Made by a program: the position numbers and the translations under genes. Of a stretch of 64,000 nt of DNA, positions 1 to 64,000 are shown one piece after another (positions within the stretch are counted from its first letter, which is position 1; each line of letters begins with the position of its first letter). The notes beneath the pieces were generated by a model. That model was not told the origin of the DNA, made no database searches, and worked only from the letters and a program-made list of their open reading frames with translations. This stretch comes from Corallochytrium limacisporum Hawaii (lineage: Eukaryota; Protista; Pluriformea). The stretch is taken from the NCBI GenBank assembly GCA_002811645.1, contig PDIP01000067.1:116550-180549 (forward strand). The letters are read 5' to 3'.

Positions 1-25
1 TCTCTCTGTCGGGAGTGTCAATATC

Positions 26-1210
26 CTACTGCAACTTCTGCATAGCACGTGTAGGATCTTCATCCCACTCCGCTTTGCTAATCCAAAAGTCAGGCCGGTC
101 CTTCATAATCTCAGCAAGGACAGCACCGCCATTAAACACCATGTGCTTACGGTTCGGGGGGTCCATGACCTTAATCTTAAATTTGGACAACCGGGAAAGG
201 TCACCCTTCAGGGTACGCTCGGCATATAGCTGCTTCATCTCACGCTCAATGCGACTTGGGGTGCCCGGATACATTGTGGATCCACCACTGAGCACAACAT
301 TCTTGTAAAAGGTCGACCGTGTGTCAATATCTGTACTCTGAATGGAGTTGAACAACTGCTCGGCCATGCCGGCCTGTTCGACGTTGATCAGGTGGGGTTG
401 GAAGAGGGCCTCGGCAGCCTCGAAGCGCTCACTGCCCAACGAAATCACGCGACCGTCTGGTAGCTCGTACTTCTCCATTAGAGTGGTGGTTTCTAATGCG
501 AGTTTTTGTTCCTGCTTAGTGTCATAGGCTACGTAGCAGAGTTTCTCCTTGATCTGACGCACCGTCTCGTAGTCAGCGCTCTGGTTGAAAGCGTATCCCC
601 GCAGGAGCAGTAGCTTAATCAAGTAACGAGTAATGTCGCGGCCTGCCACATCAAGACGGCGCATGCTATCCTTCAGGACATGACCCTCATACACAGGAAT
701 AATATGAGTAACACCATCGCCAGAGTCCACGACCACACCGGTTGTCAGACCCTGGGCGTACAGCACTAGCACGGCCTGGGTACCCACGTACACGCTTTGG
801 AATCCGTACTTCTCAAACATAATGTCAATCATCTGCTTACGGTTGCTGATTGGATTCCGTGGGGCCTCGGTGAGAAGAACCTTGCATTCCTTCGGGTTGC
901 TCTTCATACGATCGTAGAAAGTGTGGTCCCAGATCCGCTCCATGTCATCCCAGTGTTTAATGATACCATTCTCCATGGGGTAGCGGAGGTCAAGGTTTGC
1001 CCGATTGTCACTAGCCTCCTGTCCGACCATGATATCATCCAGTTTTGTACTTCCCACAGTGGAGTCTACGCGAAGGAATGGCCGTCCGACCAAACTCGGG
1101 AACATGTCCCGAGGGTACTTGTCGTCGGCGTAGCCGCACTTAACGAAACCGGTACCATTGTCGCAGACAATAGTTGTCTTGCGTAGTTGCTCTACTGTCT
1201 CCATGCCCAT
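26..1210 (-). CDS. ARP2: Actin-related protein 2 (Arp2/3 complex)
   Basis: 394-aa intronless ORF with [53 protein letters not shown] and [11 protein letters not shown], the Arp2-specific actin-fold motifs. Confidence 0.97.
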
Positions 1211-2173
1211 GATCTGGTATGTGACTGTTCTAAAGACCCGCCGTTGCGATTACCTATGATCACTCTTTTCGCAATACAGAAAGACAGTGAATGGTTTTCC
1301 ATTATGAAATGATTTCCTGCTTCTCGTACCTTCTGCTCATCAAGGACGCACAACGAATATTTACACTGCACCGTTGTTGAACAGTGACTATCATTGGGCT
1401 GATTTGTGACAAGAGGAGAAGCAAGCTCATCTAGCGAAGAGTGCGGATATCTCGGTGGAGTGTTATGGCTTTTGGTAGTCGGTCTCCCCTCTGCGCTGCT
1501 TTCGAAACCGTGAAAGACCTCACAGACCTAAGCCAATTCGCAGGATCGCAACTCCCCTCTGTGACTATTGGCTGAAATTCGTGGCTAGAATTGTATCTCT
1601 GCTCTCCCTCTCCCCCAAAGCGTCACGTTCAGACCCGCCTTGCAGACACGGAAACCAAAACAATGGAAGCGCGCAACCCGGATCCGAACAGGTTCAGTTT
1701 CAAGGCGCCCAGCATTTCTCTCCGCCATTGTTTTGCTTTTTTGTCCCTCTTTTTGCCGGTACCACACAGAGCTCTTGCCGACTTACCAACATTGACTAGG
1801 AAAAACAACCCAAATCCAATAGGAACTCTTTTTTTACCTATGAAACAGCTAACTTTCCCAGCTTTATGGAAATAACTGAAATCCTCATTTCATTGAGTTA
1901 AAGCTAATGCGATATCGCTTTGTCGTATATGCACTATGGAGATTTATTGTGGGCCTTGTACTAACACCATGCGACTTCGGTGCCAACGGTCACCGGATTT
2001 GCGTCCCAATGCTTTCATAGGTGCGCCTTTTTCTGGGGTCTATAATGTACGCGAGCTACCACGGTCAGACCATCGAGCTGGTACGGACGAACATAACGGT
2101 CTCTCTGTTGTTGAGTCAGGCCATTCGCCTGGAATGTGTTGACAGGCTACAAAAATCCGAAAGTGTCACGCGT

Positions 2174-2995
2174 ATGAAATCAGATACTAGGTCTGCATCA
2201 GCAACGAACCTGACGTCTTGGGAGCTGGGCGCGATGGCACCATCCAAGGAGGACAACATCTATGAGACTGACGAGCTCGTCAGTCAGTACATTGATTTCC
2301 ACTACGATCCTGAGGAACACTGGGGTGTTCCAAACTTCCCTAAGAAGTGTGCGGATATCTGCATCAGTTTGTGCAAGGAACAGAACGTGCCTACCCGCCG
2401 AGCGTACGACATTGGCTGCGCTACCGGACGGTCTACCCTCGAGTTGGCCACTGTTTTCGACTACGTGCTTGGCATTGACTTCAGTGAACGGTTTGTTGAG
2501 ACAGCCCAGGCTGTAAAGGACGGCAAGAAGATCCTTTACAAGGTACGTGAAGAAGGTAGCCTGTTCCAGGAGAGGTCTATTCAGGGGTTTCACGACAAGG
2601 ACGCCAGCTCGCGGGCCCAGTTCAAAGTCGGTGACGCCTGCAACCTTGACCCTTCCCACAGCAACTTTGATCTCATTTTCTGCGGCAACTTGATCGATCG
2701 TCTGTACGAGCCTTCTCAGTTCTTGTTGAACGTGGGTGCCCACCTCAACAGTGGCGGTTTGCTCGTGCTCACTTCCCCTTACACTTGGCTAACAGAGTTC
2801 ACTCCGGAGGCGAGCTGGGTGGGTGGCAAGATCACTGGGACAGGAGAGCGTCTGTACACATACGAAGGTCTGAAGCAAATGCTGGAAAAGGAGTTTGATG
2901 AAGTGACCAATCAGGATGTCGAATTTGTGATCCGGGAGACTCGCCGCAAATACCAGCACACCAAGGCCCACATGACGGTATGGAAAAAGAAGTAA
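2174..2995 (+). CDS. SAM-dependent methyltransferase homologous to the OvoA C-terminal domain (5-thiohistidine N-methyltransferase-like), stand-alone
   Basis: NIYETDELVSQYIDFHY, GVPNFP, YDIGCATGR (SAM motif I), GDACNL, NLIDRLYEP, SPYTWL and FVIRETRRKYQH match the OvoA methyltransferase domain as I recall it. The start is ATG 2174 or 2234; the ORF-track GTG start at 2021 is unlikely in a eukaryote. Confidence 0.85.
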   Translation: MKSDTRSASATNLTSWELGAMAPSKEDNIYETDELVSQYIDFHYDPEEHWGVPNFPKKCADICISLCKEQNVPTRRAYDIGCATGRSTLELATVFDYVLGIDFSERFVETAQAVKDGKKILYKVREEGSLFQERSIQGFHDKDASSRAQFKVGDACNLDPSHSNFDLIFCGNLIDRLYEPSQFLLNVGAHLNSGGLLVLTSPYTWLTEFTPEASWVGGKITGTGERLYTYEGLKQMLEKEFDEVTNQDVEFVIRETRRKYQHTKAHMTVWKKK

Positions 2996-3084
2996 GCAAC
3001 GGCAATCTTGAGGACTGTCTTTGTAACTAGTAGCCGATGTATCATATAGTTCTGGTCGTTTTGAACTCCGTAGATGGTTTATTC

Positions 3085-4161
3085 TCATGTTTTTGGTGCT
3101 TCTGACTCTTCCTTTTCTCTGGCTTCCTGTTCTCTCTTACGTCTGGCAACCAGCTGTCTCTTCTTTGTTTCCTGGATTAAACGGTCAAAATCACCTCTGT
3201 TGCTGGCGAGGACTTGTGTGCGAAACTTTTCGTGGTCTTCCTCAGTGCGTACATTATCTATCATCCGGGATACAGCGTCAGAGGACGAGGAGTCGTGCCG
3301 ATTGCGCTTCTCCCAGTCCAGCACATCCTTCACAATTTGTTCCTTGCTCTTTGGTTGAATAGAATCACAGGATGCATTCCAGCGCAGAATAAACTCGCTC
3401 AACCGCTTCTCTTGTTCTGGTTTTGGAATGCCGCTCCCCGAAAATCCGAATTCTGCCAGTTTCTTTTTTAGCTCTGCTGGTTTCATCATATGCGGAAGAA
3501 GTGTGGGTAGTTTCCTGCGCGTTTCCTGTGGCTTTGATAGGTGTCCACCGTTCACCTGTGGCGAAGTTGTGCGTCCATTTGGTGGTGACGGGGGTGTACG
3601 GCCCGAGGTTCTGTCTTGATTGACACTTACGTGCTTGGGCGGTGCTGATGTCGGAGCCCTGCCGTCACCATTGAGACACATATCTAGATGCTGATTAATG
3701 AAATCAGGGTCCACTTTCTTTGCACAAATTGGACATTCTACACGGCTTCCCGCGGATAAGGCTTTTGTTGATGATGTTTGTGCTGGTGCAGCCGAAGACG
3801 GCTCCGCAGTGACTTCACTGGCCTCTGTCTCCAAATTTACGCCCTGATTAATCTCTGATACTCGCCTTCTTTTTGAACTCCGGGTTGCCTTAGAGTCTTT
3901 GAAAGCTGCCTTTAATTTGGAGAAGGACTCTACGATTAAGCAAAATGTGTTATCCGACACAATGTCTACTGTGCTGGCATTACCGTTACATTGGGGGCAT
4001 TGGCTCTTGTGTACCAAGTATTTACGAATACAAAATGAGCAGAATCTGTGTTGGCATTGCCGCAAGACCACTGCTCCATTTATCAGATCATGGCAAATGG
4101 GACACTGGAGATGTGTCTCCAGGGCATGAAGTTCATTCATGTCTGTTAATATACCCGGCAT
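3085..4161 (-). CDS. RAD18: Postreplication repair E3 ubiquitin ligase Rad18
   Basis: N-terminal RING (CPICHD...CQHRFCSFCIRKYL...CPQC), UBZ finger (VECPICAKKV...INQHLDMCL) and SAP-like region followed by WNASCD. Confidence 0.92.
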   Translation of the reverse strand: MPGILTDMNELHALETHLQCPICHDLINGAVVLRQCQHRFCSFCIRKYLVHKSQCPQCNGNASTVDIVSDNTFCLIVESFSKLKAAFKDSKATRSSKRRRVSEINQGVNLETEASEVTAEPSSAAPAQTSSTKALSAGSRVECPICAKKVDPDFINQHLDMCLNGDGRAPTSAPPKHVSVNQDRTSGRTPPSPPNGRTTSPQVNGGHLSKPQETRRKLPTLLPHMMKPAELKKKLAEFGFSGSGIPKPEQEKRLSEFILRWNASCDSIQPKSKEQIVKDVLDWEKRNRHDSSSSDAVSRMIDNVRTEEDHEKFRTQVLASNRGDFDRLIQETKKRQLVARRKREQEAREKEESEAPKT

Positions 4162-4939
4162 TACTTGTCACATGGCTTTGTCGATGTGTCGATTGTTTCC
4201 CTATGTCTTAGAAGTGGTACTCTGTGCATGAAAGACGCCGCTGGATATCTCTTGATGTACCTGCGGCCCGCCTGATCTGGAACAAAGCTCAGGACCGCTT
4301 CGGCAATAGCAGAACTTCGGGGATTAGCCCCCCTTGCCCAGAGCTGCTCAGGACACGAAGGGAAAAAGCGCGAAAACTGGCGAAAAGGTCGATGGCACAA
4401 TAGAAATACTCCCCGGATGTGAATACACACAACGATGGAAAGCACACACAAACCATTTCACACACAAAAGCTGTTTTTTTTCGGAGAGAGCAAATTACGA
4501 AGGAAAGTTTGAGAAAAAGAATTCGAGTGGAGAGATGGGGGGATAACTATGAGTTAGTGGTGGGTAGAACCTCATACTAAAATACCCATACTCGGATTGA
4601 GCCAGTGATACAGTACTGAAAGTACCAGGTCTCCAAAATGTACACTCTTTTCCATAGTGAACGACCCACAAGGCCCCCGCCCTGACCCAGCGCCTATGCC
4701 TGTGGCTCGGAGCATACATGACTATAGGGATTCGCTCTCATGGCCGCCTCGTAGTATTGAAATGAACTCCATCCAGCGAGCCATTTCATTACCGACCTTG
4801 TAGCTTGTGACGAAATACCATATCGTTTGCTCATAGTTATCAAAACCTATTTCAAGTTTGTAATTCTAGTAGATTGCAATCTTGACTGGATTTCCTTATT
4901 GCATCGGGAAATAGGGTTTCTTATCGAATTGCATCCAAA

Positions 4940-5422
4940 ATGACTAACCCCAAGGGATACCGCCGCGGAACGCGGTACATGTTTTCCCGTAAGTTCAAGG
5001 ATAACGGTCGCTTCCCCATCACTCAGTACCTGCAGACTTACAAGCGCGGTGATATCGTCGACATCGTTACCAATGGTGCTATCCACAAGGGTATGCCCCA
5101 CAAGTTCTACCACGGAAAGACTGGTATTGTTTACAACGTTACCCCCCGTGGTATTGGTGTGATCATCAACAAGCAGGTGCGCCATCGTATTATCAAGAAG
5201 CGTATTAATGTGCGTGTGGAGCACATTCAGCACAGTACCTGCCGTCTGGATTTCCTGCGTCGTGTGAAGGAGAATGACCGTCTGCGTAGCGAGGCTAAGG
5301 CCAAGGGTGTCCAGATCAATCTCAAGCGCACTCCTGCCCAGCCCGCTAAGGCTGAGCTGGTGAAGGCCAAGAATGAGACCATCGAAACCATCACCCCCCA
5401 GAAGTACGTCCTTATCGCATAA
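4940..5422 (+). CDS. RPL21: 60S ribosomal protein L21 (eL21)
   Basis: MTNPKGYRRGTRYMFSR, KGMPHKFYHGKTG and RINVRVEH; strong codon bias. Confidence 0.98.
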   Translation: MTNPKGYRRGTRYMFSRKFKDNGRFPITQYLQTYKRGDIVDIVTNGAIHKGMPHKFYHGKTGIVYNVTPRGIGVIINKQVRHRIIKKRINVRVEHIQHSTCRLDFLRRVKENDRLRSEAKAKGVQINLKRTPAQPAKAELVKAKNETIETITPQKYVLIA

Positions 5423-6075
5423 TTGCATCATATATTGGGAGAAACTTTGGGTGTACATATTTTGTTTTCAGCATCACACATCACAGAAGCGATTGCGTTT
5501 CAAATTAAGTCACATTTTTACATCATGGCATGCAGGGCCGGTATAGGACATGATCAGGGTTCCTCAGGAGCAATGGATTCCATGTACAGAAATGTCAGCC
5601 CTCTTGGCATACCATCCTTTTACATAACTACTAAGCATGTTTAGCGTTGGACTCTTTCGTGGACCAACAACAACTCACAAGCATAAGAAAATACACACTA
5701 GCATTTCCTTTTCTTAGACTGTCTCTTCTTGACCTGGGCATCATGAACTGTTGTTCGACATCTGAGTTCCCAAAGAGCTGAAACATCCGCATCTGCAGCC
5801 CGTGGGCCAGAAGGCGAGGCTCCACATCTATCAAAGGGAAACGAAATACTTTGGGAGCGAAAAATTTAATCTGGTCTCATTGCCCAAGCCCAACCTTTTC
5901 CTCTCCGGTCCCTCTCCCGGCCGGGGAGGGTGAGTCTCACTGTGGGTCTCATAAATCATCACGAGACTCTGGTACTTCAATGCCATCCATTCTGCAGAAC
6001 ATGTATTGAGCTCATGGCTCGTTCCTCTCAAGCCAATTAAATTGCAACAGTTACGAAATGACATAAAAAAACAAC

Positions 6076-7988
6076 ATGACATCCAGAGAGAAACTGTTGA
6101 CAGCAACGTGGTCTGCGCCTAAAGCAGATGTACATCTGTGTGGGCTAGACAAGATCACATCCGACTACATTGCATTGCAAAAGCAGAAGGAAGCTCTGAC
6201 CTCAGACCTCAATCTACGGGTAAGTTTTACGTAGTACTGCAAGATACATCCTTACACGAACATTTCTAACAGTCAAGTAGACGGCAGAAAGAGATGATGA
6301 GCGGGCCAAAGTTGTCAAACTCAAAGGCCAGTACCAGCATGCTATAAACACCTTGGCTGCTGCGAACGAAGAGAAAGCCAATCAAAATACTGCTCTGAAA
6401 GAACTTAGTAACGAGTAAGTGTGCTCCTGTCCGGATTGAACGTAGTGTAGTACACAATCTGTTGTTGTATATTTGTGGATACTAACTACAAAGAGTTCTT
6501 TGTAAGCATCGCAGAGTGGAATCCATCAAGATATTCCTAAAGGACTTACAAACGATTGCAGACTCTTACATGGAGAGCTGCAGTATTGCAACTGAGCAAG
6601 CAAAAGAGCTCAATGATTTCAAAGACGATCTGTTCAAGAAATTTGAATCTGCACGGCGCGATATTATGGAGTCTTCCACACGCGTTCAGACAGTTGATGA
6701 AGCCCTGGAGAGTCTCAGTCAAGATGTGCAAGGACTTGCAATCACCATGCTGTCCATCGAAGACCTTCAACAGCGAATTGTGCACCTTCAGTCCAAGTTG
6801 GATGAGAATAAACAGGCGCAAGAAGTCACTGATGGCGCGTACCAGAAGGAAAGCGCACTCCTGAAGGCAAGCATACACGAAGCTGAAGATCAACTTACTG
6901 CCTTAAGACGGCAGTGCCAAACTTCAGAGGCAACTGTACAAAAGCGAGAACAGGAGGTCAGATCTTTGAGCAAGGAGCTTGCAAAATCACAAACGGATCT
7001 TGATAGTGCGCACGAGAAGATCCACAGGCTTAAGGAGGAAGGGACTTCAGCCAGGCAAGAAATCAGTGCGTTGCAAGAGAAGCTCCAGAAAGCTGAAAAT
7101 GGGCGAGAGTTGGCCATCCAATCTAAAGCAAAGCATGCAGATGAGTTTCAAAAGTTGAGGTGCCATAGTGACGAGCTCCAGAAAGAGCTCAACCTCATTG
7201 TCAAGAAACATGCAGACTCTCTTCAGGGATTTCTCCGAACCTTAGGTCATCCAAAGCTTGAGAAATATCGTGAATGTGGCGCAGGCGGGAGCGGTGATGA
7301 GCCTGAATGGGAGGCGATCAAGGAGCAGGTCGAGACGCAAATGCTGCACCTAATTTCTCTTCTGGAGAGAGGTAATGCTTTTGTGGTCCCTTCTTCCAAT
7401 CAGACTCCGGAGGCATTCAAAACCCCAGACAAGAACAATGTCGACCTGTCCCAAGTGCAACTCACCGACTTGTTCGGCACCCTCGGCAACAAAGATGCAT
7501 ATCGTGTGGAAAAGAATGAAGCTCCAGAGGTACCGAAAGCACAACACAAGCGCAATCTCCATTTCAGAGTCCGTGAGGAGGAGGAGGCAGCCCACACTGA
7601 TCTTTTCAGACATCCAAGTGGTGTCTTCGGGCAGCCACAGGCAAGGAAGACTCAATCGCACCAGCGTTCCAGTATCTTACGTGATCCGGTACCACAATCT
7701 CATCTTGCGTTCAGCAAACCACCTATCAACTGCAGTGCAGAATCAATTCATGCTAATACCAACCCGTCACTTGCAATCTTGAGAAGGCATCCTCGGAGTA
7801 ACCAGTCACGCAGCGAGGCTGAAGTTCCTGGAGCGCAGTGCAACACGAAGACAAACGCGTCTCGCAGGCCTAGGATCGGCGCTCATACCAGGTGTACTCG
7901 CACGAAAAAGCAGTCTAGCAAGGCAAAGGCACAAACCAAGCCTGCTGCATCTCACCAAGACGATGATATCTACCACATGGTTGTGTAG
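6076..7988 (+). CDS. Three-exon coiled-coil protein of unknown function (~583 aa); exons 6076-6219, 6281-6414, 6515-7988
   Basis: Intron 6220-6280 (GTAAGT...CTAAC...TAG) and intron 6415-6514 (GTAAGT...TACTAAC...CAG) join the exons in frame with the 490-aa ORF. An in-frame alternative acceptor exists at AAG 6491-6493. The protein has a long E/K/Q/L heptad region and a basic disordered tail. The 5' end is uncertain. Confidence 0.75.
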
Positions 7989-8487
7989 GAACGATGGGAA
8001 TCTTGGAATGGTAGTTCGCGTCGACGAGGCAGGCCTATAGTGCACTTTCCCCTCCTAGCCCGGCTCTGACTGACCTTCCTGGACCACCCACTCGCCTTGC
8101 GTGTTCTATCGGACAGTGTACTTTACAGTTCCATTTTCGGAATATCCTTCACTTCATATTAAACTTGCGTCACCGTTCAAATGCCGGTTTCGGTTCCACT
8201 GTTACACAATTTGCCGTCCCCCGAAGGCGGGGGAGGGGGCGCGTGGAGTCCAGGAATCACCAGGAACTTTTGCTGAATGGGAGAGGTCTGGCGGTCTGCT
8301 TGTCGTCAACGATGACAAAGAAGTCACGAGAGGACCTCGCTTCTTGACATGTTCGGAACACGTAGTTCCTTTTGATGGGATAGGTACTTGGACAGTGTAA
8401 CCTGAATTCAACGTCACAAGCTTGGAGTCAATGTGAGATATCTGTAATGCGAATCGGACAAGAGCTTAGTTATTCGTGCACTTCAAA

Positions 8488-9264
8488 ATGACTCGCAGAT
8501 CATATGCCGCCCGTGCGGCCGACCACCCAAACCCCATCGTCAAAAAGCTGTTCCAGCTGATGGAGGATAAGGAAACTAACATCTGCTTGTCTGCTGACGT
8601 TCACGACATGGACGAAATTTTGGAGCTCGCAAAGCTATTGGGGCCCCACATTTGCATGCTCAAAACACACATCGATATTGTGCCTAATTTCACACTGGAC
8701 AAGGCTATGGAGTTGTACCGCATGAGTGAGGAAATGGGATTTGTTATCTTTGAGGACCGCAAATTTGCAGACATTGGTAATACTGTGTCGATGCAGTACA
8801 GCAGTGGCATCTACAAGATTGCAGAGTGGTCGCATATCACGAATGCGCACACCGTGCCCGGACCTGGTATAATTCGGGGACTAGCAAAAGTTGGTCTAGA
8901 GAAGGGCCGCGGTCTGCTTCTGTTGGCAGAGATGTCCAGTGTCGGAAATCTTGCGGTTGGAGAGTACACAGAAAAAACCATCTCAATGGCGAAGGAGAAC
9001 AAGGATTTTGTAATTGGATTTGTGTCACAGCGAAAACTGATTCCAGAAGATGATCATTTCATTGTTACAACTCCTGGCGTTTCTTTAGTGTCTAAGGGCG
9101 ATGCACTTGGGCAGCAATACCGTAGTCCATCTGACGCGATCAACGATGGCTCTGACATAATCATCGTCGGTAGAGGGATTCTTGCTCAAAAGGATCGAAT
9201 TGAAGCAGCTAAGCAATACAAACAGAACGCTTGGGAAGCGTACAAAAAGGATCTGCAGGCATAG
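8488..9264 (+). CDS. URA3: Orotidine 5'-phosphate decarboxylase, monofunctional
   Basis: Catalytic signature FEDRKFADIGNT, plus KTHID, GLLLLAEMSS, TPGV, DALGQQY and IIVGRGI. ATG at 8488. Confidence 0.96.
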   Translation: MTRRSYAARAADHPNPIVKKLFQLMEDKETNICLSADVHDMDEILELAKLLGPHICMLKTHIDIVPNFTLDKAMELYRMSEEMGFVIFEDRKFADIGNTVSMQYSSGIYKIAEWSHITNAHTVPGPGIIRGLAKVGLEKGRGLLLLAEMSSVGNLAVGEYTEKTISMAKENKDFVIGFVSQRKLIPEDDHFIVTTPGVSLVSKGDALGQQYRSPSDAINDGSDIIIVGRGILAQKDRIEAAKQYKQNAWEAYKKDLQA

Positions 9265-10127
9265 GATTCTAATACTCCGAATGAAATTGATTTCAAAGCA
9301 ACAAATTGAATTTATCCACAAGGCAAAGTCATTTATTGAATACAGGACAAGTTTAATTTTAATTGTGAATACGCCAAATACTCGATCGAAACTTGATTCC
9401 AATATTGGTCCATAAGCATAAAACTTCACAACCGTACACATAGCGTTTGCGACTTCAATTGTTGGCAACTTCATCGCATAAAGTGAGCTTTAAGTCTTAA
9501 CGTTCTTGGTTTTGTAAGAATTTGCATAAATCATTGAGCTTCAGGATCTTGCTGAATTAATACAAGTGCATACGCTGTATTCCTACCGTGGTCTCTTCAA
9601 AGCTCGCTCTATAACGATTAGGTGTTTATTGGCGTGGATATGATTTCTTGAGTTGATGTACGTATATTCTATAGCTTGGATTGGCGGTAATTGTTGGTGT
9701 CTTCAGTTTTCATCGTCTTTGCTTGAATGCCCTTGGTTGCGAGTATTGATCGAAGTCAGAAACACCCCAGTCTTCTGTTGACATCGAATAATAGCTGGGA
9801 TCCTCATCAAGGAGCGGACCGGACCATAGAAGGTCCTTCACGTTGAACACGTAGACGCACTAAAAATTCATGGATTCCTTGATAGGGTTTTCACACTGGA
9901 AATACTTTTATTTTCATACATTTGGTTACAGACATGGAGTGCACTTCACAACCTGGTGAGATACGCTTTGTCCCATTTACCTGCCTGCTCTGGGTTAAGT
10001 TATTGAACAGCAGAGCAAACAGGCGCGACGACTATTCAAACATGCTAGCATTTCCTTGAGCATGCCAAGTTCATGTCCGATGCTTCACAGTCGACCCAAG
10101 CTGAAAGCCAACCGTTGCAAGAAAATT

Positions 10128-10565
10128 CTAACCGCTCATGACCAAGTTAACAAAGTCCCTGTAGTTGACCTCACCGTCCTTGCCAATTTCAATGTTGTTG
10201 AACAGGTGGTCGACCTCCTTGTCAGTCAGCTGCTCACCCAGGCTAGTCAGAATGTGACGGAGCTCGGCAGTGCTCATGGTGCCATTGCCCTCCTTGTCAA
10301 AGATTTTGAGACCCTCAACAAACTCTTCCTTGGTGCCCAGGTCACGCTTAACACGAGGCAGGTAGGACAGAACTTCCTCGAAAGTGTGGCGCTTGTCACC
10401 GTTCTCGGAGATGATGGCCTTGACCTCGGCTTCGGTAGGGTTCTTTCCCAGAGCGCGCAGGCAGGTGCCCAAGTCAGCAGAGTCAATCTTGTCGTCTCCA
10501 ACCTTGTCCAGCAACTTGAAGGCCTCGCGCATGTCAGCGAGCTGGTCGTCGGTGTAGTTAGCCAT
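10128..10565 (-). CDS. Myosin essential light chain (EF-hand)
   Basis: REAFKLLDKVGD, LRALGKNPTEAEV, EEFVEGLKIFDKEGNG and AELRHILTSLGEQLTDKEV. Confidence 0.92.
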   Translation of the reverse strand: MANYTDDQLADMREAFKLLDKVGDDKIDSADLGTCLRALGKNPTEAEVKAIISENGDKRHTFEEVLSYLPRVKRDLGTKEEFVEGLKIFDKEGNGTMSTAELRHILTSLGEQLTDKEVDHLFNNIEIGKDGEVNYRDFVNLVMSG

Positions 10566-11809
10566 TTTCAATCTGTTCTATGAATTCAAAGGTTAATCCC
10601 TTACACTCCACACTTGCACGGGTACCAGACCTATGCTATTCTCTTTTAGTACTAGGTGACAGACTTACTTGCTCTACTCCGCACGGAAGCAAAGGTATTT
10701 TCAAGTACCTTGACCTCTATACTACATGGCGCAGATCTATTCCAATATTGGAGACTCGCACAAACGTTTGCTGGTGTCGTCTTGAGAAACGAGATAGAGA
10801 ACAGCAGAGGCCGACGAAAAAGTGGTGGCCTCCAGTATCTCTACGACGGCCAGCCACCCTATCCGCGCCGGGAAGCCCTGTTGCCTTCAACAGGCCGCGA
10901 AAATTTTCTCTTCTGCTTTGTCGCCCCCCTCGCCGTGTTTCTTTAGCCAACCACAGCCTATGGAAAGGGAACGGAACAAATAGGACGCATAAAAAGGGAG
11001 ACGCAGTAGAAACAAACTTGTTGCTGTCTTGCCGTCCGTACACTCAACGTTTTCTTCCTTTGTTTGCGTTGGCCGAGGGATTTATGTGCTAGCGACTGCG
11101 GTGGAGTAGAGACCAGTTCCAACAAAGCAGTTGAGTTGGTCTGTGTATCCAACCACGCCCCACTAACCCTTTCAGTACTCTACGGACGTCACAAGTTCAG
11201 AATTGGTCCCGGTTTAATAATGAATGTATTAACATATTCAATTGCGTTGCCTAATTTACCCCACAACTTGACTGGTTTGCCACGTTGATTCCTTTGTGTC
11301 TTTTGCACTCTCTGGTGGGTGCAACGCCCCTATGCAACTGTAACCAAGACCCCTGATTGGTTGTATCGACGGCTGTGTTTCCAACGTATGCTTTCACGGC
11401 AAACAGGGGAAGGAACAGACTTGAAGTGCCTGAGACAGGTCATTCGGGGGACAAAACGAACTTATTGAGTACACGGTGTGAACGAGGAAATAAACTGGCA
11501 TACTGCTCCGCCACTGTACCCACTCTGCTCCCTACCGAAGAAGAGGGGCAGGCACCCTTGCAACCAGCCCTCGCCTGCGATTGGGCTGGAATGGACCAAT
11601 CATCAGAGCTGTAGCCAATTCAACAATGAAGAGTTAGGGGATCAGTGTAGAACCGAGGGACCGTTGTGCCAGGGGAAGGAGAATTTACGCGCGATTAGTT
11701 TGTAGCTAGGGCTGCAGCTGTTTCAGGGCCATCTACCAATGCAGAGTGGGAGCTGATTATAGCACATCTTTACGGTGCTGGTCAGCTAGATGCATCGATT
11801 CCCATTGCA

Positions 11810-12631
11810 ATGCATGCACTATATTCAGATATTTCACGGCATTCTCTAGCAATTGCACTTCGACAGGGAGCCTCAACAATTGATGAGCTCAAGAATGAGT
11901 CCAACAGGCGATGGGAGGTCGCAGTGCGCACCGGTGCGTCCGATCTAAATGTCTTGGAGGACCCCAGGATTGTTGTTCATCATAATAGAGATGATGTAAA
12001 TGATTTTATTGGAGGACTCCGACCGGGATCCTTAACGGAAGTCACCGGACTTCCTGGATGTGGAAAGCACGCTTTTATTGCGGGTTACATCCAATCTGCC
12101 TATCAATCTGGGTATGCAGTCATTATCTTTGATTGCGATGGTAGTGGCCATGAAGCAAATTTGTCTTCTGTACATAGTGGGAATTGGCAGAACAGTCTGA
12201 AATCAGTACGTCTGATCAGTGTTAGTGAGCAGACAGCAACTGTTGAAGCTTTAGAGGAGGTCATCAATCGAGCTCAGCATGAAATGAGCAAGTCGATTTC
12301 ACTTATAATATTCACGAACTACGATTTCCACTTACGAGGGGGATTCTACGAGGACTCCTCTGTTAGACACCGTGTCACAGTGGAAATGGGCCAGCAATTG
12401 AGGACTGTTGCCATGAAACTTTCTCTGTCGATTCTGATCACCTCGAATATGACAACCCAGACTCACGTGAAGGCAGACCAGTCTCATTATGTTGCAGCCC
12501 TTGGAAATGTATGGGGTCACTATGTCGATTCAAGGTATCAACTTGACCGGCAAGATGTCGATGAGTACAGATTGACTCGCATTAAGTCATCTACCAAACC
12601 GTCTTTCGAACAAATAACGTTCTCCATGTGA
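11810..12631 (+). CDS. RAD51 paralog, RAD51C-like and divergent
   Basis: GGLRPGSLTEVTGLPGCGKH (Walker A region), then SNMTT, ALGNVWGH and RIKS as in the RAD51C C-terminus. The 5' end is uncertain: the frame is open back to a TAG at ~11696. Confidence 0.75.
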   Translation: MHALYSDISRHSLAIALRQGASTIDELKNESNRRWEVAVRTGASDLNVLEDPRIVVHHNRDDVNDFIGGLRPGSLTEVTGLPGCGKHAFIAGYIQSAYQSGYAVIIFDCDGSGHEANLSSVHSGNWQNSLKSVRLISVSEQTATVEALEEVINRAQHEMSKSISLIIFTNYDFHLRGGFYEDSSVRHRVTVEMGQQLRTVAMKLSLSILITSNMTTQTHVKADQSHYVAALGNVWGHYVDSRYQLDRQDVDEYRLTRIKSSTKPSFEQITFSM

Positions 12632-12855
12632 CAATTGCATCCCATGGTACTCGACATCCATCGCAGAACTCAATGAGCGTACAGGGGGTTTCGTATGTAC
12701 GCGTAGCACCCTTGCCAACATTCTCAGCCAGCTACTCAGGTTTGGAAAAGAAAGCCAAGTTGCCCGCTTTTCCAGCGATATCCGTTCATAAAAGAATGGA
12801 AGTCATCAGGACACTAAAGAATTTACAATACAGGCATACCAAACACACTCTACTC

Positions 12856-13113
12856 CTAGAGATCCAAGAGAAACTCTGGGAGAACCTTTTCAAAGTGTTG
12901 AATTGTGACAATAACTTGTCCATCCCGCACTGCTTCACTCGCTGTCCGGCTAATAGCTTCACCCACAATCATTTTCATGTACTCTGTCAACAATGCTGAC
13001 GCATCCTTATTGATTCTTGTCTGAGTATTCTGGAACTGTTGCTTCACTAGTTGAGTTACAACATTCTCTTTCAGATTGACTTCCACATGAACTTCCGATC
13101 CTACCTCCGGCAT
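12856..13113 (-). CDS. CENPX: Centromere protein X / MHF2 (histone-fold)
   Basis: 85 aa with TRINKDASALLTEYMKMIVGEAISR and the C-terminal HFEKVLPEFLLDL typical of CENP-X/STRA13. Confidence 0.88.
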   Translation of the reverse strand: MPEVGSEVHVEVNLKENVVTQLVKQQFQNTQTRINKDASALLTEYMKMIVGEAISRTASEAVRDGQVIVTIQHFEKVLPEFLLDL

Positions 13114-13559
13114 TGTAAAATTCTAGATAGATAACTGCAGATCTTGCGCGCAAGATAGTGCGGACCAATAAATGCAGTACCCGATCCTGAGGTTGTGACG
13201 GTTCCTGTACCTGAAACACAGCCTAAACTTTTCGCGGGCAAAATCCCCTTCCTCCCCTCCATGCATAGTGCGTAGGCCTGAGTTCTCCGTCGCTCCCAGT
13301 TGCTAACCCTACCGCAGGGCACGCATTTCTACGGGTTCCTAAGCTTTTCCCGTTCCGGTTGTGGCTGTGGGCCAGGGTAAGGATGGGCAATGGATGTCTT
13401 TGTGTGGCACTGATGGCGTAACTTCGATATATCAGTGACCCTGTAGAGGCATAAACAAGGGGGTATTTCAGCCGGACCACACTAGTAGGAAAATCTCCAC
13501 GAAATCAAATCTGGCAGATAACTCCGCATCTAGCAAGAGGCCATGACAGCTGCAATAGG

Positions 13560-14207
13560 ATGTCCACTAAGTCGTCATACACTAGACAAGCGGTGCAAAC
13601 CACAGGTTCCGCAGGATTATGGACAGAGAAGCCATCCGGCCGTCTTGCTGCAAAGAAAGTTGTGAAACCGTTCGCATCTGTGACCAGCAATGTCACGTCC
13701 TTCTCTGCTACATATCGATCCGGATCCATTCCCTGTGTACTGGACCACGGCAGTGTGAAGCATCGAATCAAGTGGACTACTCCTCCACAGGAAGTCCCTG
13801 CTGAACTAGTTCCCATCTTTGCGGATGGGTTGAAGGAAGAGGCACATCCTTACTGTTTCATCGCCCCGAACGGATTCAAGGAATTGCTTGCGTCGCCTGG
13901 ATGGTCTGAGAAGGCACGTATGACACTCGACAGAACGATTGCCCCTTTGAAAACGTCTCTGATGACAAAAGACTTGGATCACTTTATTACCAACCTTTCC
14001 TGCCTTGAGGCACTCGCAAGTGCTACCCATGATGCGCTTATTCCGCACTTGAAGTCAATTGTGGCACCCGTCGCACCGAAGGCTTTGAATTCGAAGACCA
14101 GGGACCGGGTGTACGAGGCTTTGCAGCACATTGAGGGAGAGTGCGGACCAGACTCACTTGTGCACATCAAGGCGCGGATACCTACATACTCTACTATCAA
14201 CTTCTAA
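13560..14207 (+). CDS. PACRGL: PACRG-like protein
   Basis: YRSGSIPCVLDHGSVKHRIKW, GLKEEAHPYCFIA..GFKELL and C-terminal IKARIPTY match PACRGL rather than PACRG. Confidence 0.88.
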   Translation: MSTKSSYTRQAVQTTGSAGLWTEKPSGRLAAKKVVKPFASVTSNVTSFSATYRSGSIPCVLDHGSVKHRIKWTTPPQEVPAELVPIFADGLKEEAHPYCFIAPNGFKELLASPGWSEKARMTLDRTIAPLKTSLMTKDLDHFITNLSCLEALASATHDALIPHLKSIVAPVAPKALNSKTRDRVYEALQHIEGECGPDSLVHIKARIPTYSTINF

Positions 14208-14326
14208 GTAAACATGTCTCGGAAGAAACGTGGCCGTTCAACTCATGGATCATTGATGTCACTGGAACACACCATACAAAAACTCAAACCATAAGTGGAG
14301 CTTGACGGTCATTAGACTGCGATGCA

Positions 14327-15472
14327 TCATGTCTTTGTCTTCTTTAATTTAGTCACAAACAGTCCACTGACTTCCTTGTGGGTCAAAGGGTTGAAACGCA
14401 CGGTGCCCGGAATGCCGCCCGCGGCCATCGGCCCGCTCAGTTCCAAAGGAACTACGGTTACTTCAGCCCGTTTCTCTTGCAAAAATGCCTCGACCACTTC
14501 TTCATTCTGCGCTGTACTCAGACTGCATGTCGCGTACACGAGTTCTCCACCGGGCTTTAGGTTTTTCCACCCAGCTCTGAGGAGATCGGCTTGCAGAGAC
14601 TGGATCCATTGCTGTCCCTTTTCATCAAGGTGTCCCGGCAAGGTTCCACGGTTGATGTTCTTGAGAATATGCCGTAGGCTTCCATCATGAGTGCACTCTG
14701 CATCCACAAGTACCCGATCATAGCACCCTTGCGTAACCTCTGTATTGACTTCGATCGGACCCTGGTTTCGCACAGATGAATATATCAGACCTTTTCGACG
14801 ATTTCGCTGGCGAATTTGGCGCAGAGCCTTCTTCTTTAGGGGCAGGCGTTGGATTCCATTCACAGTCTCCCGCGGTGCTGGCCAATTAAATTTACGACCG
14901 TCCATGCATACAACTCTAACATTCTGCAGGCTGTACTTCTTTACCAGTGAAGCGCAAATATTGGCCCGCCTTTCGCTAATGTCGACCGCAGTGACCGATC
15001 CGGAAGATCCAATGAGCTCAGCGAGGAAGCACATTTTACCCCCCGGCGCTGCGCATATATCTAAGACGTCGTTACCGGCTTCAACACCGAGTGCGCGCAC
15101 ACAATACCCAGAGCTGACATCCAAGCCATACACTTTTCCTTCTTTGTAGAGAGAGTTGCTGGCAAGCGATATTTCAGTTGTGTCACTCGTTGGATGCAAT
15201 GAGTAGAAGCCACTGCACCAGTCAATAGCACGGATATCAACTCCTTCAAAAGCAGCTGCTATCACATCTCTGTTAATGTCATTCCTGAGGTCTTCTTTAA
15301 CACGAATGTATCTAATTTTTGTTTGGTTGTGGAGGGCAACCCAATAGGCTTCACTATCGATTGAGTTCGCCCTGCAGAAAGTAACTAGGCTTTCCTTGAG
15401 CTTCTCCGTTTCCGCCATGCCCAAAGTTCCATGATACTCGGGACCGATATTCACTATGGTCAGCACCGTCAT
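14327..15472 (-). CDS. RsmB/NOP2/NSUN-family RNA m5C methyltransferase
   Basis: VLDICAAPGGK, YDRVLVDAECTHDGS and GGELVYATCSL; both catalytic Cys are present. The start may be ATG 15418. Confidence 0.9.
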   Translation of the reverse strand: MTVLTIVNIGPEYHGTLGMAETEKLKESLVTFCRANSIDSEAYWVALHNQTKIRYIRVKEDLRNDINRDVIAAAFEGVDIRAIDWCSGFYSLHPTSDTTEISLASNSLYKEGKVYGLDVSSGYCVRALGVEAGNDVLDICAAPGGKMCFLAELIGSSGSVTAVDISERRANICASLVKKYSLQNVRVVCMDGRKFNWPAPRETVNGIQRLPLKKKALRQIRQRNRRKGLIYSSVRNQGPIEVNTEVTQGCYDRVLVDAECTHDGSLRHILKNINRGTLPGHLDEKGQQWIQSLQADLLRAGWKNLKPGGELVYATCSLSTAQNEEVVEAFLQEKRAEVTVVPLELSGPMAAGGIPGTVRFNPLTHKEVSGLFVTKLKKTKT

Positions 15473-18358
15473 GAAACCTTAGTGCGCGGTGGTGGGCTGA
15501 CGTGGCATGCCGCCGGTACCGTCTTTCAAATAGCTCTCGGGACTAATTGGCCCGCGGCAGTGCAGTTGGTTCAAGAAAGGGAGCCAGCGGGGCACCTGAT
15601 GCCGGCCAGACTTGCCCAATCCCTGCCAAAAATCTATGAAATTTGATTTGAATCTATTGATCAGAATTGCAAGATCCTTGGGAAGAGGGAGACTAGCGTA
15701 CGCAGCCCCGTCCAAACCTCAACGGGAGTCCAATTTACAGGCATTTGCAACGGCGTAGCCGTAAGGCAGGCCAAACTCTTTCAAATTCGATGCCACCCGC
15801 TTCTGTCGCTTGGTGCGGGCAGAAATATTTCCTGTACTCCAGTCATAGTGAGACACCGAAGTAGGACCTTAAGGATTTGGACAAGGATGGATTTGAGTCC
15901 TGCCCATACCAGCGTGAGTATCGAGGCTCTCCATCTTCCTCTATATAGGACTTTCTTTGCGAGCATGCCATGATGATGGCTACAGAAGCGTGATCCGTAG
16001 CACAACAGCAAGCCGGAGAACCTGATTGTTCGGAGTAGTTGCACAGGGACACTTGAGTACTGTACTATGCGTTTGTGTGGGGACGATGGAAATGCAAGCA
16101 GAACTACGCGAAAAGAAATTCTTCTGTTGCTCGCAGATAATGAGTGCAACTGCAACGGAAACGCTGCAGCGCACTCTCCGTTAGACACCAATTCGTGGGC
16201 AGGCACTGCCAATCTCTACAAAAGCGACGGCTTAGACCCCGACTTATGGATCGAAAGGGGAAAATCGTAAAGCAAAGTTATCTTACAACACGAAGGGGAG
16301 GCTACCCACGTTTTCGTCCGCTTGCACGCCGGGGCGGTTGTGAATCTATGGGCATCCTGGAACTAGCGGTAGACTTGCCAGTCTGAGTTGTCGCCAGCAT
16401 GCCCATACTCCCACCAGAGAGTGCGCCGCAAAGCTTTGATCGCTTTCCTGATAGTCTCGACAATTTCTATGGAACATATCAAACTGTCATAGTTGCGTGC
16501 CACGATTGAGCTAGGTCACGGCAAAAAACTTCTAACATGTATGCGGCATTGAGCAGTCTGCTATTCCATAGCAACGACTGGATATGTACAGCGTTGTCCC
16601 TGACCTCGCGAACTATACATGGACAGCAGGAGTCAGTCACATATAGTCTGACAGAGGGACTGTGAGATCCGGAGTAAACGATGAGTGGTGAATGGCCCGA
16701 AAATTTTGCGAGGGAAATATCGGCGGCAATGAGGGCAACGAATGGGGAACGAGGTGGCCATATTCCGCGCCTTTGGTGGCCTAAACAACCGAAATCACAA
16801 GGGAAGGTGAGAAACGGTTTCGAAGAGTCAATGACTGGGGCCTATATTTCGCAGGTAATCCCACAGTACTTCCATCCACGCATCCTATACCAACACTTTA
16901 TTGGCATGATCATGGAGGCCCCAAACAGACTTTGCCAGGTGTGTCGTTAGTGACCTAGAGTCAAATAGGAAAGGCCTTCATTTCATTTCTTCGCTGTCAC
17001 TAGTTTGGCCCACAGGCGCAAGTAAGTTCTTTTGTCTTTTCATCCCATCGCTATTCTGTCTGTTACCTAGCATGGTCTTAACATGCACAACAGGGAGAAA
17101 CAGGCAACAACCAAAATTTCCCTGTTCTTCCGAAGAACTCCGAAAACTAAAAATACCATGTCAATATGGTGATCATTCCTCATTTCTTTTGTGGGTTTGG
17201 GGATATTTCGGACCCCAGCCAGAGACACGCTGAGTGGTGCTGTCTTGTCTGTCAGAACTGCACCCGGCTGCATGAGAAAAAATTGCCAACCCAGACTCAG
17301 GGAAACACAACCCTCCATGACCCAATCCAATAAGGCCTCTCAGTCTATGTTGAATGTATGGACATGTTAAAGCCTCGCGGAATCGTTGCCTGTGGCCCAC
17401 GTAGTGCCCATGGCAAGAAATGCCTGTTCCCCTGTCAGAGTCGTACGTGACAGATTTTTGTTGTTTTCGTTTTTCTCCTCTATCTCCGTTTCAACCTCGC
17501 TCACTTCCCCACTCTCCAAGGAGCCCAGGTCACTTTGGGTGTGATCTTGCTTCAATCAATCAATACGTTCAGTACTGAAACAGGTCACTTTTGGCAACAA
17601 GCAGGAACCAAACCGTTTGAAAGCGGAGTACGGGTCAAAACGCAGAAGCTGAGGAAGAAGGAAGCGGAGCGCAGAGACAGAGTGGGTTATCTCGCGCTCC
17701 CTTTGACGGGGAATTTCCGACACAGGCCCTGGACGCATTGTTGAGACTATAGGGAAAGCTCTAGCTTTTCACTAATTATGTGGTACATTTATTATGAGAA
17801 CCAAAGAATGGTGAGTAGTAGGGTGAAGAGGGACTCCCGTAGCGTAACATATTCCTATAGGAAGAGGTCCCATTCTCTCTTCGACCTTTCGAATCTTTTG
17901 CCAGACACGAAGGGAAGAAGGAAGTCGTTCAGAATTTTTAAACCTTTCTCGCTCACTTTTCTCCTTGAGGCCTTCTGATATCCTTCAGTTCCGCAGAGGA
18001 CCTATAGATAGTCAATACATAATGTATTGGCAGGCGGCGGCCTTAGAGCAGGTAGGGGTGTGTGCCTGGAGTGTGTGCTGTGAGTGGTGAGGTTGCTGCT
18101 GGAGAATTGCCGTATTCCTTTGTGGTGGCGCAAGGGAGGCGCGCGGAAATGGGTCATTAAAAACTTTTCTTCACTATTAACTTTGTCAAGCATAGGATAA
18201 CTAAAAAGTTTTGCGTTACAGGAATCTGTGATCGGTGCTTACAAAGTTTGAGATCACTAGTCTAAGTAGCTATTTATGAAGATCACGCGAGTAGTCAGGT
18301 ATGCTTATGCATGTCAAGCACGACATTACGGAACAGTTTTGCCTCAAACATAATCACC

Positions 18359-18923
18359 ATGCCCCCTAAGGTTGCTAAGCCCGCTTCTGCCAAGAAGCCC
18401 AAGAAGGTAAGTTTTTTTTTCCTGATCTATCATAATTGTACTGTTTTGGACACTCGAACTAACTCTCATTCACTTCATTTTCCATTAAACTTAACAGGCC
18501 GCTTCTCACCCTCCCTATGCTGAGATGCTCGTGGAGGCCATCCAGACCCTGAAGACTGGTCGCACCGGCGTTTCTGCTGTCGCCATCAAGAAGTACGTCT
18601 TCGACAAGTACAAGCTGCCCGAGAGCCAGAACACTCAGTTCAAGTTGGCTCTGAAGAAGGGTGTTGCCAGCGGTGTCCTTAAACAAAACAAGGGCACTGG
18701 CGCCTCCGGCTCTTTCTCCATCGCTAAACTGCCCAAGAAGAAGGCCGCTCCCAAGAAGAAGAAGGCTGCCCCCAAGAAGAAGGCCAAGAAGACCAAGAAG
18801 GCACCTGCCAAGCCCAAGGCCAAGAAGGTGAAGAAGACTTCTGCCAAGAAGGCTGCCCCCAAGAAGAAGGCCGCCCCCAAGAAGAAGTCCGCTCCCAAGA
18901 AGAAGGCTGCTCCTAAGAAGTAA
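18359..18923 (+). CDS. Linker histone H1 (exons 18359-18406, 18498-18923)
   Basis: Phase-0 intron GTAAGT...AACTAAC...CAG. Globular domain HPPYAEML...GTGASGSF and a Lys/Ala/Pro-rich tail. Confidence 0.95.
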
Positions 18924-20075
18924 GTGAATTTAACATGAAAACATGTCAATTTCTTAATTCTTAACATCCATAAAAAAATTCTTCTTAAAACCAATTGGTG
19001 AAAACCAAGAACCACCATGTTAGTGACCATGCTTGTCGTTAGTTGCCTGCAGAAGAGTTCAGAGGCCCCCAACCGCGGCCCCGGCTCTATTGTTGTTTAT
19101 GTCTTCAGCATCATTGTTGGCTTCTTGTGGGAAGGCGTTGCTACATATTTCCAATTCAAATTCAAAACAGTACAGTGGCATGATGAAGACAGCTATTGGC
19201 GCCCTTTAAAGCACAGAGATACCATGAAAAATGACAAGATGGTGGAAATGCGTTTGTCATAATCTTCGATCTAGAACATTTACTACTGAGGTGTTCCAAT
19301 GTGCTTTAGACTTTGGCTTTTCTTCTCCTAAAATATTATTATTCTAACCTGAAAACGCTCCTGTAGCATTTTGAATTCCTTAGAAAGCATAAGAAATAAT
19401 TATATTTTACAAATCTTAAGATCTCGGCCGCCAACAGCAAAATGATCCTGGGGATCAACGATTCCCATAGTAAAACTACCGATCCCGGAATCCTGCATGA
19501 TCATGGCCATATTTTTTCTTATATGGTCAATCTAACTAAAGAAACGGTTGAACAAATATTTTTTTCAAAACATACTTAAGTTTCATACTTGTATCTACAG
19601 TTATGTGTCATGTACGGCCAGTCTTATGTCATCTATTTTAGACCTCGACGCCATTGTTCTAAGGTGATATTTCTCGATAGCATGCAACATAAGATCTTAA
19701 CATGATATTACCGCCAAACCCAGCAAATCAAATAAGTATATAGTATTGAATACTATGACGCCCTTGGATGTGTATATATACGATTACCCATATGTACATC
19801 ATGATGATAACGGTACAATAGTTGATCTAGACAGCCTCCAAAAGTGATCTATGTCACAATATCGCCTATAAACCGTAAAAAACTAATTACAGGTCACATC
19901 AAAGGGTATTATCTGAAAGATAGTAAAATTTCAATTTCAATGATGTCTATATCATGCTGGTATCATGCGAATAGGAGGCAATAGAGCCTCTTGAGTGCTA
20001 CAGACTCCTGACTCTGCTCCTCCCTCGTCCGCTCCATCCGGCTCACCTCCCCTGAACCCCTTCTCACCCCTTTCC

Positions 20076-20123
20076 NNNNNNNNNNNNNNNNNNNNNNNNN
20101 NNNNNNNNNNNNNNNNNNNNNNN
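20076..20123. other. Assembly gap
   Basis: Run of N. Confidence 1.
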
Positions 20124-20148
20124 TATATAACTATTTGATTCATGCCAT

Positions 20149-20227
20149 CCCCACTCACCCGCCGCAATCTCTCTCTTCCCCTCCCTCTCTCTCTCCCTCC
20201 CCTCACTCTCGGCCCCCCCCTCCCCCC
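20149..20227 (+). repeat. ~79-bp pyrimidine-rich direct repeat, copy 1
   Basis: CCCCACTCACCCGCCGCAATCTCTCTCTTCCCCTCCCTCTCTCTCTCCCTCCCCTCACTCTCGGCCCCCCCCTCCCCCC recurs at ~26553-26631. Confidence 0.85.
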
Positions 20228-21528
20228 CCCCCCCCGGGCCATCTGCGCCGCACCGGCCGTCCCTACTCGCCAATAATTCAGCTGGTGACAAACTGGTAAT
20301 CACCAAGGGTTGGGTTTCCATATAAAATGGCCTGCGTGCGCAATCGTCTTTTTCAAAAAGCCAATAAATCGTGTCCCCTTACCCCTCCCTCTCCCTCCCT
20401 CTCCGTGACGAAATTGACTCTCTCTAACCGACCTGTCCCGCCCTCCTTCGAATATTTTGCGGGTTCGACCCATTTCCATAGTAAAAGTACCAAATCAAGT
20501 GCGGGTCTCGCCGCAGGTTCTCCGGCACTCAAGGTCGCAACACTGCCAACCCGTCACCATATCTCGTAATTATTCAATACATTCACTACAAAGATATCAT
20601 CCCTAAGATTTTGCGTTGTGAAAACTTCCCGTCCCGGCAGTTTGCGGGGGAATATAGCCGGACCGGTAAGCGTGTCACTGCGCACGATGCGGTGGGGGTG
20701 GTCGACCAAATCAATAATTTTCCTTATGTATCTACAATATATGAAACTACTGAGCCACCGCGCTGGATATAAGCTCGAAGTAAATTGCGCGAAACGTTTA
20801 ACTGACCGGCACTACTCTTCAGCCACATCGATGGGACAGGGAGGGAAAGAGATCGCTGTGAGAATTTGTCAAATGAGAAACTAAGTACGAGTGCAAAACT
20901 GCGTGGGACTATGCCCCATACATTTACTATATAACTCATACTGTAAGTACCGTATAAGAGGTCACATAACCTTGTGTTCGGGTCCACATGTGGTCCTGTT
21001 TGTTTAACTTTCTAATATTTTTTTTCTTGTTTTGGTGGGCATTCGTTAACAGAGAATGATGCAGAACAACCCAAGCATATCTCAGATCTGGGACGGGTCT
21101 TTTTATAGTGAAAGTATGGCCCGTTGATTAAAAAGTTTGCAAAGGAAATTAAAAACTCGAGAATCGCTGAAGAAGGGTCCGGGGAATGAAGCAAAGTGAT
21201 CTAGTATATTTTGGTACTCAACAAAGCAAAAAGATCTGGTATATGATCTACTGATCTGAAAAGAGAACCATATTTTTGATTGAATTAGCCTGCAAAACAA
21301 TTCTAGTACATTGACTATAGTGATCTGCTAGATTGAAAATTGCAAAATTAATCATGATTGTGATTAACCGCTGGGGTCTGTTTTCCTGGCCGCAACCAGG
21401 TATACACTACCGAAGGGCAGGTTATCTACACTCACGAGGGCGTGCTTGAGCCTTTATGACATACCTTTTTTTTATTTGCAATCGCATTTCTATAGGCTGA
21501 CACTGCACTGCTGTCATTGTACACCCCT

Positions 21529-22335
21529 TTAGTCGGCGTTAAACTGGTACGAGTCACGGAACAGAGCCTTAATGTCCACCTTGAGGTCCTTGGCCAGGCC
21601 AGTTGCAGGGTCGTAACACCATCCGTGAACTCGTGGCACCTTGTCGGCAATCATTTCCTCCGTTAACTCACCCTGATCAGGGATGCCCTCCTGTCCGAAC
21701 CATGCTTTCTGGATAACACTACTGTTGATCACACGACGCATCTGATCCTGCACGTTCAATTCACTCAGGCGACGCTGACCCTCCTTGACGGGAAGGGCGT
21801 CAATCTCGGCGCGATTCTTATGGTAGAGTCGCTTGATCTGGTTCGTCCATTCGGAGACCAAAGAGATGTAGTCCTTGGTCAGAGCATGGTTCACACCTCC
21901 GCAGTTGTAATGGCCGCAGATGATGATGTCCTTGACCTTCAGATTCTCCACTGCATACTTGAAGGCAGCCATGAAGTTCAGATCTGTCTCTTTGCAGAGG
22001 TTGGCAACATTACGGTGCACAAAGATCTCGCCAGGCTTGCGGCCCGTCACATCTGTGGGAGGAATGCGGGAGTCAGCACAGCCAATCCAGAAGATGTTCG
22101 GGTATTGCACCTCAGCCAGACGCTGGAAGAACTGTGGATCATTATCTTTGTTCTTCTTGGCCCACTCCCGGTTGTACTTGAGCAAAGGGGACACGTCGTC
22201 GTCGTACATGGTCTTACGAGAGGCGTGAAAATTACGGCTAGCCGTGCCAAGGATCGAATTCTGACTGCTGCGCACAAGTACCTGTCGGAATGGGGTCCTG
22301 GATACAAAACTGGGAAGAATTGCGGTACGGATCAT
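21529..22335 (-). CDS. Beta-class carbonic anhydrase with a probable mitochondrial presequence
   Basis: Zn ligands in WIGCADSR and CGHYNCGG, plus PGEIFVHRNVAN. The N-terminal ~40 aa are Arg/Ser-rich with no acidic residues. Confidence 0.93.
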   Translation of the reverse strand: MIRTAILPSFVSRTPFRQVLVRSSQNSILGTASRNFHASRKTMYDDDVSPLLKYNREWAKKNKDNDPQFFQRLAEVQYPNIFWIGCADSRIPPTDVTGRKPGEIFVHRNVANLCKETDLNFMAAFKYAVENLKVKDIIICGHYNCGGVNHALTKDYISLVSEWTNQIKRLYHKNRAEIDALPVKEGQRRLSELNVQDQMRRVINSSVIQKAWFGQEGIPDQGELTEEMIADKVPRVHGWCYDPATGLAKDLKVDIKALFRDSYQFNAD

Positions 22336-24213
22336 TGGGCCTGCTTTCGCAATTGGGTGCTTGACTTTGTTACCACAGGCTAAGTTCTCAAATAGCCAAG
22401 GGGTCGTGCAGTCCTGATTGCAACTCTATCGAGAGTATTGGACTGTAAGTATTGAAATAGTGAATTCTCGAATGACGTGCTTGATGTGCGCAGTCATGCA
22501 GGAGTTTCTGGGGAAAGAACACGAATCGCCTCTTCCTTTCCGAGACAGCGGCACCCGAGCCCGCAGAGCCGCGCGAGCGATGGGAAAAAAAATAGGGGAG
22601 GAGGATGGGAATTGCAGGGGCTCAATAATCGTTTAGTCCTGCGCTGTCAGAGATGGTGTGAATGTAGAATGAGGAAGCGCACTGAGAGACTCCTGTCGGT
22701 GTGTGTGAGAAGGGAAGGTCTGGGGTGCTAAGCTTTGGGGCAGCTGTCCGTGTGAGGTGAGCGACTGCCAGGGTGGCGGGGAAGGGGGGGGGGGGGGTGA
22801 GCACTGATTGTCTTCCCACCGTTCTATTATTGGTCGGGATCACATTCTCCTGCGTACCGGCTGCCCCCATGTGTGTCTAATGTTCATCGTTTTATGGGGT
22901 CTTAGAATGTGTATGAGATGCCGGACATCCAAAGGATATTAAGATTGGGTATCAGTGCATTTGCGGTGGGATGTTTTTGGCATGGCTGAGTCTTTGAATC
23001 GTCCCATAGAACGGAACTAACATTCCGAAGCATTGTTTACGCTCCGAAGGTCCAGTGTGCCTACACACCAGACGTAACGAAATGAGAGAGGCCGACAGCC
23101 TGCTCGAGGAGCGATCGGATGTGCAGTTGGAGCACGGCTTCTTGTATTGAGGGTCAAGCTGTGACGATAACATAAGACTCTCTCGGGCAATGTCTCTGAT
23201 TCAGTCTATAGATGGCAGATCGCCATCAAACGGAGGACTTTTTCATGGTGTTCAGCCGTGCGACACTCTTTGGTAGTGACCTCTCTCCCTCGCTCGTACA
23301 CTGGAAATAGAAAGGCCCCTCCCGGGCTCACACAGGAAAGTTGAGATTCTGACGAGTGGGGCGCGCCCCCTTCCCTCTTCACCCGGGGGCAGACCACTAA
23401 ACAAAACTAACGTAATATTACGGCTTGCAAGGCCGTGCAAAGGAATCTAATTCATGTAATTCTGTCTATTTAGGGTAACAGTTTTACTATCTGTGCCCCG
23501 CACGTTCCTACGGTTCTGGTTTGGGTTCGCGGTCCGCCACTACATTCACTATGGACAGTTACAGCCACCCCGCCGATTTCCGCGGTAGTGACATACGCAC
23601 GACGCACACATGCACGCGCTGGACCGTAAGAAAACCCAGGACTTGTAAGAATTGCACTTTCGTGAGCAAGCTATTACCAACATTCCCATAATTCGACGTA
23701 TATATTTCATATTTGCCCGGTGGTGTTCAAACTAATGACCTATCTTTCCTGAAAAGTGTGCCGCCCATCCCCTGCAGGGTGCCCTACGTTTTGGAGCACA
23801 TTTGCGAGTCACGCGGGTTTCCTCGCATCGAGTACTGTACCAGTGCCTGTCACATATCTTACCCACAGGGCGCAGCAGTCAGCCAATTGGTGAATGATGA
23901 AAAAATTATTGGTCTTTGAACTGCACTCCCTCAGCACGCGAATCGGTGGAACATTGGGAACGGGGGGTACGCGATTTTTCTTTTCGCAGTTCCCACCGCT
24001 GGGCGCCACGAAAACCTGTAGGGTGCGGGCGGAATGACCCGGCGAATGAGAGACGGGGTGACAAAGGCACGTACCCGGCACGTGTGTGCACGCACAGGGC
24101 AAGGAGTACGGGCTATTCAAGTATTCAGTATCCTGTATCAGGACATGACTAATTTAACCATGTCTATCAGTTCTCTATCTAAACATAATTGGATCTGCGA
24201 AAAACATACAACA

Positions 24214-24737
24214 ATGGGTTCTCCAGCCAAGAAGAAGGCCGTTGAAGGCGCCAAGGACAAACCTGTCAAGAAGTCCCGCACCGAGGACGAGTCTGGATCC
24301 GAAACTGAGGTTGTCGAGGAAGGTGACACTCAGAAATCAGGGGGTGGCAAGAGCATGGACGAAAAGCGCGCTCATCACAACGCTCTGGAGCGTAAGAGGG
24401 TAAGTATTCTTTTGGGCTCAATTGTCGGAAGAGAGAGCCGGCATAGACACTGCGAACTCATGACTAAGAGCTAGTCACTAACCATTGAAAATTTTCTTGT
24501 GTATCTATTCTTTCCAATGTATAGCGTGACATTATCAAAAACAGCTTCGAGAGCCTGCGGGATACAGTGCCGAGCCTGAAGGGACAGAAGGCGTCCCGGG
24601 CCCAAATTCTGAACGGCGCGAACGATGTCATCAACAAGCAGCTGAAGACAAATGAAAACTTAAAGAAAGACATTGAGCGCATGAAGAAGCAGAATGACGC
24701 CATCAAGGCGGAAATCGAGGAAATGGAGAAGAAATAA
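24214..24737 (+). CDS. MAX: bHLH-Zip transcription factor Max (exons 24214-24399, 24525-24737)
   Basis: The spliced product reads EKRAHHNALERKR|RDIIKNSFESLRDTVPSLKGQKASRAQIL followed by a zipper. Intron 24400-24524 is GTAAGT...CACTAAC...TAG, phase 0. The ORF track does not show exon 2. Confidence 0.92.
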
Positions 24738-25046
24738 CCAATGGGTGTGAATCGTTATTACTATCACCATTCATTCCTTCAAGTTTAAGATAATTTCATC
24801 ATATTACAGCTTTGTAAAGGGCTATTCCATTCGACGAAAGAAGGTGAACATGAAGGGCAGCATGCAGTCACATGGGTTCAGACTATTGGATGCTGACAAA
24901 CATTACAAGGCAAAACCAGAATGATGATAGGATGCTACTGATGGTACTCATGCATTCGTTCTTTATGAAACACGATGACACAACTTCGAACAGGACAGCT
25001 ATGTTGATTGCAAACATTCTTCAGGCGTTGTGAAGACAGGAAAGTA

Positions 25047-26159
25047 CTACGATACCACAGTAGCTGCCTTCTTTACAGAGCCTTTGTCTCTGTTACCTCC
25101 GCTGGCAGCTCGTTTTCTAGTCGTGCGTCCGGCGCTGACACTGCCAACAGGAGAAGGAGCAGACGAAGACAAGTTCAGCTTGCGTCCACCATTTTCGCCA
25201 TTTAGGGACGTCACTGGGTTCTCAGGCAGATAGTTATCTCCATCCAGTATCGTATTCGGCTTTGCGGCCACATTGCGGAACTCCTTCAACGACAGAAGAT
25301 CCTTTGCTATACCTCTGACCTCATCTTCCTCCACGCTCTGTGCAAATGCGTCTCGGATCGGCCACAGATCATATTCAATGTCCTGGTCTAGGTCCTCCAA
25401 CGCAGCCAGCAGGGCTGCCATGCCAATGACTTCAGGTTCATAGCACGCAATCCAACCTGTGCAGTGGCTCCAGTGCGCGTACCGGAACGTCAGAGCCGCC
25501 AGGGATTTCTTGGCCTTTATAGCGCGCAAAACATTGTATGTCGCACGGCGAACGTGCATGGGTGTCAATTCGTACCCAAGAGTTTTGAGCACTGTTCGTT
25601 CCCAAACTATCATGCTTTCGACTTTGTCCTTCATCTCGGGATCGTGCATCTGTAGGTGGCGGCCCTTGGACGGGTTTCCGCTAGTTGCTCGCTGCACAAC
25701 ATCCACGGCGCAACAGATGCGCTTTGAGGAGACGTAGAAGTACTCACATTTGCCAGCAATATGAATACAGGACGGGATTACCTGCCATTTGGGACACTGG
25801 GCAAAGGACTGCAACGTGTAGAATCTCTGGTACAAGAATATTGCGCAGAGCCAGGGCTTTTCGCCCATTTTCATCAGGCGGCAGATGTCTGTGATGTACG
25901 CGGCACCTTGCCTCCGCTCGTACGCCAGATCCTCCTTGCTTACCTGCGAAGCAGGCGGTGATTTGAGCATGGTAGGATCAAAAAGTACGTCGATGCGTGG
26001 TGGACGCTCAAGTGCAGACCTTGTGGGACTACTCGGCGTCGGGGGCGACTGCGAGGAAGGTTTAGGTTGCGCAGATGTGGGAGTTGTGGAGGCAACGGAT
26101 GCAGTATCAGCCACTTGGGTTGGCTGCTCCTCTGCAGGTTTAGAGTCGTCTGCTGTCAT
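25047..26159 (-). CDS. Transcriptional cyclin (cyclin K/T/L family), divergent
   Basis: Cyclin box ERRQGAAYI...QRFYTLQSF...IAGKCE...WERTVLKTLGYEL. Confidence 0.8.
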   Translation of the reverse strand: MTADDSKPAEEQPTQVADTASVASTTPTSAQPKPSSQSPPTPSSPTRSALERPPRIDVLFDPTMLKSPPASQVSKEDLAYERRQGAAYITDICRLMKMGEKPWLCAIFLYQRFYTLQSFAQCPKWQVIPSCIHIAGKCEYFYVSSKRICCAVDVVQRATSGNPSKGRHLQMHDPEMKDKVESMIVWERTVLKTLGYELTPMHVRRATYNVLRAIKAKKSLAALTFRYAHWSHCTGWIACYEPEVIGMAALLAALEDLDQDIEYDLWPIRDAFAQSVEEDEVRGIAKDLLSLKEFRNVAAKPNTILDGDNYLPENPVTSLNGENGGRKLNLSSSAPSPVGSVSAGRTTRKRAASGGNRDKGSVKKAATVVS

Positions 26160-26552
26160 GCTAGTTAGACTAGACGAAAAGATTGAGTGTTACTTTGCTT
26201 GAAAAACTAACGGCTAGGACCCTACATGTCTCCCAAATTATTGCCTTGCTGCGGGAGGAGGGGCGTTTTTCTTCTCGTTTCTCGTACGCTTCTACTAACT
26301 TTGACTTATCCACGGAGTGTTATCAGTACATTCATCACCATCTTTGTCGTAGATTAAATACACCGATCTCATTACCGTCATCATAAACTAGCGTATGTGA
26401 CTGTTCATGCACCGGAAGTACCAGCCCACAAATCGGAGCAGAACAAAGGTTTTGCTCACTAGACCTCACGCTCCCATGCCTTAGACTTCTTGTTGCCCTT
26501 GCGAGCACTGAAAACTCGCAGTACACTACCTACCGCAAACAGCGGCCCGGTC

Positions 26553-26631
26553 CCCCACTCACCCGCCGCAATCTCTCTCTTCCCCTCCCTCTCTCTCTCC
26601 CTCCCCTCACTCTCGGCCCCCCCCTCCCCCC
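26553..26631 (+). repeat. ~79-bp pyrimidine-rich direct repeat, copy 2
   Basis: Essentially identical to 20149-20227. Confidence 0.85.
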
Positions 26632-27039
26632 GGGGGGTCTCTTACGCTAATCTGTGTGAGAGACACGGAAGGAGATTTAGTGAGAATGTCAAAAAGAGAG
26701 CGCGAGAAGCCTAGAAAATGAAAGGATGACCGCTGCAGACTCAGCATACTCAGACTATACCACCGGGCCTGCGTCCCACCGTCACAATTTTTTTTTCCTT
26801 TTTTTTTTTTGTCCAAGCGGCAGCAGCCCACCCACCCACTCCCTCCCGCCACCTGGTGGCTGCCCCAGAGTTGCACTCCCTCACCCCCTCCGCCGTACGA
26901 CCCCTTTTATTTTCCTTCGTGTGAGTGAGTGAGTGAGAGAGAGAGCGAGTGTCTTCTGTCCTCTCGCACTTTTCTTCAACTCTTCCCGACCCATACTTTC
27001 GACCGCACCAAAATTCTCATTTCCCCTTACCTCCCCCCC

Positions 27040-27492
27040 NNNNNNNNNNNNNNNNNNNNNNNNNNNNNNNNNNNNNNNNNNNNNNNNNNNNNNNNNNNNN
27101 NNNNNNNNNNNNNNNNNNNNNNNNNNNNNNNNNNNNNNNNNNNNNNNNNNNNNNNNNNNNNNNNNNNNNNNNNNNNNNNNNNNNNNNNNNNNNNNNNNNN
27201 NNNNNNNNNNNNNNNNNNNNNNNNNNNNNNNNNNNNNNNNNNNNNNNNNNNNNNNNNNNNNNNNNNNNNNNNNNNNNNNNNNNNNNNNNNNNNNNNNNNN
27301 NNNNNNNNNNNNNNNNNNNNNNNNNNNNNNNNNNNNNNNNNNNNNNNNNNNNNNNNNNNNNNNNNNNNNNNNNNNNNNNNNNNNNNNNNNNNNNNNNNNN
27401 NNNNNNNNNNNNNNNNNNNNNNNNNNNNNNNNNNNNNNNNNNNNNNNNNNNNNNNNNNNNNNNNNNNNNNNNNNNNNNNNNNNNNNNNNNNN
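27040..27492. other. Assembly gap
   Basis: Run of N flanked by C/G homopolymers. Confidence 1.
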
Positions 27493-27851
27493 GGGGTTGA
27501 GGAGAGGCGCTCAAGGGGGACCTTGAGTCCACTGGCCACCCCGCTTTGCTTATTTCTGACTGACTGGAGCTTTTCTTTGGCAGGCTTTGGGAGCGCGCCC
27601 TGCGGAGCGATTTCGGGGCGGCAAGGTAAGGGAGGGGCTGGCTGGTCAACGAAAGGGGGGTTGGGTTTGGGGGTGGGGTTCCCCCGCGGGAGTGTTGTCA
27701 TCGCTCTCCGGGCCTCGTTCGGCCGATTTCAAGTGCGTCCGGCTGGGGGATAGGGACTCCGGGAAGGGCTGATGGTCATCAGGCGATCCTTCCCCAAACG
27801 ATGGCAGTGTGCAATGGACGGTTTGCAAAAGTAGTTTATTTGGTCACAAGG

Positions 27852-28661
27852 TCATAGAACCAGATGGTTGTGCTGCTCGCTCTGAATAGGAGCGGTAGTG
27901 AAGCCGGAGGTAATGCGGCCGGCGCATACCTTGGCCTCAAAAATGGACTTCAGATCCGCAGCTGTTGCATGTTCAGGTCGTGGGTCTCTTCGATTTCCGC
28001 CAAACGGTTGTTGAGGGACCTTTCTATGCTTCCTTGCTCACGGATCTTGTTGTTGAAGGCCTCACGCATGGTAGGCTTCCTGGGTGCGTTCGGATCGATG
28101 GCTGCGCAGTCTGCATTCTCAACGTAAACCTGCAGTTCTGTGGCCAATTGCTCTTGCAAGACATCCAGCAAATCACACTTGTGCGTGAGTTGGTGGTACG
28201 CCGATTCACTGGCAAATGCCTCCTGGCGCAGAATGTTGACATCCTTGATTAGTTTGGCCCTCTCTTTGACTAGAACCGGGTTGCTCTTCTCGTAGGAGGC
28301 TTGCGTATCCTTCAGTTTTGCCGCGAGTTCAGCTTGGGTTGTCTTCTCACTCGCAAGAGCTTTCATCATCGGCTCCAGCCGGGTCCGCTTCTCTTCCAAG
28401 ATGTCAGCAAGTTCCTGAACCATAGTTTGGATCTGCAGGAACTGATCCTCCGCAGATGACTGTCCAATGTCAAACCCTTCTCCTGCACAGTAGTCGTCGT
28501 CATTGTCCGCTAAGTTCGTGGTTTCGACATCGTCCGGCGACGGCATGTTCGCAATCACGGCAAGTCCATTGGTGCAGAGTTGCATGAGCAAGTCCTGCCA
28601 ATGACAAACCCTTGTTAAAGGGTTCTCTGTTGAGACAATCGATGATCAGTTGAACATCCAT
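27852..28661 (-). pseudogene. IFT81: Intraflagellar transport protein IFT81 remnant (two frameshifts, large internal deletion)
   Basis: Frame 1 reads MDVQLIIDCLNREPFNKGLSL (IFT81 N-terminus). Frame 2 reads QDLLMQLCTNGLAVI...MVQELADILEEKRTRLEP...SESAYH...MREAFNNKIREQ...THDLNMQQL (C-terminal coiled coil). Frame 3 reads ADLKSIFEAK...NHLVL* (extreme C-terminus). Confidence 0.8.
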
Positions 28662-29380
28662 GGCTACTTCCGAGTTTCTATTCACTTCCTCATATCCGAT
28701 CTCACGGTATGCCAGAACTCAACACCTGCTACCTTCCGTTTCGCTGGTTTCCAATTTCTGTAATGCTATTCCATTTACTAGCATATACCAACTTACACAC
28801 CGCTTGATAGTACACAGGCTAAAAACTGGACCAAAATACCAAACTGAGAACCGCTATTCCCGATGGCTCTCACTCCAAACCTTACGACTATTCATCTTCC
28901 CCTCTCCGTCCCTACACCCAACAGGGACCCCACGTCCCCTCCCCCCACTCTGGAAGGCAGCCCAAATTGCCTTGGCGAAGGGAAAAAGCCAGCAGCCCAC
29001 CGATCCCCCCTTCAACTGAGAAACCCCAGCTCCCCGACCTCCGACTCTTTTGCCTCCCCACCCGCTTCCTCTTCGTTGGTAGGGACTGTGCGGCACCGGC
29101 CTTCCCGTGTGCGGGTCATTTGGCCGCTTCTGTGGCGTTGCCGGATCGCCGCCGGCCAAAGTAGATTGCCTGCTCGCAGTGAACGGATTGACAGAAGGAA
29201 GCCACCAAGGGAGAAGATAACCAGGAGATGAATAGTATGGCATAGGGATATTGGATCTCTTTACGAATGGGTGCTTGGGATAAAGAGCACAGCAATTCAT
29301 GAAATGGTAATGCAGGACGACTCTGTCTTTGAAGGATGTCCACAGTTCAAAAAAGTCTGAGAATTACGTAAGATTATCAA

Positions 29381-30040
29381 CTAGATCTCGTCCTCATCAC
29401 GCTTGGGGGGACCATAATCCTTACGCATGTACTGTAACCATCTTTCAAAGTCATGGAAATGGGATCGGAACGGTTCAGGCGTGAATCCAAGGAAATACGT
29501 GATGCCAATGAACCATAGGAAGCATACGGACAACGAGTGACTGGCCTGGAACAAACGCCATGACCAGGGGTAGCCCAGTGATGACGCCTTCCGTGCTGCA
29601 TAGAGGTACTGTCCGGTACCAATTGCAATGAAGATACCGCTGCAGATCATTAGAAAGAGGCCGGCTAATTCTGCGTCATTGGCGTAGATACCCGCGCCGG
29701 CGGTGGTGCTGAGGAATCCGTTACGGCTCCAACTGAGAAGATTGTTTTCGTGGCTCAGACGTAAAGCCCAAAGACTGCGTTCCTTCTCTGCAGTCCAACC
29801 CTTTTCGAAACCCGGAATGCATTCCTTTGTGCCTGGTAATTTGTCAGCGTCTGGGCTGAGCGCTGGAGGCTCGGTGTAGCTCTCTTGCCCTTGTGAACCA
29901 AGAACTACTTTTCGGCGGTAAAAAATCCTTTGATTGAGAAGGCAGCCTCTGTGTAGCGGTGATTGTGTGAGATTCTGTAGTGGTGTTTTCTGCCTGAGGA
30001 AGACTTGCTGTGTGTTGCGAAAGAGTAAGCGTCCAAACAT
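29381..30040 (-). CDS. TMEM160: TMEM160-like mitochondrial membrane protein
   Basis: WALRLSHENNLLSWSRNG resembles the TMEM160 motif WLLRKAHETAFLSWFRNG. It has a basic presequence and about three hydrophobic segments. Confidence 0.78.
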   Translation of the reverse strand: MFGRLLFRNTQQVFLRQKTPLQNLTQSPLHRGCLLNQRIFYRRKVVLGSQGQESYTEPPALSPDADKLPGTKECIPGFEKGWTAEKERSLWALRLSHENNLLSWSRNGFLSTTAGAGIYANDAELAGLFLMICSGIFIAIGTGQYLYAARKASSLGYPWSWRLFQASHSLSVCFLWFIGITYFLGFTPEPFRSHFHDFERWLQYMRKDYGPPKRDEDEI

Positions 30041-30374
30041 CGTGCCTCGTGTTACGAAACGGTCCCGATAGATTATCCGGGCATTCCAAGAACTACTTCA
30101 ATCCGCAACTACTTATGCTACACGATGGCAACATTTATTGAAGTACCTATATTTTTCAGCTCGCAGTTCTTTTCTGCGTCAGGTGGAACACCAAAGTAGA
30201 TTAAACAACCTGGAGCCGGCGCTGGTCAGACGCGGATCCGCGGCCCCGGTCACGAAAATATTCTGTTTCACCGTCGGGTCCGTACGCGAGACGAGACGAA
30301 GGGAGGGGGAGGGGTGGGGACGAGCGATTGGCATCCAAGCAGTGCTCTCGCAATCTCAATAGGAGCGCGCCTGG

Positions 30375-32204
30375 TCACTGCCACTGGGAGATTCCGGACT
30401 CCAGACCTGTAAACAGTAGGCGTGCGTCCGGTGCCCAAAAGAAATCGCGGAACTCCATGTCAGCGGGCTTCACGGAGAGGAGCTGATCGAATTTTTTGCG
30501 GGCGTGCCATACGTTGACGACATGGGGTCCGTCGGTGTCTCCCAGCGCCCATGACACACCGAGGTACTGACCAGAGGCATCATATCGCAGTGAGTTGATA
30601 ACCGGAGCTCTGTCATGGCCACTTACTGGCGGTTCCAGTGCCCTGACCTCTGTGAGTTTTCGAATATCCCAAATGCGAGCCGAGTTGTCTTCGCACAGAG
30701 TGGCAAGGTGGTAGCCGTTCTCCGAGAACTCCATGGAGGGCCTTTGCCACTTCGTACCACACACCGGTGACGTTGTGGGGATCACCGTGACCTGGGACAG
30801 AGTGCGCAGGTCATAGAAACAGATTTCACGAGGCGAGGCCATGGCAAGGATAAGGCCATCCGGATGCACAGCACCGCCACGAAACAGATCCTTCCCTCCG
30901 ATCCCAGGTCCGCGGGCCACCTCTGTGCCGTCCTCGCAGTTGAGGATATGCCAGTTATGCGTGCTCATTGCCACCGCGTACGGATCGCATGGGTGTAGCT
31001 GTACGCCTGTGGGGGTAACCCCTGTGTCCAGGAAGTCAGTCCACTTGATAGACCAGTCCTTCTTGTGCTTGCCCTTGGTGGAAATGTCCTTAATCAGGAC
31101 GTGATCAATGGTAACGGAATCAGCAACAAGCATCCTTGCCTCACTAACAGCAAGGTACTCCGGGTGACCCTCAAAATCGTAAAAGTTTTTGGGTTTCGTA
31201 CCACTACTGTCACTGTCCAACTGCTGATGATAGATGGGCACTGTTTTACGGCGCCTCTTGGGGTTAGCATCTACAAAGTAACGACCCATTCCACTGTGCG
31301 TAACCAACCGGCAGACCATACTACTCATGACCTCGACCTCCGATCCCTTGAAGTTCTTGACATCCTCCGGTGACGGTAGATTGACTGGCTTTTCTTTCTT
31401 CTTCCGCTTTGCTGTGAGCTCCTCAAATGTTCCCTGCAAATTTGGCAGATGTATTTTCTCCCAGTCAACACGCAGCTCCGCAGCTTTTCCTTTGGCTTTC
31501 TTACGTTGAGGTCCCTCGTCTTCGTTCTCTTCGTCTCCAAATCCGCCGTCCACGACCGCACTGTCCGCCGCCCCGTTTGTTCCATTCGCTTCAGGAGCTT
31601 GAGTTATTCCGGCTGGCTCTGTGGCTACTCTCTTTGTGGGGCGATCAGTGGCGTCTTCCTGTTCCACAGGTTCAGCATCGCCGTCTGCTTCCGTACTCGA
31701 CGGCACGTCCTTGCGTTTTCCATTGGTTGTAACCGATGTTTCCTTCTTCTGCTCTGACTGCTTTACTGAGCTCAACTGATCGGGTGCGACAGTTTGGGTT
31801 TGCTTCTGTAGCCGTGCAATTACGCGGCAGGCTGCATCGTACTGAAACAGCGCATGGGTCAGTTCCTTCCGCGTGGCATACACCTGCTGCTTCAGTTTAT
31901 GATTCTCCAATACTACCGAGTCCCATTCAGACTGAAACGCTTTCAGCATGCCCGGAATGGTGGTCGCACCCAATGGGCGAGGCTGGGCAATCAATGATGC
32001 ATCAGGGGGATTAATGACCACCACGTCTGTGACCGGGTCAACTAGTTTGCCATTGACGGGATCTTTTCCATCATTTTCATCCAGGTACCGCAGAAGTAAT
32101 CTCTTCTCAAAGACAGCCCCTGATACTCTGGAGACCACCGGTTCATCGGGCACCTCTCCGCACAAAGCACAGACAAATGCCGCTGCATGGCCCGCAGCCG
32201 TCAT
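30375..32204 (-). CDS. PRP19: Pre-mRNA processing factor 19 (U-box, tetramerisation coil, WD40)
   Basis: CALCGEVPDEPVVSRVSGAVFEKRLL; TIPGMLKAFQSEWD...HALFQYDAACRVIARL; HPDGLILA; FSENGYHLAT; YDASGQYL. Confidence 0.92.
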   Translation of the reverse strand: MTAAGHAAAFVCALCGEVPDEPVVSRVSGAVFEKRLLLRYLDENDGKDPVNGKLVDPVTDVVVINPPDASLIAQPRPLGATTIPGMLKAFQSEWDSVVLENHKLKQQVYATRKELTHALFQYDAACRVIARLQKQTQTVAPDQLSSVKQSEQKKETSVTTNGKRKDVPSSTEADGDAEPVEQEDATDRPTKRVATEPAGITQAPEANGTNGAADSAVVDGGFGDEENEDEGPQRKKAKGKAAELRVDWEKIHLPNLQGTFEELTAKRKKKEKPVNLPSPEDVKNFKGSEVEVMSSMVCRLVTHSGMGRYFVDANPKRRRKTVPIYHQQLDSDSSGTKPKNFYDFEGHPEYLAVSEARMLVADSVTIDHVLIKDISTKGKHKKDWSIKWTDFLDTGVTPTGVQLHPCDPYAVAMSTHNWHILNCEDGTEVARGPGIGGKDLFRGGAVHPDGLILAMASPREICFYDLRTLSQVTVIPTTSPVCGTKWQRPSMEFSENGYHLATLCEDNSARIWDIRKLTEVRALEPPVSGHDRAPVINSLRYDASGQYLGVSWALGDTDGPHVVNVWHARKKFDQLLSVKPADMEFRDFFWAPDARLLFTGLESGISQWQ

Positions 32205-33241
32205 GATGTTAAGGGCGTTGTTCTTACGCTTTCTCTCACCAAATTCAATTTAACTCACATTGTGTACGTAATTCAATCCATGCTAGAGTCTCGATTGTGT
32301 ACGTCAACCTCAAACTGCACAAAATTCCGACCTAAGTTTATTGGGATTGGACTTGGGGTCTCCTCTCAAGTACGACAACCAACTTCCCTGCATGGAACTT
32401 CGCGCGCCCATCCGAAACCCACCCGGCCGCCCCGCCTCGCTCCGTGCGGCAATATTATATACTGACATATTTGTAATCGTGAAACTTTGTTGTATTTTGT
32501 ATTTGTGTATTTGTATCTAGTGCTTCTCTTTCAACCTCCCGGAACCTCCGGTACCGAATGTACTGGAGGAGGCGGGTGTGGGTGCCGTTACCCCCAACTC
32601 CGATCAAGTACAACTGCCAGAACGGATTTTTCCCCGTTGTGAGGCTGTTCGCTTCCGCGCTCTCATGGCGATAGACTGCCATTTCTGGGCGGTTCACTCT
32701 GCCCGGATCCCCCCAACCCTCCCGGGGGCTCCCGGTCTCCGTTACTCTGAAGCTGTCTTTATTTGTTTTGAATTTCTCCTTCGGGGCTTTCTTGAAGCAA
32801 CACCTTCTCCTGCCTGGTCAGTCTTGCATTTCAAACGGCCCTTTTCTCACACGCACGAGTGTACGGTGCCAACAAATCACCCACACAAAAAACTCGAGCA
32901 CCATTTTGTGTGCGGTACAACCGTCTAACAACTTGAACTGAAAAGACAGTGTTATTGATCACAGCTGCCGGTTCTGCGATGCTGCCGATGAGGTGTGAAT
33001 GACGCGTTCGCTTGGCATAGCTGAGCACCACGGACCTCATTGTGATAGCAATGGATATAAGCAGCTTGAGAGAAAATGGACTGTATGTTTATTTTGTGGC
33101 ATTTTTTGATCAAAGAATGAATGAATAAACACCGGCTATTTCAGAGCAAGTAAGCAAATAAAATTGCACGCTCCTCAACAAGTTTCTGTATTCGTAGAAA
33201 CCGGGATTCGTTCAATTGTCGGACAAGAATACCAATCAACC

Positions 33242-33463
33242 ATGGATGCAATTGAGGACGTATACCAGCCTGTGAAGCAGTTCGCTGACCAGAGCCGCCA
33301 GTTTCTGCGCAAGTGCTCTAAGCCCGACCGCCGCGAGTACCGCAAGATTGCCTTCGCCGTAGCCATTGGTTGCGGTCTGATGGGTCTGATCGGATACGTC
33401 GTTAAATTGGTGCACATGCCCATAACCCGTATTTTGCTGGGCTCTGACTCAACAACTGCGTAA
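33242..33463 (+). CDS. SEC61G: Sec61 gamma subunit
   Basis: KCSKPDRREY..IAFAVAIG..LMGLIGYVVKLVHMPI; ATG at 33242. Confidence 0.95.
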   Translation: MDAIEDVYQPVKQFADQSRQFLRKCSKPDRREYRKIAFAVAIGCGLMGLIGYVVKLVHMPITRILLGSDSTTA

Positions 33464-33736
33464 ACCTAGATTTGATGGCCGGGTTCCAAGCGATTCATTT
33501 CAAATATTCACCGCCATCGATGTAAGGGGAGGACAGTCTCGGTTGACTGTCCCAAATGTAGAAGCGATATAAAGCAACATCAACAAATATAAACAACTCG
33601 GTAGCAAACACTTACCATACAACCAGGAGCATCAAACTTCACTCTTCCTTTGAACCTTACTATGTATTTGTCAATTTTGCAACACGGAGAGAGATATAGC
33701 GGGTGAATGAGGATAAGCAACATCGGGGGGAACAAA

Positions 33737-36700
33737 CTATGAGGTCTCGGTGACCTGAAGCTTCTGATTGTATGTAGCCTCCCAGCCCATGATGAGACGC
33801 CGAAGTGCATGGAACTGCGCATTGGTGAGCTTGGTCGACTCCTCTTCTGCGTGCTTGATCACCTCCTCCAACTCAACAAGGACCTCCTCGTTCTTCTTTT
33901 TCTTTTTCTTGTCCTTGTCGAGCTTGGCGTGGAAGTCTTGCAGTTCCTCGACAGTTGTGGCAATGCACTCGAATCCATGATCCTCTTCGAGCGTGAACGT
34001 AAAGGATTCATTGTTGTCCTTGAAAAAGTCAACTGCAGGGTCGTGCTCCACCTTCTTCTCAACTTCATCGACTTGCATCGCCACATCATCAGCCGATGCA
34101 TTGGCGTTCTCCAGCACCCTCTCGACGTCTTCGTTACTTTTCATCTCCTGCTCGTTTTCCTCGTCTTTCTTTTCCTCATCTGCTGTTGTCAAATCTCCGT
34201 TCGCGTTAGGCTTCTGTTGCTCGTCCTCCTTCATCTCGGGCTTGTCATTATCGTCGTCGGCCTTGGCATTGTCGTCGTCAGCTTTGGCATCGTCAGCCTT
34301 GGCATTGTCGTCGGCAGCTTTGGCATTGTCAGCCTTGGCATCGTCAGCCTTGGCATCGTCAGCCTTGGCATCGTCAGCCTTGGTGTCGTCAGCATTGGTA
34401 TTGTGATCCTTGACATCGGCAGCTGTGAGATTGTCATCTTTGGCATCGTCATGGTCAGCCTTGCCGTTATCATCGTCGGAAGAGCCAGCCCCGCTGTCGG
34501 CCATCCTTTGATGCCGCGTCCGTGGCGTCTCGTCGTCTTCAGATGCGATTGTTGTTGTGCTGCCCCTAAGTCCGCCACGAAGACCGCGGCGTGTGGAGCT
34601 GCGGATGGCCTGAGAGCTGCGACCGCTTGCTTTGTGCTCGACCTTGGCAGTACGCTTGGTGCCCTTTGATGCCGCAGCTGCCGTTGAGTCACCCTTGGAG
34701 CCCCTCTTCTTCGATTTCTTCTTGGCCTCCTTCAGATCTTGCCGGTCCTTGCCGTGGGCTAGCTCGCGGTACACGCGCAAACATCCATTCTCCAGGAACT
34801 GAGGGAAATAAAAGTACGCATGACCGTCCGCATCGTTTCCAAGCTCAATGACACGCTGCGTGTCTGCGGCAACTGTCTGGATCTCATCGCGCATGGCACC
34901 ATTGCGTTCTAGTGATAGACGGCAGAGCGTGTCCAACATCAACAGCCGCGTAGATAGCGGCCACATGTAGAAAAGGAACGGCTCCCCTTCTGGCCGTGGC
35001 TTCTTGAATGGGTTCTTGCGCCCAATTTCCTCAACCGCGTCCATGATGAAGAATGCGTACTCATCGGCCAGAGCCTGCTCTTCTTCTTCGTCGTCCTCCC
35101 ATTCTGCGATGGCATCCCGGAGTTCGTACCAGCCGTTGACAGCCTGTTCAAACTTTTCCTCCCATTTGGCATGGGGGTTTCCTTTGACCCTGATCCAGGA
35201 TAGCAAACCATCCATCATCTCCCTAAACATGGGTGCAAACTCCATGTACACAAGGGACATCTCAAACTCATACATATTGAACTTTTCTTCCAGTTTCAAA
35301 CTGTGCTGTACCAGCCAGATTAAGAGACCAAGGTCAGCCACCTCCCAATATTTGCGTACATGTTGGATGCGCTTCTCATCGAGCAAGAAACTCTTGAAAT
35401 AGTCCACTTTCTGTCCCATAACCTGCCGCATATACTGCTCCCGTTGACGCGCAATGGCATGCTCCCGTCGTTCGGCTTCGACCGCCTCGCGCTCCATGAG
35501 CTGGACCAGAGACATCTGCATGGCACCACCACGGGTGCGGCGTGTGCTGCGGCCAAATATGGCCTCGTCCTCGACATCACCCATATGCTTAGCAGCAAAC
35601 GGACTTGCAACGTTCATGGCACACTTTTCTTTTAGGTACACAGGCATGAGGGCAATCTTGCGCTCCAACTGTTCTTCTATCTTCTTGGCCAGTTTGCTGA
35701 CGTCACTGTCCGGTCCGTTGTACTTGTAGCAGTTGATGAGCATCTGACGCATGTCGCTGACCATTGGAGAGATGCTGCCCTTATACTCTCCGTTGATCAT
35801 CTTGTTCTTTATGGTGTCCAGATCCATGGGCTCGTCGATGACGTCATAGTAATCATCAAGGCCCATCCCCTGAGCATCCACAGGCTCTTCAAAGGGCCAG
35901 ACATCCGGATGGGTGGCAAGGTCGCACCAGAGCGCATAACTCTTTTCCATTTCAAGGTCCGCGTTGCTCAGGTAGTCATCCCACTCTGTGGCGTCGATTT
36001 CCTTCTTTTTCTTTTTGGCCGGAGCCTTGGACTCTACGGTCTCGTCTTCCTCCTCCTCATCTACTTCATCTTCTTCGACCTCTTCAGGCTCCTGGATACG
36101 TGTCCGTGATGTTGTCCGAGGAGCAGGCCTTGATGGCTGCTTGGCAGCCTGTGCCGCAGCAGCAGCCTGTGCCTCAGCCTCTTTTTTACGCTTTGCTTCT
36201 TCCGCAGCAAGCTGTCGTGCCGTCTTTGCGTAGGTTTGGCCCGGGTTTTGGAAGCGCGCCTTCAATTTCTGTTCTTCTTTCCGGCGTTTGGCCTCGCGTT
36301 CCTTAGCCTTGGCTGCCCGCTTCTTAGCGGCCTGCTTCTTTCTATCAGCCTTGGTAACGAAGTCATCATCATCATCTGGTTCAGGTTCGTCGTAGGACTC
36401 TTCCTCTTCTTCTTGATCCTCATCTTCCTCGTCTGCATCTTCTTGGTCCTCCTCATCTTCATCCTGCTGCCCATCAGTATCTTCACCAGATCTTGACTTG
36501 ACTCCGTTCAATTGTGGCTCGTCACCTTCACCCGGGGCGTTGTACAGAGTCTCATCTCGATGCGGCTGAGAGTAAGATATGGGCTTTGGCGAATCGCTCT
36601 CACCAAAGTCTGGCATGTCAACCGTGACCGCAGGCAGCACCTTAAGGTTCTCTTCCTTTGGCGCCGCAGTTGCTGCTGCTACTGCGGCCTCCGCCGCTGC

Positions 36701-37501
36701 CGTGGTCGACGGCTCTGGTGCCGTCGCAGCTGCAACAGCCGCCGCTGCTGCTGCCGCAGTCGTTGATGGTTCTGGGGCAGTCACCGCTGCTACAGCCGCG
36801 GCAGCAGCCGCTGCTGCCGCATTAGCTGCCTCTGCCTCAGTGTTATGCACCGATTCAGTTGTCGGCTTTGTCGTTGACTCCTTTGTAGTCGCAGTGACCA
36901 TCTGCGGCAGATGCTGTGGCTGAGACGGTTGCTTCGGCTGCTGAGTCCTTGACGGCGACACAGGTTGCTGAACTCGTGATGGTTGTTGGAATGTTGATGA
37001 TTGCTGCTGCGGGGTTCCTTGTGGTGGTGCTGAATATGGTGGTGGAACAACAGCGGAAGCATCCAGCTGTGGTGCTGGCTGCTGTTGCAGTGCCTGCTGC
37101 TGTTGCGGTGCCTGCTGCTGCTGCGGTGCTGGTTGCTGTTGCGATGAGGGTTGCTGTTGCCGCGATTGCTGAACATACTGACCAATCCCATAGCTGGCCT
37201 GGCTATAGTCGTAGCCGAAACCGGTTTGTGCTTGTGCTTGATTAATGTATCCTGGTTGCTGTTGTTGTGTTCCTGCCTGTTGCTGATTGAAACCCTGGTA
37301 GGTACCCATTTGGGGGAACCCTCCGTACCCGGTGTTCTGCTGCGGAATCTGTTGACCAGGAAATCCCCCCTGTTGTTGCTGTTGAGGATAATTACCGTAG
37401 TATCCCATGTTTTGTGGATCGCTACCGAGACCACCCATTGGGTTGTATCCTTGACCTTGGTTCCTATCACCTTGATTTCCGTTGTAAGGATATCCAGACA
37501 T
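33737..37501 (-). CDS. Bromodomain protein, BRD10/KIAA2026-like, with Gln-rich N-terminus
   Basis: Bromodomain (WPFEEPVD...DYYDVIDEPMDL...NCYKYNG), then WEVADLG...LGNDADGHAYFYFPQF...RVY, which resembles the conserved block of KIAA2026. Confidence 0.8.
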   Translation of the reverse strand: MSGYPYNGNQGDRNQGQGYNPMGGLGSDPQNMGYYGNYPQQQQQGGFPGQQIPQQNTGYGGFPQMGTYQGFNQQQAGTQQQQPGYINQAQAQTGFGYDYSQASYGIGQYVQQSRQQQPSSQQQPAPQQQQAPQQQQALQQQPAPQLDASAVVPPPYSAPPQGTPQQQSSTFQQPSRVQQPVSPSRTQQPKQPSQPQHLPQMVTATTKESTTKPTTESVHNTEAEAANAAAAAAAAAVAAVTAPEPSTTAAAAAAAVAAATAPEPSTTAAAEAAVAAATAAPKEENLKVLPAVTVDMPDFGESDSPKPISYSQPHRDETLYNAPGEGDEPQLNGVKSRSGEDTDGQQDEDEEDQEDADEEDEDQEEEEESYDEPEPDDDDDFVTKADRKKQAAKKRAAKAKEREAKRRKEEQKLKARFQNPGQTYAKTARQLAAEEAKRKKEAEAQAAAAAQAAKQPSRPAPRTTSRTRIQEPEEVEEDEVDEEEEDETVESKAPAKKKKKEIDATEWDDYLSNADLEMEKSYALWCDLATHPDVWPFEEPVDAQGMGLDDYYDVIDEPMDLDTIKNKMINGEYKGSISPMVSDMRQMLINCYKYNGPDSDVSKLAKKIEEQLERKIALMPVYLKEKCAMNVASPFAAKHMGDVEDEAIFGRSTRRTRGGAMQMSLVQLMEREAVEAERREHAIARQREQYMRQVMGQKVDYFKSFLLDEKRIQHVRKYWEVADLGLLIWLVQHSLKLEEKFNMYEFEMSLVYMEFAPMFREMMDGLLSWIRVKGNPHAKWEEKFEQAVNGWYELRDAIAEWEDDEEEEQALADEYAFFIMDAVEEIGRKNPFKKPRPEGEPFLFYMWPLSTRLLMLDTLCRLSLERNGAMRDEIQTVAADTQRVIELGNDADGHAYFYFPQFLENGCLRVYRELAHGKDRQDLKEAKKKSKKRGSKGDSTAAAASKGTKRTAKVEHKASGRSSQAIRSSTRRGLRGGLRGSTTTIASEDDETPRTRHQRMADSGAGSSDDDNGKADHDDAKDDNLTAADVKDHNTNADDTKADDAKADDAKADDAKADNAKAADDNAKADDAKADDDNAKADDDNDKPEMKEDEQQKPNANGDLTTADEEKKDEENEQEMKSNEDVERVLENANASADDVAMQVDEVEKKVEHDPAVDFFKDNNESFTFTLEEDHGFECIATTVEELQDFHAKLDKDKKKKKKNEEVLVELEEVIKHAEEESTKLTNAQFHALRRLIMGWEATYNQKLQVTETS
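34250..34395 (-). repeat. Coding 15-bp tandem repeat (DDAKA/DNAKA)
   Basis: Repeated gccttggcatcgtca units on the + strand inside the bromodomain gene. Confidence 0.9.
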
Positions 37502-38729
37502 GGTGGTCGAGGCTTGAGAACAATCTAAAATCTGACTCTTGGTTGTTTTTGTTACGTTTGCATCATGTCATTGTTCATACATCACTATGTGGTCCAAAAT
37601 ATACACTTTTCTTCCCTTTTCTTCGAACTAACTTCTATTCTTTCTAAAAAAAACAATCCAAATGTTCACTGCGCGTTATGCAACCTTCGTATTTTCGTTG
37701 GCTCTCAAATAGTAGCAATGCGCTTCAGCGATATACAGCTCAACTTCTTTCCCTCAAGCCGAAACAATAATTTCAATTAACCTCTTTACACTACGTTGTA
37801 AAACAGACTATGGTTTGTTGCCAAACCATTGTGCTTTTAAGTGAGACGCGATCTTCAGACTTATTCGGGGTTCAATTGTGTCAAGCGGCAGGCGCTCTGC
37901 TTGCCCGTGCCCATGTTTTTTCAACTTTCTTCCTCCGGCTCTCGTCGCCGCATCAGCACCGCAGCTCACACACTCATACACGCGCTTTTGCGTCTGGTCA
38001 AGCTTTTCTCAAAGGACACAGTAAACTCTCAGCACCAGTTTGTAAGCACTTCTGCTGCCGCTGGTTCAGAATGAAGCCAACAATCCCCGTCACCACTAAC
38101 TCTATCTCTCAGTCACAACGGAGGTGGATCACCGGGCAGCGCATCCAACTGAGTACGTAGGACCGAAGCGGAGAGGCACCCCATATGCCATACGCCCCCC
38201 CCCCCTTTCCTTCCCCCCTTCCCACTTTGCCGCTCCTTCTTCCAGCCTTGTGGGTTATTCGGACCGCGAGAGGCTCCCTCAGTAAACCCCGTTCCGGGTG
38301 TCCCTTCCCTGCCGCCATTGCGCTCGCGCCCAAAATGCTGTCGGTGAAAACGGTTGCGTGCTGTACATTCAGTACTGGGATGATACTCTCTCCCCGGCAT
38401 GTTTTCCATGGCATCTGTCGCCTCCACCCCAGCTTCTCAGTACATTGAGTACGCGGCGTACCAACGTCACAGATGGGGAGGGGGGGAGTTCGGCACATTG
38501 CTTCACCAAGGTTTCCAGAATCTAATACATTCACTATGAAAGAACGGGGCGGATTTTGGAATTCCATACATTCTCTAAGGGAGTCGGAAGAGAAGGACAC
38601 TCATCGAGGACCCATGGCCTTGGACGCGAGTCATCTGACACTGATCGCAAGAAGCAAATGGAGACCACATCGCAATTGACCTATGTTTATCATTCTTGAG
38701 TTATTTACTATGGTTGAAACTCCCTCTTT

Positions 38730-39881
38730 TCATCCTAATGATTCCAACACCTGCTTCCGTAGATCTTGTTGGCGGAATATTCGTGCTGCCAGCAGCACGA
38801 TCATTACATTCATACGCACAAATGTGGCTAGCGAGCCGTGGGCATCACTTTGCAAACAGTCCCAAATCGATGAATGGACAACAGTCACTGCCATAAGAGC
38901 AAGTTCATGACAGAACTGCGCGATAGTTCGGATAAGGGCGGTCCGTTCGGCGCTCAATGGTTCCTGCTGTGCCATTAGCGCAGTATACAGCACATGGCCG
39001 TAGAACCGTTGGAAATGCGAAGCCTTTGGATCATCGTCTCGCTTGGTCACTGCCTCCAGCAGCAAATCCGAGCCCATTCCCTTGACCAAGGACAGGATCA
39101 TCTCCCCAACCATCAGCATGTCCCGAACAGTTCCATCGGTCAATGCGGCCGTGTAGTGCACACATTCCGCCACTGGTGCACATTGGTTTACCACCAAGGA
39201 GAGTGCGTGCATCGTGACTTCTGGTGAGGAGCGTCCCAATTCGGACCCGTCCATAACATCCGTAGCTTCCTGCACAACATTCAGCGCACCGCTGTCCCTC
39301 AAGTCACACCAACCGAGAGTGGCCTCCAGCTCGACCTGAACAGCGGGATCGGCGTAGTCCGCGCGCAGACAGGCACCTTCGTCCCTTGGAACAGGCGTTG
39401 AGTGTCTGAAGCAATGACGATGGGTGTCGAGAAGAGCCCTCATTGCCTGGGCTCCAGAGACGACGATATCCTCCCAAGGCGTGATGAGTGTGTCCGCGTC
39501 CTCCACTGTCATAGTCCTCTGCTGCGATAACAGTGACCGTTGTTTTTGCACTGATGTCCGTTTCGGGGATGTCTGCTGATAGTCACTGGCTGGAGTGACG
39601 AACGTCACCGGAGTCATGTTGTTGTCATTCTCTGTCGTGTCCGTTGTGGCCGTCTGAGAATCCTCCAGTGCGAGCTGTTCGGCCTCCCGTCGAACAGCTG
39701 CCAGGTACATCTGCGGTGTCAGTCTTCGCGATTTGTTCGCTAGCAGGTAGCTCAACTGGTCCTCCAATTCCTCAAGCTCTTGCGTGATGTTCGCGACTGG
39801 GAACACCTGTGGCGGGCCAGTCGCCTCCTCTTCGTCATTTTCGTCGCTGTCACGACTTGGTCTGAACCCGTTCCTCATCAC
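38730..39881 (-). CDS. GEMIN2: Gemin2 (SMN complex), divergent
   Basis: TPQMYLAAVRREAEQL resembles the Gemin2 motif TPQEYLRRVQIEA. The C-terminal LYTALMAQQEPL...LIRTIAQFC...NVMIVLLAARIFRQQDL resembles the Gemin2 end WLYALL..LEKPL...LIRQLARRC...YFDQRDL. Confidence 0.75.
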   Translation of the reverse strand: MMRNGFRPSRDSDENDEEEATGPPQVFPVANITQELEELEDQLSYLLANKSRRLTPQMYLAAVRREAEQLALEDSQTATTDTTENDNNMTPVTFVTPASDYQQTSPKRTSVQKQRSLLSQQRTMTVEDADTLITPWEDIVVSGAQAMRALLDTHRHCFRHSTPVPRDEGACLRADYADPAVQVELEATLGWCDLRDSGALNVVQEATDVMDGSELGRSSPEVTMHALSLVVNQCAPVAECVHYTAALTDGTVRDMLMVGEMILSLVKGMGSDLLLEAVTKRDDDPKASHFQRFYGHVLYTALMAQQEPLSAERTALIRTIAQFCHELALMAVTVVHSSIWDCLQSDAHGSLATFVRMNVMIVLLAARIFRQQDLRKQVLESLG

Positions 39882-42409
39882 TGCCCATGCTTTCGATCAC
39901 GGTGCTATTTCCTTTATTGAAAATCCTCGTTCATAGTAGATTCGTGCAAGATCAAAAAGAGGAGCAGAGACATGTACCTTCTGTACCACCGAAGCGGGTT
40001 CAAGCTTCGACGACCGCGGGCGAGATTGAGCTTCTCGGCGCACTCCACCGCGCCAAACCTCCGGGTAAAAGTACTGGGAGTCTATTTATTTAAGAAGACT
40101 GCGCAGGTAAGGAGGGAAGTGTACACTGCGTGCGTGTGGTTCTGGCCCCAGTTGTCGGAACCTTCCTTCGAGACCAGTCCATGATCAATCGAAATGTTTA
40201 GGGGTTATCAGAGGTCGAAGCATGCTCATGCTCGTAAGTGTATCTCGTAGAATGCTGCTGGTTCGCCGGAACGCAATCGGGGGAATGTGCGAGGGTAAAA
40301 TACAAAAGGTCGGTATGTCAAATTGGCAAGGGAAGACCCAGGGCCCCAAGTCCCACTCCGCCCAAGCCGCACAACAACTCCCGCCCCTCCGGGTTCACCC
40401 TTAAGTGTGTACACCGGCAGAAGAAAACAAGAAGAAAATTTGACGCACATACCAGCCTCTCACCAGAAAACCCCCCTCCCCCACCCGTCCCCTCCCTCTC
40501 ACCCACGCCCCAACTTCCCTTCCTCCGTTCTTTGGCCGACCCACCTAAGTAAAAATGATGTTATCTTGCTTGCACAGCGGGCGGCACTACGAAAGGGACG
40601 AAACTAAAAGAGGGTTTGCAACTGAAGTGGGCCTGAAGGAGCGCTAGATCAGATGCCCGCCACCTCCATCTCTGAGCTGACTGTTGTTGTGCAGTCCAAT
40701 GTCAGCCTATATTGCGTGTGTTTTGCTCGATGAATCCGTGCTCGTTTATGAATCTAGCACATGTGTGTTAACATATGGGATACGATCCAACGAAGCGCAA
40801 TAAATGCTGATGCTACAACGCTGATGTCAGCATGTAGTTGATAATACTTGGCACAAATGTCTTCCACCAATATGCGTATTCCGACATGTATTGAACATGC
40901 CAAGAATTACGCATTAACAGCCGGACAGCCCGAGACATGATGCTTTCAAAGTTTTTGTTGCACTCGTTGCGTTTGCAATCGTATTCGCTGAGACAAAGCG
41001 CGGGTGCAGGACCGAAAAGCGCTCATTGGGGGCTCTGCTATGAATAGCACTCCCTCTCTCCCCTCCCACTCATTCCCCGGTCTCCTGATCTCAGGCACAA
41101 TAGGTCGAAGACAGAGAACACCGACCGGCCACGAAGGGAATGGGAAACTTGTTAAAAAATTGAAAGGCAAAACAAAACGAAACGTACGAGGGAGGAAAAA
41201 AAAATCAGGCAAAAAACCTCAGCGGGCCGCACGGTATGGGGATCCGACAGTACGCAGGAACACTTGGCGGAGTAGGAGTACCAATAGGACATACCAGTCG
41301 TATATATCTTCCTTTTAGCGGGTAAGAAGTCAAGAGCAGTCAGCCCTCCCGCTGGAATGGGCCCAGCGTGGCCGCCGATGGACACGAAGTTTATGGTCCC
41401 CCATCATTCATCCTGCAAATCATTCATCATCCTACCATGTCAGACGAACTCAATGCTCAGGGAATTTTGGAACTAAATGATTCATCTGCAGCGGATGATG
41501 ACTACTGCATGGCCGATGACCAGGACCCGTCTGTAATTCCGGCCGATAGTGGTTAAACGAGTGCAAAGCGACTAACAGGTGTGTCGTTCTCTAGTCATCA
41601 TCCACATTGTATACAAAGCACTAGACACTCCACACAACAAAACATGCGGTCCGGCCTCCCAACTCTAAACCGAACTCGGAAAGTTTTGACGCAAAGGGCA
41701 AGTAATCCCAATGGGATGTTTGTGCTCACACTCGCGATGCAGTAATCGTAATGTTGATAGCGAGATGGAGTTTTCTGTGCCCTGACTTCAGGCACACGCC
41801 TGTGCATTGCGTGCTCAAGGAAGGGGGTGTGGGTCCTGGATCTCCAGCGGACTATCATTGGAGTTTGAGAACGGATGGCACTGGGCCTAGGGACGGCGAC
41901 GCGAGAAACCATTAGGTGGTGGATGTGTGCATGAAACTGTGTGCCGCTTCCGATATTTTTTTTAAAGCCTTTCCTGTATCTCGTCTCCCCCTACGCTGTT
42001 CCTATCGCGGCCTGCAATCTTCTTTGAGGTCGGGGGCACGAATTGCCAGGGGGTGGAGGCTCCTAATGGCAAGTTTTTTCTTTTTAGGTCTGCAGTGGGG
42101 GGTTGGTTGGTTGGTTGGTTGGTAAATTTTCCTCCATTGCGCTGATACTCCGCCCTTGCGTTGTGAGGCTATCGTCTCTACTGTGTAAGTACGTAGAGGG
42201 TCAGTGTGCGCGACGTACGGAGGGTCTCCTGTGGTTCCCGGTCTCCGTATTCGCCTCGCGTCCTGGTCTCAGTCTCCTTTTCGACTTTCGCAGCGAAGAG
42301 GTAGATCAGATCAAGCATGCAGATGTGATGTTCAAACCAATGTACCAGAATGTAACCCACATACACACACAATACAGAAAACCAAAAAACGAAAACACGC
42401 CTTTCAACC

Positions 42410-43978
42410 ATGAGCGACGTTGAAAGGACCAACTCCATCGAGGACGAGTACAACAAGCTCGAAACTGAGCTGGGGCGTGCCTGTCTGTCCATCGTCGTCC
42501 TGGGAGCGAGTGGTGACTTGGCGAAGAAAAAGATTTTCCCTACTCTTTGGCAGCTGTACCACCGCAAGCTGATCCCTCCGGAGACGAACATCGTGGGCTA
42601 CGCTAGATCCAAGCTAACGGCAGCTGACGTTGCCAACAAGTTCCAGCCATATCTGAAGGATGTTCAGGGCAATGAGAGTGCACTTGAGGACTTCAAGGGA
42701 CAAATTAGCTATGTCCCCGGATCCTACGACAAGGCCGAAGACTTCATTCACCTTCACAAGCATCTTTGTGAGCTGGAGGGTCTCGGCCAGTGCAACGAAA
42801 AAGGCAACCGGATCTACTATCTCGCCCTGCCCCCGAGCGTCTACAAGAGCGTGGGCCAGGGTATCCGGGAGAACTGTTGGAAGGAAGCCTGTGATTTGAC
42901 TGGTGTTGGCTGGTGCCGTCTCATCATCGAGAAACCCTTCGGAAAGGACCTGGAGTCCTACAGGGAACTGAGTGAGCACTTTGCCAACTTCTATGAGGAG
43001 AAAGACATCTACCGCATCGATCACTATCTCGGCAAGGACATGGTCCAAAACCTGCTGGTGGCTCGATTCGCGAATCGTGTATTTGCACCTTGCTGGGATG
43101 CAAACTCAATCGACAATGTCCAGGTTACCTTCAAGGAGCCCTTCGGCACCCAGGGACGGGGTGGCTACTTTGATGAATTTGGCATCATCCGTGACATTAT
43201 GCAGAACCATTTACTTCAAGTTCTGTGCTTGTCTGCCATGGAAAAACCCGTTAGTTTTGACGCAGACGATGTGCGGGACGAGAAAGTAAAAGTCCTCAAG
43301 GCTGTCGAACCGATTGACCCGCAGAATGTCGTCGTGGGACAGTACACCGCGGATCCAGATGGAAATACGGAAGATGCACGTACTGGCTACACAGACGATC
43401 CTACAGTACCAGACAATTCCAATACGCCGACCTTTGCAAGCGCAGTTATGTTTATTAATAATGAACGCTGGGACGGGGTACCGTTCATTATCAAGTGCGG
43501 AAAGGCACTAAATGAACGCAAGGCTGAGGTTCGGGTGCAGTTCAAGAAGCCTGCTGGCAACATTTTCCCTGAGGCGGTGCGGAATGAGCTTGTGTTCCGT
43601 GTGCAACCAAAGGAGGCAGTCTACCTGAAAGCCATGGTGAAGAAGCCGACAATGGAGTTCGACGTGACTCAGTCGGAGCTGGATTTAACCTTCAGCGACA
43701 GGTACCGCGATGCCCGCCTACCGGACGCCTACGAGCGTCTAATTCTCGACGTCCTACGCGGATCGCAGATTAATTTTGTCCGCAGTGATGAGCTCGAGGA
43801 AGCCTGGAAGATCTTTACACCTTTGCTCCGGGCCCTGGAACACGTCAAACCGGTCAAGTATCAGTACGGATCCCGCGGGCCTGAGGAAGCCGATCATATG
43901 GCCTACCGTCACGGTTTCGTGTTTGACCCACACTACAAGGAAAAATACGAAAGTCGCGATGACGTGAAGACAGGGTGA
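42410..43978 (+). CDS. G6PD: Glucose-6-phosphate 1-dehydrogenase
   Basis: GASGDLAKKK, EKPFG, RIDHYLGK, GRGGYFD and DIMQNH. Confidence 0.98.
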   Translation: MSDVERTNSIEDEYNKLETELGRACLSIVVLGASGDLAKKKIFPTLWQLYHRKLIPPETNIVGYARSKLTAADVANKFQPYLKDVQGNESALEDFKGQISYVPGSYDKAEDFIHLHKHLCELEGLGQCNEKGNRIYYLALPPSVYKSVGQGIRENCWKEACDLTGVGWCRLIIEKPFGKDLESYRELSEHFANFYEEKDIYRIDHYLGKDMVQNLLVARFANRVFAPCWDANSIDNVQVTFKEPFGTQGRGGYFDEFGIIRDIMQNHLLQVLCLSAMEKPVSFDADDVRDEKVKVLKAVEPIDPQNVVVGQYTADPDGNTEDARTGYTDDPTVPDNSNTPTFASAVMFINNERWDGVPFIIKCGKALNERKAEVRVQFKKPAGNIFPEAVRNELVFRVQPKEAVYLKAMVKKPTMEFDVTQSELDLTFSDRYRDARLPDAYERLILDVLRGSQINFVRSDELEEAWKIFTPLLRALEHVKPVKYQYGSRGPEEADHMAYRHGFVFDPHYKEKYESRDDVKTG

Positions 43979-44267
43979 GACAGAAACGAGTTTGTCGAAA
44001 GACCTTGGCGTGAACATCGATAGCATTCGCGGGATCATGTTCACAAGTGGACTCACAGTTGCATCTGAAAGAGAAAAGTTCAAAGACGTATAAGAGTCAT
44101 ACACAAGCCCGGAATGTTCCACACCAATGTTGTTCCAGCAACTACAGCTTACAGCTGCTTTCAAATCAAAACTTAAAAAAAAATAAAGCAAAAACCAATC
44201 TCATTTTCCTCACGCGCACGTCGCGCATAAGAATTGTGCTGTACTCACACTTATTGTATTGTCAGAC

Positions 44268-47200
44268 TCACGGGTGCGCCGCAATATAAGGCGGTGGATC
44301 TTCAGTTGACTGTTCCTCCTGTCCACCACTTGCAGCACCCTCTTTGTCCTCACTCTCTGCTCCACTCGCTGTGGCAGCCCCATCCACGTCCTTCATAGCC
44401 GGCTGCAGGACCACCGAATTCATGACACTGATGCCGCTCGCAGTAACAATGCTGCGCAGCGGCTTTACCAAATCTGTCCTTGGATCCGCACTCGCGCCGT
44501 ACTTGCTGCGCATTTCTGTCTCCATACCCATGAGGAGATGGCTCTGCCCCTCACTGGCCTCGCCCTCTGCGAGATATGTAACCAGGCGGACCAACTGGGG
44601 CTCGTCTAAGTTGTGCTCCTCCTTCTCTAGACAGTCTTGGATCTTGTTGACGATGACATCAGCGAAAGTGGACTCTTCTGACGGTAGATCATCAACACGG
44701 CGGAAGTACTCCACACACCATTTTGACATATCGTGCACTGCCATGAGTTGAGTAACGATTCTTTCCTTCGCTGTGATACTCTGTACGTTCATGACATCGA
44801 TGAGCAGCTCCTGACAGTAGCTCACAAAGGCCTGAATACACAAATTCAGCAGCAGTGCGCGCAGCACGGTCGAGGTTTTTGGCACCTTTTTCGCATCATT
44901 TGCCTGGCGGACCGCAAGATAAGCGCAGCCGACTGCCTGCTCAAGGTTGCTGCCATCCACTGCTTTGTAGCCTCGCAGCATGACGGCGACGACCTTGCGG
45001 TAAGCAACATAGCGTTTATAGTAGCCGGAAACCGCATCACGCATGTCACCTTCAGCGCGTTCAAACTTCATGTCCAGGCCGGAGTCTTCGATAATTTCGT
45101 TGAGGATGCGAATGCGCTCCTCGGACGCCTGGTTCAAGTTTTTGGCGAAAGCATGGGCCTCTCCTTCCCAGGCGACAAAATAGGCCATGGTCTTAAGGCC
45201 GAGCAGCTGAGGGTTCTGTTCAATCGGAGGCAAGATCTGCCGATAGTCGTCACCGTCGGCCTCCATGAACAATGCGTAGTGGGCCACAGAGCAGCAGGCT
45301 GGGTCAACGAGCTCAAGCTGCCAGCCCATGACCTCGCGTTGGGCCGTTGATTGGCCCGTGATCTCGCTCGGCAGACGATTCCAGACCCGCGTACAGAAAT
45401 CAACAAAGTCGCTTTCTTGCTGGGCATCAATGCCAGCATTCTTGCGCAGCTGAGCGTTCTTGTAGCGATTCAGAGCGGTGATTTGTTCCTGCTTTTCGTT
45501 CTTGGCGGCCACCACCTTACGGTTGTCCTCCTCTAGCTCGCGAAGAATGGCCTCGTCGACGCGGATGCCATCCATCTGGATCACGCTCTGTCGTAGGTAG
45601 TGGCTGCTGTTGAGGTCTCTGGGTGTCGCATCAATGTGAATAACGTCCTCCTTGTTTGCACTAGCGTCTACCGCTGATGTTGTCGGTGCCAATGTATCGG
45701 GATCCTGCACCAAAGCGTTGAGGACAACATTTCGTTTGACATAGACAAAACAGTATGCACTGGAAGCCCGGTGCAGTCCTCCCTCACTGTACCGGAAAAC
45801 CTCATCCTCAGGCACTTCCTTCACATTAATGTCATTGTACTCAAACCATTTGTAAAATGGCAGACCGTCTGCATCACAGCCAGGCAGCCACTGGCGGATG
45901 TACGCCCAGTAGTGCCCACTACCAGCCTGACCCCCGTGGACAAGGACAGCATGCAGTTCGTAGGGTTCGGAACGTAAGTGCGCGAAGAGGTTTGTCATCT
46001 GTTGTCGCAGGGCCTTAATCTCAACTTCAGTGCGTTCCAGAAATTTCCGCGCGTGGGTGGCGTGCTCCTCGAGGGCTTTAGCCATCTCTCGGGCCTGATT
46101 CTTGCCTTGATCGTCGAGCTGCATGGCAGTGGAGTCGGATGGCAGCGCGGAAAGCATCTCCTGCTCGCTAAGAGCCGTGAGATACGAGCTGCTGGCCTGC
46201 AGTGCTTCAACAATGGGAATCTTGCAATTGTTGACGTCTTCCGACTGGTCGTTCTGCGGCACAGTGTAGGAGTTGTACCACGCCACGGTCTTCTCAAGTA
46301 TTTGTACTTTAGCCTTGAACACGGCCTTTTGCTTGCGTAGTTCCCGCATCTCTGTCCTTAGTTTGCGGCAGTAACGGTCCAAGTAGAGGGTTTTTGGGAA
46401 CTTCAGCGCGTCATGGATTTTCTCAACCCCCTTCGTTTCCGCAGAGTAGGTCGCACGCACCAGTTGCAGAGTAAAAATGGGCGGCAGTGTGTTGAACCAT
46501 ACCTCACGGTACATCGCGTTGCCATCTTCATCCATGTAGTCCTCTACCAACGATTCCTCTGTGAAACTGTCTAGGCAGTCGTAGAGGTCGACTGGGTTGT
46601 TCTGAAGAGTCAGTTGCAATTGCAAGAACTCCTCAATAATGCCCTTTTCTTCTTCACCCTTTTGCGATGTCTTGGACTGTGTAATGGCTTCCGAGGTACC
46701 ATAGAACAGCTGATGTACAGGATGCTCGATATTTGGGCTCTCGTTGCCTTCCCGTTCCTCGGCCTCTTCAATGCGATTCATCAGGAGATCGTTAAACTCA
46801 AGCGCATCCTGTTGATCTCCAATGCTCACCGGTTTACCTGTATCGTCCACCAGTGAATCCAGTACAAAGGTAGGGTCAATAAACTTGCGCATGGACCCTT
46901 TCATCCACACAAAGAGCTTTTGCAGCTTCTTCATCAGGATCACACTTCTCTTTTTTTCCTCTTCTGTTATTGTCCGGCGACGGTGGGGAGGTGCCGTAGA
47001 ACTTCCTTCTGGCTTTGTTGCCTTTTGATCCGATGTACCCTCACCCGTGTCCATGGCATTACTACTCGACACTGTGTTGCTGTCTGCGACTTCTCCATCG
47101 TCTCCACGACGGCGCTTTGGACTCTGTGGTGATGACATAACTTCCATGGCATCCAATGAAGTTGAAGGGACAATTTCATCTCCCATAGACCCGCGTTTAG

Positions 47201-47780
47201 GTGGTTCTGGTTGCCTACTTGAGGAGCTTCCATCGCTCCTGAATCTCATTACATGCTCCCGGAACGGCACCAGCGAGTAATACACTTGCAGCAGTGAGTT
47301 TACATAGCAGGTATTTCCGACATTCCGCAGTCCGATGGGTACTGTGGCCATGTCTCGATTATTGTCGGGGTCAATTGAGTTGTCGTGTGACATGGATGGT
47401 GGAGCAGGGGAGTTTGCTCGTCCTCGTCCACCCGCATTGCTGTCCTTTATGCTCGCCTCAATGGCCTTCATCAGATCAGGGTCATTCGCATAGTCTCCAG
47501 GCTGACTTCGTGGTCCGTTACCACCCGGATCAGTGAGCATGAAGTCAGACTTGCTTTCACTACTGGTGACTGTTTTGTTTTCTGTAGGGTGAGGAATTAG
47601 GCTCAGGCTATTGCCACCGTCGCCCGCTCCAGAGGGAGCTGTTCCGAGACTTTGGTGTGTGAACCACCGGTCAAGGGCCGTCTCAAGACTACCATTTGAA
47701 TTATTAAGGGCTTTCACTGCATTTTCCCGGGACTGATTCGTCAGATCCATAAATTGGGAAATGAGAGCAGGGTCAACCAT
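44268..47780 (-). CDS. Ubiquitin-specific protease, USP25/USP28-like
   Basis: N-terminal UBA-like segment, UIM (DPDLMKAIEASIKD), Cys box GLRNVGNTCY, QQDALEF, a coiled insert, His box VHGGQAGSGHYWAY and a long helical C-terminus. Confidence 0.88.
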   Translation of the reverse strand: MVDPALISQFMDLTNQSRENAVKALNNSNGSLETALDRWFTHQSLGTAPSGAGDGGNSLSLIPHPTENKTVTSSESKSDFMLTDPGGNGPRSQPGDYANDPDLMKAIEASIKDSNAGGRGRANSPAPPSMSHDNSIDPDNNRDMATVPIGLRNVGNTCYVNSLLQVYYSLVPFREHVMRFRSDGSSSSRQPEPPKRGSMGDEIVPSTSLDAMEVMSSPQSPKRRRGDDGEVADSNTVSSSNAMDTGEGTSDQKATKPEGSSTAPPHRRRTITEEEKKRSVILMKKLQKLFVWMKGSMRKFIDPTFVLDSLVDDTGKPVSIGDQQDALEFNDLLMNRIEEAEEREGNESPNIEHPVHQLFYGTSEAITQSKTSQKGEEEKGIIEEFLQLQLTLQNNPVDLYDCLDSFTEESLVEDYMDEDGNAMYREVWFNTLPPIFTLQLVRATYSAETKGVEKIHDALKFPKTLYLDRYCRKLRTEMRELRKQKAVFKAKVQILEKTVAWYNSYTVPQNDQSEDVNNCKIPIVEALQASSSYLTALSEQEMLSALPSDSTAMQLDDQGKNQAREMAKALEEHATHARKFLERTEVEIKALRQQMTNLFAHLRSEPYELHAVLVHGGQAGSGHYWAYIRQWLPGCDADGLPFYKWFEYNDINVKEVPEDEVFRYSEGGLHRASSAYCFVYVKRNVVLNALVQDPDTLAPTTSAVDASANKEDVIHIDATPRDLNSSHYLRQSVIQMDGIRVDEAILRELEEDNRKVVAAKNEKQEQITALNRYKNAQLRKNAGIDAQQESDFVDFCTRVWNRLPSEITGQSTAQREVMGWQLELVDPACCSVAHYALFMEADGDDYRQILPPIEQNPQLLGLKTMAYFVAWEGEAHAFAKNLNQASEERIRILNEIIEDSGLDMKFERAEGDMRDAVSGYYKRYVAYRKVVAVMLRGYKAVDGSNLEQAVGCAYLAVRQANDAKKVPKTSTVLRALLLNLCIQAFVSYCQELLIDVMNVQSITAKERIVTQLMAVHDMSKWCVEYFRRVDDLPSEESTFADVIVNKIQDCLEKEEHNLDEPQLVRLVTYLAEGEASEGQSHLLMGMETEMRSKYGASADPRTDLVKPLRSIVTASGISVMNSVVLQPAMKDVDGAATASGAESEDKEGAASGGQEEQSTEDPPPYIAAHP

Positions 47781-48332
47781 CGTTTCGGTTTTCGTGCTGG
47801 TCCCTGAATGTTCGAGCGTTTCACTTTCATTACTTCACATTGTGATCAAACCGTAACGAAATTGCCATTCTTCAATTGTCTGTGCTGTTTCTATGATGTG
47901 ACACTACTATTCATGTGACTAGTGTGAGCCATATGTAGAAGATTTCCACTCTGAAGTAACACTCAATGTCCATCATTGTCGTAGAACAGTCAGGACCCTT
48001 CCTGAATTGGGGTTCTCAACGCTGTTATGATTTTGGCGCGTATAGCCAATAAACCGGAGGGAGGCCAAAAAAGGGAGGAAGGCACGGGAGAGACCGAGGT
48101 GATCGGAGAGAGGGTCTCAGACTGAACCCTCCACTCTCGCCCTTACCTCCTCTGCCCCCCACAGACTGGTGGAAAGGTGGAGGTTGTTGACCACTGTGGT
48201 ACTTATTCACAAACACATATTTACAGCTGCTATTCGACGAAAGAAAATTAATTATGCACTAGTGTTCACTTATGTTTAGTTTCCTGTATTAGTAACTGCC
48301 ATCGGAGGTAGGATCCGATTGTGCACAAGGAA

Positions 48333-49799
48333 ATGATCCGATTATGTAGACCTTCGATTACTCCGGTCTCATGCATTACACAGGCGCAGATTGGCCAATT
48401 ATCACTGCATTTTAAGAAAACAACACCAAAAATACTTGATTTTTTGGGCCAGCGTCATATTTGTACAAGTTTTGGCGTCAGATCCACCTCAGGACAGAAC
48501 AATGATGCTTCCAGTAGTACTGGCAGGCTCCTTCGCCTCGCCTATTTTGGGTCCGATGACTTTTCTGTTGCTCATTTGGAGGATCTGTGTCGTCGCAGGA
48601 GAACAAAGAAGTCTTCTTCAGCGGGTACATCTCGTCGTAATGCTGCGGTTGTTGCAGATATTACGGTGATTTGCCCAGCCCCACGACCGCAAGGCCGAAA
48701 GAAGGTATTGAAGCCGACGGCAGTCCAAGAATTTGCGGAGCAGAACGGATTGCAAGTGAAATTAATATCACGGGATACTCCAGTGGAGGACATGGTCAAG
48801 GCTGTAACGCCCATGGAGGGAGAAAAGCCATACGATATCGGCATTGCGGTAAGTTTTGGATATTTCATACCCAGTGACGCACTCCGACAATTCACTCTTT
48901 GTGCATTGAACGTGCACCCGTCTCTACTACCGCGATACCGTGGGTCCAGCCCCATGGAGTACTGCATTTTGTATGGTGATAAGAAAACGGGTATTACGAT
49001 TCAGGAACTCAGTCCGCGTAAATTTGATGCTGGCAAGATACTGGCGCAGGAATCGTTCACTATCGGTCGCGACTGGGACTACGCCAAACTAATGGCCAGC
49101 GCACTGAAGAAAGGCCCCAATGTACTCATGCGGACTCTTGACAATCTGGACAAGTACATGGCTGAGGCCTGGTCGCAGGATGAATCGGGCATTCTAATGG
49201 CTCCACGCGTAACCAGCAGAGATGCTGTCCTTCCCGTCGACCGCCGTGACGATGAGTGGATACTGCGCCACGCCCGCGCGCTCAGTTCGCGACTGAAGTT
49301 GCGGTTGGTTCCCTGGAATTCGGGAGTCCTGGCTGATAAAGAGGCTCCTGAGTTCAAGGAGCTTCGTGAGAAGGGTGAATTACTGGTATTTGACATCCAA
49401 GCCGCAAACAAGGTTGACAAGGAGCACCTTGTTCTGCGTTACCATGCACCGCTGTGTGCTGCAAACACAGACGGTGATTTGTTCGTAAAGTGTGGTCGTG
49501 TGCCTTCGGACAGCTACGTCAGAATATCAGAGGTCCAACTTCCTGCCGCAAATTCACGGATTAGCGGTCGCCACTTTCTGAAGCGCTATGGCGGCTCTTC
49601 TGTGGCGAAGCATGGCGATGGTTGGGTGACCAGTGATGATCTTTGGTTCACAGTACCAATTGAGAACGAGGAACAAAGAGGGGACAATGCGTACTACTTT
49701 GGCATGGTTAACAAGAACAGAATGCCCGAATTGACCGATTCCTTCAAGCCGCCCAATGCCAAGTACACTGAGAAGGACCATCTGATTACCTTTCAATAG
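48333..49799 (+). CDS. MTFMT: Mitochondrial methionyl-tRNA formyltransferase
   Basis: YFGSDDF, VSFG, LNVHPSLLPRYRGSSP, TGITI and FDAGKIL, with an N-terminal presequence. First ATG at 48333. Confidence 0.9.
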   Translation: MIRLCRPSITPVSCITQAQIGQLSLHFKKTTPKILDFLGQRHICTSFGVRSTSGQNNDASSSTGRLLRLAYFGSDDFSVAHLEDLCRRRRTKKSSSAGTSRRNAAVVADITVICPAPRPQGRKKVLKPTAVQEFAEQNGLQVKLISRDTPVEDMVKAVTPMEGEKPYDIGIAVSFGYFIPSDALRQFTLCALNVHPSLLPRYRGSSPMEYCILYGDKKTGITIQELSPRKFDAGKILAQESFTIGRDWDYAKLMASALKKGPNVLMRTLDNLDKYMAEAWSQDESGILMAPRVTSRDAVLPVDRRDDEWILRHARALSSRLKLRLVPWNSGVLADKEAPEFKELREKGELLVFDIQAANKVDKEHLVLRYHAPLCAANTDGDLFVKCGRVPSDSYVRISEVQLPAANSRISGRHFLKRYGGSSVAKHGDGWVTSDDLWFTVPIENEEQRGDNAYYFGMVNKNRMPELTDSFKPPNAKYTEKDHLITFQ

Positions 49800-49833
49800 T
49801 ATAGTTCTAATAAACGCAAGTAGGGAAACCTCG

Positions 49834-50922
49834 TTAAGGCAGACTAATCGATGCGAGAGATTTGAAGTACTGCGTCTTTGGGTCCACTGCTCCGAGTTCG
49901 GAAAGTTGGATGCTGGCGAGTCGGGCACTGCCAAGGGACGACACGCCTAGTGTGGAGAGGATCTGTTGCACAACCTCGTGCGACTTGACATGGGCCACCA
50001 CAGCGACGGCTGGCCAAGGCATATCCTGGTTGCTAGCACCGAGACGGTATCCCTTAGACTGTATTTCACTGTCCTCCATATCACACAAGGTGGTAAATTT
50101 GGAGTGCAAGAGCTCCAAAAGAGCACGCAGCCGGTGTGTGTCCCGGTCAAGCTCAACATCCGCAACGATGGCATGGCATCCCTCAATGGGCAGAGCACGG
50201 AAGCCCGATACCGTGGCGAGGCACGTCCGCGTCTCGACTGCATCGTAGCATTGTCGCGACAGGGGCAAGAGGGTCTTCGTTACCTTCTCAACCTGTCTCT
50301 TGAACGGACAACGCAGTTTACATGCTGTCACATGTAATTCCATAGCATTAACGATCTCGATCTCTCCGCTGCTGCTGAACTGGTCTAGTTCTGCCAACCT
50401 TCTATTCACTTCACCGGTGACCTCTGCGCTGCTGATTGGAAGAGTGATAGCGTACCCAGCAGGCAACATCTCCCAAGTGCTTTCAAAAACTTCTTCAATC
50501 CAACCGACTGCGGCAGCAAGTGATCGCTTGCTTCGTGCCATTATTCGCAGTGCACCGGTACGGCCATCGCTCAGAGTGGCCCATTCAAATTCGCACTCCA
50601 GCGTCTTCATCTTATCCTTGATCGTGCTTTCGTCAACGATTTTCTCGTAAATGTTGGGAAACTCGCAGAGACAGGACTTCCCGTCTTTTGCCATATCTAC
50701 TTGAGCGAGAGTGTTCGTTGAAAGATGATTTCCAAAAGGTACTCTATCGCCACTCGAGTCTAACTCTTTCGGTCCCTCTGCTTTGCTATTCCTGACTGGT
50801 GCATGACCGGGGACTATGTCATTTGGTTCGTTGTCATCTAAGACAAGTGCTTTGGGGACTCGGAAGAAGTCGTTTCTACCGACTCTCAGGTTCACAAAGC
50901 CCGAGTTTAATGCCGTTTCCAT
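49834..50922 (-). CDS. ASCC1-like protein (degenerate KH plus 2H-phosphoesterase/AKAP7-type domain)
   Basis: LHVT (HxT motif) and the C-terminal LGSARLASIQLSELGAVD...YFKSLASISLP resemble the ASCC1 end; the size is similar. Confidence 0.62.
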   Translation of the reverse strand: METALNSGFVNLRVGRNDFFRVPKALVLDDNEPNDIVPGHAPVRNSKAEGPKELDSSGDRVPFGNHLSTNTLAQVDMAKDGKSCLCEFPNIYEKIVDESTIKDKMKTLECEFEWATLSDGRTGALRIMARSKRSLAAAVGWIEEVFESTWEMLPAGYAITLPISSAEVTGEVNRRLAELDQFSSSGEIEIVNAMELHVTACKLRCPFKRQVEKVTKTLLPLSRQCYDAVETRTCLATVSGFRALPIEGCHAIVADVELDRDTHRLRALLELLHSKFTTLCDMEDSEIQSKGYRLGASNQDMPWPAVAVVAHVKSHEVVQQILSTLGVSSLGSARLASIQLSELGAVDPKTQYFKSLASISLP

Positions 50923-51356
50923 GATTCCAAGTTTCTGTGAGCAGTTCGATTTCAGTATCTTACAACATAACGCCGCCGTATTGCATTATGACTCCAGCAC
51001 AACGTTTATCTCTGACGGCACATAACGATTAATTAGAACTGCAGTCCTAAGAAAAGCAAGATCTCCAGTTGCCCGTCACCAACTTGACCGTGCTTCAGTG
51101 TCAATGTGTCGTCTCAGAAGTCTGAAATAGGCCCCGTCGTCCGCAACCGTTTCAGGCCCGGCCCCGAGGGAGGGAGGGTTTGTGAGCTGGAAAGGCTAGA
51201 CCTCCTTTGTACCGTGATCCGCACCGACGGCAGTACCCGTCCAGGGGCATGAGTATCCATATGTTATGTCCTAAATCGTTATGCATCATCTATTATTGTA
51301 CAACATACTAGAAGTTCTTGCAATGGTGATTATTACTGGAGCCATTCAACTATTGG

Positions 51357-52133
51357 TTATGAAGCCAAGCATATTTCATCCTCTTCTTTGTCGGTGTAGC
51401 AGGAGGGGAGCAAGGGCCTATAGAACTCCTTCTTGTACCATGGGAAGTTGCACAAGGTGTAGATGCCGTACATTGCGGTCAGACTGGATATGATCAAGCC
51501 CCCGACAGTGTCAAGCCACCACATCTCAGGCGAGTCTTTCACCACCGCGAGCTCAATGCACACAACAAGACCGGTAATGGCGACGGCCATGCTGCTGGTC
51601 ATGTCCTGGAAGATGGTTGTCTCGCCGATTTGGCGGTAAAGCGAGTACTTGGCCACAACTAGCAACATGGTAAGCCCAGCACTGACACCTGCGATGACGA
51701 CGAGTTGCCCGAAAGCATGTGTCGATTTCCCCATCTGAAACTCTGTGATTGAAACAGCCAGCACAGCAAGGAAGCTGGCCAGGAAAGAGAAGGCGATCAG
51801 TACCTCACCGACAGCTTCCTTTTCCTGCGATTCCTTTGCATATTCAACACTAACGTCTGCGAGATGGAAGCGCCAGATCAGGATTAGGGTCGTGCAGATA
51901 TCCAGCAACGTTTCCAGTCCGTAGGCAACCATAGACGTGGAGCCCCCGGCCCATCCCAGGACCACATTACAAATACCTACCGTCGAGGTCACTGCCAGAG
52001 ATATGAAGCTGATAACCAGCAGCAGATGAATTGTCTTTGGATCAAAAAGGGTGGGTGGATGGTCTCCATTTTCCTTTGTCTCTTCGTACGCAATGTCTGC
52101 GCGGTCAAGGTTCTCAGCAGACGGCTTACCCAT
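51357..52133 (-). CDS. TMEM163: TMEM163-like zinc transporter (CDF superfamily)
   Basis: Six hydrophobic segments, with YGLETLLDICTTLILIWRF, a conserved Asp in FQD, and WWLDTVGG...YG. Confidence 0.8.
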   Translation of the reverse strand: MGKPSAENLDRADIAYEETKENGDHPPTLFDPKTIHLLLVISFISLAVTSTVGICNVVLGWAGGSTSMVAYGLETLLDICTTLILIWRFHLADVSVEYAKESQEKEAVGEVLIAFSFLASFLAVLAVSITEFQMGKSTHAFGQLVVIAGVSAGLTMLLVVAKYSLYRQIGETTIFQDMTSSMAVAITGLVVCIELAVVKDSPEMWWLDTVGGLIISSLTAMYGIYTLCNFPWYKKEFYRPLLPSCYTDKEEDEICLAS

Positions 52134-53718
52134 TATCTGTAGGAGGTTATTGCTTCAATCTCCAGATGGACTTGTGATCTTGATGGTCTTGATTCAAATT
52201 ATGTCTTGTAAACTCAGAACACTACCACACACTTTGATCAATCAATTCATCACCCGATCTCTGGAAACATTTCCCTGACTTTTAGAACCCCTCTTATACC
52301 TTGCCAGCTGAGTGGACCGTGTGCCACATTCATCGCAGACGATAAAGGACACTCAGGATGTCCCTCCCAGCAGCTGAAAACCCTTCTCACATGAGTGTGA
52401 TTGGCAGCTCGTGCAGATCCGCAGAGAGCTTTGAAGTGACCCACTAAGCACGACCGTGGAGAGATTCCGCACCACCACTTGGTGGCTGTTTGATCCTAAC
52501 AGTCTTCATGCCAATTAGCAGGTACAACATTGTTAGCGTGTGTAAAACGGGAACTAAAATTTCAATACAGTCAACACACTACTAGAACCCGACTGAAATT
52601 CGGACACCTATCCAGCTAAATATATGGCTCACCCCGCATCCCCATATATTGCCATTGCGCAGTTTCACTCCCCTACGCGGTTGCCTCGTCACACAGAAGC
52701 TGTCGTCAGACACTGCGGTTCATTCACTATCGATGGCGGGGGCCCTTGGATACCGATACATTTTATTCCATATTTCCCTGCATTGGAGCCATGCAAGGCC
52801 TTGAAAGTCTTTTCTAGCCAGTTCGTCACTCGGGTCCGAGCCTGTGGAGACCAGTGTAGCTGCCGGCAGGACTGAGCCCGTGGCGTGCGCATGGGGTGAA
52901 ATCGTCAAGCCCTGCTACACCCGGTCGTTGTCTGTTTGTGCATGTGAGCGGTATTATATTAGACACGGACAGGCGCGTAGGGGAAGCGCCTCCACAGACT
53001 ATACTGATACAAGGGTAGACGGTAACGCACCGAGGGCTCAAATGAGAACTCGTCATTGCTTCTACCCGTTCACTGCGTACGCGGCCCGTACAGCCAAACA
53101 TTCTCATCCACCAATTGCAAGCCCCACACATACGAGGGTAGAAGAAATTGCGTGGCTTCGGACACCGTGCCTGATGGCTCTAAGCTGGTCGCAGACAAGG
53201 ATAGCGCTCAGTCTCTGAAGATATCGCGAACGGTCGCAGCCAAGGCCAGAATCGAGCATCCACAAGGGTTTGCCATTTGTGGGTGGTACGAGAAACATGG
53301 GGGGACGGTCGGAAACGAGAGTAACGCGTTGGTTTCTTTGGTGTGAGCTAAATACCGATATCCGCTGCTTATCATGGGCAGTCAGCCACAACTTCACTAC
53401 CACCACACCAGGATCGCCCCGGGGGAGGGGCAGTCCAATTTGAATGGCAGGGGGCCTCTAGGGAGAGAGAGGGAGGAGGGGGGGGGGAGGGAAGAGGAAT
53501 GGAGCAAAACCGCCTAACCCCGAGAGCTTCTTCAGGTGGCCATCCACAGACCCCTCTGGGTCTAGAGAGGAGCCGGGTTATAGATACTGTAGCGTCATCA
53601 TACGATTGAAGTCGTGCTAAGGTAGAGACTGCTGGGGCTCATGGCTTTAAATGATGACTAGGGTGATGTTAATACATGCTAGGAAGGGTCTACGTAATGT
53701 TCTGGATCAATTGTTAAA

Positions 53719-54987
53719 TCAACGGTGCAGTCCTTCGTCCTGATCAGGGAACTGATGGTCGTCGGATCCGGACGGCTCCGTCGGCAAGGGTGTCATTTGG
53801 GGAGTAGAATCGCGGCGGAAAAGTGCCCCGAAGGCTTCACCAATCGCAGCCGTACCAATAGCCATCTTGTTGGACGTAGTTAATTCTTGACGCGGTTCCC
53901 ACGGTCCCGTACGCACTGATTTTCGATCAACGTTACCGGCATTCTTCATGATGGAGTAGGGAGACCCTTTGAAAGTGACCTTCCGGCCACGGTTCCACGG
54001 GCGCACATATGCTCCTAAGAATGAAACAACTGGCAGAATGACGTCGACTTCAAGATCAAACATATTGTGATCCGCGGACGGTGGCGTGCATAGTTTCTTC
54101 TTATCACACGCGACCCGTTCGAAGAGCTTTTCTCCATGCTCCACGGGAATGACCTGGTCCAAAAGGCCATGGATGATGCACACAGGTTGATCAGGGTGAG
54201 TGAGCTTTTTGTAGTTCTCAAAGCGATCCGAAATCGCCCAGCTCAGCTTTGGAGTGAGTTGCTTTGCTAAGGCCTTAATACTCACGAAAGGAGCCTGCAA
54301 GATCACTGCAGCGTACGGCTTCTCATCATGGGGAACCAGTCCCGCGAGATGGCAGGCAGACCCGCTGCCAATGCTCCGGCCCATTACAATCATCTGCTCC
54401 CGGGGCACGCCAAGCTCTTCTCGAATGAATTTGTCTACTGTCATCACGGAGTTCAGTACTGTCTCCTCGGACGGCGTTCCCAAAGCGACACCATAGCCTG
54501 GGTACTCCACCGCAAATACGTGGACCTTGAAATGTATCGAGAGGATCTCTAATTCCATTTTGATGTCACCGATGTCGCATCCATTGCCATGTAGGTACAT
54601 AAGGCAATGTGTGGCATCTGATGGTCCTCGCACGAAGAGAACTGGGATTGATGGCAGCTTTTCTGCCTCAGCAGCTGGCTTTGCACTTGCACCATTACGC
54701 CCACTTCCTCCGCCATTCTGGCCCGGCCCGTCAGAATCTTGTGATCTTGAAGCAGAAGCTTTCGATAGACTGGCCACAGACCAACGGCTACTCGATTTCT
54801 TACTGTTTGATCGCTGAACATTGTTACTCCCTCCCTGACTAGCCGACTGCGACGCGCTGGTGCTGTTTCCTGTCTTGGACACAGTCCGCTCAATGTACAG
54901 CAATCCCGCTAGGTTTATGTCGTATGTCGGTTCCACGTCAGGGAACATGAACAAATTCACAACGTTAGTATTCCTTGTCCAGCCCAT
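53719..54987 (-). CDS. Alpha/beta hydrolase, ABHD17-like
   Basis: YLHGNGCDIG, EYPGYG, nucleophile GRSIGSG, IIHGLLDQVIP and ADHN; the catalytic triad is intact. Confidence 0.88.
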   Translation of the reverse strand: MGWTRNTNVVNLFMFPDVEPTYDINLAGLLYIERTVSKTGNSTSASQSASQGGSNNVQRSNSKKSSSRWSVASLSKASASRSQDSDGPGQNGGGSGRNGASAKPAAEAEKLPSIPVLFVRGPSDATHCLMYLHGNGCDIGDIKMELEILSIHFKVHVFAVEYPGYGVALGTPSEETVLNSVMTVDKFIREELGVPREQMIVMGRSIGSGSACHLAGLVPHDEKPYAAVILQAPFVSIKALAKQLTPKLSWAISDRFENYKKLTHPDQPVCIIHGLLDQVIPVEHGEKLFERVACDKKKLCTPPSADHNMFDLEVDVILPVVSFLGAYVRPWNRGRKVTFKGSPYSIMKNAGNVDRKSVRTGPWEPRQELTTSNKMAIGTAAIGEAFGALFRRDSTPQMTPLPTEPSGSDDHQFPDQDEGLHR

Positions 54988-57900
54988 TTTGGCAATGTCG
55001 GATCTGTTTGGGTCTGAGTGGACTTATCTATGTTTTCATTTTGTCATGTTGTAATCATATGATATTCTGCTTGTATGAAAGCGCAACAACAACATTGTAA
55101 GGAAAATTTTCCGAATTGTTCAAGTACCTGAGCATCTTATGCACCCCAATGAATGCGATAGCCAAGCACAAGACCTAGAAATCATAATGTTTTGCCCTAA
55201 ACTCTCGACACGAACAACCGTGCAGTCTGGCTTTTTCTTCGGTTGTGCGTCCAGCGACGTATGTTGATAGACGGCGCCCCCCCCCTTCGTCTGTGTGTTA
55301 CGAACGAAGGCCCCGCCTGGCAACTTCGCGCCCCATCAGCCAGAAGATGCTGCGTGTGATACGGTACATCCCACTGCAATCTCCACCTGTTCCGGTTACA
55401 GGCTGCATAGATCATGGTAGGACCATATTGAAGTCTAACCGACGACAGTGAAACTGATGTCACGGTTGTGATGTGTACTGCTTGTCCCGGTGTCGCTACA
55501 ACAAAGATGAGATTTGCACCGTTCGCCCGTCACCAATGCCCAGCCCCTTTCACTCCAGCAGATCGGTGATTCAACTTTACCCCTCACGGTGCCTTGATTT
55601 CAATCTCTGGCATCTGCTTTTGGACACTGTATTACGAAGCCCATCCATTTCCTGAATTCATGCAGATGCGGCGTTCAAAACGACGGATGTTCGGCTCCAC
55701 TCGCACGCAAACCACCAAGACTGCGCCATATTTCGGTGCGCTGGGAGGGCCCCCACCCCCGGTCGGCCCGAAATATTACCCTATTCTGCTTGCTCTGCTG
55801 TTCCTCGGACCCAATGACCGGGAGTCTATTTTTTGTCCAGTCGCACCCAATTTGCTCCTTCCGTTTCAGCGTCATACAAAAAACTGAGATCGTTCATGCT
55901 GCTCGGGGTCTCCTCCCAACTCTCCCCCCCCTTCCCCGGGGGGCCCACCTCCCGGGGCCCCAACCCGGCCAAACCCCTCCCTCCCCCTCTCGGGCCCGCC
56001 GGCCATCTTCAAACCGGTCGCTGAAGGGGCTCCCGGAGAGGGCGGGCGGGCGGGGAACAAACGAAAAAAAAACTTGCCGCGTTAAAGAGGGGGATCGATG
56101 AAAAGGAGAAAAAAGAAAAAGGGGAAAGTCCGAAAGGCGGGGAGGGGGAGTCTTGTGAATAGAGTCTTGCGTTGATCCAGCGAAGCGAGAAAGGGATTTG
56201 GTGAGCAAATGATTTGAGCGCAACATCGCTTGGTGTGGATGACATGCCTGAAGAAAAAACTTTCCTGTGCTAACTCAAACCCCAAGATTGAGAAAAAATT
56301 CTTAGTATATTTAATATGGGAAATGTGGGATCTATGCAAAGGAGCAAGCTTAAATATTCCCAATGGCTGACGCACAGTGGCTCAGCTGGCGGTTTGTATT
56401 GGTCCCGATTGAAGTCGAGCCATCATCATCTCTACATGCCATGCGGTGGAGTTCCCTTGTGATGTTTAGCTCTTCCGATAGCATTGGCAGACTTGGGATC
56501 CTGCCAATTCTTATGCACCAAAGCACATTACGCTCAAATATGCCCGCATGATCATCAAGGCATTCCCGATTGCGATGGGTGTGTGCGCTTCTGTTCCTGT
56601 GTGGTAGGGAGTCACCCAATAAGCAGCATCGAAAGCATGAGCCTGGCCAAGGTCTCCCGCGATGTGGTCGTCATGACTTTATTATGCCTCCTCTAGATGC
56701 CCATAGTTTGTTTGGAAATGCACATCGCCCACGCAAACATCATGTCGGATTCAAGTTTGGAGCAAAGTCGGTGAGCAGGACGTCCGACTCTAGCTCCAAA
56801 ACGGTTGTGGGTGCAAACAAGAGCAATCGGGATCCCGGGCCACTTCGCTACCACCGCGTCACAGAAAGGTCGAGAGTGGCACACTCTAAAATCGACGGTT
56901 CCATGGTTAGGTGGGTGTGCTGAACAAGGAAGTCAATAAGCTTTTCGAAGCTAAGATAAGTCCCGTCGCCATGCTCAATATTTGGCGGTCCCTGACCTTT
57001 GGATACTTGTTTGGCAATATGCCCTGCCGTGGCCACCGCACTGCCTCATCAACACAAGCGTCGCGGATTTGCGCAAATTGCAGTGAACACGCTCCCATGA
57101 GGCACCGATAGTAGTAACATACAACGAGAATGGGACGGTCTGCCATTGTCAACATTACCTGAGCATACCGCATGGCCGTCATCTCGACACAGGTTTCGAG
57201 GATGAGAAGAGAGGCGAAATGTCGGAAGACAGAGACGATCATCCCATTGGCGCGGCACCATCGCGATGGAGCGATCACACCAGTTCTCGTTGCGCACATT
57301 CGCACACAAATCCCAGGTTGGTGGATGCGATGCTCTTATGATATCGGCTCCATGCATGTATTACATTCTCTTTCTTCTTCCATGACAGGAAGACATTGTC
57401 GGATCCCCGGGCACTCTATCCGAAACGGGGTTCACTCGGCGCTTTCGTCTCGCACTTTTGACTCCGGACCGTAATCCCGAACCGCAGAGGAGAAAGCAAG
57501 GTACGCCGGGCAGCCCACTGATTGGCTACACACGGAACCCTGCCATTGCCAACCCGTCCCCCCCCCCTCCCAAAATCCTTCCACAGCAACCGGGAAGGGG
57601 ACAACAACCACCCCGGGAAGTTCTTTGTGGAGGGTCGAGCCAAGGGACAAAGGAATAAAGTACAACCGCCCCTAAGCAAAATACCCCGCCACTGGCCAAG
57701 CGGGGGGGCGAGTTGGTGAGAGTAAGCAAACTCCAGCCAACCGGGGACTCTGCTTTTTTTTTTTCTGGTTCTCGCTTTGTCTTTTTCGGAAAATATAAAT
57801 CACTGTGGCCCGTACGTAACAGCGCGGCAAGTTTTTTTGCCTTGCCGAATAATTTTATTTTTCAGTTTGAAGAGAAAATAGTCACTTTCGCTCCTCCCCG

Positions 57901-58501
57901 CGCTTGCCCCCTCTCTTTCGGAAGTTCGACTCACTTGCCGCTCCCCATCATCGTCTCACGGGGGTGTCGAGCTCCTGCCAAATTTAGAGTAGGTACTGAA
58001 TGTATTACATAACCGCTGCCGTGGCGCGCATATTGTTCGTAAACGTTCCATCCAATCTAACCCAGGGAGCAAGTGTTTCTTACCGTTTCGAAGATCACTT
58101 CGAATTCCGTAACGGTCGCGGGGTTCAATATTGAATGTACTATCAGTCAATGGCCCAATGGCTTCAACGTAACAGAGGTATTGAAAACGAGATCACAACG
58201 TGACTTCTTAAAACCGCAGTTCATCACAATAGTGGACATAGTTTTCCCATAGATAACTCATACCTAAGCAGGAATTTTTTGATGAGACAGCGCTGTACTA
58301 GGATGAGACAACTCCCGGACTGGTGCCATGGGTACAGGATTGGCCCCGAACAACTCCCAATGCGCACTAACTTTATTGTCCATACATTTAACCCTCAATT
58401 TCTTGCACCTGTTGCCGTAGGCGGCAGGTCTTAGGGAACGCCCTCCCATCCCACCGCCCCAGCCCTCTCCCACACCAACCGTGTTCTTCTCTCTCTCTCT
58501 C

Positions 58502-58705
58502 NNNNNNNNNNNNNNNNNNNNNNNNNNNNNNNNNNNNNNNNNNNNNNNNNNNNNNNNNNNNNNNNNNNNNNNNNNNNNNNNNNNNNNNNNNNNNNNNNNN
58601 NNNNNNNNNNNNNNNNNNNNNNNNNNNNNNNNNNNNNNNNNNNNNNNNNNNNNNNNNNNNNNNNNNNNNNNNNNNNNNNNNNNNNNNNNNNNNNNNNNNN
58701 NNNNN
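58502..58705. other. Assembly gap
   Basis: Run of N flanked by CT repeats. Confidence 1.
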
Positions 58706-58838
58706 CTCTCTCCCACCCCCCCCCCACCCTGGGGGCCACTCCGGTTCTCCGTTTTTTTCTTTCCTTTTCCTTTGTACTGTAATTTGTATTTTAATTATGT
58801 GCGGAATGGGAGGGGGCCTGTGGGGGGGTGGGGAAGAG

Positions 58839-58888
58839 GAGAGAGAGAGAGGGAGAGAGAGAGAGAGAGAGGGAGAGAGAGAGAGAGA
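58839..58888 (+). repeat. (GA)n microsatellite near an assembly gap
   Basis: Direct reading; CT tracts also border the gap at 58502-58705. Confidence 0.9.
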
Positions 58889-59763
58889 AAGAACCAGTTT
58901 CGAGGTCGTTAGGACGACCATAGAGTCTGCAAGGGGGTTGGTATTGGGGGAACCGGGGAAAAAAGGGGAGGGGCGGGGACGTTGCCGACGCCGCAAAGGC
59001 AACAACTGATACCATTAACACTAGCATAGCAAGTGTCATCGCATCTAACATGCATCAAACATCGGTTTGAAAAGTACAGAAATATATCGTCGATCGTTTG
59101 TAGCCACTGTATGCTTTGTTTTGCTGGCGAAATACAGACGATGCACGCCAGAATAAGGTATCGTCGTTCGAAGACCAGGCCGGCCTTGGGCTGCCGGGGG
59201 CAATAGGGCATGTACCACTGGTAGTTGCGTGTGCTCAGGTAAACTTGCGATTTGGGGGGAGGAACGTGTGCGTGTGTGTGTGTGTGGGGTGTGAAATTTC
59301 TGCCACTCGCGCGCCCCTTTCCCCCTCTTGCATTTTTTGCGATGAGTTCTTAGTTACTGCCATGTCACCGCAACTGGACGAAAAAGCAGCAAGGAAACTC
59401 CGTCACTGTCACAGAACGGGCCTGTGGGTGGATGAAGAGATTAAATTGATTGGATGCGTGAGGGTGTCATACCACTCAGCGTGGTAAGCCGAGCTTTTCG
59501 ACTCAGAACAAACACGACGAGAGTATACTTCTGTGGGTCATGAGGAAAGGCGAACGATTGTTTTCATTTCGCGGCTATGCTCGTGTGTTCTGTGCGCTTC
59601 GAGTGTGGAAGCTTACGCACGGGTATATGAAGGCCCATGGCAGAGTCCCTACTTGACTTGGGATCCAAGAAGACCATTCGTGTGAGGTCAAGAGAGTTTG
59701 ACTGGTGATTTGATCACTCGTGGGAGACCAATTCGATTGAAGTTAATCAAAAAAGAATCTATA

Positions 59764-60855
59764 ATGAAGTACACCATTGCTGCTGCTGCTCTGGCCGGTC
59801 TGGCGGCTGCCGACTGTCCCAACGAGCTCCTGACTCAGTTCCAGAGTGACACCGATGGTGACATCCTCTCTGGCATCACCGGCCTCAACAGCGCTGTTTC
59901 CGTGAGTACAACCGTCTGCCCTAGCGTTACGAGCGCGTGCATTACTCAGGCTGACTATGATACCGTCGGTACTGCCATCGCCACCGAGCTCACGACCCAG
60001 CGTGATCAAATTGCTTCCATTCAATCCGACTTCGACGGTCTGGACAACCAGATGGACCAGCTTGTAAGCCAACTGAGGTCCGCTGGCGCCAGCAATGATC
60101 AGGTCAATGCCACCGAGACTTTCTTCAACGTATTGGTTGACGCCTTCCGGTCCATGTTTAGCAAAATGCCTGACTGCTATGAGGCCGTCTTCAAGTACTA
60201 CGTCGGTACCATCTGCCTGGCCACTCGCGCAGACTGGAATGACTACGCCACCGTCTCCGCCAACAATGAGGTAACCATTACCTACGACAGCTCCACCTGC
60301 TCGGACCTGCAGACGGGCTGCACTCCTCTGCTGGAGGAAATGCAAACTGCTTTCCAGAGGGTTCAAGACGCCTACCCGGCTTTCGCCGAGGCTTTTGGCC
60401 TTACTGGCGATGACAGTTTCCTTCCCGACGACGTTTTGGACCCCTGCGGCGATGAGAGCTGTGATGACTTCATCTGCGATTCTTTCCTGGCCGGCGCTGT
60501 GGCCGGTGTGGGTGCTGTTCAGGACAGCGACAATGTCAGCGTGCCCACAAGCAAGCGCCGTCGTGAGGCGACAACTGTGGATGAGATTGCCAGTGCCCTC
60601 GCCAATGAGGCCAAGACTTACCACTACATCGCCAAGGTACAGCCCGGTGCCTTGCAGAACTACGCCGCCAAGCTCCACGCGCGCTCCAAGAGCCGTCGTT
60701 CCTCGACGAACACCTTCTCTTCTGGTGGTTACGCTGCTACCACCGAAGGCGGAAACTCCTCCGTGGATACTACTCCTCCGGACGCCGCGGGTGGTCTGCT
60801 GCCTGACTTGATCACTGCCACTGCTATGGCCATTGCTGGTGTTTTGCTGTTCTAA
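59764..60855 (+). CDS. Secreted Cys-rich protein, probably GPI-anchored, of unknown family
   Basis: Signal peptide MKYTIAAAALAGLAAA, 10 Cys, an S/T/G-rich linker and a hydrophobic C-terminus with no cytosolic tail (LITATAMAIAGVLLF*). Strong C/T third-position bias. Confidence 0.88.
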   Translation: MKYTIAAAALAGLAAADCPNELLTQFQSDTDGDILSGITGLNSAVSVSTTVCPSVTSACITQADYDTVGTAIATELTTQRDQIASIQSDFDGLDNQMDQLVSQLRSAGASNDQVNATETFFNVLVDAFRSMFSKMPDCYEAVFKYYVGTICLATRADWNDYATVSANNEVTITYDSSTCSDLQTGCTPLLEEMQTAFQRVQDAYPAFAEAFGLTGDDSFLPDDVLDPCGDESCDDFICDSFLAGAVAGVGAVQDSDNVSVPTSKRRREATTVDEIASALANEAKTYHYIAKVQPGALQNYAAKLHARSKSRRSSTNTFSSGGYAATTEGGNSSVDTTPPDAAGGLLPDLITATAMAIAGVLLF

Positions 60856-63800
60856 ACCGTGATGAATAAGGGAAGCGTTACGGCAAAAGCCATATACACA
60901 TTTGCTCGACAAGCATCCAATAAACAAGACGGAGATTATATCGTCGCATTGCAACACAAGCTCACAACTCGATTACCTTGTGTTCATCCTAGGAGCCCCT
61001 GTAGGCCTTGCAGCTACTATTGGTTGAGAGTCGTCGCAAACACTGGGTATACACCATGCTTCATCAAAGCAACTCGACAAGGATGTATGTAGTCAGGGGC
61101 TTTGTATTGTTTTTGGGGATGATGGAATGACGGTGCATACGCGGCACAGCACACCCCCATGCACTGCCTCAGTAGTCTAATCCGGGCAGAAAATTCAGGA
61201 AGCGTCAACCGCAGTAGCTGACGACAATTACCGCTCCGTCAAGCACAGTATACACACGACGTAGTATACACTCTGCTGTGCCCATGAGCATCAAGCGACA
61301 TCCAACACGCAAATGCTGCCCCGCGAGCTGCTTTGATATCTCAGCGGAAGTCTTTGGTTGCTGAATCTCATTGCCCTGGTCCTCTTCACCAGTTTAAGAA
61401 ATTAATCATCCTTAAAACGTACATGCGGGAGAATGGTCATGCAATAGCATCACAGTACCCCGTCACAAAGCCCGGTCGGTCGGTTCGATACATGCGCACG
61501 CAGCTCCCGTGACACGCACGCACCGATTCCGTGTGACCCGTGGGTCAGCTGGGGAGGGGGGCGCAACACGGGGTCCACCATTTGCCATAGTGAACACACT
61601 GACGAAAATGAAGATATTCTATTTTTCTTTTTTCTTTGTTACCGTCTCACCGTGGAACCAAGGTCAGGCAAAGGGGGAGTTGGCCCCCGAAGCTTCAAAG
61701 GTGGGCGATGACGGAGGTATACTGAATGAACTCAGAATTTCATCGTTATTTCAGCCGTTTACGTATCTAAGACTTGCCGCTATTTGGCAAGTGATCCGTT
61801 GTCCCCCTTTCCTCTCTCCGGGCGGCACTAAGAGACGGACCGGGAACGATGAAAAGAAGGAAGAAAAATATTAAAAATAAAACTTCCCTGGGAAATTGCG
61901 AGGGTGACGAACTATGGAAACAAAAATGGCGGCTGACTACAACGCGACGGGGGTCGGATTGCGTTGGAAAGATTTTGGGAGGGCGAGTGAAGAATTTTAT
62001 TCAAGTCTCTCCCATCGTTGTCTGGCGCACTCCACCACCACAATAATCAGTTTGATCACAATACATTTACTATATAGTATCCCATTTCATTCAGTGAAGT
62101 ACCCACCGCACGGGCGTCACTGGCCCCGGCGGGTCTCCAATCGGGGAATTAAAAAAGTAGAAATTTCAGCTTACGTCGCGGTGCGGGTAGTAAATGTACG
62201 GCGCGAGGCGCCCCCCCCGCCCCGGAGAGGGGAGGTAGGGGCCTTTGAACCGACCTGTCTCCCCCCCCTCTCTTCCCCTCCTTTTCTCTCCCTGCAAAAA
62301 GCGATGACTAAATGATGAATTCATGGGGCTGCACACCCCCCGAGGGAATGGCCCGAGAGTTGGAATTGATTCTGAGTACCGGTGGTACCTATTGAAACGT
62401 ATGCTTCTTTTTTTCTTTTTTTTTTGATTTGTATTTTCTTTTTGTTCCTTTCTTCCGTGCCTGCGCGAAATAAAGGAGGGTTCTGTGCGCAGCCCCACCA
62501 CCACCACGTCCTTCGTTCGGAAGAATGGCGGGGCACCTAGTTCACGAACTCTTTCCATGCTTAAAAGAATATGATTTTCTCGTTTGTGTGTCCATATGTT
62601 TCCCATAGTCAAGGGACACCAAAGGCAGAAGAGCACGGGCCCGACGGACAGCCTGACCATCGTTTTCTTTTGGGTGTCAACCTCTTTTTTTTTTGTGTTC
62701 CGTCGATCTCCTTTGTTCCATCCTCGATTCGATAGGGAATCAAGAATCAAAGGTTCACTATCCCTACATAGATCAGGATACACGGCTCAGAATCATGTCC
62801 CGGACAATATCGAATGTAGGGAATGTACAGAAATCAGTATGAGCGAGCGAATTCCCCCGGTGTGCCGAAGGAGACCCGCCTTCCCGTGCGAGGGGGGGAG
62901 GGGGGAAATGGGTTCAGGAATTTCTGTTGATAATTCTGCGCAATATATACCCGGTGCTCAACTGCCTGCAATATGTTTGCTATTGGGGACAGTTTTAGAT
63001 TGCAAACAGAGAGGTATCGTGAATGTGTCTTTTTTATCCGGACATTTCCTGCAAGAACACGCACCGATCGCCCGCCAACGAAGGGTGCGTGTGCTTTTGC
63101 GTGTGCATTGTCTCGTAGTGCTGGCAATGCGCATCGATGGAGACTGCATGGTGAACCTCCAGACTCGTCACCAGAACATCCCACACACACACACGCGCGC
63201 GCACGCGTTCAAGGCACAAGGGGATTAGTAGGTGTGCCATCGACACCACATCTATAACTCATGTAGTAGGACTGTTTACCGATGCGAAATACCTTGTTAG
63301 AGATGACGGCGTCCCGTGAGATCGTGTGTGAGGTGAGTTTTCGGAGTGCAAAGCATGGAGAGTCATTCATGGGATTGTAACGTCATTATCAAACACTCTT
63401 TGCCAATTCACTAGTGATCTCTTACATGATGCATGGTTTGAAAATCCCGAAAGATAACCCCTGGAAAGTGGCGAGACAATGGGGGAAGCAGACCAGGACG
63501 GGTGTGCAGGAATCTACGAGCGCAGAAACGGTTCTTATTTTGGCTTTTTATGTCCTTCGCCGGCCGGTGACAACTGTATGTCATTGCATTTTTTCGTGTC
63601 GATGGAAGGAACATGTTGGCACACCGTAGAGTGATGGGGAGCGGAGAAAAGGCGAGAAGACTTGGTGACGGGGTCATACGCGAGTTTGAAAATGGGAACC
63701 ATGATAGTGTGGAAGGAATGTTGAGAACTTTGCTGCGGTTTCGTTCGAAACCTGAAACAGTTGGATGCCACTGTCCTACGTTACGTACTGAGGACCGCTG

Positions 63801-64000
63801 ATGAAATGTGAAGGGAAGGGGAAGAGGAGAGCAAAGATGCAATAAATTCTCATCCGTTTCTCTCTCATCTGTCAACTTCAACTGTAACTGGCAAGCAATC
63901 GCAACCGTGAACATTCACAGCACAACAGAGACAAAGATCCCACTGAATGGGTAGCCCTAATGCAAGGCATTGGAAGTACCTATCCCAGCGTGACACTGAC

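Follow-up and report, generated by a model that had tools for sequence, protein, structure and literature searches.

A Probable Unitary Pseudogene of IFT81 and the Uneven Fate of Intraflagellar Transport Genes in Corallochytrium

Corallochytrium limacisporum is a single-celled relative of animals for which, to our knowledge, no flagellum has been described, and its genome carries a readable trace of IFT81, an IFT-B1 scaffold. Does this trace betray a hidden flagellated stage, or is it what a lost flagellum left behind? Two papers cite, and still repeat, a cryptic flagellated stage inferred from gene content by way of gene-presence lists (PMC7147346; PMC12731214), and centrioles are present (PMC11153136). 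Reading frames, as opposed to gene lists, point the other way: the locus is very probably a unitary pseudogene of IFT81 that is still transcribed, a relic of the collapse of IFT-B that followed flagellum loss.

An IFT81 remnant in three reading frames

The locus lies on the minus strand at 27852-28661 of the window, i.e., the whole 64,000-nt stretch of DNA analyzed. A sequence-only reading had proposed a remnant spread over three frames, from an ATG at 28661 to a stop at 27852, and all of its pieces were located as described. Positions 28599-28661 hold the native ATG and the initial 21 codons of IFT81, with which the tubulin-binding CH domain begins; read onward past frameshift 1, this frame yields a 53-aa product that stops at 28500. 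The middle frame is stop-free over 28597-27953 (645 nt, 215 codons) with a coding-like GC3 of 0.65. Its first segment (28553-28597; QDLLMQL...), just past shift 1, bears a weak likeness to IFT81 residues 33-47, the second helix (6.8 bits, 0.12 expected by chance). A 36-codon linker to which no IFT81 segment can be assigned (28445-28552) then spans the large deletion; a mosaic composition of this linker, from remnants of residues ~294-309 and a GEEF motif, was promising by eye and was rejected as non-significant. The C-terminal coiled coils, equivalent to Syssomonas residues ~480-639, follow at 27962-28444. Frameshift 2, with ~3-4 residues lost, opens the native IFT81 tail (27852-27959), which is read in the frame 27959-27855 and closed by a TGA ending at 27852. 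It had been warned that automated annotation would take the middle frame for a protein, and EukProt does list a 198-aa product from ATG 28546, along with a 128-aa IFT52 stub.

Homology was assessed with a 29-sequence IFT81 profile over ~500,000 background positions, and human and other vertebrate entries were excluded from the alignments. The N-terminal 20 aa scored 33 bits, the best of all background positions, and the C-terminal block 78 bits. In the tail, the last 10 aa are the top match in the window (0.007 expected in the locus) and the first helix has a chance expectation of 0.03. The middle ORF matches Chlamydomonas IFT81 484-628; among 1.8 billion representative proteins its best non-self match is Syssomonas IFT81 (E 7.5e-10), and all 27 of its 27 matches align to one and the same IFT81 region. 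With its best matches in IFT81 and its pieces colinear, the locus appears to be an IFT81 orthologue by descent. A tree gave the remnant no supported placement and a very long branch (3.98; the median is 0.78).

The nearest orthologue is Syssomonas multiformis EP00128_P000842, a 678-aa protein that is 28% identical across the 194 residues aligned. As in that protein, the start, C-terminal coils and last residues are colinear in the remnant, whereas the CH domain is cut to ~20 residues, residues ~46-479 are absent and two frameshifts intervene. A frameshift-tolerant alignment recovers residues ~4-23, weakly 34-45, ~480-639 and 643-678, placing the small lesions at residues ~24-33 and 640-643; in Syssomonas numbering, residues ~1-23 and 480-678 are kept. 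The central loss, earlier put at ~400 residues, is thus corrected to ~435 (46-479). It had also been held to remove most of the CH domain together with the IFT74-binding coils. The first part stands, as only positions 2-21 of the 124-position CH-domain family PF18383 are matched, and a PF18383 search of the whole genome was blank. The second holds only in part: the kept C-terminal part corresponds to coiled coils (CC) VII-X, which serve both in IFT74 pairing and in the binding of IFT27/25 and IFT52C/46C (PMC9753473).

An intact paralogue would make the locus a dead duplicate. The draft assembly (24.11 Mb, 286 contigs; 83% BUSCO; PMC5560861) was searched throughout with the Syssomonas protein and with a profile; neither a second IFT81 copy nor a middle fragment was found, and this locus held the only trace. 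Four genes of the assembly are identical to EukProt entries that bear Clim_evm names. The single ~680-aa frame with CC I-X that a functional IFT81 needs was found neither at the locus nor in the reads or the draft assembly.

Broken ciliary partner genes

If IFT81 fell with its pathway, its partners should be damaged as well, and this expectation was largely borne out. IFT57 is almost full length and split over two frames. IFT54 has a frameshift within its CH domain and no detectable C-terminal coil. IFT46 is reduced to its C-terminal domain (last ~110 aa), itself frameshifted, and IFT52 to its C-terminal 128 aa, intact from Met to stop. KAP3 retains a frameshifted C-terminal half, B9D1 has one stop, and B9D2 has two stops and one shift. 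These lesions were read from the assembly, the comparison of reads covering the IFT81 locus, and the dead genes together carry at least 11 lesions in 4.6 kb. No intact copy was found of the IFT-B partners that a functional IFT81 requires (IFT46, IFT52, IFT57, IFT54, and IFT20). IFT20, IFT80, IFT38, the IFT172 TPR region, IFT43, RSP3 and BBS9 were not found in the draft assembly, which is weaker evidence than a lesion, the controls of the search tool being prokaryotic.

Several observations accompany these lesions. The IFT52 stub is annotated as Clim_evm74s144, and a tRNA-Val(AAC) gene lies ~150 nt upstream of it (contig C173, near 219400-220000); the 5′ deletion of IFT52 may have stopped at this tRNA gene. 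All three stops in B9D1 and B9D2 are TAG, two at what we take to be conserved Trp codons. Recoding of TAG was considered and is unsupported, the third TAG not being at such a codon. A second gene of the tubby family, beside an intact copy on C246, is degraded to short pieces with stops and shifts (C272:24781-24876).

The motors tell a similar story. A single dynein heavy chain was found, in a 4907-aa frame; we take it to be cytoplasmic dynein because of its length and because it stands alone. Neither an axonemal heavy chain nor one of the IFT dynein, dynein-2, was found in the genome. The kinesin necks examined, all but three, are presumably not of the kinesin-2 kind, to judge by the features we take as diagnostic. 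As controls, 12 of 12 kinesin matches and 40 of 41 small-GTPase matches lack stops. The one small-GTPase match with an internal stop (TAA; C178:163081-163533, minus strand) is probably a ciliary Arl gene.

The sequence-only reading had called for a check of IFT-B, dynein-2 and kinesin-2 genes for like lesions. Such lesions are present in IFT-B, kinesin-2 accessory and transition-zone genes; IFT-A does not share in the decay. Those IFT-B and kinesin-2 accessory genes that were found are, by their reading frames, fossils, some of them annotated as proteins, and this mostly broken set of partners argues against a hidden flagellated stage.

Lesions, transcripts and competing accounts

Are the lesions real? 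A contig from the source DNA run covers 27538-30200 with zero differences. A second contig, from a probable RNA run of the same strain, covers 27816-30200, again with zero differences and no joint, and a third, assembled from what is probably RNA of a second strain, extends over 27815-28900 and also carries the large deletion and both shifts. The disabling lesions are therefore real in DNA rather than an assembly artefact, and no run yields the full-length IFT81 that would have refuted the sequence-only reading. The RNA label of both 2015 runs is a guess, and rare forms made by splicing or editing are lost from contigs; the two contigs are probably transcripts, because both end at 27815-27816, ~20 nt below an AATAAA at 27840-27835, an arrangement that fits a polyadenylated 3′ end. 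These RNA-like contigs copy the lesions unspliced and the locus unchanged, and the native ATG can therefore give only the 53-aa peptide. In strain 2 the RNA-like contigs leave a gap at window 28901-29122, and the strain-1 contig continues from the neighboring DUF202 gene into IFT81; the IFT81 promoter is probably in this interval, with read-through or overlapping ends possible.

The two strains differ within the relic. The strain-2 contig has 13 listed substitutions and a 2-nt deletion listed at 27985 (27984-27986). The relic differs at 11 of its 810 nt, the neighboring gene at 1 of 660 nt (Fisher p 0.016). In the middle ORF, four synonymous and six non-synonymous changes give an omega of 0.4-0.6 which, on 10 changes, is not different from neutral (p 0.15-0.34). 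The 2-nt deletion shifts the middle frame into that of the tail and replaces ~9 conserved codons with out-of-frame ones; one indel in three would rejoin the two frames by chance. A 2025 marine metagenome carries the same deletion and four of the strain-2 substitutions. Six marine metagenomes (2023-2025) contain small shares of the locus, and the alleles in the one examined are those of strain 2; public data thus give access to wild populations. No relative was found in JGI metagenome contigs.

How did the frame come to be broken? The earlier proposal was pseudogenisation driven by deletion. Pseudogenisation is supported, and shift 2 is a loss of ~10 nt. Shift 1, however, coincides with a 16-nt direct repeat that the earlier reading had missed, which suggests that it arose by duplication, or by insertion of a segment flanked by repeats, and not by simple deletion: copy 1 (28598-28613) has its 3′ edge exactly at the shift, and copy 2 (28464-28479, in the linker) is 15/16 identical and 134 nt away. 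Such a repeat was reached in 2 of 400 codon shuffles, with zero chance matches expected in the window. Likeness beyond the 16-mer, as a full 134-nt tandem duplication, has p 0.01-0.36 depending on the scoring scheme, and the 118 nt between the copies match none of the other sequences compared. The frame is broken at shift 1 whether by duplication or deletion.

The decay had been called recent. This fits the frame breaks, which look young, but the divergence at the protein level is old. Because the branch is so long (3.98 vs. 0.78) and yet has no in-frame stop, we infer, with no genome-wide rate baseline for the lineage entering the comparison, that most amino-acid change dates from before the frame lost its protection. 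Constraint would first have been relaxed for a long time with the frame kept, and the large deletion would belong to this period; small indels would then have killed IFT81 recently, shortly before the two strains split, and decay would be continuing. The decay that follows flagellum loss would thus have been caught while strains still differ.

Several points tell against a pseudogene: the 215-codon open frame, its GC3 of 0.65 and the omega point estimate of 0.4-0.6, the extra strain-2 deletion that happens to rejoin the tail, and the mutually binding C-terminal parts that IFT81, IFT46, and IFT52 have all kept. One rival is a live mini-protein of 198-211 aa, translated from an internal ATG of the middle ORF and part of a reduced IFT81C/74C/52C/46C hub, such as one at the centriole. 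The parts kept (IFT81 from 480 to the end, the last ~110 aa of IFT46 and the last 128 aa of IFT52) match a mapped interface (PMC9753473), the IFT52 stub was predicted from the hub idea before it was discovered, and an open frame, a transcript, a long stop-free branch and existing centrioles (PMC11153136) all suit it. Yet shift 2 cuts the hub interface in strain 1, strain 2 has proline-containing out-of-frame codons there, and the IFT46 stub is itself frameshifted. A clean stretch of 645 nt has p 0.22 at the dead-gene lesion rate, and strain divergence exceeds that of the neighboring gene. Retention of the C-terminus in three of three genes is statistically weak, with two of the three now frameshifted. 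A living mini-protein is thus improbable, and a C-terminal hub, itself only a possibility, would more plausibly belong to an earlier intermediate stage than serve a function today.

Could the lesions instead derive from mis-spliced cDNAs that replaced IFT81 during genome-wide loss of introns? In this lineage, whose genome measures 24.1 Mb, intron density dropped from 5.5 per kb of coding sequence to 0.0 (PMC5560861), and an animal intron at residue 49 may lie close to where the N-terminal piece ends. Against this, neither small lesion coincides with an intron of Saccoglossus or Blyttiomyces, the two of four reference genes that could be mapped, and the intron at 488 falls ~8 residues inside the C-terminal block. 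Skipping of exons at ancestral introns was rejected on the same breakpoints, and replacement by cDNA has very little left to commend it. The window also contains a Max-like bHLH-zipper gene (24034-24620, plus strand) with a real intron in an almost intron-free genome, and the neighbors of the relic at 21529-37501 are intact intronless housekeeping genes encoding a beta carbonic anhydrase, a cyclin, a DUF202 protein, Prp19, Sec61-gamma and a bromodomain protein.

Fainter still is the prospect that a hidden flagellated stage recovers its ciliary genes through rare splicing, RNA editing or ribosomal frameshifting, although such a stage is in print (PMC7147346), several lesions need an identical one-base shift, and one 100-nt GT-AG stretch would rejoin shift 1. 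The bHLH-zipper intron supplies a local consensus (GTAAGT donor at ~24400, branch-like CACTAAC, AG acceptor), and the candidate splice sites lack its GTAAGT and branch point; most GT-AG stretches able to rejoin the frames would also delete homologous codons. The earlier statement that no consensus intron repairs either shift is thereby upheld. Neither a signal shared by the IFT81 breaks nor a difference between transcript and DNA was found in the contigs, and the RNA-like contigs have no joints, though rare forms would escape contigs. The lesions are of several kinds (frameshifts of either sign, stops, and loss of 5′, middle or 3′ parts) and polymorphic between strains, and recoding is unable to supply 435 residues not found in the genome, or the missing dyneins. 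Assembly error or collapse, for which a short-read assembly and an N-gap ~360 nt downstream of the stop might speak, is refuted, since all junctions are covered by contigs assembled separately from three runs, of which two show zero differences and the third belongs to a second strain.

Open IFT-A genes and known systems

A unitary pseudogene of IFT81 is in itself an ordinary kind of object; the surprising part is the contrast between a dead IFT-B and an open IFT-A. IFT122 is a single open frame of 1188 aa with 36% identity to animal IFT122 over 100% of its length, and IFT121 (1462 aa), IFT144 (1857 aa, with many in-frame insertions and propellers lacking a Pfam match) and IFT139 (1637 aa) are likewise single open frames. 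IFT140 (C25) is open over 1239 aa, ~390 residues short at its C-terminus and far more diverged than IFT122 or IFT121, and the tubby gene on C246 is intact. Because none of the ~52 lesions expected at the dead-gene rate was seen in the 22 kb of these five IFT-A genes, either selection continues to act on IFT-A or it ceased there much later than in IFT-B; even at one fifth of that rate, the absence of lesions has p 3e-5.

With less assurance, selection may act through a job outside the cilium. A bolder proposal, for which the chances are a little short of even, is that IFT122, IFT121, IFT144, IFT139, and a short IFT140, with tubby, work without IFT-B, kinesin-2, dynein-2 or a cilium and act alone as a membrane coat, the IFT81, IFT46, and IFT52 stubs recording an intermediate, minimal C-terminal IFT-B hub. 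The survival of IFT-A in reverse order makes it testable whether IFT-A has a coat role without cilia, and Corallochytrium can be stably transfected (bioRxiv 10.1101/2020.11.12.379420). No literature was found on pseudogenised flagellar genes in Corallochytrium.

Unitary pseudogenes are a known kind of marker for lost traits. The IFT81 locus resembles them in being single copy, with no intact paralogue found, broken pathway partners and polymorphism compatible with neutrality. It departs from them in that the remnant is still transcribed, with an apparent poly(A) end, and in that deletions and frameshifts dominate, with few stops.

For IFT-A, the closest parallel is the WDR35/IFT-A vesicle coat, where a motor-independent, COPI-like membrane role is described for IFT121, IFT139 and partners, the genes kept in Corallochytrium; there, however, the role was seen for cilium-bound vesicles in mouse cells (PMC8754431), and in Corallochytrium it would be a candidate role. 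Modular loss of IFT is familiar from van Dam 2013, as relayed in two later papers: Thalassiosira lost IFT-A and kept IFT-B, Toxoplasma and Neospora lost some IFT-B subunits, and Plasmodium lost both complexes (PMC5654045; PMC5850483). As in those cases, whole modules in Corallochytrium share one fate, and BBS9 was not found. Unlike the losses cited there, those of Corallochytrium fall on IFT-B, now dead or missing, and five IFT-A genes stay open in an organism with no known cilium.
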